The notes under the pieces: model-generated | Database searches by the model: none | The model's input: the letters and a program-made list of their open reading frames with translations, nothing else | What the model was told of the DNA's origin: nothing | IMG/VR virus record: IMGVR_UViG_3300021086_000001 | Source of the DNA: a virus | Strand: one strand, 5' to 3' | Length of the DNA stretch: 64,000 nt | Made by a program: the position numbers and the translations under genes | Shown here: positions 1-64,000 of the stretch, piece after piece | Layout of the letters: each line of letters starts with the position of its first letter | How positions within the stretch are numbered: position 1 is the stretch's first letter

Positions 1-5
1 ATACA

Positions 6-185
6 ATGAGCAGCAAACGAAATTCAGATGATGTCACACCGGATTCCATAGCATACACGTATTTTGAGATCAGCATCTACTTGCACGGTCTACAGCCCCA
101 TATTCGCGAATTCCTTGTCCGTAAAGATAGAGTACAAGACGTTCCAACTGAATATCCAACGCATGACATGACTGATCAGGATTGA
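6..185 (+). CDS. hypothetical protein (59 aa)
   Basis: ATG at 6 to TGA at 183-185, read manually (MSSKRNSDDV...); below the ORF-track cutoff. Confidence 0.35.
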   Translation: MSSKRNSDDVTPDSIAYTYFEISIYLHGLQPHIREFLVRKDRVQDVPTEYPTHDMTDQD

Positions 186-201
186 CACCAATTGATATAA
201 T
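182..201 (+). promoter_or_regulatory. extended -10 promoter (TG-A-TATAAT) with TTGACA only 8 nt upstream
   Basis: TTGACA 182-187, TG 193-194, TATAAT 196-201, upstream of the HTH gene. Confidence 0.55.
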
Positions 202-252
202 ACCCGCAAGTTGTGTGCGACATACACAACACATAGAAGGAGAGAATATACC

Positions 253-462
253 ATGAGCAAACAAACAGTAGAAACAGCAGAGAGCGAACTTTTGACCGTA
301 TCTGAAGTGTCTGCAATCCTAAGAGTGGATGCAACAACTGTGCGCCGATGGGTGAAGCACGGGACATTTGAGGCCGTCAGTTTGCCACACCGAGGCCGCC
401 GTCAGGCCTATCGCATTCGCAAGGCAACAATGGACAAGCTGCTTGAGACTACTCAGGTATAG
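253..462 (+). CDS. excisionase/MerR-like HTH DNA-binding protein
   Basis: LLTVSEVSAILRVDATTVRRWVKHG is a typical HTH_17 motif; ATG at 253 chosen over the upstream ORF-track start. Confidence 0.85.
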   Translation: MSKQTVETAESELLTVSEVSAILRVDATTVRRWVKHGTFEAVSLPHRGRRQAYRIRKATMDKLLETTQV

Positions 463-477
463 TTAGCAAGCAATCAA

Positions 478-512
478 GGACGTTCTGTAATAGTAGAACG
501 TCCTTTCTTTTT
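478..512 (+). terminator. intrinsic terminator
   Basis: GGACGTTCT/AGAACGTCC stem followed by TTTCTTTTT. Confidence 0.75.
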
Positions 513-517
513 GCCAT

Positions 518-537
518 TTGACATACGGTGATACTAT
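518..537 (+). promoter_or_regulatory. extended -10 promoter (TG-A-TACTAT) with TTGACA 8 nt upstream
   Basis: same layout as 182-201. Confidence 0.5.
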
Positions 538-603
538 GAAATATATCAATAAAAGGAATTGATAATTCGTGATGTACGTGTGCAGAATTCAAGGAGAATT
601 ACC

Positions 604-1071
604 ATGTTGCAAGAATACGCGTCAACGTCTAGAGAGGTATTTCGAGCACTAAGTCTGAGTGTCGACCCACTTTCCGCATTGACAATGGACAGTATCCGCA
701 AGGAAGAGAGAGAGAAGAGAAGGATGTTGGAAGAGATGCGCATTGCAGAGCAGGAAACATGCTGCATGCCTATCATTGCAAAGAGTCCCCCACTCGATAC
801 AGACAAGCTCGTGGCAGCGGTACTTACCGCTGACGATGATCTGTATGTCGATAAGATTGCCAGCTCTAACCACCACACTGCTGACCTCATCAATGAAGCT
901 TTTGATGAGCTGCATAGCATCCCCACGCTGATAGAGATATCCAATCTGAGATACATCGCGATGGGGAAGCTCTCAATGAGGATGAGGTTTTACTACCATG
1001 GGATATTGGTGCCATTCAGGCCAGCGGATAGGGCGTGCAAGTTCGATGTCAGGGTGTATGGCATGAGGTAG
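604..1071 (+). CDS. hypothetical protein
   Basis: AAGGAG RBS before ATG 604; followed by a terminator. Confidence 0.65.
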   Translation: MLQEYASTSREVFRALSLSVDPLSALTMDSIRKEEREKRRMLEEMRIAEQETCCMPIIAKSPPLDTDKLVAAVLTADDDLYVDKIASSNHHTADLINEAFDELHSIPTLIEISNLRYIAMGKLSMRMRFYYHGILVPFRPADRACKFDVRVYGMR

Positions 1072-1092
1072 GTGAGAAGGGAAGGAACGAAT

Positions 1093-1119
1093 GGAGACCG
1101 CTGTTGGGTCTCCTTTTTT
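1093..1119 (+). terminator. intrinsic terminator
   Basis: GGAGACC/GGTCTCC stem + T6. Confidence 0.8.
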
Positions 1120-1190
1120 GTGTCCACAGCATACGTGCAAAAGATGCAATACGAATTGCAGTGGGATAGTGAAATTGATCCTCTAGGCTA

Positions 1191-1219
1191 TTGACATTAA
1201 ATAATATTTATATTATACT
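1191..1219 (+). promoter_or_regulatory. sigma70 promoter with palindromic operator ATAATAT-TT-ATATTAT
   Basis: TTGACA-17-TATACT; 16-bp inverted repeat at 1201-1216. Confidence 0.85.
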
Positions 1220-1257
1220 AAGGACAGTTAAGAGAGCACAAACGAAGGAGCAAGGAA

Positions 1258-1644
1258 ATGAAACAAGTAACATTCTGGGACATCACTGATCTAGACCGAA
1301 ATGAGGTCTACTACCACGCTGTACACGGAAACGTGTTCGGGATGCTTCAGAACCAAGCTGAAGACGGTGAGATCACACTGTGGGGCCGAAACGTGGATGA
1401 TGAGCACGAGAGAGGTGCTGGACAAATCTCTTGTAGTTCCTTCGATGGTATGCAGATGAGTATCGACAATTTCCTGGATGATGATGGCATAATCTTCATC
1501 CTTGCAGGTGAGAACCCCGAGAAGCTCAACTCTGAAGAGTATCTGATTTCTCTTCCTGAGTGGAAAATCGTTGGTGGGCTCCGACCGACTGATGACCCTG
1601 AAATGTTCGAACTGTACACAATGGAAGAGATGGTGAGCCTCTAA
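1258..1644 (+). CDS. small, highly acidic hypothetical protein
   Basis: 128 aa, about 27 D/E vs 7 K/R by manual count; RBS present; first gene after the promoter. Confidence 0.75.
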   Translation: MKQVTFWDITDLDRNEVYYHAVHGNVFGMLQNQAEDGEITLWGRNVDDEHERGAGQISCSSFDGMQMSIDNFLDDDGIIFILAGENPEKLNSEEYLISLPEWKIVGGLRPTDDPEMFELYTMEEMVSL

Positions 1645-2021
1645 TGTCTCGTAAGTGTATTGATTGTGGGGATGAAAGGGCCCTAGGCGCTACAAAGTAT
1701 TGCAGCGCATGTGGTGATAGGCATGCTATTAAGAACCAAGCGCGTGCCGATCTGTACCACACGTTAAGGGTGAGAGGTGCTAAAACCTGCTCACTCTGCA
1801 ATAGAGAGGAGTCTGAATTAGTACGTTTTGCTTCCATTGGGAATAAGTGCAGGGATTGCATGTCTGCAATCCATCAAGAAAAGCAAAACAAATTATGCGC
1901 TGATTGTGGTCTCGCTCTTCCTCTTAAAAAGGGAGGAAGAGCACGCTGCGAAGAGTGCGCAGAGAAACATCACAAGATGCAACAAAAACAATGGTACGAG
2001 AGGAAGAAGAATGGCGAGTGA
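1644..2021 (+). CDS. Cys-rich (six CxxC) zinc-binding protein
   Basis: CIDC, CSAC, CSLC, CRDC, CADC, CEEC; start overlaps the upstream stop codon. Confidence 0.75.
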   Translation: MSRKCIDCGDERALGATKYCSACGDRHAIKNQARADLYHTLRVRGAKTCSLCNREESELVRFASIGNKCRDCMSAIHQEKQNKLCADCGLALPLKKGGRARCEECAEKHHKMQQKQWYERKKNGE

Positions 2022-2292
2022 AGAAAAAACCGTAGGGCGTCCTCGCAAGGGGGTGACTCAAGTGACCTTTACGCTTGAGCAGGATGTTGTTGAGTATATC
2101 AGCAGCCTCCCAAGCGGACAGAAGAGTGAATTTGCTAACACTGCACTAAGAGCAGAGATTGCACGTCTGCATACTTGCTCTCTATGCAGCCACACGGCAG
2201 ACCTTAAATGTGAGATAGGAACGTGCGCACCTATCACATGGTTTTGCTCATACCACTATATGGTAAAGCACCACCCAGAAGATGGAGACTGA
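2011..2292 (+). CDS. ribbon-helix-helix-like regulator with C-terminal Cys/His motif
   Basis: GRPRKG + TQVTFTL beta strand + two helices (CopG/RHH pattern); ATG at 2011. Confidence 0.6.
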   Translation: MASEEKTVGRPRKGVTQVTFTLEQDVVEYISSLPSGQKSEFANTALRAEIARLHTCSLCSHTADLKCEIGTCAPITWFCSYHYMVKHHPEDGD

Positions 2293-2332
2293 GCAAGCTC
2301 TCGACTAGTTTCAGAATTCCCTTGAAAACCCC

Positions 2333-2361
2333 TTGACAAAAGATAATATTTATATTATTAT
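2333..2361 (+). promoter_or_regulatory. sigma70 promoter with a second copy of the operator ATAATAT-TT-ATATTAT
   Basis: TTGACA-17-TATTAT; identical 16-mer at 2343-2358. Confidence 0.85.
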
Positions 2362-2424
2362 ATTATCAGTGAAGGGAACAACGGGTTCTCGAAAAGTAAG
2401 AGCAATCTCAGAAAGGCCAACAAA

Positions 2425-2667
2425 ATGCCGCAAGAACACAGCAGTATCCCGGCTCATCAGAACGATGAGAACATCGCCCTCATCATTGAGGGCATGGTAG
2501 CCAAGGTCTATGTCAGGGAATATTCCTTCCCTGGTGGAGAGAGACAGGAAGTTGTCTTTGAGTCGGGGAATTGGGAAGAGGCTGAGGAGAAGTATGTTGA
2601 AGCTCTCATGCTTCGTGACCAGTCAGGCTTTAAAGATGCTGCGACAATTCGCAAACATTTAGTATAG
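2425..2667 (+). CDS. hypothetical protein
   Basis: 80-aa ORF directly downstream of the promoter. Confidence 0.65.
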   Translation: MPQEHSSIPAHQNDENIALIIEGMVAKVYVREYSFPGGERQEVVFESGNWEEAEEKYVEALMLRDQSGFKDAATIRKHLV

Positions 2668-2710
2668 TTGATAGAGCAGCTCAGTGAGCTAGCACGAAAG
2701 GTTTTTCAAG

Positions 2711-3172
2711 ATGGGACTCATGAAATATCAATTTGATAATCATGCTAATGGGGACATCTATTCATCTCCAGATAATCGCGATCCTGAAGACCTCAGGAAG
2801 ATCCATGAGATGCTGGAGAAGTGGAACTCTCCTGAGTATAAAGCGGAGGCGGAAGCTAAAGAGCGACATGAAAGAGAGTGCATTGCTGCTCTCAAAGCTA
2901 AGAAGCTTGCCCAATGCCAAGGAGAGCTTGATGCGGCATGTGAGTGCCCTGTAAAAGTAGGAGTAGAAGCGTTCCGTTGCCCAGTTCTCAGGACGATAAA
3001 TGGCAGTGGGAGAGCAAAGTCCTGGGCTGTCATCAGGAGCAAGCAGTGTTTTCCCGTTGTGCTCAATCTAGAGATAGATGCTTTCTGCCTGGACGAGCCA
3101 GGATGTGCAGTTCCTCTACAAGGTGTTCTTGAGGGTCATGCTGCGCGTGGATATTCCTTCGAGAGATGGTAG
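2711..3172 (+). CDS. hypothetical protein
   Basis: ORF track; co-directional with the operon. Confidence 0.55.
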   Translation: MGLMKYQFDNHANGDIYSSPDNRDPEDLRKIHEMLEKWNSPEYKAEAEAKERHERECIAALKAKKLAQCQGELDAACECPVKVGVEAFRCPVLRTINGSGRAKSWAVIRSKQCFPVVLNLEIDAFCLDEPGCAVPLQGVLEGHAARGYSFERW

Positions 3173-3216
3173 TTTCGTTTCGATAGTAGAAACGAAAAGT
3201 GAAAGGAGCAATTACC

Positions 3217-3438
3217 ATGAGTGGCCCATATTGGAAGGTTCCTTATTCTGCCCAACGCAAAGGGCAGTACGCAACTATTGAAGAGGTACAAGCGGCTCTT
3301 CCGTCTGATGTCCCAGGATTGTCCGTGGATGATGGTCTTCGGTATCCCTGTGTGCGATTCCCTGAGAATGCCTCAAATGAGACGATGCAAAAGGTGAAAA
3401 AGCACTTGGAGAGTCAGGGATTTAGCGCAGTATATTAG
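3217..3438 (+). CDS. hypothetical protein
   Basis: AAAGGAG RBS before ATG 3217. Confidence 0.65.
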   Translation: MSGPYWKVPYSAQRKGQYATIEEVQAALPSDVPGLSVDDGLRYPCVRFPENASNETMQKVKKHLESQGFSAVY

Positions 3439-3477
3439 TACAGTGGGGCATTTCTGCCCCCACTCCCAGGAGTAATT

Positions 3478-3681
3478 ATGTTATACGCAGTCATCTTCCG
3501 CAATCGTGCGGAAGAGCTTGTCATTAGGGCTATTGAAGACTCTTCCATTGAGGAGGCCATTGAGACTGTTGTCTCCCAATGGAATAAAGATTATGAAGGC
3601 ACAAAAGAGGAATGTGAGTATCCTCTATCTGGAGCGAGCGCCGTTCCAATAAAGTCTGGGGAAGGGATATATCATGCATAA
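3478..3681 (+). CDS. small acidic hypothetical protein
   Basis: AGGAG RBS; E/D-rich. Confidence 0.65.
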   Translation: MLYAVIFRNRAEELVIRAIEDSSIEEAIETVVSQWNKDYEGTKEECEYPLSGASAVPIKSGEGIYHA

Positions 3682-4057
3682 GTATCAATTCTCAGCTCAG
3701 TTTCTATCTGATATCGTCGCGATTGCGCATGATATCGCATATCATCAACGCGGTGTCCGCGAATTGCAATCTGTAGATGTTCTGCAAGAAAAGTTCGTAA
3801 AAGAGCTAAAAGAGCTGAGCGAGACAGATCATCCTATAGAAGAAATTGTAGATGTTGTCTATTATGCCCTCTGCCTAGCAGCTCAGGGTAAAAATCTTCG
3901 CTTATCTGAGATAGAGAGTGGACTATTATCAAAATATTCGTATTCTCAGGAGCAACTTGAACGGGCCTCGCTTGCCAAGTATCGCATCCGAGCTGAAGGA
4001 CCAAATAGTAAAGATTTCGAGAGAGAGCGTGCAGCCATCAATGCGGCTCTCAAGTAG
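3674..4057 (+). CDS. MazG-like all-alpha NTP pyrophosphohydrolase (putative)
   Basis: KFVKELKELSE...IEEIVDVVYYAL resembles the MazG ExxE...EExD metal-binding motif. Confidence 0.55.
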   Translation: MHKYQFSAQFLSDIVAIAHDIAYHQRGVRELQSVDVLQEKFVKELKELSETDHPIEEIVDVVYYALCLAAQGKNLRLSEIESGLLSKYSYSQEQLERASLAKYRIRAEGPNSKDFERERAAINAALK

Positions 4058-4072
4058 CCCACGCATCCGTCG

Positions 4073-4097
4073 GAGCCATCGAAAGGTGGCTCTTTTT
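4073..4097 (+). terminator. intrinsic terminator
   Basis: GAGCCAT-CGAAAG-GTGGCTC + T5. Confidence 0.75.
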
Positions 4098-4102
4098 CAT
4101 GC

Positions 4103-4390
4103 TCAGCTCAGTATGATCCTCATCGCAAGCACAGCAGCTACAATCTTCCAAAAAAAGATGAGAGCCACCACTACTCCAAAGAGTGCAAATCCTACCACGA
4201 TAGAACGGAAGCCACGTATCTCAATCTTCCTATCCTCTTGCAAGAGATTATGCCAGTATGGTGGGGGTGTCCAAGGATCATCATCTCTGTCATAGCGCAT
4301 CTTAGGCATAACAGGTATTTCTACTGCTGTTTCCGTCTCGTTAAACTTATGTTTGAGTTCGGGATCTGGAAGCGGATCTCTGAGTAGCAT
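4103..4390 (-). CDS. membrane-anchored hypothetical protein
   Basis: C-terminal hydrophobic stretch IVVGFALFGVVVALIFFW. Confidence 0.55.
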   Translation of the reverse strand: MLLRDPLPDPELKHKFNETETAVEIPVMPKMRYDRDDDPWTPPPYWHNLLQEDRKIEIRGFRSIVVGFALFGVVVALIFFWKIVAAVLAMRIILS

Positions 4391-4642
4391 AGGGCGTGCC
4401 TCTTTGTAGGTCTGCTCCGTAGTATTTCTTTGCAAAAATTGTTAGGGAGCAGCGCAATAAGAATGCTGCCAATCCGCTAATTACGCGTTGGGGGATGCAC
4501 AATCTCTTCCTTCTCCCCAGAAACTGTGCAGCGAATTGGCATACCTCAATTCTATAGTACATGCAAGGCGTGGTCAAGACTGTGTGTTTGCATGAATATT
4601 TTGTTTGTTTTGAAAATTGGTCATAATTCAATGCAAAACAAC

Positions 4643-4671
4643 TTGACAACAGTTTGATTTTATGGCATAAT
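4643..4671 (+). promoter_or_regulatory. sigma70 promoter
   Basis: TTGACA-17-CATAAT; CATAATTCAA repeated at 4622 and 4666. Confidence 0.75.
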
Positions 4672-4723
4672 TCAAATGTCGAGAGAAGTACTTGAGACGA
4701 AAGAATGAAAGAGAGATTTTGAA

Positions 4724-4930
4724 ATGATTAATCACGAAGTAGCAATTATTGGTTTTGATGGTGACATTGGCGAAGTGAATGCAGCTCTAATAAGCGCTGG
4801 CATCCAAATCAATGCAGAAGAGGCCAAGTCACAAGGTAAAGAGTCCTCGGTGTATGTCAGTCCTATGCAGATAGGACTGGCTGTCAAAATCATCAACGAC
4901 TTGGGATATGAGACTGATGAAGATGAGTAA
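4724..4930 (+). CDS. small acidic hypothetical protein
   Basis: 68 aa ending GYETDEDE; first gene after the promoter. Confidence 0.7.
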   Translation: MINHEVAIIGFDGDIGEVNAALISAGIQINAEEAKSQGKESSVYVSPMQIGLAVKIINDLGYETDEDE

Positions 4931-5216
4931 TAGCAATCGTGGGGGTGCTCGTCCTGGAGCTGGACGCCCCAAGATCAAAGTCGTCAAAGCTCCTGAGAGG
5001 CCTGACTCTGAGTGGATGCTTGTTCCTATCCCTATTCCGATGTGGGAGGAATTTTGTGAAGCAGCTCAAGAATACGTTACCCCATTAGGGAATGAGCCTC
5101 AAAAGTCAGATTATGTGAGACTAGCAGATCTGGTGATGATTGATGCTATCAATCGATACATCAATCAGAAAAAAAGAGCTGACAAGAGAAAGGCAAAGGA
5201 AAATGAACAAATTTAG
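4923..5216 (+). CDS. putative DNA-binding regulator (RGGARPGAGRPK arm, RHH-like)
   Basis: N-terminal RGGARPGAGRPK motif common in RHH/HTH regulators. Confidence 0.6.
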   Translation: MSNSNRGGARPGAGRPKIKVVKAPERPDSEWMLVPIPIPMWEEFCEAAQEYVTPLGNEPQKSDYVRLADLVMIDAINRYINQKKRADKRKAKENEQI

Positions 5217-5526
5217 AGAAGAGATTAAACGAGGCGCGGCCTTGCTGGATAATAAGTTCCCAGGATGGGAGAGTAAAGTAAATGTCAAAACACTTGACAT
5301 GAGCAAGGCGAGCCTCTGTCTAATCAGGCAGGTTAATCCATATTATGAGGTATGGCATACAGAACGAGAAATTTTGCCTCTTCAAGAAGGTACTGCTGAA
5401 TCGCTTCTGCATGCAAGTGCTGAGCATGGTTTCTATGTCGAGGATCAAGGCCGATTTCCTGAGCAGGCATATGCACCCCTGACCCAGGAATGGATACAAT
5501 TACTGCAAGAAAGGCAGAACGTTTAG
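5203..5526 (+). CDS. hypothetical protein
   Basis: AAGGA RBS before ATG 5203; converges on the lysis genes. Confidence 0.65.
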   Translation: MNKFREEIKRGAALLDNKFPGWESKVNVKTLDMSKASLCLIRQVNPYYEVWHTEREILPLQEGTAESLLHASAEHGFYVEDQGRFPEQAYAPLTQEWIQLLQERQNV

Positions 5527-5585
5527 CTAGTCCATATGAGTAGAAGCAAGCCCGGGTAACCATCTCGGGGCTTCTCCATGTCAGA

Positions 5586-5936
5586 CTATTGAGCTGCCCT
5601 AATCGCAAGCGGTGCAGGTGGCTCCGGTGGCTGTGGCTTGCTCAACGCGTTTACAGCAGCCTCTATAAATGCACTGAGTATCCCATCATCCGGTACAGGC
5701 AACTTGAATGTCATGAAGAACGACTTTAGCATGATCATGGCGTGATCCTTCTTCTCAGCATTCGAGCTCTCGGGGAATTGCTGCTCGACCATAGCAACTG
5801 CGACACTGGCCCAACGCTCGACATACGCTCTTTGTTGAGCAGGGAGATGCACGAGAAGCAGGTGGTAGAAGTAGCCCACAATGATGACGATTATCGGGAC
5901 AAGGTAGGGTGTAAGTGCGGTGATAAGCTGTGTCAT
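5586..5936 (-). CDS. holin, LL-H-like
   Basis: N-terminal TM helix then AVAMVEQ...AEKKDHA...IEAAV pattern; in the lysis cassette. Confidence 0.7.
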   Translation of the reverse strand: MTQLITALTPYLVPIIVIIVGYFYHLLLVHLPAQQRAYVERWASVAVAMVEQQFPESSNAEKKDHAMIMLKSFFMTFKLPVPDDGILSAFIEAAVNALSKPQPPEPPAPLAIRAAQ

Positions 5937-6334
5937 GGTTGTTGCTCCTTCTTTTCTATATCACTGATATGTATTGTTGTACTTCCTCCTTTGTTGTCTC
6001 TGATGTGGACCATCTTTCCTCGTATTGTCACCTCCATACCCATGGACTCTAGGGCAGAATATACAGTCTCAACTACTTGATTAAGCCTCACGTTCTCCTT
6101 TTCTGCTTCTTCCATCCTTCCTCGTAGTATATTCAAGTGCATCTGCATTGCTGAAATAGCATCTGCATTAGCCTGCTTTGCTATATCCTCCACTTTCTTT
6201 TCCGACTCTTTTTGAGCATCTTCTACCTTGGATTTGACACTTTTGTTCGTATACCAGCCATAGACGATCATAGCAAAGATCGTGAGAACAATCCCCGGCC
6301 AGCCTGATACCCCTGGAATTTGCATTGGGTTCAT
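5933..6334 (-). CDS. single-TM coiled-coil lysis-cassette protein
   Basis: N-terminal TM helix, heptad-rich body; sits between two holin-like genes. Confidence 0.6.
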   Translation of the reverse strand: MNPMQIPGVSGWPGIVLTIFAMIVYGWYTNKSVKSKVEDAQKESEKKVEDIAKQANADAISAMQMHLNILRGRMEEAEKENVRLNQVVETVYSALESMGMEVTIRGKMVHIRDNKGGSTTIHISDIEKKEQQP

Positions 6335-6335
6335 A

Positions 6336-6653
6336 TCATTTCCCTGGCTCTTCAGGCCTTGGCAATAGCAGTACCGCCGACTCTATTGCCAGTGCCATCG
6401 CAGATTTTGATGGTACAGGTAGATCCCACTCTTTGTACAGGTCTGCAACGTGCGCAATAGCAAGGTCTTTCTTGCCTGGATTACGCGTATTTGTCTGTTC
6501 TACTGCCTGAACAGCCATTCTTGCACAGGACTCTAATCGTGTAGCAGGGTCGTCAGGAATCTTCTGTGCTCTCTTTCGATCAAAGATGAGGTACATACCT
6601 CCGACAAAAAAGATCGTTGTGAGGAGTTGCATGGCAGTTTGCATCAAACTCAT
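6336..6653 (-). CDS. second LL-H-like holin
   Basis: TM helix + MAVQAVEQ...GKKDLA...LPVP...IESAV, similar to 5586-5936. Confidence 0.6.
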   Translation of the reverse strand: MSLMQTAMQLLTTIFFVGGMYLIFDRKRAQKIPDDPATRLESCARMAVQAVEQTNTRNPGKKDLAIAHVADLYKEWDLPVPSKSAMALAIESAVLLLPRPEEPGK

Positions 6654-7624
6654 GATAAGTCCTTCACAACCTGTGCAATCTTAGCTTGGAGTGCAGCCAG
6701 CTCTTGGGCAAGAGCACCGGGTTGTAGAGCAGCTACTTGCTTCTGTAGATCTGCAATCTGAGTTTGAGCAGCGATTGTACGCGGGTCTTGCTCGACATGG
6801 ATAAGGTAGCAGTCACCAGCTCCGGGCGGGTTGTCCGCGGTTTTCTTAGTATCGTAACGGACACTTCCTCTTTCGAACTCTTGCTGAACGACACCTGGAT
6901 GACCAGCTACCGGTAATTCCCCTGAACGAGGTAAGCCTAGGTAGGTAAGACCACACAAAGCGTCTCCACCGAACTTGCGGTAAAAGCCTAGAATGCCGTG
7001 CCCAACGATAAACCCGTTATCTTTGCACTTCCAATTGTTGTCGTCGCCACTAAAGTGAGAGGCTACGGTGCCGTCTGTAAGATCGATAGTTTTAGCCATA
7101 GGTTCGTTTCCTCCTTGTAAGTATGCCCATAATCCATTCCAGTCGAAATTGCCTGGACACCTTGCACGGTTCACAGGATCTATCGAGAAATGTCCCGTTA
7201 TACCAGTCGAGTCATCAGCGTCATGCATACCTATGCCATTCCGTTGACATATGTCCCTGATGAGATCGAAGCTAGCAGCTTGTTGAGCAGGTGTGAGCGG
7301 CTCTGAATTGTCGTTGCTACTCTTCACATGCTCTATTGATATCGTATACAAATTAGGATTTCCCTGCCAATTAGGATTGTTTACAACCCCATTGCCATAA
7401 GCTCCGTCTTTTTCTGCAATCGCTTGAACTACAGTACCATCTTGTCCTACAATGTAATGACTTGAGACGGGATTGGCTGTACCCTCAGTACCTTGGAAGA
7501 AACTGGCAATTCCTTGGGCACTAGAGCCTCCAGCCGTGGCATGTAAGATCAAAAAAGATTTCTTCCCTGTGTCTGAAAAAAAATTGCTGTTCGGTATCCA
7601 CAGGGCCTTGCTATAGTCAGACAT
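6650..7624 (-). CDS. endolysin, N-acetylmuramoyl-L-alanine amidase (Amidase_2)
   Basis: LILHAT, VSSHYIVGQDG, ISIEH, TGH..ID...RCPG zinc-ligand motifs; start at MSDYSK (7624). Confidence 0.9.
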   Translation of the reverse strand: MSDYSKALWIPNSNFFSDTGKKSFLILHATAGGSSAQGIASFFQGTEGTANPVSSHYIVGQDGTVVQAIAEKDGAYGNGVVNNPNWQGNPNLYTISIEHVKSSNDNSEPLTPAQQAASFDLIRDICQRNGIGMHDADDSTGITGHFSIDPVNRARCPGNFDWNGLWAYLQGGNEPMAKTIDLTDGTVASHFSGDDNNWKCKDNGFIVGHGILGFYRKFGGDALCGLTYLGLPRSGELPVAGHPGVVQQEFERGSVRYDTKKTADNPPGAGDCYLIHVEQDPRTIAAQTQIADLQKQVAALQPGALAQELAALQAKIAQVVKDLS

Positions 7625-7632
7625 TAGACCTC

Positions 7633-8001
7633 CTATACTCCACTTGGTAGTGGTAGAACCACTAAAATGATAGGTGAACCTTTCCCATCGTCTACATGTA
7701 CTACCCGGCCAGACGATAATACAATCTTGATCCACATCTTCCAACTATCAGCTATCGCCACATCAGCAGTTTGATAGGCATATGAAGCTCTACCATTATC
7801 CAAAGAATCAATAGTCCATTTTGTTGGATCGCACGTATGAAAGATAGTTGGGTCACTTACAGACTGCATAACCATAGTGATAGTTGCACCTAAGATACTG
7901 AGATACCCATTCAAGTGCAGAACTTGAATAATAAACGCATTACCTGTATCTCCCTGATACACCGGACTATAATCATTTATGGGTACTATTAGTGCTGCCA
8001 A
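7633..8001 (-). CDS. BppU N-terminal-like baseplate/adaptor protein
   Basis: QGDT...LGATITMVM...NGRASYAYQTADVAIAD pattern. Confidence 0.6.
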   Translation of the reverse strand: MAALIVPINDYSPVYQGDTGNAFIIQVLHLNGYLSILGATITMVMQSVSDPTIFHTCDPTKWTIDSLDNGRASYAYQTADVAIADSWKMWIKIVLSSGRVVHVDDGKGSPIILVVLPLPSGV

Positions 8002-8018
8002 GCTCTCACCTCCTTTTC

Positions 8019-10214
8019 TTACTTGCTATAGACTTTTGCATTGCCACCTCGTGTATAGACCGTCGCATTTGGCACAAGTGGCACGAGTGCTCCACCACTA
8101 AGATTGCCAATCAGCGTGCCGTATGCTGCAAACGTGATAGAGAGAACAGCTTGCAAGGAAAGCGTTCCTGATAGCGATGAAGTCCCTGCTAGCGTGATAG
8201 CCAGTGCTGTAGACAAGCTCATAGTCCCTGCTAGCGTGCTCTGTCCAGCTATAGTTACAGCAAGGCTTGTCCTGAGTGCGATATTGCCAGCTAGCGAGCC
8301 TGTACCTGCTAAGGTAGTGCCAAGTGCAGCCGTGAGGCTTGCTGTTCCCGCTAATGTGCCTTGCCCTGCCATAGTAGAGGTGAGTGCTGTCTTGGGCGAG
8401 ACAGTCCCTGTAAGCACACCTACACCAGCTAGCGTGCTTACAAGCGACGTGGCTAAGGAAAACGTCCCTGAGAACGTCCCTGTTCCGGTTAATGTCGTAG
8501 CAAGAGCAGTTGTTAGTGAGGGCGTACCTGTGAGCACACCAGTCCCCACAAGGCTTGTAGAGAGCGATGTAGCAAGCGATAGCGTGGTGGCAAGCGTCCC
8601 TACACCAGCCAACGTAACCGCAAAGGAGACGTTCCCACCAGCCGATAGTGTACCGTTAAGCGTGCCCACGCCTGCCATTGTGACAGAGAGTGCCGTGCTG
8701 AGGGAAGGTGTAGCTGAGAGCGTGCCCACACCTGCAAAGGTAACAGACGCAAGTGACACAGAGGCCGATAGTGTCGATGAGAGAGTCCCCATGCCTGCTA
8801 GGGTTGTCGATAGTGCCGCTGTAAGCTGTGGGCTACTCGCAGCAAGGGTGCCAACCCCTGAAAACGTCGCTGCGAGTGCCGTTTTAGCTGTAATCGCCCC
8901 CGTGAGTGTGCTTGTCCCTGAGAGTGTCACGGACAACGCGGTAGTAAGCGAGAAAGCCCCTGTAAGCGTTCCCACGCCAGCTAAGGATACAGGACTAAGT
9001 GAGTACGATGCTGAGAGAACTGGTGTAAGCACACCAACCCCGGGAAGTGTCGCAGAGAGGGATGTACTGAGTTGTGGGCTACTGGCTGCTAGCGTTCCTG
9101 TTCCTACTAGCGTAGCTGAGAGTGCGACGGTAGGTATAGGCACGCGCCGAACAGGGCCACCAAATGTACGCAGTCCATACCTTGCTCTGAATCGAACAGG
9201 GCCACCAAATGTACGCAGTCCATACCAATTCATGCCGTTCACGGATACGGGAAAGAAATTAGTGCTATAATCACTAGCTACTGATTGAATTGTAGCATAT
9301 GCAGCTTTTTGTGTGTAATCTGTATGAAGTAATCCAAAATTCTGTTCTGGATCAGTTGTGTCCGTGCCGTCATCCACAAGATCATAAATACATGCTATAA
9401 GAACATATTGATAACTTTCATGCATTATTTTTGTATAGACGCGTCCGGTATATATTGCTTGATTTGCTTCAGTAGTACTCCCTGACCCGGTATGCGTCGG
9501 CCATCCTACCTCACTCACGATGATTCGTTTATTGCCATCTCCATTGCTATTCATGATAGATTTGAGGTTATCAAGTTCGTTAAACGATGGCGGAAAACTT
9601 GTAAAGTCTGGACTTGCAGGCCATGAGTATGGATGATACCCTACATAATCCATATAGTTTTTTGCGCCATTTGCATACATCTGTGTTAGGAATGTCTCTG
9701 GTGAGATAGCGCCTGTGGGGGACATACCGCCGCTCATAACTTTTGCATATGGAGATGCCGACTTAATAGCAGCATATCCCGCTTGCATCAGGGAGGTATA
9801 GGCAGAAGCAGAAGCAGATGGATACCAATTCCCGTTAGAATTTTGCTCGTTACCGATTTCATAGAGGGGGATCTGTCCCTTATAACGAGCCGCTACAACT
9901 GATATCCATGCTGCATAATCTGCTGGCAGTGGCGGTTGATTTGAAGGAGTTCCGTACCATGCAGGTACATGATATTGCGTTAAAAGGCCTATGATCTGCA
10001 TGCCACGTGAAAGGATAGCATTTACAATAAAATCGTAAGTACTAAAATTCCACGTTCCTAACGACGGTTCTATCGTATTCCAATGGAATTCTTGACGTAC
10101 CCAATGGATACCCGCCGCTTGCATCAGATTTAGTTGTTTGTTGGCATCAGATTGTGAAAGACCTTCCAAATGCGATGAGATGCCAATAGGATTAATTCGT
10201 GGTGCTTTTGTCAT
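8019..10214 (-). CDS. tail spike/fibre: clan GH-A glycoside hydrolase (GH5/GH39-like) plus about 17 x 20-aa repeats
   Basis: WVRQEFHWNTIEP, YEIGNEQN, YHPY, SEVGWP motifs; C-terminal repeats like TTALATTLTGTGTFSGTFSL. Confidence 0.8.
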   Translation of the reverse strand: MTKAPRINPIGISSHLEGLSQSDANKQLNLMQAAGIHWVRQEFHWNTIEPSLGTWNFSTYDFIVNAILSRGMQIIGLLTQYHVPAWYGTPSNQPPLPADYAAWISVVAARYKGQIPLYEIGNEQNSNGNWYPSASASAYTSLMQAGYAAIKSASPYAKVMSGGMSPTGAISPETFLTQMYANGAKNYMDYVGYHPYSWPASPDFTSFPPSFNELDNLKSIMNSNGDGNKRIIVSEVGWPTHTGSGSTTEANQAIYTGRVYTKIMHESYQYVLIACIYDLVDDGTDTTDPEQNFGLLHTDYTQKAAYATIQSVASDYSTNFFPVSVNGMNWYGLRTFGGPVRFRARYGLRTFGGPVRRVPIPTVALSATLVGTGTLAASSPQLSTSLSATLPGVGVLTPVLSASYSLSPVSLAGVGTLTGAFSLTTALSVTLSGTSTLTGAITAKTALAATFSGVGTLAASSPQLTAALSTTLAGMGTLSSTLSASVSLASVTFAGVGTLSATPSLSTALSVTMAGVGTLNGTLSAGGNVSFAVTLAGVGTLATTLSLATSLSTSLVGTGVLTGTPSLTTALATTLTGTGTFSGTFSLATSLVSTLAGVGVLTGTVSPKTALTSTMAGQGTLAGTASLTAALGTTLAGTGSLAGNIALRTSLAVTIAGQSTLAGTMSLSTALAITLAGTSSLSGTLSLQAVLSITFAAYGTLIGNLSGGALVPLVPNATVYTRGGNAKVYSK
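9148..9226. repeat. 34-bp direct repeat (period 45) at the domain junction
   Basis: CGAACAGGGCCACCAAATGTACGCAGTCCATACC at 9148-9181 and 9193-9226; encodes YGLRTFGGPVR twice. Confidence 0.9.
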
Positions 10215-10217
10215 CTA

Positions 10218-10763
10218 TTAAGAAAAACCACCTGAAATGAGTGCGTACAGCTCAATCAAAAGCACGCTATCAGCTACTGTACCTGCTGTAGAAGGCAGCA
10301 CTGTTAGGTTCGTAGCACTCGTTTGCATAATAGCTCCTAGTCCTGCAACTGCCATTGTACGAGTATGCACGCTATCAGCTACGGTATCAAGGAATGCCAG
10401 CCAATATACGCCAGGAGGCAGTACAGCATTCGCAGTCAGGCTTTTTGTGAACATTCCCGCCGCCGCCGCGTTTGCTCCTGTAGATCCTAGACGATTGTTA
10501 GGAGCGCCATTCGTTCCTGTGCTGTCATAGATCCCCAAGTCGCAGTTTCCAGTTGGACTGCCTGAAAACCATGTCCTCATTTGAGCAATGGTTACCTGTG
10601 CATTAATGGTTATAGGAGCAAAAAATGCTCTACCTGCTGTAACAGCCGCTACTACCTGAGAATTCTCTATGCCTGAAAATTCTACAATCAATGGCGCAAC
10701 ACCACCTGTATCTACGCTTGAAGGATATCCCATCATACCTCCTGTATTTGTTGGTTGTGGCAT
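10218..10763 (-). CDS. minor tail protein
   Basis: T/G/A-rich beta-type sequence in the tail-tip cluster. Confidence 0.6.
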   Translation of the reverse strand: MPQPTNTGGMMGYPSSVDTGGVAPLIVEFSGIENSQVVAAVTAGRAFFAPITINAQVTIAQMRTWFSGSPTGNCDLGIYDSTGTNGAPNNRLGSTGANAAAAGMFTKSLTANAVLPPGVYWLAFLDTVADSVHTRTMAVAGLGAIMQTSATNLTVLPSTAGTVADSVLLIELYALISGGFS

Positions 10764-10770
10764 ATTTTAC

Positions 10771-12345
10771 CTACTTTCCATATAAATTCGGTGTAAAAGA
10801 TGCATTACCAGTTGCTACCCATCTGAAACGCCCTGTTGTTCCAAGGGACTGATTATACGCCAGTCCAGGCCCTACACTTGTGCTTATCGGATTTGTGGTA
10901 GAGGTGAGTACGGCTGTTTGCCACAAAGGGTAATAGATACCGTCCGCTCCTTTACGTTCCCAGAAGAACTGTAGATTAGTTGTGATCAATGTCATCGTGA
11001 TATCAATAGAAATTTCACGCAATTTACTTACATCGATATCACCGCTATTGTTGGAGCCGACTGTAGTTTGAGCAGTCGTAAAAAGCGCTGTAGTAGACAA
11101 TCCAACAAGTGCACGCCCTCCTGAAACAATACCTGCAAGCGTAGCCAAATCGACAAAGTCGCCAGCACCAGCCTTTACAGCACCTTTACTGCCTGAAACA
11201 ATACCTGCGAGCGTGTCTAGATCGGTTTTGCTAGCTGCTGTACTTGTATCGATTGCAGCAAGGTGACCACCTTCTGTAGCAGGGGATGTTGGTATTTTGT
11301 TCGTGTTCGTGACGATGGTATCTAGGTCGGTCTTCGAAGCCGCTGTAGCTGTGTCAATCGCGGCAAGATGTCCGCCCTCGGTAGCTGGTGAGGCGGGTAT
11401 CTTATTGGTATTCGTGACGATAGTGTCTAAATCTGCTTTTGCCGCTGCAAGGTTGCCACCGCTCTCTAGTGCTAATGCTGATGTGTTAAGATTCACGCCT
11501 GCATTGGCTATCACCGTACCCTGAATAGGCACAATGACCGTCTTGAATGTCGCAATAGCTGCACACCATGCGTTCGATCCTGACAAAGTGGCACTTGGTG
11601 TGAGAGATGTGTTCTGAGTGTGAAGCCGTGATTGCGTACCAAAGGATACAAGATTGCCGCCTACAGGGGACAGTGATGTGCTATCCAGTTTCCAGTTTGC
11701 GCCGGGCGTGATTGTTCCACCAGCCGCTGCGATTGCCACGAAAGCAAACTCGTTCGGAACAGCGGGAACTACAGCTCCTGTTGATACGCTCGTTGAGCCT
11801 GCGTTGCTTCCTGTGTTTGTTTGATCAAGAGCGCCCGCTACTTCGATAAGCCCAAAGACTTCATAGATTTCCACTGCAATTGCAGTGTTGCTAGAGCTTC
11901 CCCCAGCGATTGTTACCGTGATAGTGTTTGTGCCAGCCAATACATTTGTTGCATAGAATATCGCAGCTTCTAGCGTCGTACTTTGCGATGCGTTCACTGC
12001 TTCAGCGTAGGTATTGCCAAGCGTATCTGTGACAGCCAAGGTGATAGTAGAACCGTTCTCAACTTCACCGAGTCCAACACACACAACAATGGAGTTGCCA
12101 GCTATGTTGTTGCCCACAAAAGCGCATGTGAGTACTTTACCCGCCGATCCTGTTACATTGTGTGCGCTTTGCCATACTCTAGGGCGCAAGAAGGACATCA
12201 CAGGGACAGAGGACTGATTGCTAAACGAGTCCTGATAGGCCCCTGGTTCTGCCACCAACGCAGGAAATGTATTATTTTCCTTTGAGTAGACCGTACTAGG
12301 CGGAATAGTCAAGCTTCCGTCTAACGGCTCATTGCCGAACACCAT
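10771..12345 (-). CDS. tail fibre-like protein with a 35-aa tandem repeat
   Basis: DLDTIVTNTNKIP.SPATEGGHLAAIDT repeated; beta-rich N and C domains. Confidence 0.7.
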   Translation of the reverse strand: MVFGNEPLDGSLTIPPSTVYSKENNTFPALVAEPGAYQDSFSNQSSVPVMSFLRPRVWQSAHNVTGSAGKVLTCAFVGNNIAGNSIVVCVGLGEVENGSTITLAVTDTLGNTYAEAVNASQSTTLEAAIFYATNVLAGTNTITVTIAGGSSSNTAIAVEIYEVFGLIEVAGALDQTNTGSNAGSTSVSTGAVVPAVPNEFAFVAIAAAGGTITPGANWKLDSTSLSPVGGNLVSFGTQSRLHTQNTSLTPSATLSGSNAWCAAIATFKTVIVPIQGTVIANAGVNLNTSALALESGGNLAAAKADLDTIVTNTNKIPASPATEGGHLAAIDTATAASKTDLDTIVTNTNKIPTSPATEGGHLAAIDTSTAASKTDLDTLAGIVSGSKGAVKAGAGDFVDLATLAGIVSGGRALVGLSTTALFTTAQTTVGSNNSGDIDVSKLREISIDITMTLITTNLQFFWERKGADGIYYPLWQTAVLTSTTNPISTSVGPGLAYNQSLGTTGRFRWVATGNASFTPNLYGK

Positions 12346-12380
12346 AGGTGTAGTTCCTCTCTTTGCTGCTTACTCGCTAA

Positions 12381-12806
12381 TTAATCATCTGTCACCTTGA
12401 GCGAAGAAATTGCAAAAGAAGCTACAACTCCGACACCTATAGATTGCGACGTGATTGACGACCAATATAGCAAATTACCAACAGTAGCGGCATCATACAA
12501 AGCTATACCAACCACATTTCCCCATGATGCAGTAGGCGTAGGAAATGTAATAACGGCTGCATTGCTCATTTGTTCTGGTGTTGTGCCAGAGCCGCCGCTC
12601 ACAGGCGCTATGGTGGACCACCCAGACGAACCTACAATAGCCTGTCTCGCATAGGAACCGCCTGACACCTCTACTAGAGCAGTGCCTGTATCATCCGTAG
12701 GCACGGTCGTTAGCAGTGCCACATAGACCGTAGAAGGGAACGTAAATGCTGTCCCCTTCCACATGTTGAGCCACTTGTCTTCGAGATAAACTGACTTACC
12801 TGCCAT
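12381..12806 (-). CDS. conserved phage tail-associated protein
   Basis: YLEDKWL...VYVALLTT.P.D...EVSGGSYARQ...ITFP pattern common in siphovirus tail regions. Confidence 0.7.
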   Translation of the reverse strand: MAGKSVYLEDKWLNMWKGTAFTFPSTVYVALLTTVPTDDTGTALVEVSGGSYARQAIVGSSGWSTIAPVSGGSGTTPEQMSNAAVITFPTPTASWGNVVGIALYDAATVGNLLYWSSITSQSIGVGVVASFAISSLKVTDD

Positions 12807-12895
12807 GTCTTATTCTCCTTTTGTCTTGTGCTACATGATATATGCAGTGATGTACCAACTCTGCAAAACGATATTAGATGAGTTTTCCCAACTTT

Positions 12896-13243
12896 TCAAC
12901 TGCTACCTCCCATAGGCGATATAGCATCTACAATACTTTTTATGGTTGGGTGAGTTGCCTCTAGTGCTTGTGTCTGTGTTGCAATGTACTCTGCAAACGT
13001 GCGCAAGAACTGAGATATCACCACAACCTTGTCCGTTTGTGCTTGTGCATTTTGTACCTGATTAATAAGATTAAACCCATCAGGCGAAAACTGACTTTGC
13101 TGTATTTTCTGCATATCCAGTTGAGCATTGCGCCGCTTCACTAGGTGTTGCAATGCTGCCCCGAAGCTAGCAGGTGACAGCCCAAGCGTTGCTAGCGCTG
13201 CTTCAGCATCGGCTATATCCTGTTGATCTTGTGCAAGTGTCAT
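12896..13243 (-). CDS. hypothetical protein
   Basis: ORF track; co-directional with the late operon. Confidence 0.6.
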   Translation of the reverse strand: MTLAQDQQDIADAEAALATLGLSPASFGAALQHLVKRRNAQLDMQKIQQSQFSPDGFNLINQVQNAQAQTDKVVVISQFLRTFAEYIATQTQALEATHPTIKSIVDAISPMGGSS

Positions 13244-13255
13244 TTGAATTTCCCT

Positions 13256-16200
13256 CTAAAAAGCTTCTAAAAACATCTTTTGCCAACTACCAAGCGATGG
13301 CCCCTCGACAAGCGTCAATTGCCAGTAATACAGCATTGACATTTGACCGCTAGCCGTGACAATGACGACGCTAAGATCCATAGCGGTTATGAGCATGGAC
13401 GCATCGAATAGCCCAAGCTCTGGGATGAAAACAGGGATGTACTGGCCGACTGACAACCCCGTCCGATTGGTTTGGCACGTCAAAGTTCGGCCTATCACTC
13501 CAAACCGTTGCAATGAAGCGTCTCCATAGGCTTGAGCCGCCGATACAGTGAGGTTTTGAGACGATACGTCCTCCACAACCTCTACAATGCCAGATCCCCC
13601 TGTGAGAGCCGCGTATTGTGATTGAGAAGTGGTATTCGGGAAGCCACCCGTATTGTTGCGAACAACTTCCGTTGTGACCTGCCCTATGTAGCCGATGGTG
13701 AAACTGTCCACGAATGGCTGTAAGAGTGTGCCGGATGCGTCTTGGGCAAGGCTGTTCGACCCATAGGCATAATAGAAATCTTTTCCTGTGTCGATCCCTT
13801 TTTGCCCAATGGTTTTAACCTGTCCGTTAACTGAAATGGCTGGAATACCTTCAGCTATGGGGGCTTGGAGTGACCAAGAAGTGGACTTCCCATCACCAGG
13901 ATGAGTTTCTTGGATGATCTGGGTATCCATGACACCTTGCAAAATCTGTCTGTTCCTATAGAGATCTCCCGAATTCTCGACTTTGAGATTGCTATCCAGC
14001 AACACATCGTTGGATGTGAGTATCCAGGGCGCGGGTAAAGCGATGCGTGGTCCGAACAGCATTTCTTTGCTTGGGTCAATTTGCCAATTGCAATCCGACC
14101 GCTTACCAAGGTCATCACAATTGGCAGAAACAGCCTTCCTCCGGTAGTCAGCGGTATCCACCAACGCGCCCAAAGCAATGTTTGGATGCAAAGCTGCTAG
14201 GGTAAGATCTGTCAACTGTGGTGTTTGGGTTGGATCGGTTGAAGACAGGGTTACGCGGGTGTAAGCATTGACCCCAGATAGTGACTGCCCTTGTGGTTGT
14301 ATTCTCAAGTTGTAAAAGTAGGCAGTACCGGATGCTTCTATCAACCCTGCTTTACCAGGGCCAGCAAGGGAGCTATCAGTCGTGTTGATCAAGGTATTCA
14401 CATTATCATCCAACCACACCTTTACAGATGTCCCCACCATTAATACATGAAATCTATGATACGTTCCTCTTATGAATGATATTGCAACATTAGAACCGAT
14501 CTGTGTTTTTGTATTTGCAACGACTTTGTAGAGTTGGATGACATTGGTTAAACCTGCATTAGAGCTTGCATCATATATGTCCAATCCATAGAAATTTGAA
14601 GCATCGGATTGTCTCCACACCAGTCCTCCACGATCAACTTGATCCGTGTCAACGATAAGATCAACATCTTTATTCGAGTTGATGGGTTGAGCAATGAGAG
14701 AGCCTACAGAGTAGAAGCTGTCAGGACTCGACTGGTTGTTGTATTCCGTGCCAAGCCAGCCAGCGGCACGCACTGAGTTAGAGTACCGGACCTCATCAAT
14801 GTCCCCTTGGAAAAACCCGCCGACCCATGATTTACCGCCTATTCGGAGTGGGTTGGTTACCGCTTGCGGGGTAACGCTGGACTGTGATGAGTCCTGAACA
14901 CCATTGAAGTAGATAATCACCGTGCTACTGGCATAGGTAACATCTATTTTTGTCCAAGTATTCAATGGTATCTTGGCAGTTGAGAACTTGTCTTGAGATC
15001 CAGCAGGCCACCACCAGAGACGTCCTGTGGTGTCTATGCCGATAATGTATCCATTAGTATTTCCGCTCTCGTTGCGGTCAATGATAGTGGCCCCATAGGA
15101 GCCGAACGCGACTGCAAAGGATGCTTGATTAAAGGCTGAGGGATTAATCCAGAAACTATAGGTTAGGGTTGCAACCGTGTTGAGACTAGCGGCATTGGGG
15201 ACGTTTACATAATCGCTTGTGCCATTGTAGGAAAGCGATCTGCCAACTTGTCCATCTACTGTTAGCGCATTGGTGTTTTGCTGTGCCGTGCCATCGTTGG
15301 CATTAGAAGTGCTCTCATTTACAAGAGTACTAGCAGCGTTGTCGTACCCATGCATGACAAGTTTGAAGTTGCTATCCCATACACCAGTAACAAATTCTTG
15401 AGAAGTCGTGATAGATGCATTCCCGAAATACATGTAAAATACAGTGTCAACTGTATGGGATACAGTAGCCACACTGACCCACATGAAGATTTCGCCTGCT
15501 ACCGGATCATAGCTCTCAATCTCGAAGAAAAGACCGCCTGTCTCCGTTGAATCCGAGAAAACAATATCGTAGCCATTGATATTCTGAACGAGCCCGCGAT
15601 TAGCCACATTTGCAAGGCTTGGATCGGTGATGTGAACGAGGACAGGGAAGCTGGATAGGTCAGAGCTTCCAACGACTTTGGTATGATCAATGGTTAATTT
15701 CTTCTTGTACCCATAGCCTGTGTTGTACCAGGCTGGACTTGAAAGCTGCATGTCGTTGGTACCACCTGAAACAGTCACACGTGAATTAGAGGTATCCCAT
15801 ACCCATGTACCCGCGCTTCCCCCTGTCCTTGCAAGGTGGATGTAGTTGAGATGATCATCCACTGCAAAGGTATCCAAGAATGGCAAGGGCTGTCCAGCTA
15901 TGCCAGCGATAGGACCGCCATTATTGACGTTAGTCCAAGATCCTGATCCCGTTGGACTTGTAGCAACAACTATAGATGTTCCTAGTGGGGTTACCACATC
16001 CCAATTCGCTACAGTATTTCCAGCTATCAGGGCATTGGAGAGGGAAAGCGCGGGCGATATACGGGTGCCGGAGCTGCTAAATCCTCCCAAGGCATAGGCC
16101 GTGAGGTACTGAATTGCAGGGAGGATAGTAGAAGAATTGGTAGCAAATATGATTTGAAAGAGAACACTGACACCAGATAATGATTGCCCTAATGTGAGGT

Positions 16201-18571
16201 TGGGAATAGGGCCGCCATTCGTACAGATCTGCCATGTGGAGCCACCATTAATTGAGCTCCATATGTTATTAGCTACCTGAGTAGGATCGGAGCTTACATC
16301 TACCCACTGGACAACACTGCCACCATATGTTCCCGCTCCTGTAAGGCTAACAGACTGGCTTGTCCACTCATTTGTGTTAAGGGAAGTAGGTGATATTCCA
16401 AAATTGTCAAATGTTCCAATATAGCCATTTGATGTATCAGTATTTGATATACGAAATCCAACATTTCCAGCCGATGTATAGGTTGCATCTGTTGTATTAA
16501 TTGCTAGCGTGTCATCAAAATAAATCTGGTGACTATTTCCACTTATAATAACCTTTATCCGGTGTATTGACTGACTTGTCAGATTGACAGTTGCTGTACT
16601 CCCTACCTGAGTAGGCGCAAAATTAGAAGAGGCACCTGCATTATTTGAACCTTTAAAAAGCTTGATAGTTGTTCCAATAACTTCAACTGCATAAGCAAAT
16701 GTACCGTCATAATTTGACCAACCCGTGGTACGATAGCAGCATCCAACCTTCATATTTGTATTGTCTACATTGACGTCAAACTCCATTTGAAAATCTTGCC
16801 ATGTTCCGGCAAAGTCCATGCGGGACCTGCCCTCGGTCAACTGATGGACTTCCATTCGAAATTGCTTAGAGTCAACATACTGAAAATCAGACGTTGGATG
16901 TCCAGGGCCTGTAGCGCCACCTCCAAAGAGAGTCTGTCCAGCAATAGCACCACTGATGCTACCATCATCCCACCCTCGCACGGCTCCAAATGGCATGAGC
17001 GTGTTGCTAGGTGCTTGCGTACCACTGAAGCTTGTGCCTGCACCATTCCACTGACCATTGGTAGTCCACTCAGCATTAATATCTGTTTTTGTCGCATTGT
17101 AAGAAGGTTGAAGGATGAGTTGCATAGAAGTAAGCAATGGTTGAGTCGGTTGGGAACTACCATTAACATCAAGTGCAGGCTGCTTTTCTGGGGAAGCACC
17201 CTTTCCCTGAGTGAAACTTTGGAGAAATTGAATTGTTTTCCCAGATACAGAAAGTCCAGCAAGTAAATTTGGCAATGCTGCATTATTGGAAGGAATTGGA
17301 GTATAACTATTTCCCCCATCAATACTATAAGATGTAGAGAACGTGTAGCCCGTTGGCAAACTTGTACTAAAGTTCAGGAAGGAATTCTTTACTATTTGAA
17401 CAGGACTAATATTATAAGCAGGCGACACACGGCTAGCCGTACTGCAATCATACGTAGGCACAACCGTCAAGCTTGTTGTGCCGTACCCTTGACGTTGCAT
17501 TTGCTTTGGAGGATTAACCCCTAGTGATCCTGAGAAGAATGTGCCATGATTGCCGCCGCCGCTATCCAGCCACGTCACATTTTTGACATATCCGGTATAC
17601 GTACCAGCTTTATCTCCCTCAATTGCTACCATAGCATAGGCAATTGTTTTCCCTACAAAAGTATCCATCAAGAAAGAACGATGGTACCACTGATCAACGG
17701 CTAAACCACCAAGATCAGTAGCAGGATGAGGGGATTTGTTTTGTGCATCAAACCATTGACCATTATTGGATGTGGCGTTGTCACGAACAGACGAACCATC
17801 AGTAAAAATAAGATCAACTGCTATTTTTGCCTCTGGAGATGATGAGGATATCCACAAATCATAAGTAAAGTATCTTCCCGATATAACTGAAATAGATCCT
17901 GTCCAGAACTGAACATAGGTGTAGCTATTCGTAATTGCCGCTACCGACTGTGTAGCCTGTATTTTCATAGTAGAAGTAGCAGACGGGCCGACCGCATTGT
18001 TAGCCGCTGTCATATTGGTCAGCGTACCCGCGCTAAAGTTTGATGTTTTGTTCTCCAGGATCGTGATAGTATTGCCAGCTAGGGCAAGTTCAAGATCTCC
18101 GCCCAAATCGGAAGTAGCAACGGTCCCACTCAGTGTCCCTTGCGCAAATTCAGCTTGCGTATTGTCTTCTCGAATAGCATAATTCGCTGTTATGCCATCT
18201 CCAGAAAGGACATCATTCACCATGCCAGCGACAATCACACCTGAATACTGCTTATTGTAAACGCGATTTGTTGCTCGTTCATCTGCTACCTGATGCATAT
18301 CATTGCAATCAATATCATGCAGATAAACAGGTGACCCGTCTAATCGATGTTTTATAGAAGAATGAACGGTACCAGTAAACTTAATAGTTGTTGCAGAGTC
18401 AACCATTGCAACTTGTTGGCCTTTTTGAAACGCAAAAGCATTTGATGGATCAAGAACCGTAAATGATAGTTTTGTTCTCTGTTCGATAGCAGGGCCAAAT
18501 TTAAATGTTCCTTTTTTAATGTCATAAGCAACACTATTGATAGTAACGGTAAAAGTGAGAGGTGTTGTCAT
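13256..18571 (-). CDS. 1771-aa tail tip/hub protein with DUF2341-like, LamG and lectin-like inserts
   Basis: follows the tape measure gene; WYNTGYGYKKKLTIDHTKV (DUF2341-like), LTYSFWI...WTKIDVTY...GDIDEVRYSN (LamG). Confidence 0.8.
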   Translation of the reverse strand: MTTPLTFTVTINSVAYDIKKGTFKFGPAIEQRTKLSFTVLDPSNAFAFQKGQQVAMVDSATTIKFTGTVHSSIKHRLDGSPVYLHDIDCNDMHQVADERATNRVYNKQYSGVIVAGMVNDVLSGDGITANYAIREDNTQAEFAQGTLSGTVATSDLGGDLELALAGNTITILENKTSNFSAGTLTNMTAANNAVGPSATSTMKIQATQSVAAITNSYTYVQFWTGSISVISGRYFTYDLWISSSSPEAKIAVDLIFTDGSSVRDNATSNNGQWFDAQNKSPHPATDLGGLAVDQWYHRSFLMDTFVGKTIAYAMVAIEGDKAGTYTGYVKNVTWLDSGGGNHGTFFSGSLGVNPPKQMQRQGYGTTSLTVVPTYDCSTASRVSPAYNISPVQIVKNSFLNFSTSLPTGYTFSTSYSIDGGNSYTPIPSNNAALPNLLAGLSVSGKTIQFLQSFTQGKGASPEKQPALDVNGSSQPTQPLLTSMQLILQPSYNATKTDINAEWTTNGQWNGAGTSFSGTQAPSNTLMPFGAVRGWDDGSISGAIAGQTLFGGGATGPGHPTSDFQYVDSKQFRMEVHQLTEGRSRMDFAGTWQDFQMEFDVNVDNTNMKVGCCYRTTGWSNYDGTFAYAVEVIGTTIKLFKGSNNAGASSNFAPTQVGSTATVNLTSQSIHRIKVIISGNSHQIYFDDTLAINTTDATYTSAGNVGFRISNTDTSNGYIGTFDNFGISPTSLNTNEWTSQSVSLTGAGTYGGSVVQWVDVSSDPTQVANNIWSSINGGSTWQICTNGGPIPNLTLGQSLSGVSVLFQIIFATNSSTILPAIQYLTAYALGGFSSSGTRISPALSLSNALIAGNTVANWDVVTPLGTSIVVATSPTGSGSWTNVNNGGPIAGIAGQPLPFLDTFAVDDHLNYIHLARTGGSAGTWVWDTSNSRVTVSGGTNDMQLSSPAWYNTGYGYKKKLTIDHTKVVGSSDLSSFPVLVHITDPSLANVANRGLVQNINGYDIVFSDSTETGGLFFEIESYDPVAGEIFMWVSVATVSHTVDTVFYMYFGNASITTSQEFVTGVWDSNFKLVMHGYDNAASTLVNESTSNANDGTAQQNTNALTVDGQVGRSLSYNGTSDYVNVPNAASLNTVATLTYSFWINPSAFNQASFAVAFGSYGATIIDRNESGNTNGYIIGIDTTGRLWWWPAGSQDKFSTAKIPLNTWTKIDVTYASSTVIIYFNGVQDSSQSSVTPQAVTNPLRIGGKSWVGGFFQGDIDEVRYSNSVRAAGWLGTEYNNQSSPDSFYSVGSLIAQPINSNKDVDLIVDTDQVDRGGLVWRQSDASNFYGLDIYDASSNAGLTNVIQLYKVVANTKTQIGSNVAISFIRGTYHRFHVLMVGTSVKVWLDDNVNTLINTTDSSLAGPGKAGLIEASGTAYFYNLRIQPQGQSLSGVNAYTRVTLSSTDPTQTPQLTDLTLAALHPNIALGALVDTADYRRKAVSANCDDLGKRSDCNWQIDPSKEMLFGPRIALPAPWILTSNDVLLDSNLKVENSGDLYRNRQILQGVMDTQIIQETHPGDGKSTSWSLQAPIAEGIPAISVNGQVKTIGQKGIDTGKDFYYAYGSNSLAQDASGTLLQPFVDSFTIGYIGQVTTEVVRNNTGGFPNTTSQSQYAALTGGSGIVEVVEDVSSQNLTVSAAQAYGDASLQRFGVIGRTLTCQTNRTGLSVGQYIPVFIPELGLFDASMLITAMDLSVVIVTASGQMSMLYYWQLTLVEGPSLGSWQKMFLEAF

Positions 18572-21411
18572 TTTTTCAAACCATGCCCTCTCAGCTCTTT
18601 TTTGACGTTATTCATCACCGTATTGGTCATTTCATGGCTATCGAGATGAACATGTGTTTCATTATTTACAATGACCGTAGGAGCCCCTTGCAAGGGGGTA
18701 GAGCGGGTGTTGGCCGTACCTACACCAGCGCCTTTTACACCAATGGCAACTGGTTTTACCAGATTATCAACAGCATCTTGAATTTGGGGTATCCCATTAA
18801 GCAACCCATTGCTGTACATATTTACAAAATTAGGAGCCCATTTATCCGCATCTCGACCAGGACCCTCTTTTGTGGGCGAATGAAAACCGAGGAAGTTTGC
18901 TACTGTTTGCGCCGCGCCTGCTAGTGCCGTTCCTATTCCTGCTATTTTGTCCTTGATGCCTTGGATGAATTGAGAGATGACATTGCCACCCCACGTGAGA
19001 AACTGTCCTGCTAGATTGCTAAACCAGCCTGAGATACTACTCCACAACCCGCCAAGAATGCCGCTGATTGTCCCCCACACACTACTAAATACACCAGTAA
19101 CCGCATTCCAGGCTGTTTGAGCATAGCCAGATAATGTATTCCATATAATGGACATTCCGCGCACTTCAGTATTCCAAGCAGCTTGTAACCAACCAATAAC
19201 TGTATTTACTACAGCCATGACAGCACCGCTAACAGCTCCCCATGCAGCACTTGCTATACCTACAACTCCATTCCATACACCACCTAGCCAATTGATAGTA
19301 GCTGTCCAAGCTCCTTGCAACCACGCAAAGCACCCCTTAAAAAAGTTCACTATTGCATCTACTAGCATCTTAAAATAGATATTATGGTTATAGAGCCAGA
19401 TAAATAATGCAGCAATAGCAATAACAGGAGCAAATAATACAGCTAAAAGAATGGTAACACCTATTTTGACCGCATTTACAATAAAGTTCCATGCCACTTG
19501 AATACCTACCACTATCCCGTTCCATACAGCATGAAAGAAACTTCCAATAGCTCCCAAAGCACCCATAAACCAGCCTGAGAACGCACCCCACACGCCTTGC
19601 AACCACGCAACGATAGCACCCCAGTGCTGGATTGCTAGAACAATACCAACAACTACAGCGGCTACCACAAGACCTATGAGGATAAAAGGCCATGTAGCAG
19701 CAATAACACCAGCGGCCATTGTCCAAGCCGCCGCAGCGCCTGCAAAAAAGCTTGCCACTAAGGCGGGAATAGTTGCTGTCACAAAAGTTATAATTGCAGG
19801 TATTGCAGCGGACAAAAGAGCAACTCCGATACCAGATAACACTCCAATGAGGATATCTCCACCTAATTGTGTTTGTGTAAAAAATCCATAGACGGCTTTT
19901 AGTGCGTTTCCAAGATTATTCAAAGCATCACGGACAGGAGCCACATTGTTGTAGAGCAGAATAAATCCAGCCACGACACCAGCAATAAGGCCTCCAACAA
20001 GAATGAAAGGCCATGCAAACGCCAAGAAACCCGCCGCTGCTGTCCAAGCCGCCTCTGCTGCAAGATAAAACGCTGCTACTAAAGCCCCTCCAATGAGACC
20101 TGCTACCGTTGGAAGAGACGCTTGCAACAAAGCTAAAGCTGCATGATTATTCTGGAAAAACGTGATAATATTTGTTCCTACACTCACGACCCCACCTATA
20201 GCATTAGAAAGAGCATAAAAAGCATTTTCAAGCACATGAGATGATATTAACCAATTTCCGAACTGAGTGATAGTAGGCATGATTTTAGATAATAATTCAC
20301 CCACCTTGGGCAGCAAGGCAGTTCCAAGCTTAATCCCCATCGTCTCCACAACTTCCCTGCCCTTGTCCATCTGGAAGTTGAAATATTGCTGAACTTTCGA
20401 CCAACCTGTTATGGAGCTACCACCACTCTTGACCGCATTTGCAATATTATCTACATTGCCCTTGAATGTGGACATGTGGGTGCCCGTTAAATCAAGCATG
20501 GTGCTCAGCGCAGATGACCCACCTGTGATATCCTTCAATGCAGACATATAGGCTGCGCTACCCTCTGGGAACTTCGTTTTCAGGTGGTCTGTGATCATCT
20601 GAAGCGCACTAGGAAGCGATGTTTTCATGGCCGTAGCCACATCTTGAGAGGAAAGACCAATATTTTTGAGGGCAGCCGCGCCTTTAGATGCGGGCGCTTC
20701 CAGGGCTAATACCGTTGTTTTCAAATAGTTAGCTGCTTGTCCAGCAGGTACACCTTCCCCCGTCATCGTTGCCATAGCCGCGCTGACATCACCCAGACTA
20801 ATACCAGCCGATGAGGCAATTGGAAGAATACTTTTGAGTGAAGAAGCCAGCGACCCCATAGTTGTCTTGCCACTAGCTACAGTCGCTATGAGATCATTGG
20901 TCACTGAAGCACTTTTATCAGCAGACATCCCATAGTCTGTGAGAGCTGTAGTAACGCCATTTGCCACATCTTTTAGTTGAGCATTCCCCACCTTCGCACC
21001 TTCAGCGGCATTCTTAAGCACATTCAACCCATCGGCCCCATGAAAGCCAGCAGACTCAATCATGTACATACCATCGGTCAAGGACTTTGTAGAAGTTGCT
21101 GTAGCAGGCGCAAGGGCAAGGATACCGTCTGAAACTTGCTTTATGTTCTTAGCCGATTCGCCCGCGCCCGTCTCAAGAGAAGTCATACCAGATTGAAAGT
21201 CCGCTGCCATTTTTGTACTAGCAACACCTATGCCAATGAGAGCTGTGCCAGCGAGAACCGCCGCGCCTTCTGCAAAACCACGAAGTGCCGAAGCGCCCGA
21301 TTCAGCAGATTGATTGACACTCTTCATGCTATTAGAAGCAGCTTGTACACCTGATGTAAGCTTACTCACATCAGCTACATATTCAACTACTAATTGCGCA
21401 AGGAGTGGCAT
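18568..21411 (-). CDS. tape measure protein (TP901-like)
   Basis: 947 aa, Ala/Gly-rich helical, AADFQSGM core, periodic Trp; follows the chaperone genes. Confidence 0.92.
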   Translation of the reverse strand: MPLLAQLVVEYVADVSKLTSGVQAASNSMKSVNQSAESGASALRGFAEGAAVLAGTALIGIGVASTKMAADFQSGMTSLETGAGESAKNIKQVSDGILALAPATATSTKSLTDGMYMIESAGFHGADGLNVLKNAAEGAKVGNAQLKDVANGVTTALTDYGMSADKSASVTNDLIATVASGKTTMGSLASSLKSILPIASSAGISLGDVSAAMATMTGEGVPAGQAANYLKTTVLALEAPASKGAAALKNIGLSSQDVATAMKTSLPSALQMITDHLKTKFPEGSAAYMSALKDITGGSSALSTMLDLTGTHMSTFKGNVDNIANAVKSGGSSITGWSKVQQYFNFQMDKGREVVETMGIKLGTALLPKVGELLSKIMPTITQFGNWLISSHVLENAFYALSNAIGGVVSVGTNIITFFQNNHAALALLQASLPTVAGLIGGALVAAFYLAAEAAWTAAAGFLAFAWPFILVGGLIAGVVAGFILLYNNVAPVRDALNNLGNALKAVYGFFTQTQLGGDILIGVLSGIGVALLSAAIPAIITFVTATIPALVASFFAGAAAAWTMAAGVIAATWPFILIGLVVAAVVVGIVLAIQHWGAIVAWLQGVWGAFSGWFMGALGAIGSFFHAVWNGIVVGIQVAWNFIVNAVKIGVTILLAVLFAPVIAIAALFIWLYNHNIYFKMLVDAIVNFFKGCFAWLQGAWTATINWLGGVWNGVVGIASAAWGAVSGAVMAVVNTVIGWLQAAWNTEVRGMSIIWNTLSGYAQTAWNAVTGVFSSVWGTISGILGGLWSSISGWFSNLAGQFLTWGGNVISQFIQGIKDKIAGIGTALAGAAQTVANFLGFHSPTKEGPGRDADKWAPNFVNMYSNGLLNGIPQIQDAVDNLVKPVAIGVKGAGVGTANTRSTPLQGAPTVIVNNETHVHLDSHEMTNTVMNNVKKELRGHGLKK

Positions 21412-21676
21412 TTATTTCCCTTCTTCTGCTTTATCACGGTCAATCGCGGCTATTAAATCATCGGTGATATCTTCGTTATCTTTATCTGAAGTTTTCCCGT
21501 TATTTATCTTTTCTGTTTCTTCATCCTCAATTGAGAATATGGCAGCCCAATTAGTGATCTCACCGCTTCCCATGCGCCCTAACATCTCTTCTACTGTCAT
21601 GCCGCCAATTGTGCTTGTTATTCGATGGTATAACCGTCGTTCTCCACTGAGTTTTCCTCTAAAGTAGGTTTTTTTT
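21412..21676 (-). CDS. -1 frameshift extension of the tail assembly chaperone (gpGT-like)
   Basis: the -1 frame from the A8 run reads KTYFRGKLSGERRLYHRITSTIGGMTVEEMLGRMGSGEITNW without a stop. Confidence 0.8.
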
Positions 21677-22187
21677 CCTCGATGTCCTCTTCACGAAGTC
21701 CTGAAAGCTCTGAAGCAGGCTTATTGAGAAGCTCAAGAATGCCACCAGGGCCTTCATTCAAGGGCATAATATCTCGCATATCGGTAAAGATCTGCTGTCC
21801 AGCTTTTGGATGAGCAGGAAGCCCATTCACACCAGGAAAACGATGATAATTTGGATCATCTGGAGAAGGTGGGAACTTTGGATCTGGATACCGGATGGAC
21901 AAGATAGTCATCATCGGGTAGAGCTTCACAAGATTGACTTTGGCTTTCTTACCTTCGATATCAGTACAATCCTGCAACAGCTTGGATCGCTCCTTGCCTT
22001 TAAGCTCACGAACGGTAACCCATCTTCCACTTCCTCCCCATCGTTCAACCCAAAAAGGCTTTTGCTGAAGCGGCGTCTCAAATGCTAATTGTCTATAATC
22101 ATCAAAATCTTCTGACATATCTGTAAGCTTTCTGACTACAAGAGTGATAAAGACGGTAGTTATTGCCGTTAAAATGACACCAACCAT
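21618..22187 (-). CDS. tail assembly chaperone (gpG-like)
   Basis: position between tail tube and tape measure; VTVRELKGKER motif; alternative start 22118. Confidence 0.8.
   Translation of the reverse strand: MVGVILTAITTVFITLVVRKLTDMSEDFDDYRQLAFETPLQQKPFWVERWGGSGRWVTVRELKGKERSKLLQDCTDIEGKKAKVNLVKLYPMMTILSIRYPDPKFPPSPDDPNYHRFPGVNGLPAHPKAGQQIFTDMRDIMPLNEGPGGILELLNKPASELSGLREEDIEEKKPTLEENSVENDGYTIE
21668..21677 (-). promoter_or_regulatory. programmed -1 ribosomal frameshift slippery site G-AAAAAAAA-C
   Basis: T8 run at 21669-21676 on the + strand, near the 3' end of the chaperone ORF. Confidence 0.8.
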
Positions 22188-23158
22188 TAGCTTGCTGCGA
22201 GATAGAGCGGCCCGTCGATCATGAAATCAAGATCTTCCATCTCAATATCCTTGAGTGGCACTTTCATGCTGTCCTTGGAGAGTTTGCAATAGCATTCCAA
22301 TCTAGGAAGTCCTGTTGTTGCATCAACTACAAGAGAAGCAATAAGCGTGTCGTCTGTAGTTATGGTGACTAAGTTCACATAGGTGTTGTCAACCAGAAAT
22401 TTATTAATCTTGATCTTTCCCCCAATCAACCCGCCTTTATAGGTTTTCCAGCGCGTAGGCGTACTTGTCGTCGTCATACAGGTAGTTTCTGATGTGTCAC
22501 GGGATAGATCTGGAGCCCATTCCAGGATGTCTCCAATGGCAGTTGCTAGCAGGTACGCGCCCGATGCTACTCGGCATCCTACCGATGTTCCAAGAAATGC
22601 AGAGTTGAAAGCAATCTTTCCGCCGACATACTGGATTGTGTAGGTTGTACTTGCCCTGGTTGTCCAAGTAAATCCATCTTGAGGATTTGTGATAATTGCA
22701 TCAGGACTTGCACCGCCCGTCAGGCTGTTCGTGGTACGGGTAATATTTGCCTGACTCGCAAAACCAAGTGTGCCTGTAAACTCAACTGTGTACGGTGTTC
22801 CTGGACCTGGACCTCCTGTCACCAGAACATTGCCAGCTCCAATACTTGAAAGTGCCTGCAATCGCGTCTGGACAGTTGACGCGGGGTCATTCCAGTTAAT
22901 GGCAGCCGTTGTTTGCGCTCCGAACGTCAGTGTGTACGTGCCACCAGTCGGACCACCAGTAATCGTGATCGTCTGCACTTCGTTGCACTCAGCTTGGATC
23001 ACGAAAGCCGATGTTCGATCCCAGTACCGCTTGGTCGGAATAGCACTACAGTTAAAGTTCTGGTGATCACCAAAGTCAGTTAGTGCCTGATTGGTAAAGG
23101 CAAGATTGGGCGTACTGGTGAGCATCAACTGTCCGTGTGAGCCATGGATAGCCGTCAT
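22187..23158 (-). CDS. tail tube protein paralogue 2 with a large N-proximal insertion
   Basis: shares RDTSETT, WKT..GGL.G and K.P.KD.E motifs with 23494-23886; insert contains EVQTITITGGPTGGTYTLTFG. Confidence 0.75.
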   Translation of the reverse strand: MTAIHGSHGQLMLTSTPNLAFTNQALTDFGDHQNFNCSAIPTKRYWDRTSAFVIQAECNEVQTITITGGPTGGTYTLTFGAQTTAAINWNDPASTVQTRLQALSSIGAGNVLVTGGPGPGTPYTVEFTGTLGFASQANITRTTNSLTGGASPDAIITNPQDGFTWTTRASTTYTIQYVGGKIAFNSAFLGTSVGCRVASGAYLLATAIGDILEWAPDLSRDTSETTCMTTTSTPTRWKTYKGGLIGGKIKINKFLVDNTYVNLVTITTDDTLIASLVVDATTGLPRLECYCKLSKDSMKVPLKDIEMEDLDFMIDGPLYLAAS

Positions 23159-23168
23159 TTACCACCTC

Positions 23169-23177
23169 TGATATACT
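23169..23177 (+). promoter_or_regulatory. extended -10 promoter of a putative leaderless antisense gene
   Basis: TG-A-TATACT ending 7 nt before ATG 23185. Confidence 0.55.
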
Positions 23178-23184
23178 GTCTGCT

Positions 23185-23529
23185 ATGAAACACTACATCC
23201 TTGATGTTCCTAAGCGTGGCTGTTATGATTGCAAAAAGCAATACTTGCAATGTAGGTGCTACGACAAACCCAAAGCTATCATCAACGAAACGCCTATTTA
23301 CCAAATTGGTGATGAAGTTTGTGTGCATATTCTTAATCAATGTGAATTTGTTAAAATCACCTCTATGCGTTATCCAGTTTATACAAACTGTACTAGCTGG
23401 AATGGCGCTCCTGTGATTGTGACCGATTATCAAGTAACAATGCATGACAATAGCATTGAATGGGTTTCCCGTGGTCATATCCATCACCAACCATCATGTA
23501 TAAGTGACCGCGCCCGTGATCTTGAGTGA
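23185..23529 (+). CDS. antisense moron-like gene (Cys cluster + SH3-like domain)
   Basis: CYDC..Y.QC.C then PIYQIGDEVCV...DYQV; fills the gap between the two tube genes. Confidence 0.55.
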   Translation: MKHYILDVPKRGCYDCKKQYLQCRCYDKPKAIINETPIYQIGDEVCVHILNQCEFVKITSMRYPVYTNCTSWNGAPVIVTDYQVTMHDNSIEWVSRGHIHHQPSCISDRARDLE

Positions 23530-23886
23530 CCAATCAACCGTCTCCATGTCTTTGATTGGAGCTTTTGCGCTGAACTTGTCAACGATAGCTGAAAAGCCAA
23601 AGTTGTGTGTTGCATCCAGGTACAAGCTCAAAGTAAGTGGAGTATCGCTGGTGATTGAATTCCACAAAGCTAGCTGGCCGTTCGTATCGGTCATGTCCAA
23701 GCGACCATTAAACTTTGCAGACGCGCCTGCTAGTCCACCAGCAAATGTTTTCCAAGGTAACGTCCCCGCTGCAAACTTGGTTGTTTCGCTTGTGTCTCTG
23801 TCAACATCAAGCTCCCAACTATCAATTTCTGCTACCGTAAAGGTAGAAACTTTTACATTTCCACCCTTCCCGTGTAAAGCAGCCAT
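23494..23886 (-). CDS. major tail tube protein
   Basis: 130 aa, VAEIDSWELDVDRDTSETT...WKTFAGGL, follows the tail terminator. Confidence 0.85.
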   Translation of the reverse strand: MAALHGKGGNVKVSTFTVAEIDSWELDVDRDTSETTKFAAGTLPWKTFAGGLAGASAKFNGRLDMTDTNGQLALWNSITSDTPLTLSLYLDATHNFGFSAIVDKFSAKAPIKDMETVDWSLKITGAVTYT

Positions 23887-23887
23887 A

Positions 23888-24751
23888 TTATGTCTCCTTA
23901 TCTAGTACAGCATCCTCAATACATTTGAGGTCTCTTGCCAAAATTCTGCTTCCTAATACTCTTAAAAGTGAATAGCCCTTACTGGCAAGGTAAATGTTTT
24001 TCTCTTTGTCTCTCTTTTGAATTTCCGGTTTACTATGCCAGTAATCACCATCGCACTCTATAACAAGATGCTTACTAGGAATATAAAAATCTACAGCATA
24101 CCTACCTATAAGCTTCTGAGTCTCATACTCAACACCTAATGCCTGTAAAAACTTTGCTACAATAATTTCTATATCAGTGTGAGTGTATTTTTTGCTTACA
24201 GAAGCAGACTGAATAATCCTTTCAGCGAGATCCGTCTCTGAAAAAATCTGTTTCATCTGCTCACTTTTTCTGTCCCTCAACTCTGGAGTCCAATAATCTT
24301 TTGCTGCTTTAATGGCATTCGCTCTCATCTCAGGATCGGACATTTGGGCTTTTGATGACTCGCTAGTAGCTTTTCGTTGCTCAGGATCTTTCCATCGCTT
24401 GTTAGCAGACTCACTCATTTTTTGCCGAACTTCGGGACGCTTCATAGCTTCTTTAACAGCATCTCTAGCAGCTTTACCTTTCTCAGGATCAGCATACTTT
24501 TTCTTTGCAGACTCACTCATTTTCGCCCTGACTTCAGGAGACTGAAGCGCTTGAAACTGAGCGTCTTGCATTGCTTTCTTCTTCTCAGGATCAGCCATTT
24601 GTTTCTTGGTAGTTTCGCTTAACTTCTCCTTTGCACCAGGACGGGCCATTTGAGCTTTAGTGCGTTCGCTCATTGCCTTCTTGTACTCAGGATCAGCCGC
24701 GCGTCTTTTTGCAGCTTCACTCATTTTGCGCCGTGTTTCATCTGATACCAT
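23888..24751 (-). CDS. free-standing homing-type endonuclease: NUMOD3-like repeats + DUF559/Vsr-like domain
   Basis: repeated KMSE(S/A)(A/T)K motifs; YAVDFYIP...VIECDGDYWH; GGAG RBS before ATG 24751. Confidence 0.8.
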   Translation of the reverse strand: MVSDETRRKMSEAAKRRAADPEYKKAMSERTKAQMARPGAKEKLSETTKKQMADPEKKKAMQDAQFQALQSPEVRAKMSESAKKKYADPEKGKAARDAVKEAMKRPEVRQKMSESANKRWKDPEQRKATSESSKAQMSDPEMRANAIKAAKDYWTPELRDRKSEQMKQIFSETDLAERIIQSASVSKKYTHTDIEIIVAKFLQALGVEYETQKLIGRYAVDFYIPSKHLVIECDGDYWHSKPEIQKRDKEKNIYLASKGYSLLRVLGSRILARDLKCIEDAVLDKET

Positions 24752-24841
24752 TGTTTGATTTCTCCATTCTAAAAAGTAAGTTCTACTATTTAGAACGAAG
24801 ATAGGAGGTAATGTTAACATAGGCGCAAACACTGCCAATTT

Positions 24842-25273
24842 CTACAACTCCTCTGTATTAACACGGTATCTCTCCGTATAATGCATTAAATTAACGCCTG
24901 TTGAGTCATCCTCTATCAACTCTCCACTATCATATAAGCATGAAATACTTCTATAGTTTATTAATGTCAAATTTGCCTTATGCAATGCACTGTGTACCAG
25001 ATTGTGGAGCTGTAGTACCTCATATTTGCCTTTCTTTGCGCTCCATAAGTGCAATGTCGCTACAAGTTGTTGCCCTTGATTGCTGAAAGTATCCTCAGTA
25101 ACGCTGTTCGTTTCCCCTAATTCAACGTAAGGAAATGGGAAGTTCAGCGGCGTATTATTCATGTCCCGTACACGAGACTTCCCGTTATCATCTGGAATAA
25201 AAGCAATGAGATTTGCATTATTCTGCAATATTACTGCTATTGCAGTCCATACTTCTACTTCAGATGTTGCCAT
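24842..25273 (-). CDS. tail terminator/completion protein (DUF3168-like)
   Basis: FPYVELGE...ATLHLWS pattern and position. Confidence 0.8.
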   Translation of the reverse strand: MATSEVEVWTAIAVILQNNANLIAFIPDDNGKSRVRDMNNTPLNFPFPYVELGETNSVTEDTFSNQGQQLVATLHLWSAKKGKYEVLQLHNLVHSALHKANLTLINYRSISCLYDSGELIEDDSTGVNLMHYTERYRVNTEEL

Positions 25274-25274
25274 A

Positions 25275-25634
25275 CTATATCTTCATATTCTGCAATTCTT
25301 GCACTAAAGATTGCCTGTTTGCTTCAAATGCGTTTAACAAGAACGGTCTAGCACGCATCTTTCTTGTACCGTTATGTACAAAAATGCCATATGTTTTATT
25401 TGTGCCTATTTGTCTTCTCAATTTTGCAGTATAGATTTTGATATCATCGCGCATATGTGTTGCATCGCCCTTTTCATGCGCTTCTGTTTCCTGTGATACA
25501 GGGCAATTATCCCTAGCATCGCTTTGGGTCAGGTTTGCCACAATGTCTAGCGCGTCCTCAGTATTGACAATGATCTTGTCGTTTGCTTGCTGGAAGAGAG
25601 CGGCGATATTGGGGCCTTTAATCGTGACACTCAT
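25275..25634 (-). CDS. HK97 gp10-like tail component
   Basis: YGIFVHNGTRKMRARPFLLNAF motif. Confidence 0.9.
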   Translation of the reverse strand: MSVTIKGPNIAALFQQANDKIIVNTEDALDIVANLTQSDARDNCPVSQETEAHEKGDATHMRDDIKIYTAKLRRQIGTNKTYGIFVHNGTRKMRARPFLLNAFEANRQSLVQELQNMKI

Positions 25635-26017
25635 AAAAATCCCCCTTGCAAAGTGGTCACAATGACGACTGCCTCTGAAAACACCGCATACGATGACGGT
25701 CCTAATGGATCAACAACCTTATAGATAGTGCCTTTCACCCTCAGCAGCCCTGACTTGAGCACCACTGTCCCGAGAGGCATTGACACCTTTTTGATCACTT
25801 CACCAACGATCTGATTTGCTATTGCATACTCTTGAGGTGGCTTGTGATCAACCACCATGCACTTGACGATTGCAGTGACCACATAGGATGGTGAGCTTCC
25901 TCCGAGCGGGTCAAGAGGCCCCTCATCCTGTGCTAATATGTCGCAATCATCCTTTAATGCTAAATCCGCAGCTAAGTCTGCAATTTGCTGTAAATCAGTA
26001 TCGTTGATTACTGGCAT
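25631..26017 (-). CDS. head closure/stopper protein
   Basis: position and size; GTIYKVV motif. Confidence 0.6.
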   Translation of the reverse strand: MPVINDTDLQQIADLAADLALKDDCDILAQDEGPLDPLGGSSPSYVVTAIVKCMVVDHKPPQEYAIANQIVGEVIKKVSMPLGTVVLKSGLLRVKGTIYKVVDPLGPSSYAVFSEAVVIVTTLQGGFL

Positions 26018-26020
26018 GGG

Positions 26021-26170
26021 CTATTTCCTCTTCATAAGGCTATCCACATCTAAGAAGATGTTGTATTGAGCAGCCATGCTCAGCGCTAATTGATCCATCT
26101 TTTGTGGATTGCGTATCGTTTTCGCTAACTCTTTTGCGATACGATATCGCTTGCTTTTGCTATGCATCAT
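26021..26170 (-). CDS. small hypothetical protein (49 aa)
   Basis: manually read MMHSKSKRYRIAKEL...; overlaps the stop codon of the upstream gene. Confidence 0.4.
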   Translation of the reverse strand: MMHSKSKRYRIAKELAKTIRNPQKMDQLALSMAAQYNIFLDVDSLMKRK

Positions 26171-26784
26171 CCATTCCCGTTTCCGCTTGCCATATAATCT
26201 ATGGCTGTTGCCTTGAGTGAAAGCTCACCATCCTCACCATTGCTCTTGATATCAGATCTTGTCATGAGGATAGACTTTGGCCTCTGCTTCATCCTGTAAG
26301 ATCTTGCAAGATTTAGAAGCAAATCAGCCGCTTGACTACGCTTAAACTGCTGTCCCCCAACAAGCACATCATAGCTGAGGACCCACTTTGCAGCCCATCG
26401 CTCTAGCAAATCCGCAGAAGCGCGATAGACATCATGCTGTTTCCCTGTAATGTAAACGCCCGGGAATATGCTTGTGCTAAAAGTGAAAACACCGACTATT
26501 GGCTCGACTGATGAAGGTGTTACAACAACAGTCATGTATTGCTTCAGGACATAATCCGATTCCCAACCGCCGTATTCACTGTAGTAGTCTAGGTATTGGA
26601 TTGCTGAGCCTGAATAAGTTGGAACGGGCTTGAGAGCCTTGTTGACGATATCATCGCGTCCTTCATCTAAAACACCTTGGATTGTGTCATCATCAAAAAC
26701 CTGACCATTGCCCACGAGCAAAGTATCGTTTATGAGCAAGCGGACACGGCTGATGAGAGCTGCCATTGAAGTTCTAGCTGCCAT
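26167..26784 (-). CDS. head-tail adaptor/connector
   Basis: LISRVRLLIND...HDVYRASADLLERWAA pattern; position. Confidence 0.7.
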   Translation of the reverse strand: MAARTSMAALISRVRLLINDTLLVGNGQVFDDDTIQGVLDEGRDDIVNKALKPVPTYSGSAIQYLDYYSEYGGWESDYVLKQYMTVVVTPSSVEPIVGVFTFSTSIFPGVYITGKQHDVYRASADLLERWAAKWVLSYDVLVGGQQFKRSQAADLLLNLARSYRMKQRPKSILMTRSDIKSNGEDGELSLKATAIDYMASGNGNG

Positions 26785-26811
26785 TGCGAGTGCTCACTTT
26801 CTGCTCACAAA

Positions 26812-27186
26812 CTATGGACGCGATAGGCTGACGTCTGCGAAGTAGTCCACCGTAGCTCCTGTCCCTGTTATTGCTTGCAATTCAAGTCTAACGTATCTCT
26901 TGCTTGTTTCAAACGGAATAAAGATTTCACCGCTAATAGCCGTTGTTGCCAAGACAAGAGAGGCCTCTGTGGTCTGATAAATTCCAGTGAAAGTGCTGTT
27001 ATCGGAGCTCTCAGTGATACGAAAAACCGCCGTACCTGCACCAGATGATGTAGAGGCATTTTTGTAGATAATACGGGCTTTATATCCACGTCTTGGAGTT
27101 CCGGTAATGAGATCCAAGCCCGTTGAGTTGAAGGTAGATGTCTTAGTTACGAGAGTTTGAAGAGTTGCAAGTGCATCAGATGGCAT
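26812..27186 (-). CDS. putative capsid decoration/cement protein
   Basis: small beta-rich protein after the capsid gene; RYVRL motif. Confidence 0.55.
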   Translation of the reverse strand: MPSDALATLQTLVTKTSTFNSTGLDLITGTPRRGYKARIIYKNASTSSGAGTAVFRITESSDNSTFTGIYQTTEASLVLATTAISGEIFIPFETSKRYVRLELQAITGTGATVDYFADVSLSRP

Positions 27187-27463
27187 GGCTTTCCCCCTTC
27201 TGTGTCTGCTTATTCTCAGGCTCTTTAGCCTGTACATTCTTCTCAGTAGCGGCTCTTGCCTTTTCATCTGCTTCAGCTTTATCGCGTGCCTTGGCATCTT
27301 CCTGGACAGGATCGAAGCCGTGTAAATGCCCTAAGTGGAGGATGATTGTGTCGAGAACTCGCCCTAGCTGAGTGTCAACCAGTCCAATGGAGCGGACTTG
27401 CTCTCTCAAATCTCCAAACTCTTCAGGTTGCATCTTGAAATCAGACTTATTGTCTACTGGCAT
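27176..27463 (-). CDS. hypothetical head-region protein
   Basis: ORF track; AAAGGA RBS. Confidence 0.6.
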   Translation of the reverse strand: MPVDNKSDFKMQPEEFGDLREQVRSIGLVDTQLGRVLDTIILHLGHLHGFDPVQEDAKARDKAEADEKARAATEKNVQAKEPENKQTQKGESHAI

Positions 27464-27490
27464 AATCGTTCCTTTCTGGCATTATGCCAA

Positions 27491-28504
27491 TTAGCTCATT
27501 TTGATGTCATAAAGACGCCCGATAGAACGTGTGGATACATTAGCAATACCAACGGCATAGTCGATGAGAGTACGATAGACTACGCCGTTATTGATGAGCC
27601 CCAAGTCCTGGACATTAGGTGGCCCGAATTGCCAGCCAGTGAAGTGATCTTCCGAATAGTTAACTGCATAGATGGATGTCTGGACTGAAGATCCGGTATC
27701 CGTACCATCAGTATTTTCCAGATTGGAGATGATCCTTGTAGATTGATCGGCCTTATAGCCCGGGTCACGGATTACCGCACCTTTGTACTGTGCAATAGTG
27801 CGGTTGAATTGGTCCTGAGTCGTTGCCAAACCACCGCTTGTACCCATTAGGCGCAAGAGGAAGTTCAGACGCCGCTTCATGACATCATTCATGTAAAGGA
27901 CAACACCATCCCCGTCAGGCGCATCTACCGACCACAAAAGCTGATCGAGAAACTCGATGAACTTGTTTGCTGTGGCTTGGGTAGCACCTGCTTGGGAGAT
28001 GTTGACAGTAGCCCCGTCAATCTTGTTCTCAGAACGCACACCAAAGAGAGTACCGTTGTTAATGCGGTACTTGAGTCCTACAGGCGCGTTTGCATCACCA
28101 GTGATATGATCATTGGCAAAGTACTTGAAGTTGATGTCATAGGTTAGTGCCTGTAGATATGCTTCTGTCTGAATTCCGCGTGGGTCTACAATTTGGTTCT
28201 CTTCTTGCACGATGTATTTATCTACATCGATGGTGTTTCTAAGGAGAAAGGCTTGCTCCTGGTAAGGTACTGGTGTGGCTTTGGTGGTGACTGGCTCAGC
28301 ATTAAGCTGTGACCAGTTGACGGAAGGGAGACTTGTACCATCAAAGCGTGTGCCATTGATGGTGAAACTTTTCTTGGTGATCATGGGAATGTCTTGGAGG
28401 ATATTCCCGTTCCTGATAAGCGAAAACGTTATTCTTTGGACAAGAGGCGCGTTGCTCATCATGGCATAATCAGCAAGTGTTACCGTGTTCGCTGCTATCG
28501 CCAT
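27491..28504 (-). CDS. major capsid protein (HK97 fold)
   Basis: 337 aa after the scaffold gene; ILQDIPM, IDVDKY, GLKYRI motifs. Confidence 0.85.
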   Translation of the reverse strand: MAIAANTVTLADYAMMSNAPLVQRITFSLIRNGNILQDIPMITKKSFTINGTRFDGTSLPSVNWSQLNAEPVTTKATPVPYQEQAFLLRNTIDVDKYIVQEENQIVDPRGIQTEAYLQALTYDINFKYFANDHITGDANAPVGLKYRINNGTLFGVRSENKIDGATVNISQAGATQATANKFIEFLDQLLWSVDAPDGDGVVLYMNDVMKRRLNFLLRLMGTSGGLATTQDQFNRTIAQYKGAVIRDPGYKADQSTRIISNLENTDGTDTGSSVQTSIYAVNYSEDHFTGWQFGPPNVQDLGLINNGVVYRTLIDYAVGIANVSTRSIGRLYDIKMS

Positions 28505-28558
28505 TCTACTAGCTCCTGGTTTATCATCTGCCAGGAGCTTTATGCTCTGCCTCCTGGC

Positions 28559-29269
28559 CTAATGCTTTTTGTAAGCTTCATCCCATGATGGTGGTCGGTA
28601 GGGACCCTGTTGAGGAGCTAAACCAGGCGGCGTAAACTGTGTTCTACCTAGATTCGTCGTCTGTGTTTTATCTGGATTCATCGCAGGTAGAGACGGCGTT
28701 TGTAGAGCATTGGCTGTTTGGGCTGGTGTTGCAGGTTGTTGTTCAGCGGATGCTTCAGTCTTTTGTTTGAGCAGGAACGGATTGTTTTTTGCTAGAGTCT
28801 CTAGAGCTTTCTCTAGATTAGTTGGCCTTCCATCTTCCCCAATTTCGAGAGATTCCTGGACAAGCTTTGCTGCAATCTCTGGATTATGGAAGTCCATTCC
28901 TGATGCAATGACTTTTGTTTCTGCTGATGCAATCTGCTGTTTGAGCTGTTCGATAAGCTGATCTTTTTCTTGGATGACCTGATCTTTCTCAGTCATACGT
29001 CTGCTTGTCTTTTCAAGTTCAGAGAGATCGGCCTCTTTTTTTGCTTTCTCTGCTTCTTGGTAGACTTTTAGATCTGCTTCAAGCTCTTTAGCCCTTTTCC
29101 TGTGTGATGCCGCTTCCTCGTGTAGCTTCTTCTTCTCAGGATCGTGTATGTCACCCGCCGTATCCCGCTGGGAAGTGGCATCCTCTGTGGTGGTACCCCG
29201 CTGGGGTGTCGCATCAGGAGTCCGCTGGGCCTCTGATGGAGAGGAGTTAGTATTTTCTTGTTCTGCCAT
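28559..29269 (-). CDS. scaffold protein
   Basis: coiled coil, EAASHRKRAKELE, LAKNNPFL; between portal and capsid. Confidence 0.8.
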   Translation of the reverse strand: MAEQENTNSSPSEAQRTPDATPQRGTTTEDATSQRDTAGDIHDPEKKKLHEEAASHRKRAKELEADLKVYQEAEKAKKEADLSELEKTSRRMTEKDQVIQEKDQLIEQLKQQIASAETKVIASGMDFHNPEIAAKLVQESLEIGEDGRPTNLEKALETLAKNNPFLLKQKTEASAEQQPATPAQTANALQTPSLPAMNPDKTQTTNLGRTQFTPPGLAPQQGPYRPPSWDEAYKKH

Positions 29270-29302
29270 AAGTGTACTCTCTTTCATTGCTTAAAGTCAA
29301 GC

Positions 29303-29509
29303 TTATTTCTTCTTGACTTCTTTTTCTGCATTCTCTTTAGCCGATTGTTCGGCCTTACACTGCTCGCACGGCTTTTGCATAGCTTCTCTCAGCTCTGGTA
29401 CAACACGAAAGTTGTAGTCAGCTAGGCTACGTTGTGGCTGTATATAGATAGTCTCTACATGACCACAGTCGGGACGCTCTATGTTGTTGGGAATGAGTTG
29501 CTCAGACAT
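29303..29509 (-). CDS. small zinc-ribbon-like protein
   Basis: DCGH...PCEQC. Confidence 0.6.
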   Translation of the reverse strand: MSEQLIPNNIERPDCGHVETIYIQPQRSLADYNFRVVPELREAMQKPCEQCKAEQSAKENAEKEVKKK

Positions 29510-29512
29510 GAT

Positions 29513-31015
29513 CTATCCTTTCTGCCCTATCGGAGACTGCTGTTGATCCTGACTTTGATCTTGCTGCATGTTTTGCGTTGGCATATTTTGATCTTGTTGA
29601 TCATCCGCTTGCTGCCCTGGTACTACACCTTGCATGAGTGCGTTATTCGCTAATTCATCTGCTTGCTCTTGTTTGATTCTCTTCATCTCCTCATCATAAT
29701 CATACCCCAACTCACCTGCTAGCGTTCGTTTTGATACAATACCAAGTGCATTCTTTGCTTGTGCTGCCTGTACATCCGCTAGAACATCGGCTGGCAAAGG
29801 TGATTGCCAGCCAAGGGTGATATCGATCTTCTCGCTAAATCCAGCTAGCACTAGCAAAGCTTGGGATACTTGTATCATCGTATCGCCATACAAGCATCGC
29901 ATCTTATTCATTTTCTTGAGTAGAGACATGAATAGGAGCTTGATAGCAATGCCACTTTGAGGACCATTTGGCATATAAGCAGTACGGCCCGAGGCAATCA
30001 TAGGGACGCCCGTGAGCTCCTCAACGTCTCCTCTGAGGTCACCTACAAACTCGCGAGAATTGCCTGTGTGCGTTTGCAGATCGACTGCTGAAATTTTGCT
30101 CTCAAGTTCTGGCAACTGAGTGATTTTGTTGGGATGTACATCAATCGTACCTTCACCCACGCCATTTGAGTAGAGGATACGCTGTATCTTCTCAGTGATG
30201 TTAATGTTTGAGTTTACTAGATTTATTGCCTCATTGATGCCTATAAGCGATTTGCTTACACCTGGATAGCCCCAAAAGTTGTTGGGTCTTGGAAGGTTCT
30301 GGTTGCTGAAGATAGGAGGGAATGGATAGAGCCACGGGATAGGTTCGCCCGCTGGTATCCAATTCTTGTTAGTTGGAGCAGTACCAGCCTGTGTTTCCTG
30401 TGTCCAGTGCTGGATGCTCCATGTTGAGTCTGTGTCTGGCATGCCTTTTGCAGTGCTCTTGTCAGGATCGACACGCGATATTTCTTCACGATAGAACATC
30501 TTGACGGGGTTGCCTAGCGCGTTCTTCTCATCGGTGCAATACTCTATGCAGAATAACATCTCCTTTTGGCAATTCTGAGGAGCCGTTTGTACATAAATAG
30601 TCGATGGGTCAATCTCTACGAGCTCAAATGTTTTCTTTGGCCCTGGTACAATTCTCAGGAATGCGCGGCCTGACATATCACCATTCATAAGCCATCGTTG
30701 CAAGAGTGGAATGCGCTTCTCTTTGCGCCCCCATACTGTGTCGAGCAGCTCTTGAGCACCCGCTGGCGCATTCTGCTCGACTGAAATCTCGACCTCATCA
30801 CCGAACACGAAATTCACGATAGCATCAACGGCTGGTTGCACCTCGTTGCCCATGACGTTCATGTCTGGCTCACCTTCCATTCGCTCGAATGGCTTATCTA
30901 GTTCTCCGTCGTGAGCTTGCCATGCCCTAGCGATACGTTCGACGCGTTGGCGATCTGCTTCTGTTATCCCATAGGTGGGTTGTCCTAGCTGAGTTGGTGC
31001 TTGTGTGGTGTTCAT
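29513..31015 (-). CDS. portal protein (SPP1 gp6-like)
   Basis: 500 aa; SGRAFLRIV, SGIAIKLLF, IVSKRTLAGELG. Confidence 0.9.
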   Translation of the reverse strand: MNTTQAPTQLGQPTYGITEADRQRVERIARAWQAHDGELDKPFERMEGEPDMNVMGNEVQPAVDAIVNFVFGDEVEISVEQNAPAGAQELLDTVWGRKEKRIPLLQRWLMNGDMSGRAFLRIVPGPKKTFELVEIDPSTIYVQTAPQNCQKEMLFCIEYCTDEKNALGNPVKMFYREEISRVDPDKSTAKGMPDTDSTWSIQHWTQETQAGTAPTNKNWIPAGEPIPWLYPFPPIFSNQNLPRPNNFWGYPGVSKSLIGINEAINLVNSNINITEKIQRILYSNGVGEGTIDVHPNKITQLPELESKISAVDLQTHTGNSREFVGDLRGDVEELTGVPMIASGRTAYMPNGPQSGIAIKLLFMSLLKKMNKMRCLYGDTMIQVSQALLVLAGFSEKIDITLGWQSPLPADVLADVQAAQAKNALGIVSKRTLAGELGYDYDEEMKRIKQEQADELANNALMQGVVPGQQADDQQDQNMPTQNMQQDQSQDQQQSPIGQKG

Positions 31016-31024
31016 AGGTTATTC

Positions 31025-31303
31025 CTATTCTTCATCCATGCGCATGTATTTCTGATAATCCAGATGATACAGCTCTTCCATATCTAACGGAAGATCAATA
31101 TAGTTCCTAAAAAGCTCATAATTCTTTTTATTCGTGCCATTTCTAAAGGCTTGCCAGTTCTGTGTAAGCAGATCCATGACTTCAGGATGAAATGTCTCTG
31201 ATACCCTTTGCTTCAACTCTTGCGTCTTAAAATCAAGTTCTTTAAAGTCGAACTTAAAACCTTCTTTGGTCATGTGTACTTCAACGAGAACTCTTTTTAT
31301 CAT
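31025..31303 (-). CDS. hypothetical protein
   Basis: ORF with RBS in the packaging operon. Confidence 0.6.
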   Translation of the reverse strand: MIKRVLVEVHMTKEGFKFDFKELDFKTQELKQRVSETFHPEVMDLLTQNWQAFRNGTNKKNYELFRNYIDLPLDMEELYHLDYQKYMRMDEE

Positions 31304-31311
31304 ATCATCTC

Positions 31312-31554
31312 CTAATACAACTTACTGCTATATCTCACACTAGAAGGACTGTTCAGCACGCTTTGGTACACTTCAGCCTGAAAACGCCAATCAATACGAA
31401 GATTAGGGAATTGCACTCTGAAATGGTTGCTCTCTTGTATGAGCATTGCAGTCATTTTCTCTTGGAGTGCGTGGAATGCTTCCTTTTCGCGTTTGTCGAG
31501 CCGCTCCCAATCACCAGCGGGGAGCATCGATGTATTGTCCTGAGTTACATCCAA
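31312..31554 (-). CDS. hypothetical protein
   Basis: AGGAGG RBS before a TTG start. Confidence 0.6.
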   Translation of the reverse strand: MDVTQDNTSMLPAGDWERLDKREKEAFHALQEKMTAMLIQESNHFRVQFPNLRIDWRFQAEVYQSVLNSPSSVRYSSKLY

Positions 31555-31567
31555 AATACTTATCCTC

Positions 31568-32305
31568 CTAATAAATGCGTTCGCTCAATGTCACCTTATC
31601 ACTAAACGGGTCATGTAACACACTAAGTGCAAGTGCTGTAGCAAGATCGTCGTGTGTCCCAACTTTAAAAGCTCCGAACTTCTCTCTACCTTCATCGTTG
31701 GTTTTGATCTCATAAATACGTAGTTCCTCACAAGTGGCTCTCATCTCAGGAACATTGGGGCCATGAATGCGCCCGCTTTGCAAGAGTGATTGAGTCCTAC
31801 TCACCAGGAACTTCTTGCCAAGCGTTCCTTTGCGTCGGTTGTAGTTCTCACCAGGAACAAAGCTTGTTGGTATGAGCATAATATGCTTACATTTTGGGCG
31901 TAAAGCTATCTCTTTCTGCAAATCTTGCCACACAGGACGCCCAACGCCCGTTATGTCGATATAAACACGAACACGTCTATTTTGAAAGATAGGATTGCAA
32001 AGCATATCTGCTATGTGCTCTGCTACGTCAGGATAGGGCATACCAAGCGGTAAACGGGTGATGTGCCTGACGGTGTATTCGGATCGCATCACCGCGTCAA
32101 TGCCAGTTGGGGGTACCCAAAACCCCTTGGGATCATAGTGTCCTAGCGTTTGTTTTGTAGCATAGCGAAGCTTTCCCGTGTCTATCTGAGTAACTTCTGT
32201 CACGCAAATAGCCATCGGGTCATTGACCTGGCCCACATCTATTCCCGTATTTACAGGTGATAGTTGTTCTATACATTTATAAACGTCTGATGCTAAAGTG
32301 ACCAT
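31568..32305 (-). CDS. stand-alone terminase-type RNase H-like nuclease
   Basis: GIDVGQVND, YIDITGVG, HDDLATAL acidic motifs intact; overlaps terL by 13 nt. Confidence 0.85.
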   Translation of the reverse strand: MVTLASDVYKCIEQLSPVNTGIDVGQVNDPMAICVTEVTQIDTGKLRYATKQTLGHYDPKGFWVPPTGIDAVMRSEYTVRHITRLPLGMPYPDVAEHIADMLCNPIFQNRRVRVYIDITGVGRPVWQDLQKEIALRPKCKHIMLIPTSFVPGENYNRRKGTLGKKFLVSRTQSLLQSGRIHGPNVPEMRATCEELRIYEIKTNDEGREKFGAFKVGTHDDLATALALSVLHDPFSDKVTLSERIY

Positions 32306-33699
32306 ACTTCAACGTCTTTCTTTATGACCTTTGCAACATCTTCTTCTCTGAATGCCGATTGTGTACCATAACTCACCATTAGATTTGTGATTGTCCATAT
32401 ACATGCTCCAAACCTGTCTGGTGTTCTTTCACCGTGTAACCAATTGCACTGTTGATCTTCGAGATCTGGATAAGTGCCGACATGCAACACTTCCTTTTTC
32501 TGATAGAGATTTGATACCGCCTCTGCCAGTGGTTGCTTCCCACGCGACGCCCTCACTATTTCAAATGGCACATGCTTCAGATTGCTAGACTCTGCTGTAC
32601 TCTTAATCACCGCTCCGACCATATCACCGCCATGATTGATGTCACCCACAATACAATCTGCTTTATATTTATTGTATGCCTCTAATACATTTGTTCCCCA
32701 CTCATTAGGTGTCCCTGCAATGCTGTAATCTTCGAGGATATACCCGCGATTATCAATGCCTAGCCCTGCTACGATAATTCCACATTCTGGTGGCCCTTCC
32801 ATGTCCTGATTAAGACTATCCGGTGGGTTAACGCCTATCACAATGCGCTTTAACTCAGGACAGTCACCCGGCAATGCCAGTCTATTATTTTCAATCCAGT
32901 CTCGTTTCCAGAGCGCCCCATCGATATCATCAATGATTAGCCCTTGTATTTCTTGTCTACCAAGGCGCGTCCCTGAGTATCGCCTTTCAATATCTCGTAT
33001 AAAGCGTTTTGCTAGGTTTTCACGATTGTCATACATCGATCCATTTGTAACAATAGTGCTAGGATCAGCAAGTAAAGCTTTTATCTCCTTAGTATTTCGA
33101 GGAGTTGTAGTAAAGACAGCTTGTGGCTCAATTCCAGGGGCGGGATAGATACGTAGTCCAAATGATAATTGATCAAATGCGCCCCAGTACTGCCATGACG
33201 CTAATTCATCCCCCCAAGCAAATGAGTGTTGCGGGCCTCTCATCTGATCGGGAACATCGGCTGAGTAGGTCGTTGCGTAGCTGCCATTAGGCCATATCAG
33301 CAGACGTTTCGATGGATAATACGTTGGCATAAACCAGGGAGGCGATATCGTCACGATCCCTGATAGCCCATTGATCATCACGTCGCGTACATCAGATACA
33401 GTACGGCCAACGAGTGCGATGTGAACGCCTGGATATTCCCACGCTTTTTCGACAATCCACTCAGCGCCTGCTCTCGTCTTGCCAAACCCGCGTCCAGCTT
33501 TGATAACCCATGTAGACCAATCCCCAAGAGGAGCTAGCTGATTGTCTCTTGCCCACGCACGCCATGTGTACTTGAGTCGCCACGCACGCTCTTTCGGGCT
33601 TTTTTTAATGTACTCGTACTTGCGTTCCCTCGACCAAGCTGCGAACTCACGATAGAATTGCGCCTCTTGATCAGGGGTTATCTTGCTTTTTGTCTTCAT
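32293..33699 (-). CDS. terL: terminase large subunit with intact ATPase and degenerate nuclease site
   Basis: Walker A GRGFGKT, Walker B FAWGDE, TTTP; nuclease motifs read GVNPP and PDRFGA. Confidence 0.92.
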   Translation of the reverse strand: MKTKSKITPDQEAQFYREFAAWSRERKYEYIKKSPKERAWRLKYTWRAWARDNQLAPLGDWSTWVIKAGRGFGKTRAGAEWIVEKAWEYPGVHIALVGRTVSDVRDVMINGLSGIVTISPPWFMPTYYPSKRLLIWPNGSYATTYSADVPDQMRGPQHSFAWGDELASWQYWGAFDQLSFGLRIYPAPGIEPQAVFTTTPRNTKEIKALLADPSTIVTNGSMYDNRENLAKRFIRDIERRYSGTRLGRQEIQGLIIDDIDGALWKRDWIENNRLALPGDCPELKRIVIGVNPPDSLNQDMEGPPECGIIVAGLGIDNRGYILEDYSIAGTPNEWGTNVLEAYNKYKADCIVGDINHGGDMVGAVIKSTAESSNLKHVPFEIVRASRGKQPLAEAVSNLYQKKEVLHVGTYPDLEDQQCNWLHGERTPDRFGACIWTITNLMVSYGTQSAFREEDVAKVIKKDVEVWSL

Positions 33700-34249
33700 T
33701 GATCCGTATAGATAGATCTGCTAGCAGCTCATTTTTCGCTTGTTCTGCCTTATCGGATATTTGCGCATTGATATCAATTTGCTGTTTGTCCTTGTACTCT
33801 GGTAAATTCGCTTTTGCGTAGGCTAGAGCTAGGCTATCCGACCATTTAGGCGTCATGACTTTTGCACCCTGCTTCGTCATCGGCCTTCCACGGCTATCAA
33901 TTTTCTGCTCACCTTTGTCATCCAACACCGGATCATCCTCATACACCACTTTCCCCATACTCACCATCGGCTCTTCCCATCCTATAATGCCTCTTCTATA
34001 GATAGAGCTACGCGCTACGTCTCTAGTTCTTTCGAGTGCATCATCCCATTCTTTTGCAAACTTTTCATCTTTTTCACGCCATTCATAGACAGTACAACGT
34101 TCTTTGCCAATATTCTCACAAGCAAGCGATACAGTAGGGTCTTCGCGAAGGAATGCGAGAAACTTTTCCTTCGCTTCTTTTCGCTCTGCATCTCTACTCA
34201 ATGCACGCGTATGGTTGTTTGATTTGTTGGATTTACGCTCATTGCCCAT
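33671..34249 (-). CDS. terS: terminase small subunit
   Basis: N-terminal HTH, FAKEWDDALE, KWSDSLA...PEYKD; directly upstream of terL. Confidence 0.85.
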   Translation of the reverse strand: MGNERKSNKSNNHTRALSRDAERKEAKEKFLAFLREDPTVSLACENIGKERCTVYEWREKDEKFAKEWDDALERTRDVARSSIYRRGIIGWEEPMVSMGKVVYEDDPVLDDKGEQKIDSRGRPMTKQGAKVMTPKWSDSLALAYAKANLPEYKDKQQIDINAQISDKAEQAKNELLADLSIRINEDKKQDNP

Positions 34250-34332
34250 AGCTTTCTCTTTGAAGTGGGGAAGGCCAGCATTCAAGTTCTCCAGAGCAAG
34301 AGTAGCCTTCCCGTGGAGTCATCATACATAAC

Positions 34333-34352
34333 AGTATAGCATACATAGTCAT
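34333..34352 (-). promoter_or_regulatory. candidate late promoter (ATGACT-N5-TG-C-TATACT)
   Basis: extended -10 upstream of terS. Confidence 0.5.
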
Positions 34353-34490
34353 GTATATTATTCCTATACGGAATGAGTCATGGAGATATCTCAGATTTTG
34401 CATCCTAGTGCGATTGTGGGCATATTTCACGAGAGGTAAAATCATAGGGGCATTGATGGTAGTGCCGCATGCGGCACTTCTCAGAGACAC

Positions 34491-34522
34491 AAAAACCTCT
34501 CTTCAGTTTCCCAAAGAGAGGC
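34491..34522 (-). terminator. intrinsic terminator downstream of the tRNA-like gene
   Basis: CCTCTCT/AGAGAGG stem followed by TTTTTG on the minus strand. Confidence 0.7.
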
Positions 34523-34581
34523 TATGCATGAGGACTGGACCCGATCTACCGATTATTTTATGTCCCCTGAGATGACTCACA

Positions 34582-43410: not shown

Positions 43411-43920
43411 TTATTTCTTGTGATAGACAATATCATCCTTATGTCTGTACCCGCGTATCCTATTGTGTCTCACAGTTATTGCAGCTACACAGAGGTAGAT
43501 CACGGCGTACAGGATGCACAGGATCAAAACTATGATGTTGTTATGGCTGTTCATTGGCCTCCTTCCATGATGACATCCAAGCTTCAATACTTGTGACAAT
43601 CACGCGCCCGCCGTGTTCCATGCCAATACGCCCGTCTTTCAGAAAGAAGACTTTGCGGTCGTAAAAGCTCCCATCGTCTTCATGTATCCAATTGCGGTTG
43701 ATGTTGAGATGCACTGTATGCTGTACTTCCTCTGCCTGTCCTGTATTATTCATTTTATCCACTTTGCGTCCGCTGCTAGCAAATCCGCTTCTGTCACGTG
43801 GTGTGTGCGTCCTATCCTGATAGCGAACACGGCCCACAGGATGAGGCCAGCAAGAGGCCAGAGGAGACAAGGCGTGATGAAGATGGTGATGAGGCCGATT
43901 AGCCATTGGAATGTTGACAT
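43411..43920 (-). CDS. run of three small ORFs (43411-43554 TM, 43541-43753, 43750-43920 TM)
   Basis: overlapping start/stop codons; hydrophobic segments in the first and third. Confidence 0.45.
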
Positions 43921-43928
43921 GGGGCCTC

Positions 43929-44438
43929 CTATTTCCAGACACCAGAGACGGCTATGAAGAGCTGTCCAGTATCTTTGATTTCTTGATAACTTTGCTCCCA
44001 TTTTTCTCTTAGCTGCGATAATTCCCATATCGTACCCATCTGGATTTTATTAGTTTCTCCCTTACACTTCTCAACTAATTGATCGTAATAAGGCTTCCCT
44101 CTAGCTACTTCTTCATGAGTTCTTATGTGTTGATAGTATGGTATTTTCTTAGTCCAAGGGAGACATACATATGATCGCTTTAGATTCCCATTATCTTCCC
44201 AGATTGCATGAAAGTGCTCACCGTTCATGTGGTGACAATCGTTATGCAAATTCACCCATCCCCATACAATGCCCTTAATAGTACCCGTATACTGATCTAT
44301 CACGTCTTCTTCTACAATCTGTTTATAAAGTGACTGTGTAACTTGCCTTTTGTCTAAGGTGAGTACTTCTACAGTTAGCTGTCTTCTCTGAATAGAAGCT
44401 TCTTCGACTGGAATAGTCGCGTTTGCTAGCTTTGCCAT
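43929..44438 (-). CDS. hypothetical phage protein
   Basis: GGAGG RBS before MAKLAN. Confidence 0.6.
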   Translation of the reverse strand: MAKLANATIPVEEASIQRRQLTVEVLTLDKRQVTQSLYKQIVEEDVIDQYTGTIKGIVWGWVNLHNDCHHMNGEHFHAIWEDNGNLKRSYVCLPWTKKIPYYQHIRTHEEVARGKPYYDQLVEKCKGETNKIQMGTIWELSQLREKWEQSYQEIKDTGQLFIAVSGVWK

Positions 44439-44758
44439 GGATGTGTCTCCTCCCAATGTGGATGCCACTGGAATTGCGCGATAGGGAGCCCGTGATCTTT
44501 GATGAGAGCATCAAGTGTGGGTGCCTCAGACTCAAAGTCAGGGACAGGCGCGTTATTCCGGTAGAGCTGATATTTGCCGTTTTGTTTTGTGATGAGTAGT
44601 TTGTTATTCCAGAATGTAAAGACGCCACGGTCGATAAGCCACTGGTACTCTTCGAGTGGGCGTTTTCCTAAGTGCATGGCGTCGGCTATGGGAAAAGTTG
44701 GGAGATCAAAGATTTTCACTGAATTCTCCTTATTCACAGATATCCACATAGTATCCAC
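44426..44758 (-). CDS. hypothetical protein
   Basis: ORF track. Confidence 0.5.
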   Translation of the reverse strand: MDTMWISVNKENSVKIFDLPTFPIADAMHLGKRPLEEYQWLIDRGVFTFWNNKLLITKQNGKYQLYRNNAPVPDFESEAPTLDALIKDHGLPIAQFQWHPHWEETHPWQS

Positions 44759-44807
44759 ATATGCGGATAAGTAGCATACTGTTTGTTTAAGGCAATGGAA
44801 CGTGCTT

Positions 44808-45056
44808 TTATGTTAGTTCCTCTAGTAATTGTTTCACCAGTTTCTGTAACCAGGGATCACTCGGAGCATCACACTCAACAGGAGTAACTTGACCGCAATA
44901 GAAGGAGTCATGCTGTATGTCACTGATCCGAACACTGCACGTCCATTTCTGCTCACGATGTTGGAAGTTAGGGCCATCAGTGACCACACCTCGACCACGC
45001 GGCGTATTTACGACAACTCCTACTGCAATCTGTTTTGCTATTTCTGCATTATTCAT
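44808..45056 (-). CDS. SH3-like hypothetical protein
   Basis: VGVVVNTPRGRGVV pattern. Confidence 0.55.
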   Translation of the reverse strand: MNNAEIAKQIAVGVVVNTPRGRGVVTDGPNFQHREQKWTCSVRISDIQHDSFYCGQVTPVECDAPSDPWLQKLVKQLLEELT

Positions 45057-45071
45057 CTTTTGCTCCGGTTG

Positions 45072-46268
45072 CTAGGCATGGTTTCCACTCTCGATATAGG
45101 CTAAAGGAGGATCTACAATCATGTCATCACCGTTATAGTTGAGGTTGTCGCACTCTTCTAGGACCCGTTTGAGGGTTGCTTTGAGCTGAGATAGCCGTTC
45201 CCAGTCGTCTGACTCGAATGAGTTGACATCCAAGGATGTAGGCCAGCTTCCCAGTAAGCGCATGAGACACGAACGGGCCTCACTATTGATAGACCGCCAT
45301 TCTTGTCTGATACGCTCGTCATTCTCTGATGTGATCCGGTCCTTGATGGCTACCTTCAGCTCGCTATTGAGCTTATCTATACGCGCCTGATCAGCTTTGC
45401 TAGCCTCTTCTAGCTGTTTGCGGTCTTCTTTGAGCTTATTCAGTTGCCTTTGCAGATCTTCCATCTGCTTTTGCGCTGCTGAGGGGATGGTTGTCTTCTC
45501 AGTCTCAAGGTTAGCGTTAAGCTCGTTTACGCGGCCTTGTAGCTCTTCAAGTGTATTTTTGACTGACAGAGGTAATACTTCTTTGGGGACTTCTCTGATT
45601 TCAATCTTGGGGATAGCATTAGCTTCTAGCTCTTTGATTTCGATTTGCAATTCTTGCACTTTGGTAGTGTATTGCTCTGTTAATGCCTCTATTTCATCTT
45701 GTGACGTTTGCTCTAACAGGAAGAGTTGTTGCTGTGCAGCTTGTGCGTCGGCTTTGGCTTTAGCCTCTGCTATCCGAGCCTGATTACGCTCTGCTTCTGC
45801 CTTCTTGCGTTTTTGCTCTTCCTCTCGGATATCCTTAACTTTAGGTTTTATTTCACCAGAAATCACACCTTCTACCACTTCGTTAGAAGCATAGGTCAAT
45901 TCTTTGAATGCTGAACGAGAAAAATTTCGAACTTCGAAATTTTTATTCCCAAATCTGGTGTATGCTTTCATGGAGAAATATGTATCACCAATACTCAATC
46001 CTGTCTTCTGTAGCCATCCTACAAAACTCCCGTGTTTACCCTTGTTTGCATTCTTCAATCTCTCCTGTACAAGCAATAGTTTCTCTCCAGACGCTAAGAT
46101 CTCATCATTGGCTCTGTCCCAGTGTGTGCGAATTTCGTACTCTTTCCTCTGGATAAAATCGCGGTCCTCTGTATCAAGCACCTCATAGTGGAATTCTGCA
46201 ATGTCTTGCTCACTCTGTTCTTGTAGCAACTCAGCATCAAATAGTGTTAAGTTCATCTCGTCATTCAT
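45072..46268 (-). CDS. DUF3102-like domain plus long coiled coil
   Basis: ILASGEKLLLVQERL...HGSFVGWLQ; heptad-rich C-terminal half. Confidence 0.7.
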   Translation of the reverse strand: MNDEMNLTLFDAELLQEQSEQDIAEFHYEVLDTEDRDFIQRKEYEIRTHWDRANDEILASGEKLLLVQERLKNANKGKHGSFVGWLQKTGLSIGDTYFSMKAYTRFGNKNFEVRNFSRSAFKELTYASNEVVEGVISGEIKPKVKDIREEEQKRKKAEAERNQARIAEAKAKADAQAAQQQLFLLEQTSQDEIEALTEQYTTKVQELQIEIKELEANAIPKIEIREVPKEVLPLSVKNTLEELQGRVNELNANLETEKTTIPSAAQKQMEDLQRQLNKLKEDRKQLEEASKADQARIDKLNSELKVAIKDRITSENDERIRQEWRSINSEARSCLMRLLGSWPTSLDVNSFESDDWERLSQLKATLKRVLEECDNLNYNGDDMIVDPPLAYIESGNHA

Positions 46269-46948
46269 GCTACATCTCCTTCATTATCTTCCTCATCAAT
46301 ACCCATAAGATGCATCAATTCCTCACGTTGCTCAAATGGGATTGATTGGAACTGCTCATAGAACATGTTAAAGAACTTTGCTAGCTCACTGTTAGATAAT
46401 TCTGGGTTCTTAATAATGTGGTGTGTCATGCGTGCGCATTCTTCTCCAAGTGTCTTTATTGCTCTTGTGAGCTTTAGATAGTACCCAACCCTTGGGTCTT
46501 CAAAAGCATCTTCATCACCGTCGTCAAGTGCTTTAAGTTTGTTATTGAGGATATGCCACTTGACAGCTTTACCTACTACCATATAGCGCCATATCTTCCC
46601 CTCTGCATCAAGGTTATGGTATCGCTCTGTGTGCCTCTCTTCAAGAAACTGATCATACTTTTCTGTAAGTTCTTTTGCGTCATCGGTTAAGCTAGTGAGG
46701 TCATCGTCTTTCCTTCCCAGCCACGCCAGGAACTTCTCCCATGTGCCCTTATTGAAGATATCTTGCGCACGGACGTTGCATTCAGCCCTCTGTTTCTTTT
46801 TGATTTCCCAAGAAGGCCATTCTGATGGTTGTTCTGGTTTCATTGCACGTAGTATCTCTACATACGATGTTTCATCGGTTTCTTTGCAAGCCCGTCTCTC
46901 AGCCCGTATCTCTAATTTAGAGTATTTTCTACCACGTAAAGATGCCAT
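46265..46948 (-). CDS. hypothetical protein
   Basis: ATGA coupling to the next gene. Confidence 0.65.
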   Translation of the reverse strand: MASLRGRKYSKLEIRAERRACKETDETSYVEILRAMKPEQPSEWPSWEIKKKQRAECNVRAQDIFNKGTWEKFLAWLGRKDDDLTSLTDDAKELTEKYDQFLEERHTERYHNLDAEGKIWRYMVVGKAVKWHILNNKLKALDDGDEDAFEDPRVGYYLKLTRAIKTLGEECARMTHHIIKNPELSNSELAKFFNMFYEQFQSIPFEQREELMHLMGIDEEDNEGDVA

Positions 46949-47061
46949 AATTGTAAATTCTCCTATCAATTATCCGAACTGAATAGCCCCTACCAGAAAG
47001 GCAAATGCTACAATACCGACAAGCCATGCCACTATGATAATAAGAGGGATAACGTAGTTCC

Positions 47062-47265
47062 TCATGCTATCTCCTCTTCAATGCTGTGTATCAAGCGATA
47101 GAAGCGCATGCTGCACACAATGCCTGCTATCAGCGTAGTGGTGTACGTGTCGTATTTGACGAATGCTGCCACTATAAGGACAGGGAGGGCGAGGAGAAGG
47201 AATAGCCCCGTTAGGATGGCAGCGAGCGTGGAGGATGCTAGCGCTAGCAGGATACGCTTGATCAT
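47062..47265 (-). CDS. small membrane protein
   Basis: long hydrophobic N-terminus. Confidence 0.5.
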   Translation of the reverse strand: MIKRILLALASSTLAAILTGLFLLLALPVLIVAAFVKYDTYTTTLIAGIVCSMRFYRLIHSIEEEIA

Positions 47266-47474
47266 ACTGGTACTGCCTTCCCGTAGTCGTGCTCTTGCGC
47301 ATATCTGATAAGCTGCTCTCGTTTCCGAACGCCTACTATGGACATGAGGATGGATACATTGTTATATAGGGTTTTAATGCTCAGCCCCAACTTTTGACTA
47401 ATGTCATCGTATGTATCGCACTGTGCAAGTAAGCGCAATATGTCCTTTTGTGTTTGTGTAAGTCCTTGATGCAT
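47262..47474 (-). CDS. LuxR/GerE-type HTH regulator
   Basis: LTQTQKDILRLLAQ...ISQKLGLSIKTLYNNVS. Confidence 0.82.
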   Translation of the reverse strand: MHQGLTQTQKDILRLLAQCDTYDDISQKLGLSIKTLYNNVSILMSIVGVRKREQLIRYAQEHDYGKAVPV

Positions 47475-48071
47475 TCTCTGCTTTCTCCTTATATCTCCTG
47501 AGGAGTCAATGGGAATTATGGAATCAAGTATAGCATGAACAGGGTAAAATCTCCTATAATGGAAAACTCCACGATAAGGGAAAAATTGCCCGATTTATGA
47601 TATGTGTGAGGATAAGATCAAGCATACAGCCCGATATATGCTAAAATGGCCGCGTTAAAATCCGTTAAAGAAGGGAAGGTCGCATGAGAGTGAGATTTGC
47701 AGATATGCGCAAATAGTATATAGGGGTATGAAGATGCTTGCATGTCGAGGGGATGGTTTGTCAGTATCCTTGGCAGCATGACGCATGATGAATTCCTCCG
47801 AAAATACTTGGAAGACATTGCACAAGAGTGCGCCTTATGGATGTGTTTACCTATGGTGAGAAATATGCAGATATTGTAGAATTGAGCGCAACGTCTTGTC
47901 TAGTACTCGGAGATTGTAAAAATAGGGAAATGCGGTTGTGATTTTGTAAAGAAAGTGTAAAGAGCATAGAGAAATCCTCACCAGACGGTTTTCCTGGTAA
48001 GGCGTGGTAGGATTATTTGAGGCATGCCGTTCAATTGATTGTAGACCCACTACACGTGGCATGCCTATTTT

Positions 48072-48281
48072 TTAGAGGCCTTTAAATAACTCTTGCAGAC
48101 TGATGTTAAAGGCCTTGGCTATTTTTTCTAGCCTATCGAACTCAGGTCCGTGGTAACCGTGCTCCCAACGTCTGACTGTCATCACTGATACCCCTACCCT
48201 AAAAGCAAGTTCCTCTTGGGATAATTCGTACTTTGTGCGGAGGTAGACGAGCCGCTGTCCGAATAGCTCTTTAGAAGACAC
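48072..48281 (-). CDS. XRE-family HTH repressor
   Basis: LRTKYELSQEELAFRVGVSVMTVRRWEHG. Confidence 0.88.
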   Translation of the reverse strand: MSSKELFGQRLVYLRTKYELSQEELAFRVGVSVMTVRRWEHGYHGPEFDRLEKIAKAFNISLQELFKGL

Positions 48282-48433
48282 GGTAAACCTTATTCGTTTA
48301 CCGTGTAGAATAGCCGAGTTTGAGCTACCTCACCAGAACGATAGCCGTCCTATGCTGTACGGACAACATCCTAAAATGGACAAATAAAAAAGCCCCAAGC
48401 TTTCACTTGAGGCCGTATCTCTTAGTGTACTAC

Positions 48434-48712
48434 CTACTCAGTCACAGGCTGGTATATCATCCCAAACACATCAGGCTTGACATTGTACAACTCGCCTTTT
48501 ACGCCCGTGACGATCCAATCACCAGGACACACGATGTACACGTCTTCCGGTATGTCAATGCATCCATGATCGTGCATAACGCGTCCGCACTTCTCGCAAT
48601 GTCTAACATGTCCATCGTACGGAGGTAGATAATGGCGGACAACATCTAGATCGCCGTATTTTAACCACTGCGTTGCTTCTACGACGATAGGGCGTTTTAC
48701 AAATGTAGGCAT
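48434..48712 (-). CDS. conserved phage protein (KRP.VVEA.Q...PGDWIV...KPD.F family)
   Basis: motif typical of a widespread phage family of unknown function. Confidence 0.7.
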   Translation of the reverse strand: MPTFVKRPIVVEATQWLKYGDLDVVRHYLPPYDGHVRHCEKCGRVMHDHGCIDIPEDVYIVCPGDWIVTGVKGELYNVKPDVFGMIYQPVTE

Positions 48713-48718
48713 TTTAAC

Positions 48719-49471
48719 TCACTTTCCTACAACTTGAATGGCCCAAAAGTCGCTGGCAAGCTGAGAGTTGGTTAGATACCCGTATGGTATATATATATAG
48801 CCATTATCGCCGAAATCGCCCCAACTATTGCGAACGATAAACATCTGGTCAGAGTCCCGATATCCCACTACAAGCAGCGCATGGCCTCCGAGTAAATCCT
48901 CATTCTGTCCAGGTATGGGAATGACACCAGTCTTGGCAGCCGTATCGCTCTCAAAACTGCTGTAGACAGAGATGCCAATCACGATAGGCAGTCCCTGTGC
49001 AAGACAGTTCTTCATCTGTGTAAGGCTCTGTGCGACACGCTGATAGGTGACAGCTCTGTCCTGTAGCGCGTCCTTGTAAGTCTTAGTTGGGGGCCTTACC
49101 ATGAATTTAGAGATGTCGTAGGGCCATTCAGTCTCAGGACAATCCCCCTGCTTCGATGCTGCTTTAATCGCGTCCCTGATAGTCGCCCCTGAGTCAACGA
49201 GTTTCGAGTTATTCGAGCGTGAATTGTAGTAGAGAAACAGGTGTGAGGTGACGAAATCAGATAATCTCTGCCTCTTTCGAGCTAAGCGAATAGCGGCTCC
49301 ACTGGCAAAGCTCGTGCAGCTCCCGAGTGACCCTTGGTCTTCAATTGGTGGACATTGGTCTCTCAAGTCAACCAAAGTTGGCAGTACAAGCCCCTCAAGC
49401 ATCTTGAAATGGTGGTCTCTTTGGTCCCCTAAATCGGGGTTGCGCCCTAGACCGTGCTGTGCAATTGACAT
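48719..49471 (-). CDS. papain-family (C1A) cysteine protease
   Basis: VDLR...DQGSLGSCTSF (Cys), GGHALLVVGY (His), RNSWG (Asn). Confidence 0.92.
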   Translation of the reverse strand: MSIAQHGLGRNPDLGDQRDHHFKMLEGLVLPTLVDLRDQCPPIEDQGSLGSCTSFASGAAIRLARKRQRLSDFVTSHLFLYYNSRSNNSKLVDSGATIRDAIKAASKQGDCPETEWPYDISKFMVRPPTKTYKDALQDRAVTYQRVAQSLTQMKNCLAQGLPIVIGISVYSSFESDTAAKTGVIPIPGQNEDLLGGHALLVVGYRDSDQMFIVRNSWGDFGDNGYIYIPYGYLTNSQLASDFWAIQVVGK

Positions 49472-49679
49472 AGTATGTCCTTTCGATTATGAATATTTTG
49501 TTAATTTTACCACGACGTTTGATGAACAAGCTGTAATGTTGAGGGCAACAAAAAATCCTTATTGTCGAAACTAGATGTCAAAGGTAAATAAGGATTGAGA
49601 ATTGCGATCTTATTATCGCCAGCGACAACAAAAAAGAGCCAGATCTGCTGTACACACAGTCTGGCTCGAATATGCTCAA

Positions 49680-49922
49680 CTAAATTGTGAGAATAGGCCA
49701 TGCAAGGACTTTCCCCTCACGCGGCTGTTGTAGCTGCATGTCATCATCAGAAAACCAGAACACACATGCGCAATTCACCGATTTGTCTAGGCAGACACGG
49801 TTGATGAGGCCATCGCTATAATATGACCTCACTTCTAGCACCGTACCCGCTATACCTCTGTACTCAGCATCCTTGCACATTGTCGATATAACTACCTTGT
49901 CGCCTTCTTTGAACGTAGACAT
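49680..49922 (-). CDS. SH3/KOW-like small protein
   Basis: FKEGDKVVI...GTVLEV. Confidence 0.55.
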   Translation of the reverse strand: MSTFKEGDKVVISTMCKDAEYRGIAGTVLEVRSYYSDGLINRVCLDKSVNCACVFWFSDDDMQLQQPREGKVLAWPILTI

Positions 49923-50055
49923 CGCTTTCTCCTTTGCAAAATCTGCTAAAATTATTCGTAAATCCATTCCTTGTGCTTGGATTGTACAATGATCGAGCAG
50001 GTCGCCTTTCTCCAATCCAAGCCGTGCCGTATCATATTGCGACCTGCTATTTTTG

Positions 50056-50646
50056 CTATGCGCTCTGCTGTTCACGCGTCTTTTCAAGTTCAATGATCTT
50101 ATTGTTGACTTTAGAGATATCCCTACCGTCCTTGATAACAGTAATCCCGAGAGTATCCAGCAAGGCAGTCCAGCCTATGTCGTCGGCTATGACACCGAGT
50201 TTGAGTGCCTTTTGCTTCGCTTGCAAGGCTGCATTGTAGAGCGGCTTGGACACTGCTTTGATTGTCTCATCCTTTGGTTGATTGTCGGAACGGGACTCTT
50301 GCTCTGCTATGGCCTGGATAACCTCCTCAGCACTGGCAATACTCTCCACACTTCCAAGACCTGCGAATCCCAGAGCTCGACCGATGGCAGACGTTTCAGC
50401 ACACTCAAATGGATTGGTGCCATCAGGCAAGTTCTTAGCGGCGTTGAGCTTGACTTCAGCAGTGCCGATGTACTGTCTCTCATCTACTCGAATGACAGCA
50501 CGCCATAACCAGCGACCCGCTACCTCAATAGGCATGCTCTCAACTACCTCAAATGCTTCTCTTTCAGCGTGTACTAGTCTTACACGCTCTGCTACCGTGA
50601 CGTACTGCTTGCCCTTGATGTCGATGGTGCGAATTTGTGCTGTCAT
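50056..50646 (-). CDS. single-strand annealing protein (Rad52/Sak-like)
   Basis: KGKQYVTVAERV...ECAETSAIGRALG...IASAEEV. Confidence 0.75.
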   Translation of the reverse strand: MTAQIRTIDIKGKQYVTVAERVRLVHAEREAFEVVESMPIEVAGRWLWRAVIRVDERQYIGTAEVKLNAAKNLPDGTNPFECAETSAIGRALGFAGLGSVESIASAEEVIQAIAEQESRSDNQPKDETIKAVSKPLYNAALQAKQKALKLGVIADDIGWTALLDTLGITVIKDGRDISKVNNKIIELEKTREQQSA

Positions 50647-50781
50647 GATTACTACTCTCTTTCTTGATTGACTACTATGATACTATTTTCGTAAGGATCT
50701 GCCCTTCGAAAACAGATCCCTTTCCACTCTCCGTGAGGCCGGGTTCCATTCATCTTCCGGCCTCACCAGCCCACTAAATCC

Positions 50782-50970
50782 TTACCAATCAGTGTCAATA
50801 TTGCCAATATCTGTTTCTGCCATCTCAACAACTTGCGTCTCTTCTCTGAGATAGCACGCTTTACAGACGATCTTCCCTAAATCGGGAACAAGATACATAT
50901 CTTCTATAATGCTGTTCCATCCGCATGTATTGCATGCAATAACTAAATCCCACAATACAATTGCATCCAT
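50782..50970 (-). CDS. small zinc-finger-like protein
   Basis: CNTC...CKAC. Confidence 0.5.
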   Translation of the reverse strand: MDAIVLWDLVIACNTCGWNSIIEDMYLVPDLGKIVCKACYLREETQVVEMAETDIGNIDTDW

Positions 50971-50983
50971 GATTTTTACCTTT

Positions 50984-51232
50984 CTACCACCAATTCAACT
51001 GAATAGGATTGATAGCATTGCCAAAGTATCGGTCTTTATTTCGCCCCTCGGGCCACTCGCAATGCTTTACAGGCTCTATCGCCTCTTCCGCTTGATACGC
51101 TGCCCAAGCTCTTGATTCCTCAGGATGAAAGATCTCATAGTAGAGATTTACTTGCTCCTCAACCTCATCATCTGTTTGATCTTCATCTGCCATAGCTGAC
51201 AGTTGATTGTATCGTTTCATCTTATCTTGCAT
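50984..51232 (-). CDS. small acidic hypothetical protein
   Basis: AAAGG RBS; D/E-rich. Confidence 0.6.
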   Translation of the reverse strand: MQDKMKRYNQLSAMADEDQTDDEVEEQVNLYYEIFHPEESRAWAAYQAEEAIEPVKHCEWPEGRNKDRYFGNAINPIQLNWW

Positions 51233-51245
51233 TTGATTTACCTTT

Positions 51246-51641
51246 CTAACTAGCTTTCGCTTTTCTACGACTTGGAAGCTCTAGAAGCAATCCCGCCGAC
51301 TGTTGAGCTCCGTTGAGATTGCTGCGTATCTCTGTGTCATTTATCGATGCAAGCTTTGCATACACGGCCTCCGACATCGGGATATTTACCTTTGTGGCGT
51401 CGTGTCTGGTGTTTTCTGCTTGCACTAGAGTTGACACGTGATAACAGCGTCTTGAGTGTTGTCCGGCTACGCAAGTACAGCTATGCGCCTTATTGCGCCT
51501 CAGAGTTATTGTGTACTCTTTTCCAGCGTCGTTACGAACAACCAGGACAACATCGCCTTTATGTAATCCCATTGGAGCGTAGTCCTGTTTGATGGTGTAA
51601 CGTCGGATAATAGTGATTTCTCTCTGATTAATAGCTGTCAT
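51246..51641 (-). CDS. SWIM zinc-finger protein
   Basis: SCTC...RRCYHV (CxC-xn-CxH). Confidence 0.8.
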   Translation of the reverse strand: MTAINQREITIIRRYTIKQDYAPMGLHKGDVVLVVRNDAGKEYTITLRRNKAHSCTCVAGQHSRRCYHVSTLVQAENTRHDATKVNIPMSEAVYAKLASINDTEIRSNLNGAQQSAGLLLELPSRRKAKAS

Positions 51642-51686
51642 TGCTTTTGCCTTTCTCGTTAGTGTGTCTCGACTTCTTATGTATGT

Positions 51687-51779
51687 ATAATACCACGAAC
51701 TAACGTCGTTGTCAATACATTCTTGTACCAATATTGATAAGAATACGACGTTGACAGAAATACGTTTGTGTGGTATGCT
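51687..51779. promoter_or_regulatory. back-to-back sigma70 promoters
   Basis: minus: TTGACA(51715)-17-TATTAT; plus: TTGACA(51751)-17-TATGCT. Confidence 0.85.
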
Positions 51780-51808
51780 CCTTATATTCACAAGAAAGGA
51801 GATACAAC

Positions 51809-52021
51809 ATGCTGAAGTTACGCATAAAAGAATTGGCAGAAGCGCAGGGGCTTAATCGGAATCAATTGCAACTGAAGAGTCAGGTTACCCTCCCTTTGCT
51901 TACCCGCTATTGGCTGAACAAGACTACGGAGGTCAAGCTTGACGCATTGGATCGAATAGCTAAGGCGTTGGGAGTCAAGGCTAGTGAATTGTTTATTGAG
52001 GAAGAGGAAAGCGTTGCATAG
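51809..52021 (+). CDS. Cro/C1-type HTH regulator (paralogue A)
   Basis: LRIKELAEAQGLN...LDRIAKALGV. Confidence 0.88.
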   Translation: MLKLRIKELAEAQGLNRNQLQLKSQVTLPLLTRYWLNKTTEVKLDALDRIAKALGVKASELFIEEEESVA

Positions 52022-52092
52022 CGGGCTTGCCAGTCATCACCCTGAGAAAGTTACCACTGGCAAGCCCTAACTACTGATGATAAGGATATCAC

Positions 52093-52785
52093 ATGTCTCA
52101 TAACGAGCATTTGAGAGTAGCATCTCAAAATAGTAGAGCCAGACTTTTAGGCGCTTCTGCATCACTATTAGATCAGCAGTGGGAAAGAACTATCGCAGAT
52201 TTTAAAGGACTGTGTGCTTACTGCCTTCTTGCCCCCTTTGAAGTTATGGAGCATTTCATTCCCATTCGAGTTGCTGGTACTACTGTCAATAATTGCATTC
52301 CGGCTTGCAATGACTGCAATATGAGAAAGAGTGATCATACCGGAGATGGCTTAGTGGCTATCTTTGGGGGAGACACCATTGAACGGATTGAAAAGTATCT
52401 AGTGGCACGGTCAAACAGAGAGGTATATCCCCCAGTTGAAATTAAGCCACGCTGGTCTACGCGTAGGAAGAGAGAGCATGTACCGTCGATTCCCTATCCA
52501 CGTGACTGGGTAAGGTACTCTCTCCTAGAAGAGAAATCTGTGTATGATATAAAGGACCTCTTTTTTTGCTTGGATATACCAATGAGGGTACTTAGTGAGG
52601 CTAGTGGCTTGGGTACTGTAGCTTTAACTCGTATCCGTGATGGTTATCCTGTTAAAATAGACACTGCTAACAAGCTTCTAAAGGAGTTTGCAAGGATATA
52701 TGAGAGGCCTTTCTACCTAAGTAAGGTAGTAGGTATCAATGTAGCTATAAGTGGAAGGAAAAAGAAAGAGGGAACGAACGCATGA
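52093..52785 (+). CDS. HNH endonuclease with C-terminal HTH-like domain
   Basis: CAYC...EHFIP...NNCIPACNDCN.RK. Confidence 0.85.
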   Translation: MSHNEHLRVASQNSRARLLGASASLLDQQWERTIADFKGLCAYCLLAPFEVMEHFIPIRVAGTTVNNCIPACNDCNMRKSDHTGDGLVAIFGGDTIERIEKYLVARSNREVYPPVEIKPRWSTRRKREHVPSIPYPRDWVRYSLLEEKSVYDIKDLFFCLDIPMRVLSEASGLGTVALTRIRDGYPVKIDTANKLLKEFARIYERPFYLSKVVGINVAISGRKKKEGTNA

Positions 52786-53021
52786 ACAAACCACAAAAGA
52801 TCTGGTACAGCTTCCTGATACTGCTTATAATCGCAGGGAACGCCGTTGCTGTCTATGGCGCTATACGTGATAAGGATTGGCTGTGGGCTATAGCGGGGTC
52901 TATAGCTCTTGTAGGCGTTACCGTCTCGTATGGCGGTATTTTTATTGGAGCAATGATAGCTGAGAGAGCTGAAAAGAAAGCGTACAGGAAGAATGTCTTG
53001 GGTGAGCAGGGCGAGTGTTGA
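52782..53021 (+). CDS. two-TM membrane protein
   Basis: two hydrophobic segments. Confidence 0.6.
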   Translation: MNKPQKIWYSFLILLIIAGNAVAVYGAIRDKDWLWAIAGSIALVGVTVSYGGIFIGAMIAERAEKKAYRKNVLGEQGEC

Positions 53022-53093
53022 GAGGGTGATATATCCAGGTAACAATAGTAAAGGTGCCCTGCTCAAACGTATTATACCGCAAGGAGGTAGACT

Positions 53094-53867
53094 ATGAATG
53101 AAATAGCAAAAGACATAGGCAGTACCCTAGCAAAGGCCTGGTTTGCCTACGGGCAAATGGAAGGAAGTGCTGTACCACGCTCCGAATTCATGGAATATGG
53201 GAAGCTTGTCTCGAAAATGGTAATTGAGGATGAGGGAGAGCAAGACCGTAAGGATTTCCTCAAAGGATGGGAGCAAGGATGGGAGGACAGCACGCTTCTA
53301 GACGAACTCCTCTCTCAAGACGATCCTATCCTAGCAGAGTGTACCCGTCTCGCAGATCGTCGCATGCTAGTAGTCGAGCGTCAAACATTCCGTAGAGCTC
53401 GATTAGGCATAGGATCTCTCAATGGCTGGGATGGTGGCTACGATGATGTGTGGGACTTCGATAGCCCTGAAGCCGCTCTAGAGGCTCTACAGACATGGCA
53501 ATCGGATACACCAGAACCGGATGGATGGATACGGCACTATGGCACAGGTCGTTATAGGATCAATGGGGACAAGAGTCTAGAGTGGGTGAAGGATGACGAT
53601 AGCATAGGGCTAGAGCAGAACATTGTAAAAGCTATCAAGTTCTCCAAAAGACAAGATTTCTTCATGGATAGTATTCAAGAGAACTCATTGCATATTGGGA
53701 GTGAGTTCCCAGCTCATAGTAAATGCTTCACCGTTGCCTCAAAAGGCGTTGTTAGGTGGCTGGTGTACCACTGTTGTGATAGAAGCGTTGTACTATCTGT
53801 AGAAGAAATGGAGACTATTAGTATAGGGAGTGTGATTGAAAGATTGAAAGGAGGAAAGAGCGGTTGA
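53094..53867 (+). CDS. hypothetical phage protein
   Basis: AAGGAGG RBS; GYDDVWDF...EPDGWIRH motif. Confidence 0.75.
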   Translation: MNEIAKDIGSTLAKAWFAYGQMEGSAVPRSEFMEYGKLVSKMVIEDEGEQDRKDFLKGWEQGWEDSTLLDELLSQDDPILAECTRLADRRMLVVERQTFRRARLGIGSLNGWDGGYDDVWDFDSPEAALEALQTWQSDTPEPDGWIRHYGTGRYRINGDKSLEWVKDDDSIGLEQNIVKAIKFSKRQDFFMDSIQENSLHIGSEFPAHSKCFTVASKGVVRWLVYHCCDRSVVLSVEEMETISIGSVIERLKGGKSG

Positions 53868-53964
53868 ACTGGTTTCTCGGGACTACCTGCACCATAGCAG
53901 CTCTTGTGCTAGTAGGTGCTGGATTGTTGATAAGGTGGTATTACAAGGATGGAGGAAAGAAGGA

Positions 53965-54171
53965 ATGAGTTATACATATAAAGTTACTGAGTATAACAAG
54001 AGGGTTTGCCTCAATGTAATAACAGACACATGGGATAGCGATGGCATCAAGACTCAATATTATGCGTATATCCCACTTAGTGACATTCAAAGTGCTATAG
54101 ATACCTACAATGGACGAAACGAAACCCCCGATCCTGTTTCGTTCGGGGATGAGAAACGAAACGAGCTATAA
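53965..54171 (+). CDS. hypothetical protein
   Basis: RBS before MSYTYK. Confidence 0.55.
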   Translation: MSYTYKVTEYNKRVCLNVITDTWDSDGIKTQYYAYIPLSDIQSAIDTYNGRNETPDPVSFGDEKRNEL

Positions 54172-54175
54172 CGCA

Positions 54176-54213
54176 AAGAAGCCCGGCACTATCTCTAGGC
54201 TGGGCTTCTTTGT
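54176..54213. terminator. terminator between convergent operons
   Basis: AAGAAGCCCGG/CTGGGCTTCTT stem. Confidence 0.7.
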
Positions 54214-54273
54214 TTCTCTGGTTCGTATCAATAGCATGGATGGAACTATTCTACCAGAACTGTCAAGCCACGA

Positions 54274-55163
54274 CTACTCTTCCTGCTCTTCCCCAAGTTC
54301 CGGCACAACGCTCACTCTCACCTTCAGACGATCTCCATCAAACCACCTCTTGTCGTGAGAGATAAGGTACTTACCCAATAATGGAGCCCACAGGCTGAAA
54401 ATGAGCCTCACTTGCTGTACTGTCCCTTCCATCCTCACTTCACGTACGATAGCAGGTAGATCCCCACTATGCGGTATGTGGCATGTTACCTTATCGCCCA
54501 CTGCCCACGCTGTGATGCTCTTTTCCTTGCTCATACAGTCACCTCACTGGCATTGCACTCAAACAACGGTATTTCACACTCATCGCCCTCACACTGCTCA
54601 TCCTCACTGGTTTCACCCTTAGATACTCGCACCAATAGTATCCCGTTGTTCCCCTGATACGAATACCCTTGCAATACATCATCGATGACATTGTAGCCGT
54701 ACTTTATCTTAGCACATCTAATGCTAAGCATACGATTGTCACCCCAAATTGCTATTGTTATCATCTTCGCTCCTCTCCAAATGCTTTAATCCATAATGGG
54801 TCACTCTTTTTATGTGCCACATGCGACACATTCTTTAAATGCTCTTCCATGCACTTTCTGCAATGCTCAACCCTACAAGCCGTGCATGAACACGTTGTTC
54901 TTTTCTTGCATCTGCAAATCATCTTTTTCTCCAAAGAGGCGGAGCCCGTGAGAGCCCCGCATGCTGCACTACTGTTCAACGCACTCTATGACGTAGAGAC
55001 CTATCGTCTCTTGTGCTTTGTTGACCGCTTCCTTGTAAGACGCGGCTTCCATGATCGCTGTGCCGTTTTGCATGCTCCACTCTTCTGTATCTTCGTTCCA
55101 CTCTCCAAACAGCATGTAAGTGATTTGTATGTATTCATTGCTTGATTCTCCTTTACTGAACAA
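54274..55163 (-). CDS. cluster of four small ORFs (54274-54534 SH3-like, 54531-54764, 54761-54979 Cys-rich, 54969-55163)
   Basis: ORF track; ATGA overlaps between the first three. Confidence 0.5.
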
Positions 55164-55385
55164 TTGTTCTAAATACGTATCTTCTACTCTACTATTCTTT
55201 TTGTGGGGCCAGATTGCAGCACTAACAATCTGGCCTTCTTCACTAACTCGCGGCGAGTACTAGCGGATAGCCCACTTGAGGCAACTCTCTATCCTCAGAT
55301 TGCTCTACAGGCTCTTGTTTGGGCTCTGCATGCTCACGCTGGATACGCCATAGTGCAATCTGTTCTAACCAAATGAGAAGCTCCA

Positions 55386-55595
55386 CTAGTGACCTCCTGA
55401 TAGCAAGTGCCAGATCTGCTGTGGCGCCATCCCAACACAGAGCAGAACAACCACAAGTGCGACCACAATAAACATCTCTTTCGAGCCAAGCCAGCCAGCG
55501 TGCTCTTTGGCCCCTACATGGGTAGCAAAGTAGATGAAGCCAAGGGCAAACGCCGCGAATGTGAAGAGGTTGAGCGGTAAACTAAGTAGCATCAT
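55386..55595 (-). CDS. small two-TM membrane protein
   Basis: two hydrophobic helices; RBS before MMLLSL. Confidence 0.6.
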   Translation of the reverse strand: MMLLSLPLNLFTFAAFALGFIYFATHVGAKEHAGWLGSKEMFIVVALVVVLLCVGMAPQQIWHLLSGGH

Positions 55596-55842
55596 TTTCT
55601 CCTTTGGGCTTCGCAGGCTTGTCCATCTGCTCAACAACGAGCTTTGCCGCTTCATCTTCCCCAACCTTCTCTGCGATCATCTCTTGAAGGACTCTCATCC
55701 TCTCCATCCGAGCCGTGATAAACTTGTGCTGTGTGGTCCCGTAGGCGAAGCTACGCAGGGCTCTATAGGCACTTTGGTACTCAGCTTCGAAACTTTCTAG
55801 AAGGGCTCCAATTTCGCTCTCATTGCGTTCTGGTGTGGTCAT
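55582..55842 (-). CDS. hypothetical protein
   Basis: ATGA coupling with the hydrolase gene. Confidence 0.65.
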   Translation of the reverse strand: MTTPERNESEIGALLESFEAEYQSAYRALRSFAYGTTQHKFITARMERMRVLQEMIAEKVGEDEAAKLVVEQMDKPAKPKGENDAT

Positions 55843-56450
55843 GATTGCCTCCAGGCCGCGACTGTAGCGTCAACATCACTGGCATACCCTGACGGGTCGT
55901 TGCCGTCTCCACTTGGGGCATACCTACCCATGATCTGGTCAGGGGTCGTGAGGCCAGCGCCCACATACAATGGCCCTGAAATCAGCTTGTAGAAGGCCGT
56001 GTAGCCCTCTTGCCACGAATTGAAGTAGGCATATCCGCCCACACACGCGGCACCCGGTATGCAGCGTAGATTTCCAAGGGATAGGCTATTTGCAGCTACC
56101 CCGAATTTTCCATAGTTCGACTCATGTTTGAATACGGCTGCTGCGAAGGCGTCATCCACGTTGTACTGCTGACTGAGGTCATGTAACGCTTGTCCAGATC
56201 CAGCGGCTGGACTACCAGCGTTGGCTAGGATCGTGTCCACTTGTGCCACGCTGAGTGACGGTCCTCCTACGACTGACGACCCGCTAGCTGGCACCATGCT
56301 CTGATGAGATGTGCTACCACCATTCCCAGAGGTGAGATATTGCCAAGCGTTCCCCCCCTTGGTACCAGGCCCTAGAGCTGCCATGACGACTAAGAGTGCG
56401 ATAGCAGCCACGGCTATAATACCGATCATTTCGCCGGATTTTGTATTCAA
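55839..56450 (-). CDS. membrane-anchored or secreted lysozyme-fold (glucosaminidase-like) hydrolase
   Basis: AAGGAG + TTG start, N-terminal hydrophobic helix, FKHESNYG, GYAYFNSWQEG, RYAP..D.N motifs. Confidence 0.75.
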   Translation of the reverse strand: MNTKSGEMIGIIAVAAIALLVVMAALGPGTKGGNAWQYLTSGNGGSTSHQSMVPASGSSVVGGPSLSVAQVDTILANAGSPAAGSGQALHDLSQQYNVDDAFAAAVFKHESNYGKFGVAANSLSLGNLRCIPGAACVGGYAYFNSWQEGYTAFYKLISGPLYVGAGLTTPDQIMGRYAPSGDGNDPSGYASDVDATVAAWRQS

Positions 56451-56818
56451 TGGGTAATCTCCTTGTGAAAAGGAGCCACTCTGTGTAAAATGGAAGCAGC
56501 TCCCTGTTCCGATGGTGAGTGAGGTGCTAGTGGTGTTAGTTTTCTCAGGACAGGCACCACTAGTTACCGCGAATAGTAACAACAAATGCTATAACCAGCA
56601 CTATACACATAACAACTGCAAAGATAGCAATATACGGGTTGTCAAAGCACAAGATACCGTATGGCGTACAAACGTCTGCTAGCATGGTTTCTCCTTTCTA
56701 TAATCCTTTGCTGCGAGAATATGTGGTTTTCCCACATGGACACCTAAACGTTACGGTTGTACGTGTTTCGCTTACTTTTTTGACTGGCTGTTTGCAAATT
56801 TGGCAAACAATTTTGTGC

Positions 56819-57025
56819 TCATGACCCATCGTTTTCCCTCCTAGCAGGCCCACGTCTTGAGATAGAGCCCCCAATCTTTCCAGCTTTACGAGCCCCTTCG
56901 CTATCCCACCTATAACACGTGCCCAACTCGTGAGCACGCTTGCCACCCTTGCTGGACACAGCACGCCGCTTTTCTGCGGACATAGAGGCAAACCCACGCC
57001 CTTTCCCTTTTTCTGAGATTGACAT
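56819..57025 (-). CDS. KGG-repeat general stress protein (YciG/Con-10-like)
   Basis: RGFASMSAEKRRAVSSKGGK...WDSEGARKAGKIGG. Confidence 0.85.
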   Translation of the reverse strand: MSISEKGKGRGFASMSAEKRRAVSSKGGKRAHELGTCYRWDSEGARKAGKIGGSISRRGPARRENDGS

Positions 57026-57037
57026 TCGATGCTCCTT

Positions 57038-57232
57038 TTATTCCCACTTTCGCTTCTGCCTGACAAACCAAATGGCTGCCACAACGTCGGCTATTACGCA
57101 GACAACCATAGCGGATGCTCCCATCCAATTGCGTGAATTCACGCTGACAATGAGAATGACCGCGCAATATACTGCTACTCCTAATAGGGCTATGTGCCAC
57201 TTGCCCCTAATCGCCGAAATGATACTCTTCAT
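57038..57232 (-). CDS. small two-TM protein
   Basis: two hydrophobic segments. Confidence 0.55.
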   Translation of the reverse strand: MKSIISAIRGKWHIALLGVAVYCAVILIVSVNSRNWMGASAMVVCVIADVVAAIWFVRQKRKWE

Positions 57233-57342
57233 TTAAAATGCCCCTTTCCGTTAATAAACAATTCGTATTCTTTTGTACACTAGCAGTTCCATTCGCCCAC
57301 TTGGAGCCGTTTAACCTCTGCTAGCTTGTAGTGCCTCTTACA

Positions 57343-57636
57343 CTACCTCATCAATTGAAATCCCTTTGAACTATACAAGTTACCTTTTGTCGAGAGATCC
57401 GTAATCACCGGGGCCTTTGCGATAATCTGCAATGACTCATGCCACTCATTCCAATTCGCATTGCCTACTGGTGTCGTGACTTGTGCTTTCTCTTCAAGGA
57501 TGAAGCGTGCGTCGCGTGAGATCCATTGATTGCGCTCTGCGAAGTTCTTTTCGTGCTTGCTGGCCCACACTAGATACTCTTTGGGGCACTCTGCTAATGT
57601 TTTGCCTTTGTAGCGACCTGTTTCAATGATTCTCAT
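57343..57636 (-). CDS. protein with a G(K/R)YKGK..E.P..YL.W motif (DUF3820-like)
   Basis: TGRYKGKTLAECPKEYLVW. Confidence 0.7.
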   Translation of the reverse strand: MRIIETGRYKGKTLAECPKEYLVWASKHEKNFAERNQWISRDARFILEEKAQVTTPVGNANWNEWHESLQIIAKAPVITDLSTKGNLYSSKGFQLMR

Positions 57637-57700
57637 TTGATGTTCCTTCGCTTTCGCTTTACGTTTTTGTTTTTGTTTTTGTTTCGCTTGGTATGTAAGA

Positions 57701-57784
57701 AGTATAGTTCATCTTACGTTAAATGTCAATGCTTTTTAACATGAATATTAACGTGTTGACAAAAAATCATTGGAAAGCTATACT
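57701..57784. promoter_or_regulatory. back-to-back sigma70 promoters
   Basis: minus: TTGACA(57729)-17-TATACT; plus: TTGACA(57756)-17-TATACT. Confidence 0.88.
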
Positions 57785-57830
57785 TAGCACGTTAGCGTTT
57801 TTGTTCAAATGAATTAATGGAGGTGCGTTA

Positions 57831-58067
57831 ATGGCACGACTGATTATCAAGGAGATTGCAGAGAAGCAAGGGCTGAACCAGTCTAGACTTCAAATCAAGG
57901 CGGGTGTTACCGCTCAGCTACTCAATAGGTATTGGAACAATAATACCGAGAGCGTAGCACTTAAGCAGTTAGATATGATTGCAAAAGCATTAGGAGTTAA
58001 TCCTGGAGATTTGATAATACCTGATGAGGTAAGCAAAAGTCAGGAAAAAGGGTCGGAAGCAGCCTAG
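57831..58067 (+). CDS. Cro/C1-type HTH regulator (paralogue B)
   Basis: LIIKEIAEKQGLNQ...LDMIAKALGV. Confidence 0.88.
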   Translation: MARLIIKEIAEKQGLNQSRLQIKAGVTAQLLNRYWNNNTESVALKQLDMIAKALGVNPGDLIIPDEVSKSQEKGSEAA

Positions 58068-58331
58068 CCCCAAGCTGACGGCCTTATTCTTGGCAGAACC
58101 CCGTCAGCTCTCAGGCTAAACCCACATTGAAGAAAGATGACACAACATGAGTGATAATCACATTATGCCCCTTAGCAAAACACACCATGTAGCACGCTGT
58201 CAAGGCTCTACATCATGTGAAGTTTCTAGAAATCAATATATAGCCAGTATACTTTATGCTTCAGCTAATTTTCAATACCCCATTAGTTCAGCAGGGGTTA
58301 TGATCTTGAGCGGCGTGGAGGAGGTGGCAAG

Positions 58332-59306
58332 GTGATCAAAAAGACGCAAGAGCCCAAACAGGACTTTGGATTCTATGCCTCGGTCCCACGCATTGTCAGG
58401 ACAAAATATAAAGATCTCTCACATGCTGAGAAGTGGCTTTATGTTTGCCTGAAAGACCTTTGTGGTGACAAAGGGACCTGCTTCCGTACTTTACGCGCCC
58501 TCTCAGAAGAGACTGATGTTTCAACGGGGTCTCTTTCAAAGATGATACCTCATCTTCATAAAGCTGGTCTTATCCATGCAGAGAAGAAACGGCGTTCTGC
58601 ATCCGGCAAAGAGGTCTGGCATATTAGCATTGTCGATATCTGGCAAGAGAATGCTAAGGGTTGTTCAGAAAATGAACAATCTACAGGTGAGGTTGTTCAG
58701 AAAATGAACAACGTTGTTCAGAAAATGAACGATAATCCCGAAGTTTGTTCAAAAAATGAACGAGATTGTTCAAATTTTGTTGACAGAAGAAAGAACACTG
58801 AAGAAAGAACAGTAATTGAAGAAAGAACAAAGGAAGAAAGAAAGAATGGCGACGTCCCTGCAAAGCAAAAGGCTTCGCATTCATCCACCCATTCTTCATC
58901 ATCTCATTCTCAATTTTCTTTTTCTCAGGAAACGAAACCAGAAGAAGTAGTCCTCTCCGAAGAAGAACAAGCCGTCTATGACTTTGGGAAGCAGACGATC
59001 TTCAAAGCCAAGCCACCATTCAAGACGGCCAAGCTTCAATGTGAATGTGCCGAAATTGCAAAACACGTAAAAACAGCAGAACAATTTCAGAGTCTTGTAC
59101 AGTTTGTACGTGCATTACCATACATTCAAGGACAAGTGCATCTCAAGAACTTAGTGAATGGGCTTGATGGATGGCTACAGACACAACAGCCTATTGAAAT
59201 ACCCACTACTCGCAAGTCCGGTGTAGCAATGTCCTCGTATGACGATGATGATTATGTTGATGATACGTTCTATCCAGTAAGAGAGGTCAAACATGCAACG
59301 CGCTAG
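58332..59306 (+). CDS. replication initiator (N-terminal winged HTH)
   Basis: LSHAEKWLYVCL...CFRTLRALSEET...LHKAGLI; internal iterons; upstream of the DnaC-like gene. Confidence 0.85.
   Translation: MIKKTQEPKQDFGFYASVPRIVRTKYKDLSHAEKWLYVCLKDLCGDKGTCFRTLRALSEETDVSTGSLSKMIPHLHKAGLIHAEKKRRSASGKEVWHISIVDIWQENAKGCSENEQSTGEVVQKMNNVVQKMNDNPEVCSKNERDCSNFVDRRKNTEERTVIEERTKEERKNGDVPAKQKASHSSTHSSSSHSQFSFSQETKPEEVVLSEEEQAVYDFGKQTIFKAKPPFKTAKLQCECAEIAKHVKTAEQFQSLVQFVRALPYIQGQVHLKNLVNGLDGWLQTQQPIEIPTTRKSGVAMSSYDDDDYVDDTFYPVREVKHATR
58660..58850 (+). repeat. lambda-type origin inside the initiator gene
   Basis: TTGTTCA(G/A)AAAATGAAC x4 (58661, 58693, 58714, 58745), then GAAGAAAGAA repeats. Confidence 0.85.
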
Positions 59307-60177
59307 TGATATTCTTGGTGGGATGCAACTCCCCCGTCCAGCAAGCAACGTTATCCCTATGCAGCGACCAACAAGGCCAGTTGTGCCACCTCCTGTCCGC
59401 ATTGTCGATGAGGCGATATGCTCTGTGTGTAAGAATGTGGGAAGGACGCGAAGTAGTGAGTTTGGTGCTCACACTGGCTTTAAGAGCATTGAAGTACCTT
59501 GCCCACGTTGTGCGCCCCGTCGTCGTGCTTTGAGTGCTGCAACACGTCAGGCGCAATTGGTAGAGCGTGTCTTTGGTGGCTCCCAAATTCCCTACCGAGC
59601 AAGAGATTGGGATTTTGCAACGTTCCCAGCTGAGGGAGACCAAGACGCGAAGGCCACAGTTGAGCAGTATGTTGATGCTCATAAGGCTGGCAAGGATGAG
59701 CGGACCAAACGAGGCCTGTTTATCGCTGGCAAGCTTGGAAGAGGCAAGACAGGCTTAGCTATTTGTGCCCTCAAAGAGTTTATTGAAGCAGGGCAGCTCT
59801 CACTCTTTGTGTCAGTCCCTGATCTCATGGATAGATTACGAGCAGCGGCTTTTAGCAAGGATGCTGATGAGAGTCCTGACGAGCTGCTCAAAGCGGTTAC
59901 GGATGTGCCGTTTCTGGCATTCGATGACTTGGGTGTCGAGAAACCGACCGCATACGTCCTTGAGAAGTTCTATCTCATCATTGACAAGAGGCTTAGCAGA
60001 GGGCTCTATACATTGTTTACATCCAACCTTAGCACCAAGGACCTAGAGGCCTATTGGCGGCCCCCTGGTGTACAAGATGGTGTGTTTCATCCAGGACAGC
60101 GAATTGTCGAGAGGATACGCGAGTATTGCGGAGGCGTGAGTATACGAGGTGGCAATTTGCGAGACGCTGGATGGTAG
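59293..60177 (+). CDS. DnaC/IstB-like helicase loader ATPase
   Basis: CxxC...CxxC, GKLGRGKT, LAFDDLG, FTSNL. Confidence 0.9.
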   Translation: MQRASDILGGMQLPRPASNVIPMQRPTRPVVPPPVRIVDEAICSVCKNVGRTRSSEFGAHTGFKSIEVPCPRCAPRRRALSAATRQAQLVERVFGGSQIPYRARDWDFATFPAEGDQDAKATVEQYVDAHKAGKDERTKRGLFIAGKLGRGKTGLAICALKEFIEAGQLSLFVSVPDLMDRLRAAAFSKDADESPDELLKAVTDVPFLAFDDLGVEKPTAYVLEKFYLIIDKRLSRGLYTLFTSNLSTKDLEAYWRPPGVQDGVFHPGQRIVERIREYCGGVSIRGGNLRDAGW

Positions 60178-60308
60178 TTAGCAAGCAGAAGGAGAAACTC
60201 ATGAGATGGTGGATCATACCATTCGCTATTATAGTATTTTTTGTATTGTATAGCGTGTCTTATGCTATATTGACTTCTATTCATCATTAGAAAGCAAAAG
60301 GAGAAACC

Positions 60309-60506
60309 ATGTCTGAACCAATAAGCAAACCTGTCCTCGTAGGAAGAGACGGCCAGGATAAGACGTTTATCAAGTGTGATTATGGATACGCCCTCATCAT
60401 GCGAATATACGAAGATGGGAATTTAGCTCAATTATCGCTGGATGCAGATGAGATGGATAAGATATGCGAGACGTGGCTAGCTTATAGAGCAAAAGGAGAA
60501 AACTAA
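60309..60506 (+). CDS. hypothetical protein
   Basis: AAGGAG RBS. Confidence 0.6.
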   Translation: MSEPISKPVLVGRDGQDKTFIKCDYGYALIMRIYEDGNLAQLSLDADEMDKICETWLAYRAKGEN

Positions 60507-61012
60507 TGTCAGGGATTGAAATCAAGAAATATCGATTAATTCTGTTTGACGTAGATGGAACTTTAGTTGAAACGAAAAGCGGCGCAACGTTTCGTAAATC
60601 TGCTGATGACTGGCAATACTTGCCTAAACGAGTTGAGAAGTGCCAAGAATTGTGGGCGAAAGGAGTCAAGATAGCACTAGCAACAAATCAAGGCGGTGTG
60701 GCTTTTGGATATCTAGATTATCAGCAGATGAGAGTTGAACTAGAAAAGACAGCACAAGGCGTTCATGCAGCTCTCACCCTCATCTGCTTTACTCATCCCA
60801 AAGCAACCATTGAAGAATTTAGACGTGATAGCGATAGACGCAAACCAGGCCCTGGAATGTTGCTAGAAGCTATTAAAATGTCTGGTGAGTCTAGGGAAGA
60901 TACTTTAATGGTGGGCGATAGGGAAGAAGACAAATTAGCTGCTGAAGCGGCGGGTTGTTCATTCCAATGGGCTTGGGAGTACTTTGGTGAGGACAAGCCG
61001 ATAATTGTCTAG
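60506..61012 (+). CDS. HAD-IIIA phosphatase, PNKP 3'-phosphatase-like
   Basis: FDVDGTLVETKSG...DDW, TNQGG, RKPGPGM, VGD. Confidence 0.85.
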   Translation: MSGIEIKKYRLILFDVDGTLVETKSGATFRKSADDWQYLPKRVEKCQELWAKGVKIALATNQGGVAFGYLDYQQMRVELEKTAQGVHAALTLICFTHPKATIEEFRRDSDRRKPGPGMLLEAIKMSGESREDTLMVGDREEDKLAAEAAGCSFQWAWEYFGEDKPIIV

Positions 61013-61030
61013 ACAGCGAGTCCAAGACAA

Positions 61031-61065
61031 GAGAGGCAATCGAGTAGTGTTGCCTCTCTCTTTTT
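61031..61065 (+). terminator. intrinsic terminator
   Basis: GAGAGGCAA/TTGCCTCTC + T run. Confidence 0.75.
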
Positions 61066-61250
61066 GCTCATACTCCGTACACAGAGAAATGCATACCACA
61101 CAAAAATACACTAAAGAGGACAATGATAGCTAGGATGACAATAATGATGTTGAATCGTTTCATGTAGATAGATACGAGTGGAGATAAAAAAGGTGACAGA
61201 ACGAGATTTACACAAGAGGGAAGGCTCTATAACCGTCCCTCTTTTTGCTA

Positions 61251-61568
61251 TTACTGACTTGCTTTTCTTGCCAGCCATCTGTTGACGACTGTCTGCACTT
61301 CAGCTTCGAATTGTGGGCGCTCTTGTGGTGATAGCATACCTAGCAAGAGCTGGAGATTGGGCACGTTGAGGGCTGGGGCTTGTGTTTGCTGCCCTCCTCG
61401 TTCGTAGATGACGTTGAGTCTGCCTTGACCTATTTCAGTTGCACTCACCACGTACCACCCATCTTTCGCCATTTTCTTCTGGTCGCTGAAATAGATATCA
61501 GAGGCTTTTGCCATGAGCACGTTTCCATACATCTTGGTTTTTCGTTCCGGTTGGGTCATGTGGAGCAT
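61251..61568 (-). CDS. hypothetical protein
   Basis: ORF track. Confidence 0.55.
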   Translation of the reverse strand: MLHMTQPERKTKMYGNVLMAKASDIYFSDQKKMAKDGWYVVSATEIGQGRLNVIYERGGQQTQAPALNVPNLQLLLGMLSPQERPQFEAEVQTVVNRWLARKASQ

Positions 61569-61735
61569 CCTTTCGTTTCGACTCAGTGTATAGCCGCTGC
61601 ACTCGCATAGGTAGCAGCCGCGAAAAGCGCGATGATCAAGATAAAAGCAAGGGTTGCAGCTATTTTCTTTCCGTGCATAGAAATCAAAACGAGCGAGACA
61701 GGAGAAAATAACAGGAACGGATGTTACACAAGAGG

Positions 61736-62329
61736 CTACTGTATCTTGCCGTGCCTCTTGAGCACTTCAATCGCTTTCTCTTGATCCTCAGGTGTGAAGT
61801 AGGTCAAGGTGTACCCTGCGCGTGTTGGATGTGGAATTCTTGTCATGGGGAGAGCCGCTCCGAAGATACCACGCTGGATATAGGCATCCATGTCGATCTT
61901 CTCAATGGCATGCTGCTTTCTGAATTGTGTGGATGTGAGCGTGCCTGTGGGCAAATCGCTAGGGATAGTGCTGCTTGGGATTGTAGTGGGTTTCTGAGGG
62001 CTTTGCTGTGGTTGGTAGGTATCTTTAGTAGTCGGGACAGTAGAGGGCTCTGTAGGGACAGGTAGCGATGGTTGTACTGACTCTAACGTCTGGACCTTTT
62101 CTTCTAGTGTCTGGACTCGCAAAGTAAGCAATTCCAATTCTTGTAGCACGTCCGTACTCTGTCTGGACTTTGCTAAAGTAAGTACTTGTTTCAACTTCTC
62201 AACTTGATCCTCTGCGATATCAAGCTCTTGGGCGTGCTTGTGCGTAGCTGAGATAGTGCCTCTTGCAATGTGCCTCAAGACTGTTTTACTTGAGCAACCT
62301 ATAGCTCTAGCGGCTTGTTCTGCATTCAA
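61736..62329 (-). CDS. HTH + coiled-coil DNA-binding protein
   Basis: MNAEQAARAIGCSSKTVLRHI. Confidence 0.75.
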   Translation of the reverse strand: MNAEQAARAIGCSSKTVLRHIARGTISATHKHAQELDIAEDQVEKLKQVLTLAKSRQSTDVLQELELLTLRVQTLEEKVQTLESVQPSLPVPTEPSTVPTTKDTYQPQQSPQKPTTIPSSTIPSDLPTGTLTSTQFRKQHAIEKIDMDAYIQRGIFGAALPMTRIPHPTRAGYTLTYFTPEDQEKAIEVLKRHGKIQ

Positions 62330-62397
62330 TGTCTCGACCTCGTTTCTTGTGATGTCGGGACTATTATCGAATTCCTAGCCAGCCGAGTCAAGACAGC

Positions 62398-62433
62398 AAA
62401 AAGCGACACGTCAGTAGCAGCGTGTCGCTTTTT
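62398..62433. terminator. bidirectional terminator
   Basis: AAAAAGCGACACG/CGTGTCGCTTTTT. Confidence 0.8.
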
Positions 62434-62441
62434 ATTCTGCC

Positions 62442-63284
62442 CTATTCCCCTCGCATGGCCTTAGCTATCCTTGTATTCGCGTGCTCTAAATCTAGCTCAT
62501 ACCTTAGCAACGGATCGCCCTGATATTTAATCTCTCTCATCCCTAGCTTTCTCCCAAGCATGATACCGTCTTGGCGTTCCGATGTGGCTAGAATCTTTCT
62601 AACTGGCATGCCTTGTCTGTGGAAGTCTGCCAGCACCTCCATAGTCCCATGTACTGTGCGAAATCCGTATGCTCTTTGTTGCCTGTGTGTCATTCCTGGG
62701 CGAGTGCCTAAGCTGATGAATAGTGAATCAATCGGATGGCCAGGGAAAGGTGTGATGATATTCTCAGAGCCAGTCACGCTATAGACACCCGATCCAGCGG
62801 GGGACTGTATGATGCTAGGCTTTTTGGCTGGCTCCATTAGATATTCTAATGCTACATCGTTAAACCAGATCAATGATGTATACCCCGTCACAATATCCTC
62901 TTGCTTCAAAACGTAGTAGGACATAGGGCTCTTGCGCCATATATCCATGCGTGTCTCAAAACTAGGAGTACCACCAACTCCATAGATAGCGACACACAGA
63001 TCAACGATACCTCTAATGTCGCTCTCACTCTGCGCCCTGCTAAACTTTGCACCTTCTAAAGAGTACAGTAACGTGAATAATTCCTTTGCTTGTGCCAATT
63101 TCTCGACCTCCTCTATGACAAAGTAACCTTCTTTGCTTCTACGATCCCCCGGAGGGATGACTTTTTCAAGTTTGAGGTGTCCTTTCCTGATTTGATCATA
63201 GAAAGTGGTTACTGGCATTCGCAGCCGCTTTGCTGCTTGGGAGCCAGTACACAACCCAGAAGGCATTTTTGATCTCTTGCTCAT
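62442..63284 (-). CDS. HTH regulator fused to a GNAT-like domain
   Basis: N-terminal GSQAAKRLRMP.TTFY; C-terminal acetyltransferase-like topology. Confidence 0.6.
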   Translation of the reverse strand: MSKRSKMPSGLCTGSQAAKRLRMPVTTFYDQIRKGHLKLEKVIPPGDRRSKEGYFVIEEVEKLAQAKELFTLLYSLEGAKFSRAQSESDIRGIVDLCVAIYGVGGTPSFETRMDIWRKSPMSYYVLKQEDIVTGYTSLIWFNDVALEYLMEPAKKPSIIQSPAGSGVYSVTGSENIITPFPGHPIDSLFISLGTRPGMTHRQQRAYGFRTVHGTMEVLADFHRQGMPVRKILATSERQDGIMLGRKLGMREIKYQGDPLLRYELDLEHANTRIAKAMRGE

Positions 63285-63334
63285 ATAAATCCTTTGGACT
63301 TTCTAGTAACTTTGTGTTATTATAACATGTTTGC

Positions 63335-63363
63335 TTGACATTGTGTTGATTGCATGGTAAAGT
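63335..63363 (+). promoter_or_regulatory. sigma70 promoter with an adjacent palindrome
   Basis: TTGACA-17-TAAAGT; TGTTAT-T-ATAACA at 63315-63327. Confidence 0.6.
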
Positions 63364-63553
63364 ACTAATTGTAAACTTTGTAGTGAACAGTAAGATTTCA
63401 TTTCGTAGTGCGTCCCCTTAGACGTCAAAATGCTGGCTCCCACCCCTTGAACGTGAAGCCAGCATCTTTGACAACAACAACTAACAGCGAACCGTTAGTC
63501 ACATTGATTGTAGCAGTGATGACGGGTCGAGTAAAGGAAAGTGAGTTCGAACT

Positions 63554-63850
63554 ATGGCAAACGACATTACATCAACAGAGTATACCCAGTATATGGCTTT
63601 AAGAGAGCAGATTAACACTGGCATTGAAGAGGCTGATAGTGAATTTATGCTCACTACTTATTCATTGCTTCGCAGTGTTATGAACAAGCGACAAAAGGCT
63701 GCTTTGCAATTGAATATCACACTGGAAAACCAGACTCTTCAGAAGAAGAAACTTGAGAAAAGAGAGCAGCTTCGTAACGCAAAAGCATCGGGTAGTAGCA
63801 CCCCACAAAGCGCACCTAGCAGGCCGACTTCTAGCAGGTCAGATTTATAA
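63554..63850 (+). CDS. hypothetical helical protein
   Basis: ORF track; AAGGA upstream. Confidence 0.6.
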   Translation: MANDITSTEYTQYMALREQINTGIEEADSEFMLTTYSLLRSVMNKRQKAALQLNITLENQTLQKKKLEKREQLRNAKASGSSTPQSAPSRPTSSRSDL

Positions 63851-63944
63851 AAGTTTTCAAACGAAAAACATTTTAGCGGCAAAATTTTCGTGAGAATGGT
63901 CTAAGACCGCCATGAGAGTGAGGCCGCTTTTTGTGCGCCTTTAT

Positions 63945-63974
63945 ACGGCCACCTAACGGCCACCTAACGGCCAC
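63945..63974. repeat. 11-bp tandem repeat
   Basis: ACGGCCACCTA x2 plus ACGGCCAC. Confidence 0.85.
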
Positions 63975-64000
63975 ATTTAACTTTTCGTTTTGAAAGTTTC

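What the first reader, a model, noticed from the sequence alone, without database searches (positions are those of the whole stretch)
1191..2361. Two strong promoters share an identical 16-bp palindromic operator and bracket an RHH gene (acr/aca-like layout)
Seen: ATAATAT-TT-ATATTAT lies in the -35/-10 spacer of both P1191 and P2333, each near-consensus. The first operon is a very acidic 128-aa protein, a six-CxxC protein and an RHH-like protein. Established: anti-CRISPR and other anti-defence operons are often small acidic genes behind a strong promoter repressed by a co-encoded Aca through an inverted repeat. Inference: the RHH protein autoregulates an entry-burst anti-defence regulon covering 1258-4057.
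Basis: partly seen in the sequence, partly recalled or inferred. Interest (0 to 1): 0.7.

Follow-up and report, generated by a model that had tools for sequence, protein, structure and literature searches.

The report
Phage RHH-zinc-finger repressor, two shared operators
A soil phage has two strong promoters that carry the same 16-base palindrome and flank a gene for a new DNA-binding protein (ribbon-helix-helix plus zinc finger), which most likely shuts both promoters off after an early burst; the layout is a familiar kind of phage switch and the small genes it controls remain of unknown function.

Summary
ATAATATTTATATTAT occurs exactly twice in the roughly 65.6-kb circular phage genome. Each copy lies 4 nt after a TTGACA -35 box in a 17-bp spacer, in P1 (1191-1219) and P2 (2333-2361).

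The gene between the promoters (2011-2292) encodes a protein of no Pfam family. It has a GRP arm, a predicted ribbon-helix-helix (RHH) domain and a Cys5His2 zinc-finger-like C-terminal domain.

The P1, variable genes, RHH-Zn gene, P2 layout recurs in three other phage lineages (in L001 only the P2 side, because the contig is cut). Their RHH genes are near saturation at synonymous sites, yet 15 of 16 operator positions are invariant in all seven promoters.

Two other RHH classes sit behind the same promoter scaffold with different spacer sequences. One is a 12-bp GC-rich palindrome in L017. The other is an identical 17-nt spacer in L012 and L020.

It works like Aca14 or P22 Arc, but binding has not been shown.

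The anti-defence part is untested. Seven cargo proteins have no recognisable family, and the last one is a MazG-like lead. The acidic protein is the first gene behind strong promoters in four other mobile elements, which is suggestive only.

Verdict: new variant of a known kind, moderate interest.

The parts
1093..1121 (+). Intrinsic terminator that closes the upstream transcription unit and isolates P1
   Evidence: 7-bp GC-rich stem plus T-run. Homologous terminator-promoter spacing is seen in L003, L017, L012 and L020.
1170..1181 (+). A-rich element upstream of P1 (TGAAATTGATCC), UP-like and part of the shared promoter scaffold
   Evidence: Conserved at about -45 in all promoters of this class, whatever the operator. 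Its function is inferred.
1191..1219 (+). Promoter P1: -35 TTGACA, 17-bp spacer, -10 TATACT
   Evidence: 11/12 match to consensus. Conserved in L003 and L006/L007.
1201..1216 (+). Operator copy 1, ATAATATTTATATTAT. It fills the spacer and overlaps the first 3 nt of the -10 box.
   Evidence: 15 of 16 positions are invariant in 7 promoters from 4 lineages.
1258..1644 (+). Acidic 128-aa protein (pI 4.05, net -20), first gene of the P1 operon, function unknown
   Evidence: It has 21 homologues at 45-91% identity. It is the first gene after a terminator and strong promoter in L010, L011, L012 and L013. The AF2 model is unusable at pLDDT 47.
1644..2021 (+). Basic 125-aa protein with six CxxC motifs (three predicted zinc ribbons), an orphan
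   Evidence: Sub-threshold hits to double zinc ribbon families. No homologue of similar length. Partial similarity to L013 10100-10816.
2011..2292 (+). RHH-Zn regulator, 93 aa: GRP arm (residues 9-11), strand 15-22, helices 24-32 and 37-53, C-terminal Cys5His2 domain (C56, C59, C67, C72, C79, H82, H87)
2310..2321 (+). A-rich element upstream of P2 (TTCAGAATTCCC), a degenerate copy of the UP-like scaffold element
   Evidence: Alignment A4.
2333..2361 (+). Promoter P2: -35 TTGACA, 17-bp spacer, -10 TATTAT
   Evidence: 11/12 match to consensus. Conserved directly after the RHH-Zn gene in L001, L003-L005 and L006/L007.
2343..2366 (+). Operator copy 2 (2343-2358) plus a third ATATTAT half-site (2360-2366) across the -10 box. 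Relatives have the perfect palindrome ATAATATATATATTAT here.
2374..2390 (+). Stem-loop in the P2 leader, GGGAAC / GTTCTC
   Evidence: Six pairs conserved in 4 sequences, with one compensatory change and one G-U pair. Its role is unknown.
2425..2667 (+). 80-aa acidic protein, first gene of the P2 operon, unknown
2711..3172 (+). 153-aa protein with 8 Cys, unknown
3217..3438 (+). 73-aa protein, unknown. A homologue lies in the P2 operon of L001 (62% identity).
3478..3681 (+). 67-aa acidic protein, unknown. A homologue lies in L012 (37% identity).
3674..4057 (+). 127-aa protein, a lead for an all-alpha MazG-like NTP pyrophosphohydrolase. A homologue lies in L012 (55% identity).
   Evidence: Atlas feature scores 0.86-0.90 to MazG, dATP/dGTP-PPHyd and PRA-PH clusters, and TM 0.62 to a viral cluster in which 29% carry MazG. 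No Pfam hit. L012 homologue.
4072..4100 (+). Intrinsic terminator that ends the P1/P2 transcription unit
   Evidence: 9-bp stem plus T-run. The next gene is convergent (4103-4435, minus strand).

Best explanation
The region 1191-4100 is one nested early transcription unit of a roughly 65.6-kb soil phage. The host is probably a member of the Ktedonobacteria.

Host sigma-70-type RNA polymerase fires from two very strong promoters. P1 expresses the acidic protein, the six-CxxC protein and the RHH-Zn regulator. No terminator is predicted before P2, so P1 transcripts probably run on. P2 adds transcripts for five more small genes up to the terminator at 4072.

The 93-aa RHH-Zn protein dimerises through an antiparallel beta-ribbon. 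It then binds the half-sites ATAATAT and ATATTAT of the 16-bp palindrome, probably as a dimer of dimers. Its Arg-Gly-Pro arm probably lies in the AT-rich minor groove.

The palindrome fills the 17-bp spacer and overlaps the -10 box, so a bound protein excludes the polymerase. The result is negative feedback: a burst of expression, then shut-off of both operons.

The cargo is a variable set of small accessory genes. I rate counter-defence or host take-over as their most likely role (about 40%), but this is inference only.

Shown: the sequence architecture, its conservation, operator/regulator co-variation, the predicted fold and the predicted dimer.
Inferred: DNA binding, repression, timing and cargo function.
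For: 1. The operator is exact and identically placed in both promoters and is absent elsewhere in the genome.

2. The layout 'operator promoter, variable genes, RHH-Zn gene, operator promoter' recurs in L003 and L006/L007. In L001 the P2 side is seen; the contig is cut upstream.

3. These lineages are only 29-52% identical at four-fold synonymous sites of the RHH gene. Even so, 15 of 16 operator positions are invariant in 7 promoters, although a sigma-70 spacer normally carries no sequence constraint.

4. The spacer co-varies with the regulator on a homologous promoter scaffold.
- L017 has a diverged RHH-Zn (P0008) with a different strand and GAP in place of GRP. Its spacer holds ATGCGTACGCAT.
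- L012 and L020 carry a third RHH class. They share an identical 46-nt promoter with the spacer TTTAATAAGATAAATCA, but have different cargo.

5. Fold evidence.
- The AF2 model has pLDDT 84, with an extended segment followed by two helices.
- The top VIA-align rows are RHH proteins: KacA, TacA, MazE, CopA, PrpA, SvtR, ParD2, PutA52, omega, NikR, ArtA and AcrIE10. Z is only 2.7-3.8, with rmsd 2.1-6.0 over 41-63 residues.
- One relative matches Pfam Arc at 3.9e-5 and another FitA-like RHH at 1.9e-4.

6. The homodimer model scores ipSAE 0.44 against 0.00 for the best of 3 controls. That mark was reached by 20 of 30 proteins solved as pairs of one chain and by 1 of 23 solved as single chains. The runs agree in at least 89% of contacts and partner pLDDT is at least 63. 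The interface is residues 14-27 and 38-52, with residue 19 against residue 19, which is the RHH ribbon. This pass may reflect likeness to solved RHH dimers.

7. No other DNA-binding gene travels with the operator. The HTH_17 gene upstream of P1 has no homologue in L001-L009.

8. The RHH gene is the last gene of a short operon of small variable genes, as aca genes are. A natural fusion (P0031) joins an RHH domain to the cargo family found next to the RHH gene in L002, L007 and L008 (46% identity, E 3e-35).

9. Weak: contigs from a soil metatranscriptome cover 1260-1424 and 2960-3381 at 99% or more. DNA carry-over is not excluded.
Against: - No binding or repression data exist. Everything rests on linkage and co-variation.
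- L002, L008 and L009 carry close RHH-Zn homologues with no operator in their short contigs. L002 clearly lacks P2 after the gene.
- The window protein itself has no Pfam hit, and structural Z scores are low.
- Class B rests on one locus, and the class C spacer is not an obvious palindrome.
- Cargo: no homology to any known anti-defence protein. The acidic protein is 70-91% conserved across elements, which is unusually stable for a counter-defence protein.
- The operons lie downstream of the replication genes on the same strand, so 'first in, first expressed' is not shown.
Confidence: 0.65

Rival explanations
1. The regulatory circuit is as described, but the cargo is ordinary early accessory or host-take-over and nucleotide-metabolism genes, not anti-defence. 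The resemblance to acr-aca loci is only architectural.
For: - No cargo protein matches a known anti-defence family.
- The last gene is a lead for a MazG-like NTP pyrophosphohydrolase.
- The operons continue the rightward block that carries the DnaD-like, DnaC-like and HAD-phosphatase genes.
- Autoregulated early operons with RHH repressors exist outside anti-defence, for example P22 Arc (my own knowledge).
Against: - The cargo ahead of a conserved regulator is variable.
- The small acidic protein comes first behind strong promoters in four other elements.
- A regulator-cargo fusion exists.
- These are the same hallmarks used to find anti-defence genes (PMC13551039, PMC11065993).
Confidence: 0.45
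2. The palindrome is the site of a different regulator, and RHH-Zn has another target. Candidates are one of the phage's Cro/CI-type HTH proteins (57831-58067, 51770-52021), the HTH_17 protein (250-462), or a host AT-binding nucleoid protein.
For: - Binding is untested.
- The phage encodes at least three other small DNA-binding proteins.
- Three RHH-Zn loci show no operator nearby.
- AT-rich palindromes also attract nucleoid proteins.
Against: - Only the RHH gene is in cis with the operator in all four class A lineages.
- The spacer sequence switches with the RHH class in L017 and in L012/L020, while the rest of the promoter stays homologous.
- A host-factor site would not switch between GC-rich and AT-rich forms.
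Confidence: 0.15
3. The RHH protein is a type II antitoxin, and the neighbouring gene is its toxin. The palindrome would be the usual toxin-antitoxin autoregulatory site.
For: The best structural neighbours are RHH antitoxins: KacA, TacA, MazE, ParD and PrpA.
Against: - The genes next to the RHH gene are not conserved between loci.
- No toxin family was detected.
- The C-terminus is a compact Cys/His domain, not a disordered toxin-binding tail.
- A strong promoter separates it from the downstream gene.
Confidence: 0.04

Closest known systems
Aca14, the RHH-type anti-CRISPR-associated repressor (Pasteurella multocida; NAR 2026, PMC13551039)
   Same: A small RHH dimer encoded at the end of a short operon of small genes. 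An AT-rich inverted repeat in its own promoter recurs in the promoter of a neighbouring operon, so one regulator represses two operons.
   Different: - Aca14 was found next to known acr genes or csx20. No known anti-defence gene is present here.
- Its repeat overlaps the -10 box, whereas this one fills the -35/-10 spacer.
- Aca14 is described with a long helical extension, not a Cys/His zinc-finger domain or a GRP arm.
- Sequence homology to Aca14 was not tested, because no sequence was at hand.
AcrIE10, and AcrIIA1-type bifunctional Acr-Aca proteins (Nat Commun 2026, PMC13530269)
   Same: An N-terminal RHH that binds an inverted repeat across -35/-10 as a dimer of dimers, fused to a C-terminal domain with a second job. 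AcrIE10 (8ji9_D) appears among the structural neighbours (Z 2.7, rmsd 4.6, 45 aligned).
   Different: The C-terminal domain here is a predicted MYND/PHD/ZZ-like zinc finger of unknown partner, not the helical Cas7-binding domain. No inhibitory activity is known.
P22 Arc and Mnt of the immI region (my own knowledge; Schreiter and Drennan 2007 is cited in PMC13551039)
   Same: A phage RHH repressor encoded in the operon it shuts off. The operator lies between the -35 and -10 boxes of a strong promoter, giving an early burst and then repression.
   Different: - Arc is the first gene and controls an antirepressor; no Ant or Bro-like cargo is present here.
- Arc has no zinc domain.
- The Arc operator is 21 bp with half-site centres 11 bp apart, against about 9 bp here.
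Shared early-promoter regulatory motifs used to predict anti-defence genes in archaeal viruses (Aca8; PMC11065993)
   Same: Several operons of small unknown genes in one virus share a strong promoter plus a virus-specific regulatory sequence, and a co-encoded small DNA-binding protein is the presumed shut-off factor.
   Different: That system is archaeal (TATA/BRE promoters) with a wHTH regulator and many single-gene units. This one is bacterial, with sigma-70-type promoters, an RHH regulator and two operons.

Membership tests
Ribbon-helix-helix (Arc/MetJ/CopG) superfamily | Strand-helix-helix topology of about 45 residues | tested here: met
   The AF2 model (pLDDT 84) has an extended segment at 15-22 and helices at 24-32 and 37-53.
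Ribbon-helix-helix (Arc/MetJ/CopG) superfamily | Obligate dimer with an intermolecular antiparallel two-stranded ribbon | tested here: met
   The predicted homodimer scores ipSAE 0.44 against 0.00 for the best of 3 controls. That mark was reached by 20 of 30 proteins solved as pairs of one chain and 1 of 23 solved as single chains. The runs agree in at least 89% of contacts and partner pLDDT is at least 63. Contacts are 19:19, 17:21 and 45:45. This is a prediction only and may reflect likeness to solved RHH dimers.
Ribbon-helix-helix (Arc/MetJ/CopG) superfamily | Significant match to an RHH sequence or structure family | tested here: inconclusive
   - The window protein has no Pfam hit.
- Single relatives hit Arc at 3.9e-5 and FitA-like RHH at 1.9e-4.
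- The PDB profile search gives NikR at E 0.27.
- VIA Z is 2.7-3.8, but RHH proteins dominate the top rows.
- Foldseek probability is 0.63-0.77 to CopG entries.
Ribbon-helix-helix (Arc/MetJ/CopG) superfamily | Binds inverted or tandem repeats in an operator | not testable with these tools
   Only linkage and co-variation are available.
Aca (anti-CRISPR-associated regulator) in an acr-aca operon | Encoded in one operon with a validated acr gene or a homologue of one | tested here: inconclusive
   No cargo protein here or in relatives hits any named family in Pfam, PHROGs or PADLOC. No dedicated anti-defence library was available, and novel inhibitors cannot be excluded.
Aca (anti-CRISPR-associated regulator) in an acr-aca operon | Regulator gene at the 3' end of a short operon of small variable genes behind a strong promoter | tested here: met
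Aca (anti-CRISPR-associated regulator) in an acr-aca operon | Inverted repeat in its own promoter, and, as for Aca14, in a neighbouring operon's promoter | tested here: met
Aca (anti-CRISPR-associated regulator) in an acr-aca operon | Sequence homology to Aca1-Aca14 | not tested
   No Aca sequences or HMMs were available among the tools.
P22 immI-type Arc/Mnt module | Controls an antirepressor (Ant) gene | tested here: not met
   No Ant, KilAC or Bro family hit in 1258-4057.
Type II toxin-antitoxin with an RHH antitoxin | A conserved adjacent toxin gene | tested here: not met
   The genes on either side of the RHH gene differ between loci, and no toxin family hit was found.
MerR-type regulators that bind in the promoter spacer | Overlong 19-20 bp spacer and a MerR HTH protein | tested here: not met
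   The spacer is the optimal 17 bp, and the regulator candidate is RHH, not MerR.
MazG-like all-alpha NTP pyrophosphohydrolase (for 3674-4057) | Match to MazG, PRA-PH or dATP/dGTP-PPHyd profiles or fold | tested here: inconclusive
   No Pfam hit at E up to 1. Atlas feature scores are 0.86-0.90 with 138-163 shared features, and TM is 0.62 to a viral cluster in which 29% carry MazG.

The most novel reading that the evidence does not exclude
RHH-Zn may be a bifunctional regulator-effector in the manner of AcrIE10 or AcrIIA1.

Its C-terminal Cys5His2 finger resembles MYND, PHD and ZZ fingers, which are protein-binding modules. The same domain also occurs as free-standing 54-59-aa proteins and fused to unrelated N-termini.

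On this reading the finger would bind a host protein, either a defence component or RNA polymerase. Titration by that target would lift repression of P1 and P2, matching the output of the regulon to the amount of host target. The RHH-cargo fusion P0031 would be a second example of the same logic in this family.
Probability: 0.15. Interest if true: 0.7.

Novelty: new variant of a known kind. Interest (0 to 1): 0.45.

Why it matters
- It defines a new, very rare regulator family: 34 representatives among 1.84 billion proteins. The family combines an RHH domain, an AT-hook-like arm and a zinc finger. This domain combination has no significant match in PDB, AlphaFold DB clusters or BFVD.
- It provides three natural operator/regulator specificity classes on one promoter scaffold. 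That is a ready-made system for studying RHH specificity, and it supplies orthogonal repressor/promoter pairs.
- The family is a guilt-by-association anchor for the otherwise unannotatable early genes of soil phages of probable Ktedonobacteria hosts. No anti-defence genes have been identified in these phages with the libraries used here.
- If the cargo proves to be counter-defence, the acidic 128-aa family would be the first candidate to test, because it is spread over several kinds of mobile element.

Tried and rejected
- No similar DNA in INPHARED phages. No operator-promoter pattern and no RHH relative in IMG/VR. No relative in GTDB genomes. JGI metagenomes gave only the same phage plus L002. 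No whole genome is held for the window.
- Acidic protein: no Pfam or PHROG hit and no PDB profile hit. The AF2 model has pLDDT 47, so no fold search was made. The Atlas row for Arr-type ADP-ribosyltransferase (0.94, 143 shared features) is below the level at which such hits are usually real, and I reject it as evidence.
- CxxC protein: only sub-threshold zinc-ribbon hits. The PADLOC Cas10c hit (E 2.5e-4 over a Cys-rich stretch) is treated as compositional. No homologues were found.
- Foldseek of the RHH-Zn model against PDB, AFDB clusters and BFVD gave no row with E below 0.1. The C-terminal domain resembles MYND, PHD, ZZ and RING fingers only weakly.
- No Rfam family in 1-6000.
- L012 and L020: I looked for a clear palindrome in the class C spacer and found only 5-bp arms. 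Class C is therefore used for co-variation only, not as a palindromic operator.
- L014 aligns to the window in two opposite-strand pieces, most likely an assembly artefact, and was ignored.
- The metatranscriptome contigs cannot show starts, strand or level, and DNA carry-over is possible. I use them as a weak hint only.
- Lookups in earlier findings by sequence returned nothing.
Full report
**Observation**

The 16-mer ATAATATTTATATTAT has 7-bp inverted arms and a TT centre. It is exact at 1201-1216 and 2343-2358, and nothing else in the window comes closer than 3 mismatches. Each copy begins 4 nt after a consensus TTGACA. P1 is TTGACA-17-TATACT (1191-1219) and P2 is TTGACA-17-TATTAT (2333-2361). 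Both score 11/12, tied with the promoter at 4643 as the best in the first 9 kb.

The palindrome fills the spacer and overlaps the first 3 nt of the -10 box. P2 has a further ATATTAT half-site at 2360-2366. The similarity between P1 and P2 runs over 48 nt. It includes an A-rich element near -45 and part of the leader.

**Genome context**

The window is nearly a whole phage genome. A JGI contig (L015) joins the window's end to its start across 1,574 nt, which gives a circular map of about 65.6 kb. That gap holds no further operator, so the genome has exactly two copies.

Lysis, tail, head and terminase genes lie on the minus strand, roughly from 4.1 to 51 kb. The plus strand carries, in order:
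- a Cro-type HTH gene, behind a strong promoter at 57756;
- a DnaD-like gene, a DnaC-like gene and a HAD phosphatase gene;
- two genes in the gap;
- an HTH_17 gene at 250-462;
- a terminator at 1093-1113;
- P1 and P2 with their operons.

The regulon is therefore the distal part of the rightward early block, not demonstrably the first DNA to enter the cell. A homologue of the acidic protein is labelled Ktedonobacteraceae in an NCBI MAG. Earlier notes on this genome suggest the same host.

**Genes**

The P1 operon holds three genes:
- 1258-1644 encodes 128 aa, pI 4.05, net charge -20.
- 1644-2021 encodes 125 aa with six CxxC motifs and is basic.
- 2011-2292 encodes 93 aa. Homologues that begin M-x-EEK support this start.

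No terminator is predicted in the 40 nt between the stop codon at 2292 and P2. P1 transcripts should therefore read into the P2 operon. That operon comprises 2425-2667, 2711-3172, 3217-3438, 3478-3681 and 3674-4057, and ends at the terminator at 4072-4093.

**The regulator candidate**

The 93-aa protein has no Pfam or PHROG family. Only 6 close homologues exist among 5.8 billion clusters. A profile search found 34 representatives among 1.84 billion proteins.

These hits split the protein into two modules that also occur separately.
- The N-terminal module (residues 1-54) has an invariant G9-R10-P11, an AT-hook-like core that reads RGRP in most relatives. It then has an alternating T/V/F strand and a conserved SLPSGxKSEF helix start.
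- The C-terminal module (residues 55-93) has invariant C56, C59, C67, C72, C79, H82 and H87.

The AF2 model has pLDDT 84, with an extended segment at 15-22 and helices at 24-32, 37-53 and 80-87.

VIA-align against 48,161 PDB representatives gives low Z values of 2.7-3.8, as expected for a 45-residue domain. The top rows for residues 13-57 are nevertheless almost all RHH proteins. They include KacA, TacA, B. subtilis MazE, CopA, PrpA, SvtR, CdbA, ParD2, PutA52, omega, NikR, ArtA and AcrIE10.

A homodimer model passes its controls. The score is 0.44 against 0.00 for the best of 3 controls. That mark was reached by 20 of 30 proteins solved as pairs of one chain and 1 of 23 solved as single chains. 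The runs agree in at least 89% of contacts and pLDDT is at least 63. The interface is the classic RHH one, with strand residue 19 against 19 and helix 2 against helix 2. The pass may reflect likeness to solved RHH dimers.

The C-terminal domain resembles MYND, PHD, ZZ and RING cross-brace fingers only weakly. The two-domain combination has no significant match in PDB, AFDB clusters or BFVD.

**Comparative evidence that the palindrome is this protein's operator**

I fetched the contigs of the homologues.

In L003 and L006/L007 the same layout is present. A P1-type promoter carries the TT-centre 16-mer after 'ttaa'. Two or three unrelated genes follow, then the RHH-Zn gene. A P2-type promoter comes next, with the perfect palindrome ATAATATATATATTAT and the extra TATATTAT. 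L001 shows the P2 side; its contig is cut upstream.

Among these four lineages the RHH genes are 63-74% identical in protein and only 29-52% identical at four-fold synonymous sites. Yet 15 of 16 operator positions are invariant in all seven promoters, and only the centre varies. A sigma-70 spacer has no such constraint of its own.

Stronger still, the spacer changes with the regulator on an otherwise homologous promoter.
- L017 has the same upstream element, the same -35 box, the same -10 box (TATACT) and the same leader (aaggacagtt). Its spacer holds the 12-bp palindrome ATGCGTACGCAT. The RHH-Zn gene that follows (P0008) has a different strand and GAP instead of GRP.
- L012 and L020 share an identical 46-nt promoter with the spacer TTTAATAAGATAAATCA. 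Both encode a third RHH class with the strand DRV(K/Q)RTYTIDRE and with other C-terminal domains. Their cargo differs.

No other DNA-binding gene travels with the operator.

Against this, L002, L008 and L009 have RHH-Zn genes with no operator in their short contigs, and L002 clearly lacks P2.

**Cargo**

The genes ahead of the RHH gene differ between phages, as in acr-aca loci.

The acidic protein has 21 homologues. In four other elements (L010, L011, L012, L013) it is again the first gene after a terminator and a strong TTGACA promoter. Those promoters have other spacer sequences, and the neighbouring genes differ.

A second acidic family is found in L002 355-792, L007, L008 and L013. It sits beside the RHH gene or the acidic gene, and in P0031 it is fused to an RHH domain (46% identity, E 3e-35).

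None of the cargo proteins, here or in relatives, hits a family of known function. The acidic protein could not be modelled. The last gene, 3674-4057, is a lead for a MazG-like NTP pyrophosphohydrolase.

Contigs from a soil metatranscriptome cover parts of both operons. This is a weak hint of expression.

**Mechanism**

The strong promoters fire with host polymerase. RHH-Zn accumulates from P1. It binds the palindromes as dimers on each arm, with arm centres about 9 bp apart and the GRP arms in the AT-rich minor groove. This occludes the -35/-10 region of both promoters.

In relatives, P2 has a perfect palindrome plus a third half-site while P1 has an imperfect one. P2 may therefore be shut off more tightly, leaving a basal supply of repressor from P1. 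In this window both centres are TT.

Binding, repression and timing are inferred.

**Comparison with known systems**

The logic matches several known cases:
- P22 Arc (my own knowledge);
- Aca14, an RHH Aca that represses its own and a neighbouring operon through an AT-rich inverted repeat (PMC13551039);
- AcrIE10, an RHH fused to an effector domain that binds as a dimer of dimers across -35/-10 (PMC13530269);
- the shared early-promoter motifs of archaeal viruses (PMC11065993).

It is not shown to be a member of the Aca families. No known acr gene is present, and homology to Aca14 was not testable. The TA-antitoxin and MerR-type readings fail defining features.

The new elements are the protein family, its RHH-plus-zinc-finger architecture, and the three operator/regulator specificity classes.

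**Verdict**

The regulatory interpretation is well supported by comparative evidence (about 0.65-0.7). The anti-defence interpretation remains open (about 0.4). This is a new variant of a known kind, of moderate interest.

Noticed in passing
L003:3190-4897: In a relative, the operator-controlled P1 is followed directly by a HEARO/omega RNA (3262-3493, 135 bits, E 6.6e-29) and an IscB-like gene (RRXRR + HNH, 456 aa). An RNA-guided nuclease element therefore sits in, and would be transcribed from, the RHH-controlled early promoter. TnpB genes also lie near the module in other contigs.
   Followed up: partly
window 4643-5526; also L017:2729, L001:9933, L013:15515: A second promoter class has a conserved leader stem-loop (TCAAGTGTCGAGAGG...CTCTCGA). 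Some members carry a short palindrome in the spacer: L017, L001 and L013 by eye, but none is evident at window 4643. In the window it drives a 68-aa acidic protein (pI 4.06), then a 102-aa protein with a GAGRPK arm, which may be another small regulator, then a 128-aa protein. This may be a second layout of the same kind.
   Followed up: partly
window 2374-2390 and P2 leaders of L001, L003, L007: A 6-bp stem-loop close to the predicted transcription start is conserved, with one compensatory change and one G-U pair. It could stabilise the 5' end or be a second regulatory site.
   Followed up: partly
L015:1-5871 against window 63585-64000 and 1-3881: An independent metagenome contig joins the window's end to its start across 1,574 nt that hold two plus-strand genes (307 aa, with long hydrophobic stretches, and 203 aa). 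The phage map is therefore circular or permuted, about 65.6 kb.
   Followed up: yes
L010, L012 and the ERZ1761205 contig: The acidic 128-aa family also occurs in elements that carry DUF87/AAA_10-type ATPases, an SLT transglycosylase, a PIF1 helicase and SSB. These may be conjugative or plasmid-like elements rather than phages, and the gene is again first behind a strong promoter.
   Followed up: no
L013:131-442 and 13140-13898: The element that carries an acidic-protein homologue also encodes a Csx3-like protein (weak hit) and a Csf3-like protein. These CRISPR-associated families are possibly co-opted by the element.
   Followed up: no
window 51687-51780 and 57700-57785: Two pairs of divergent near-consensus promoters (51715- with 51751+, and 57729- with 57756+). 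The plus-strand promoter of each pair precedes a Cro/C1-type HTH gene (51770-52021 and 57831-58067), so there are two separate switch regions.
   Followed up: partly
L014: This JGI contig aligns to window 1717-4041 and then to 4109-1822 on the opposite strand. I read this as a hairpin-like assembly artefact.
   Followed up: no
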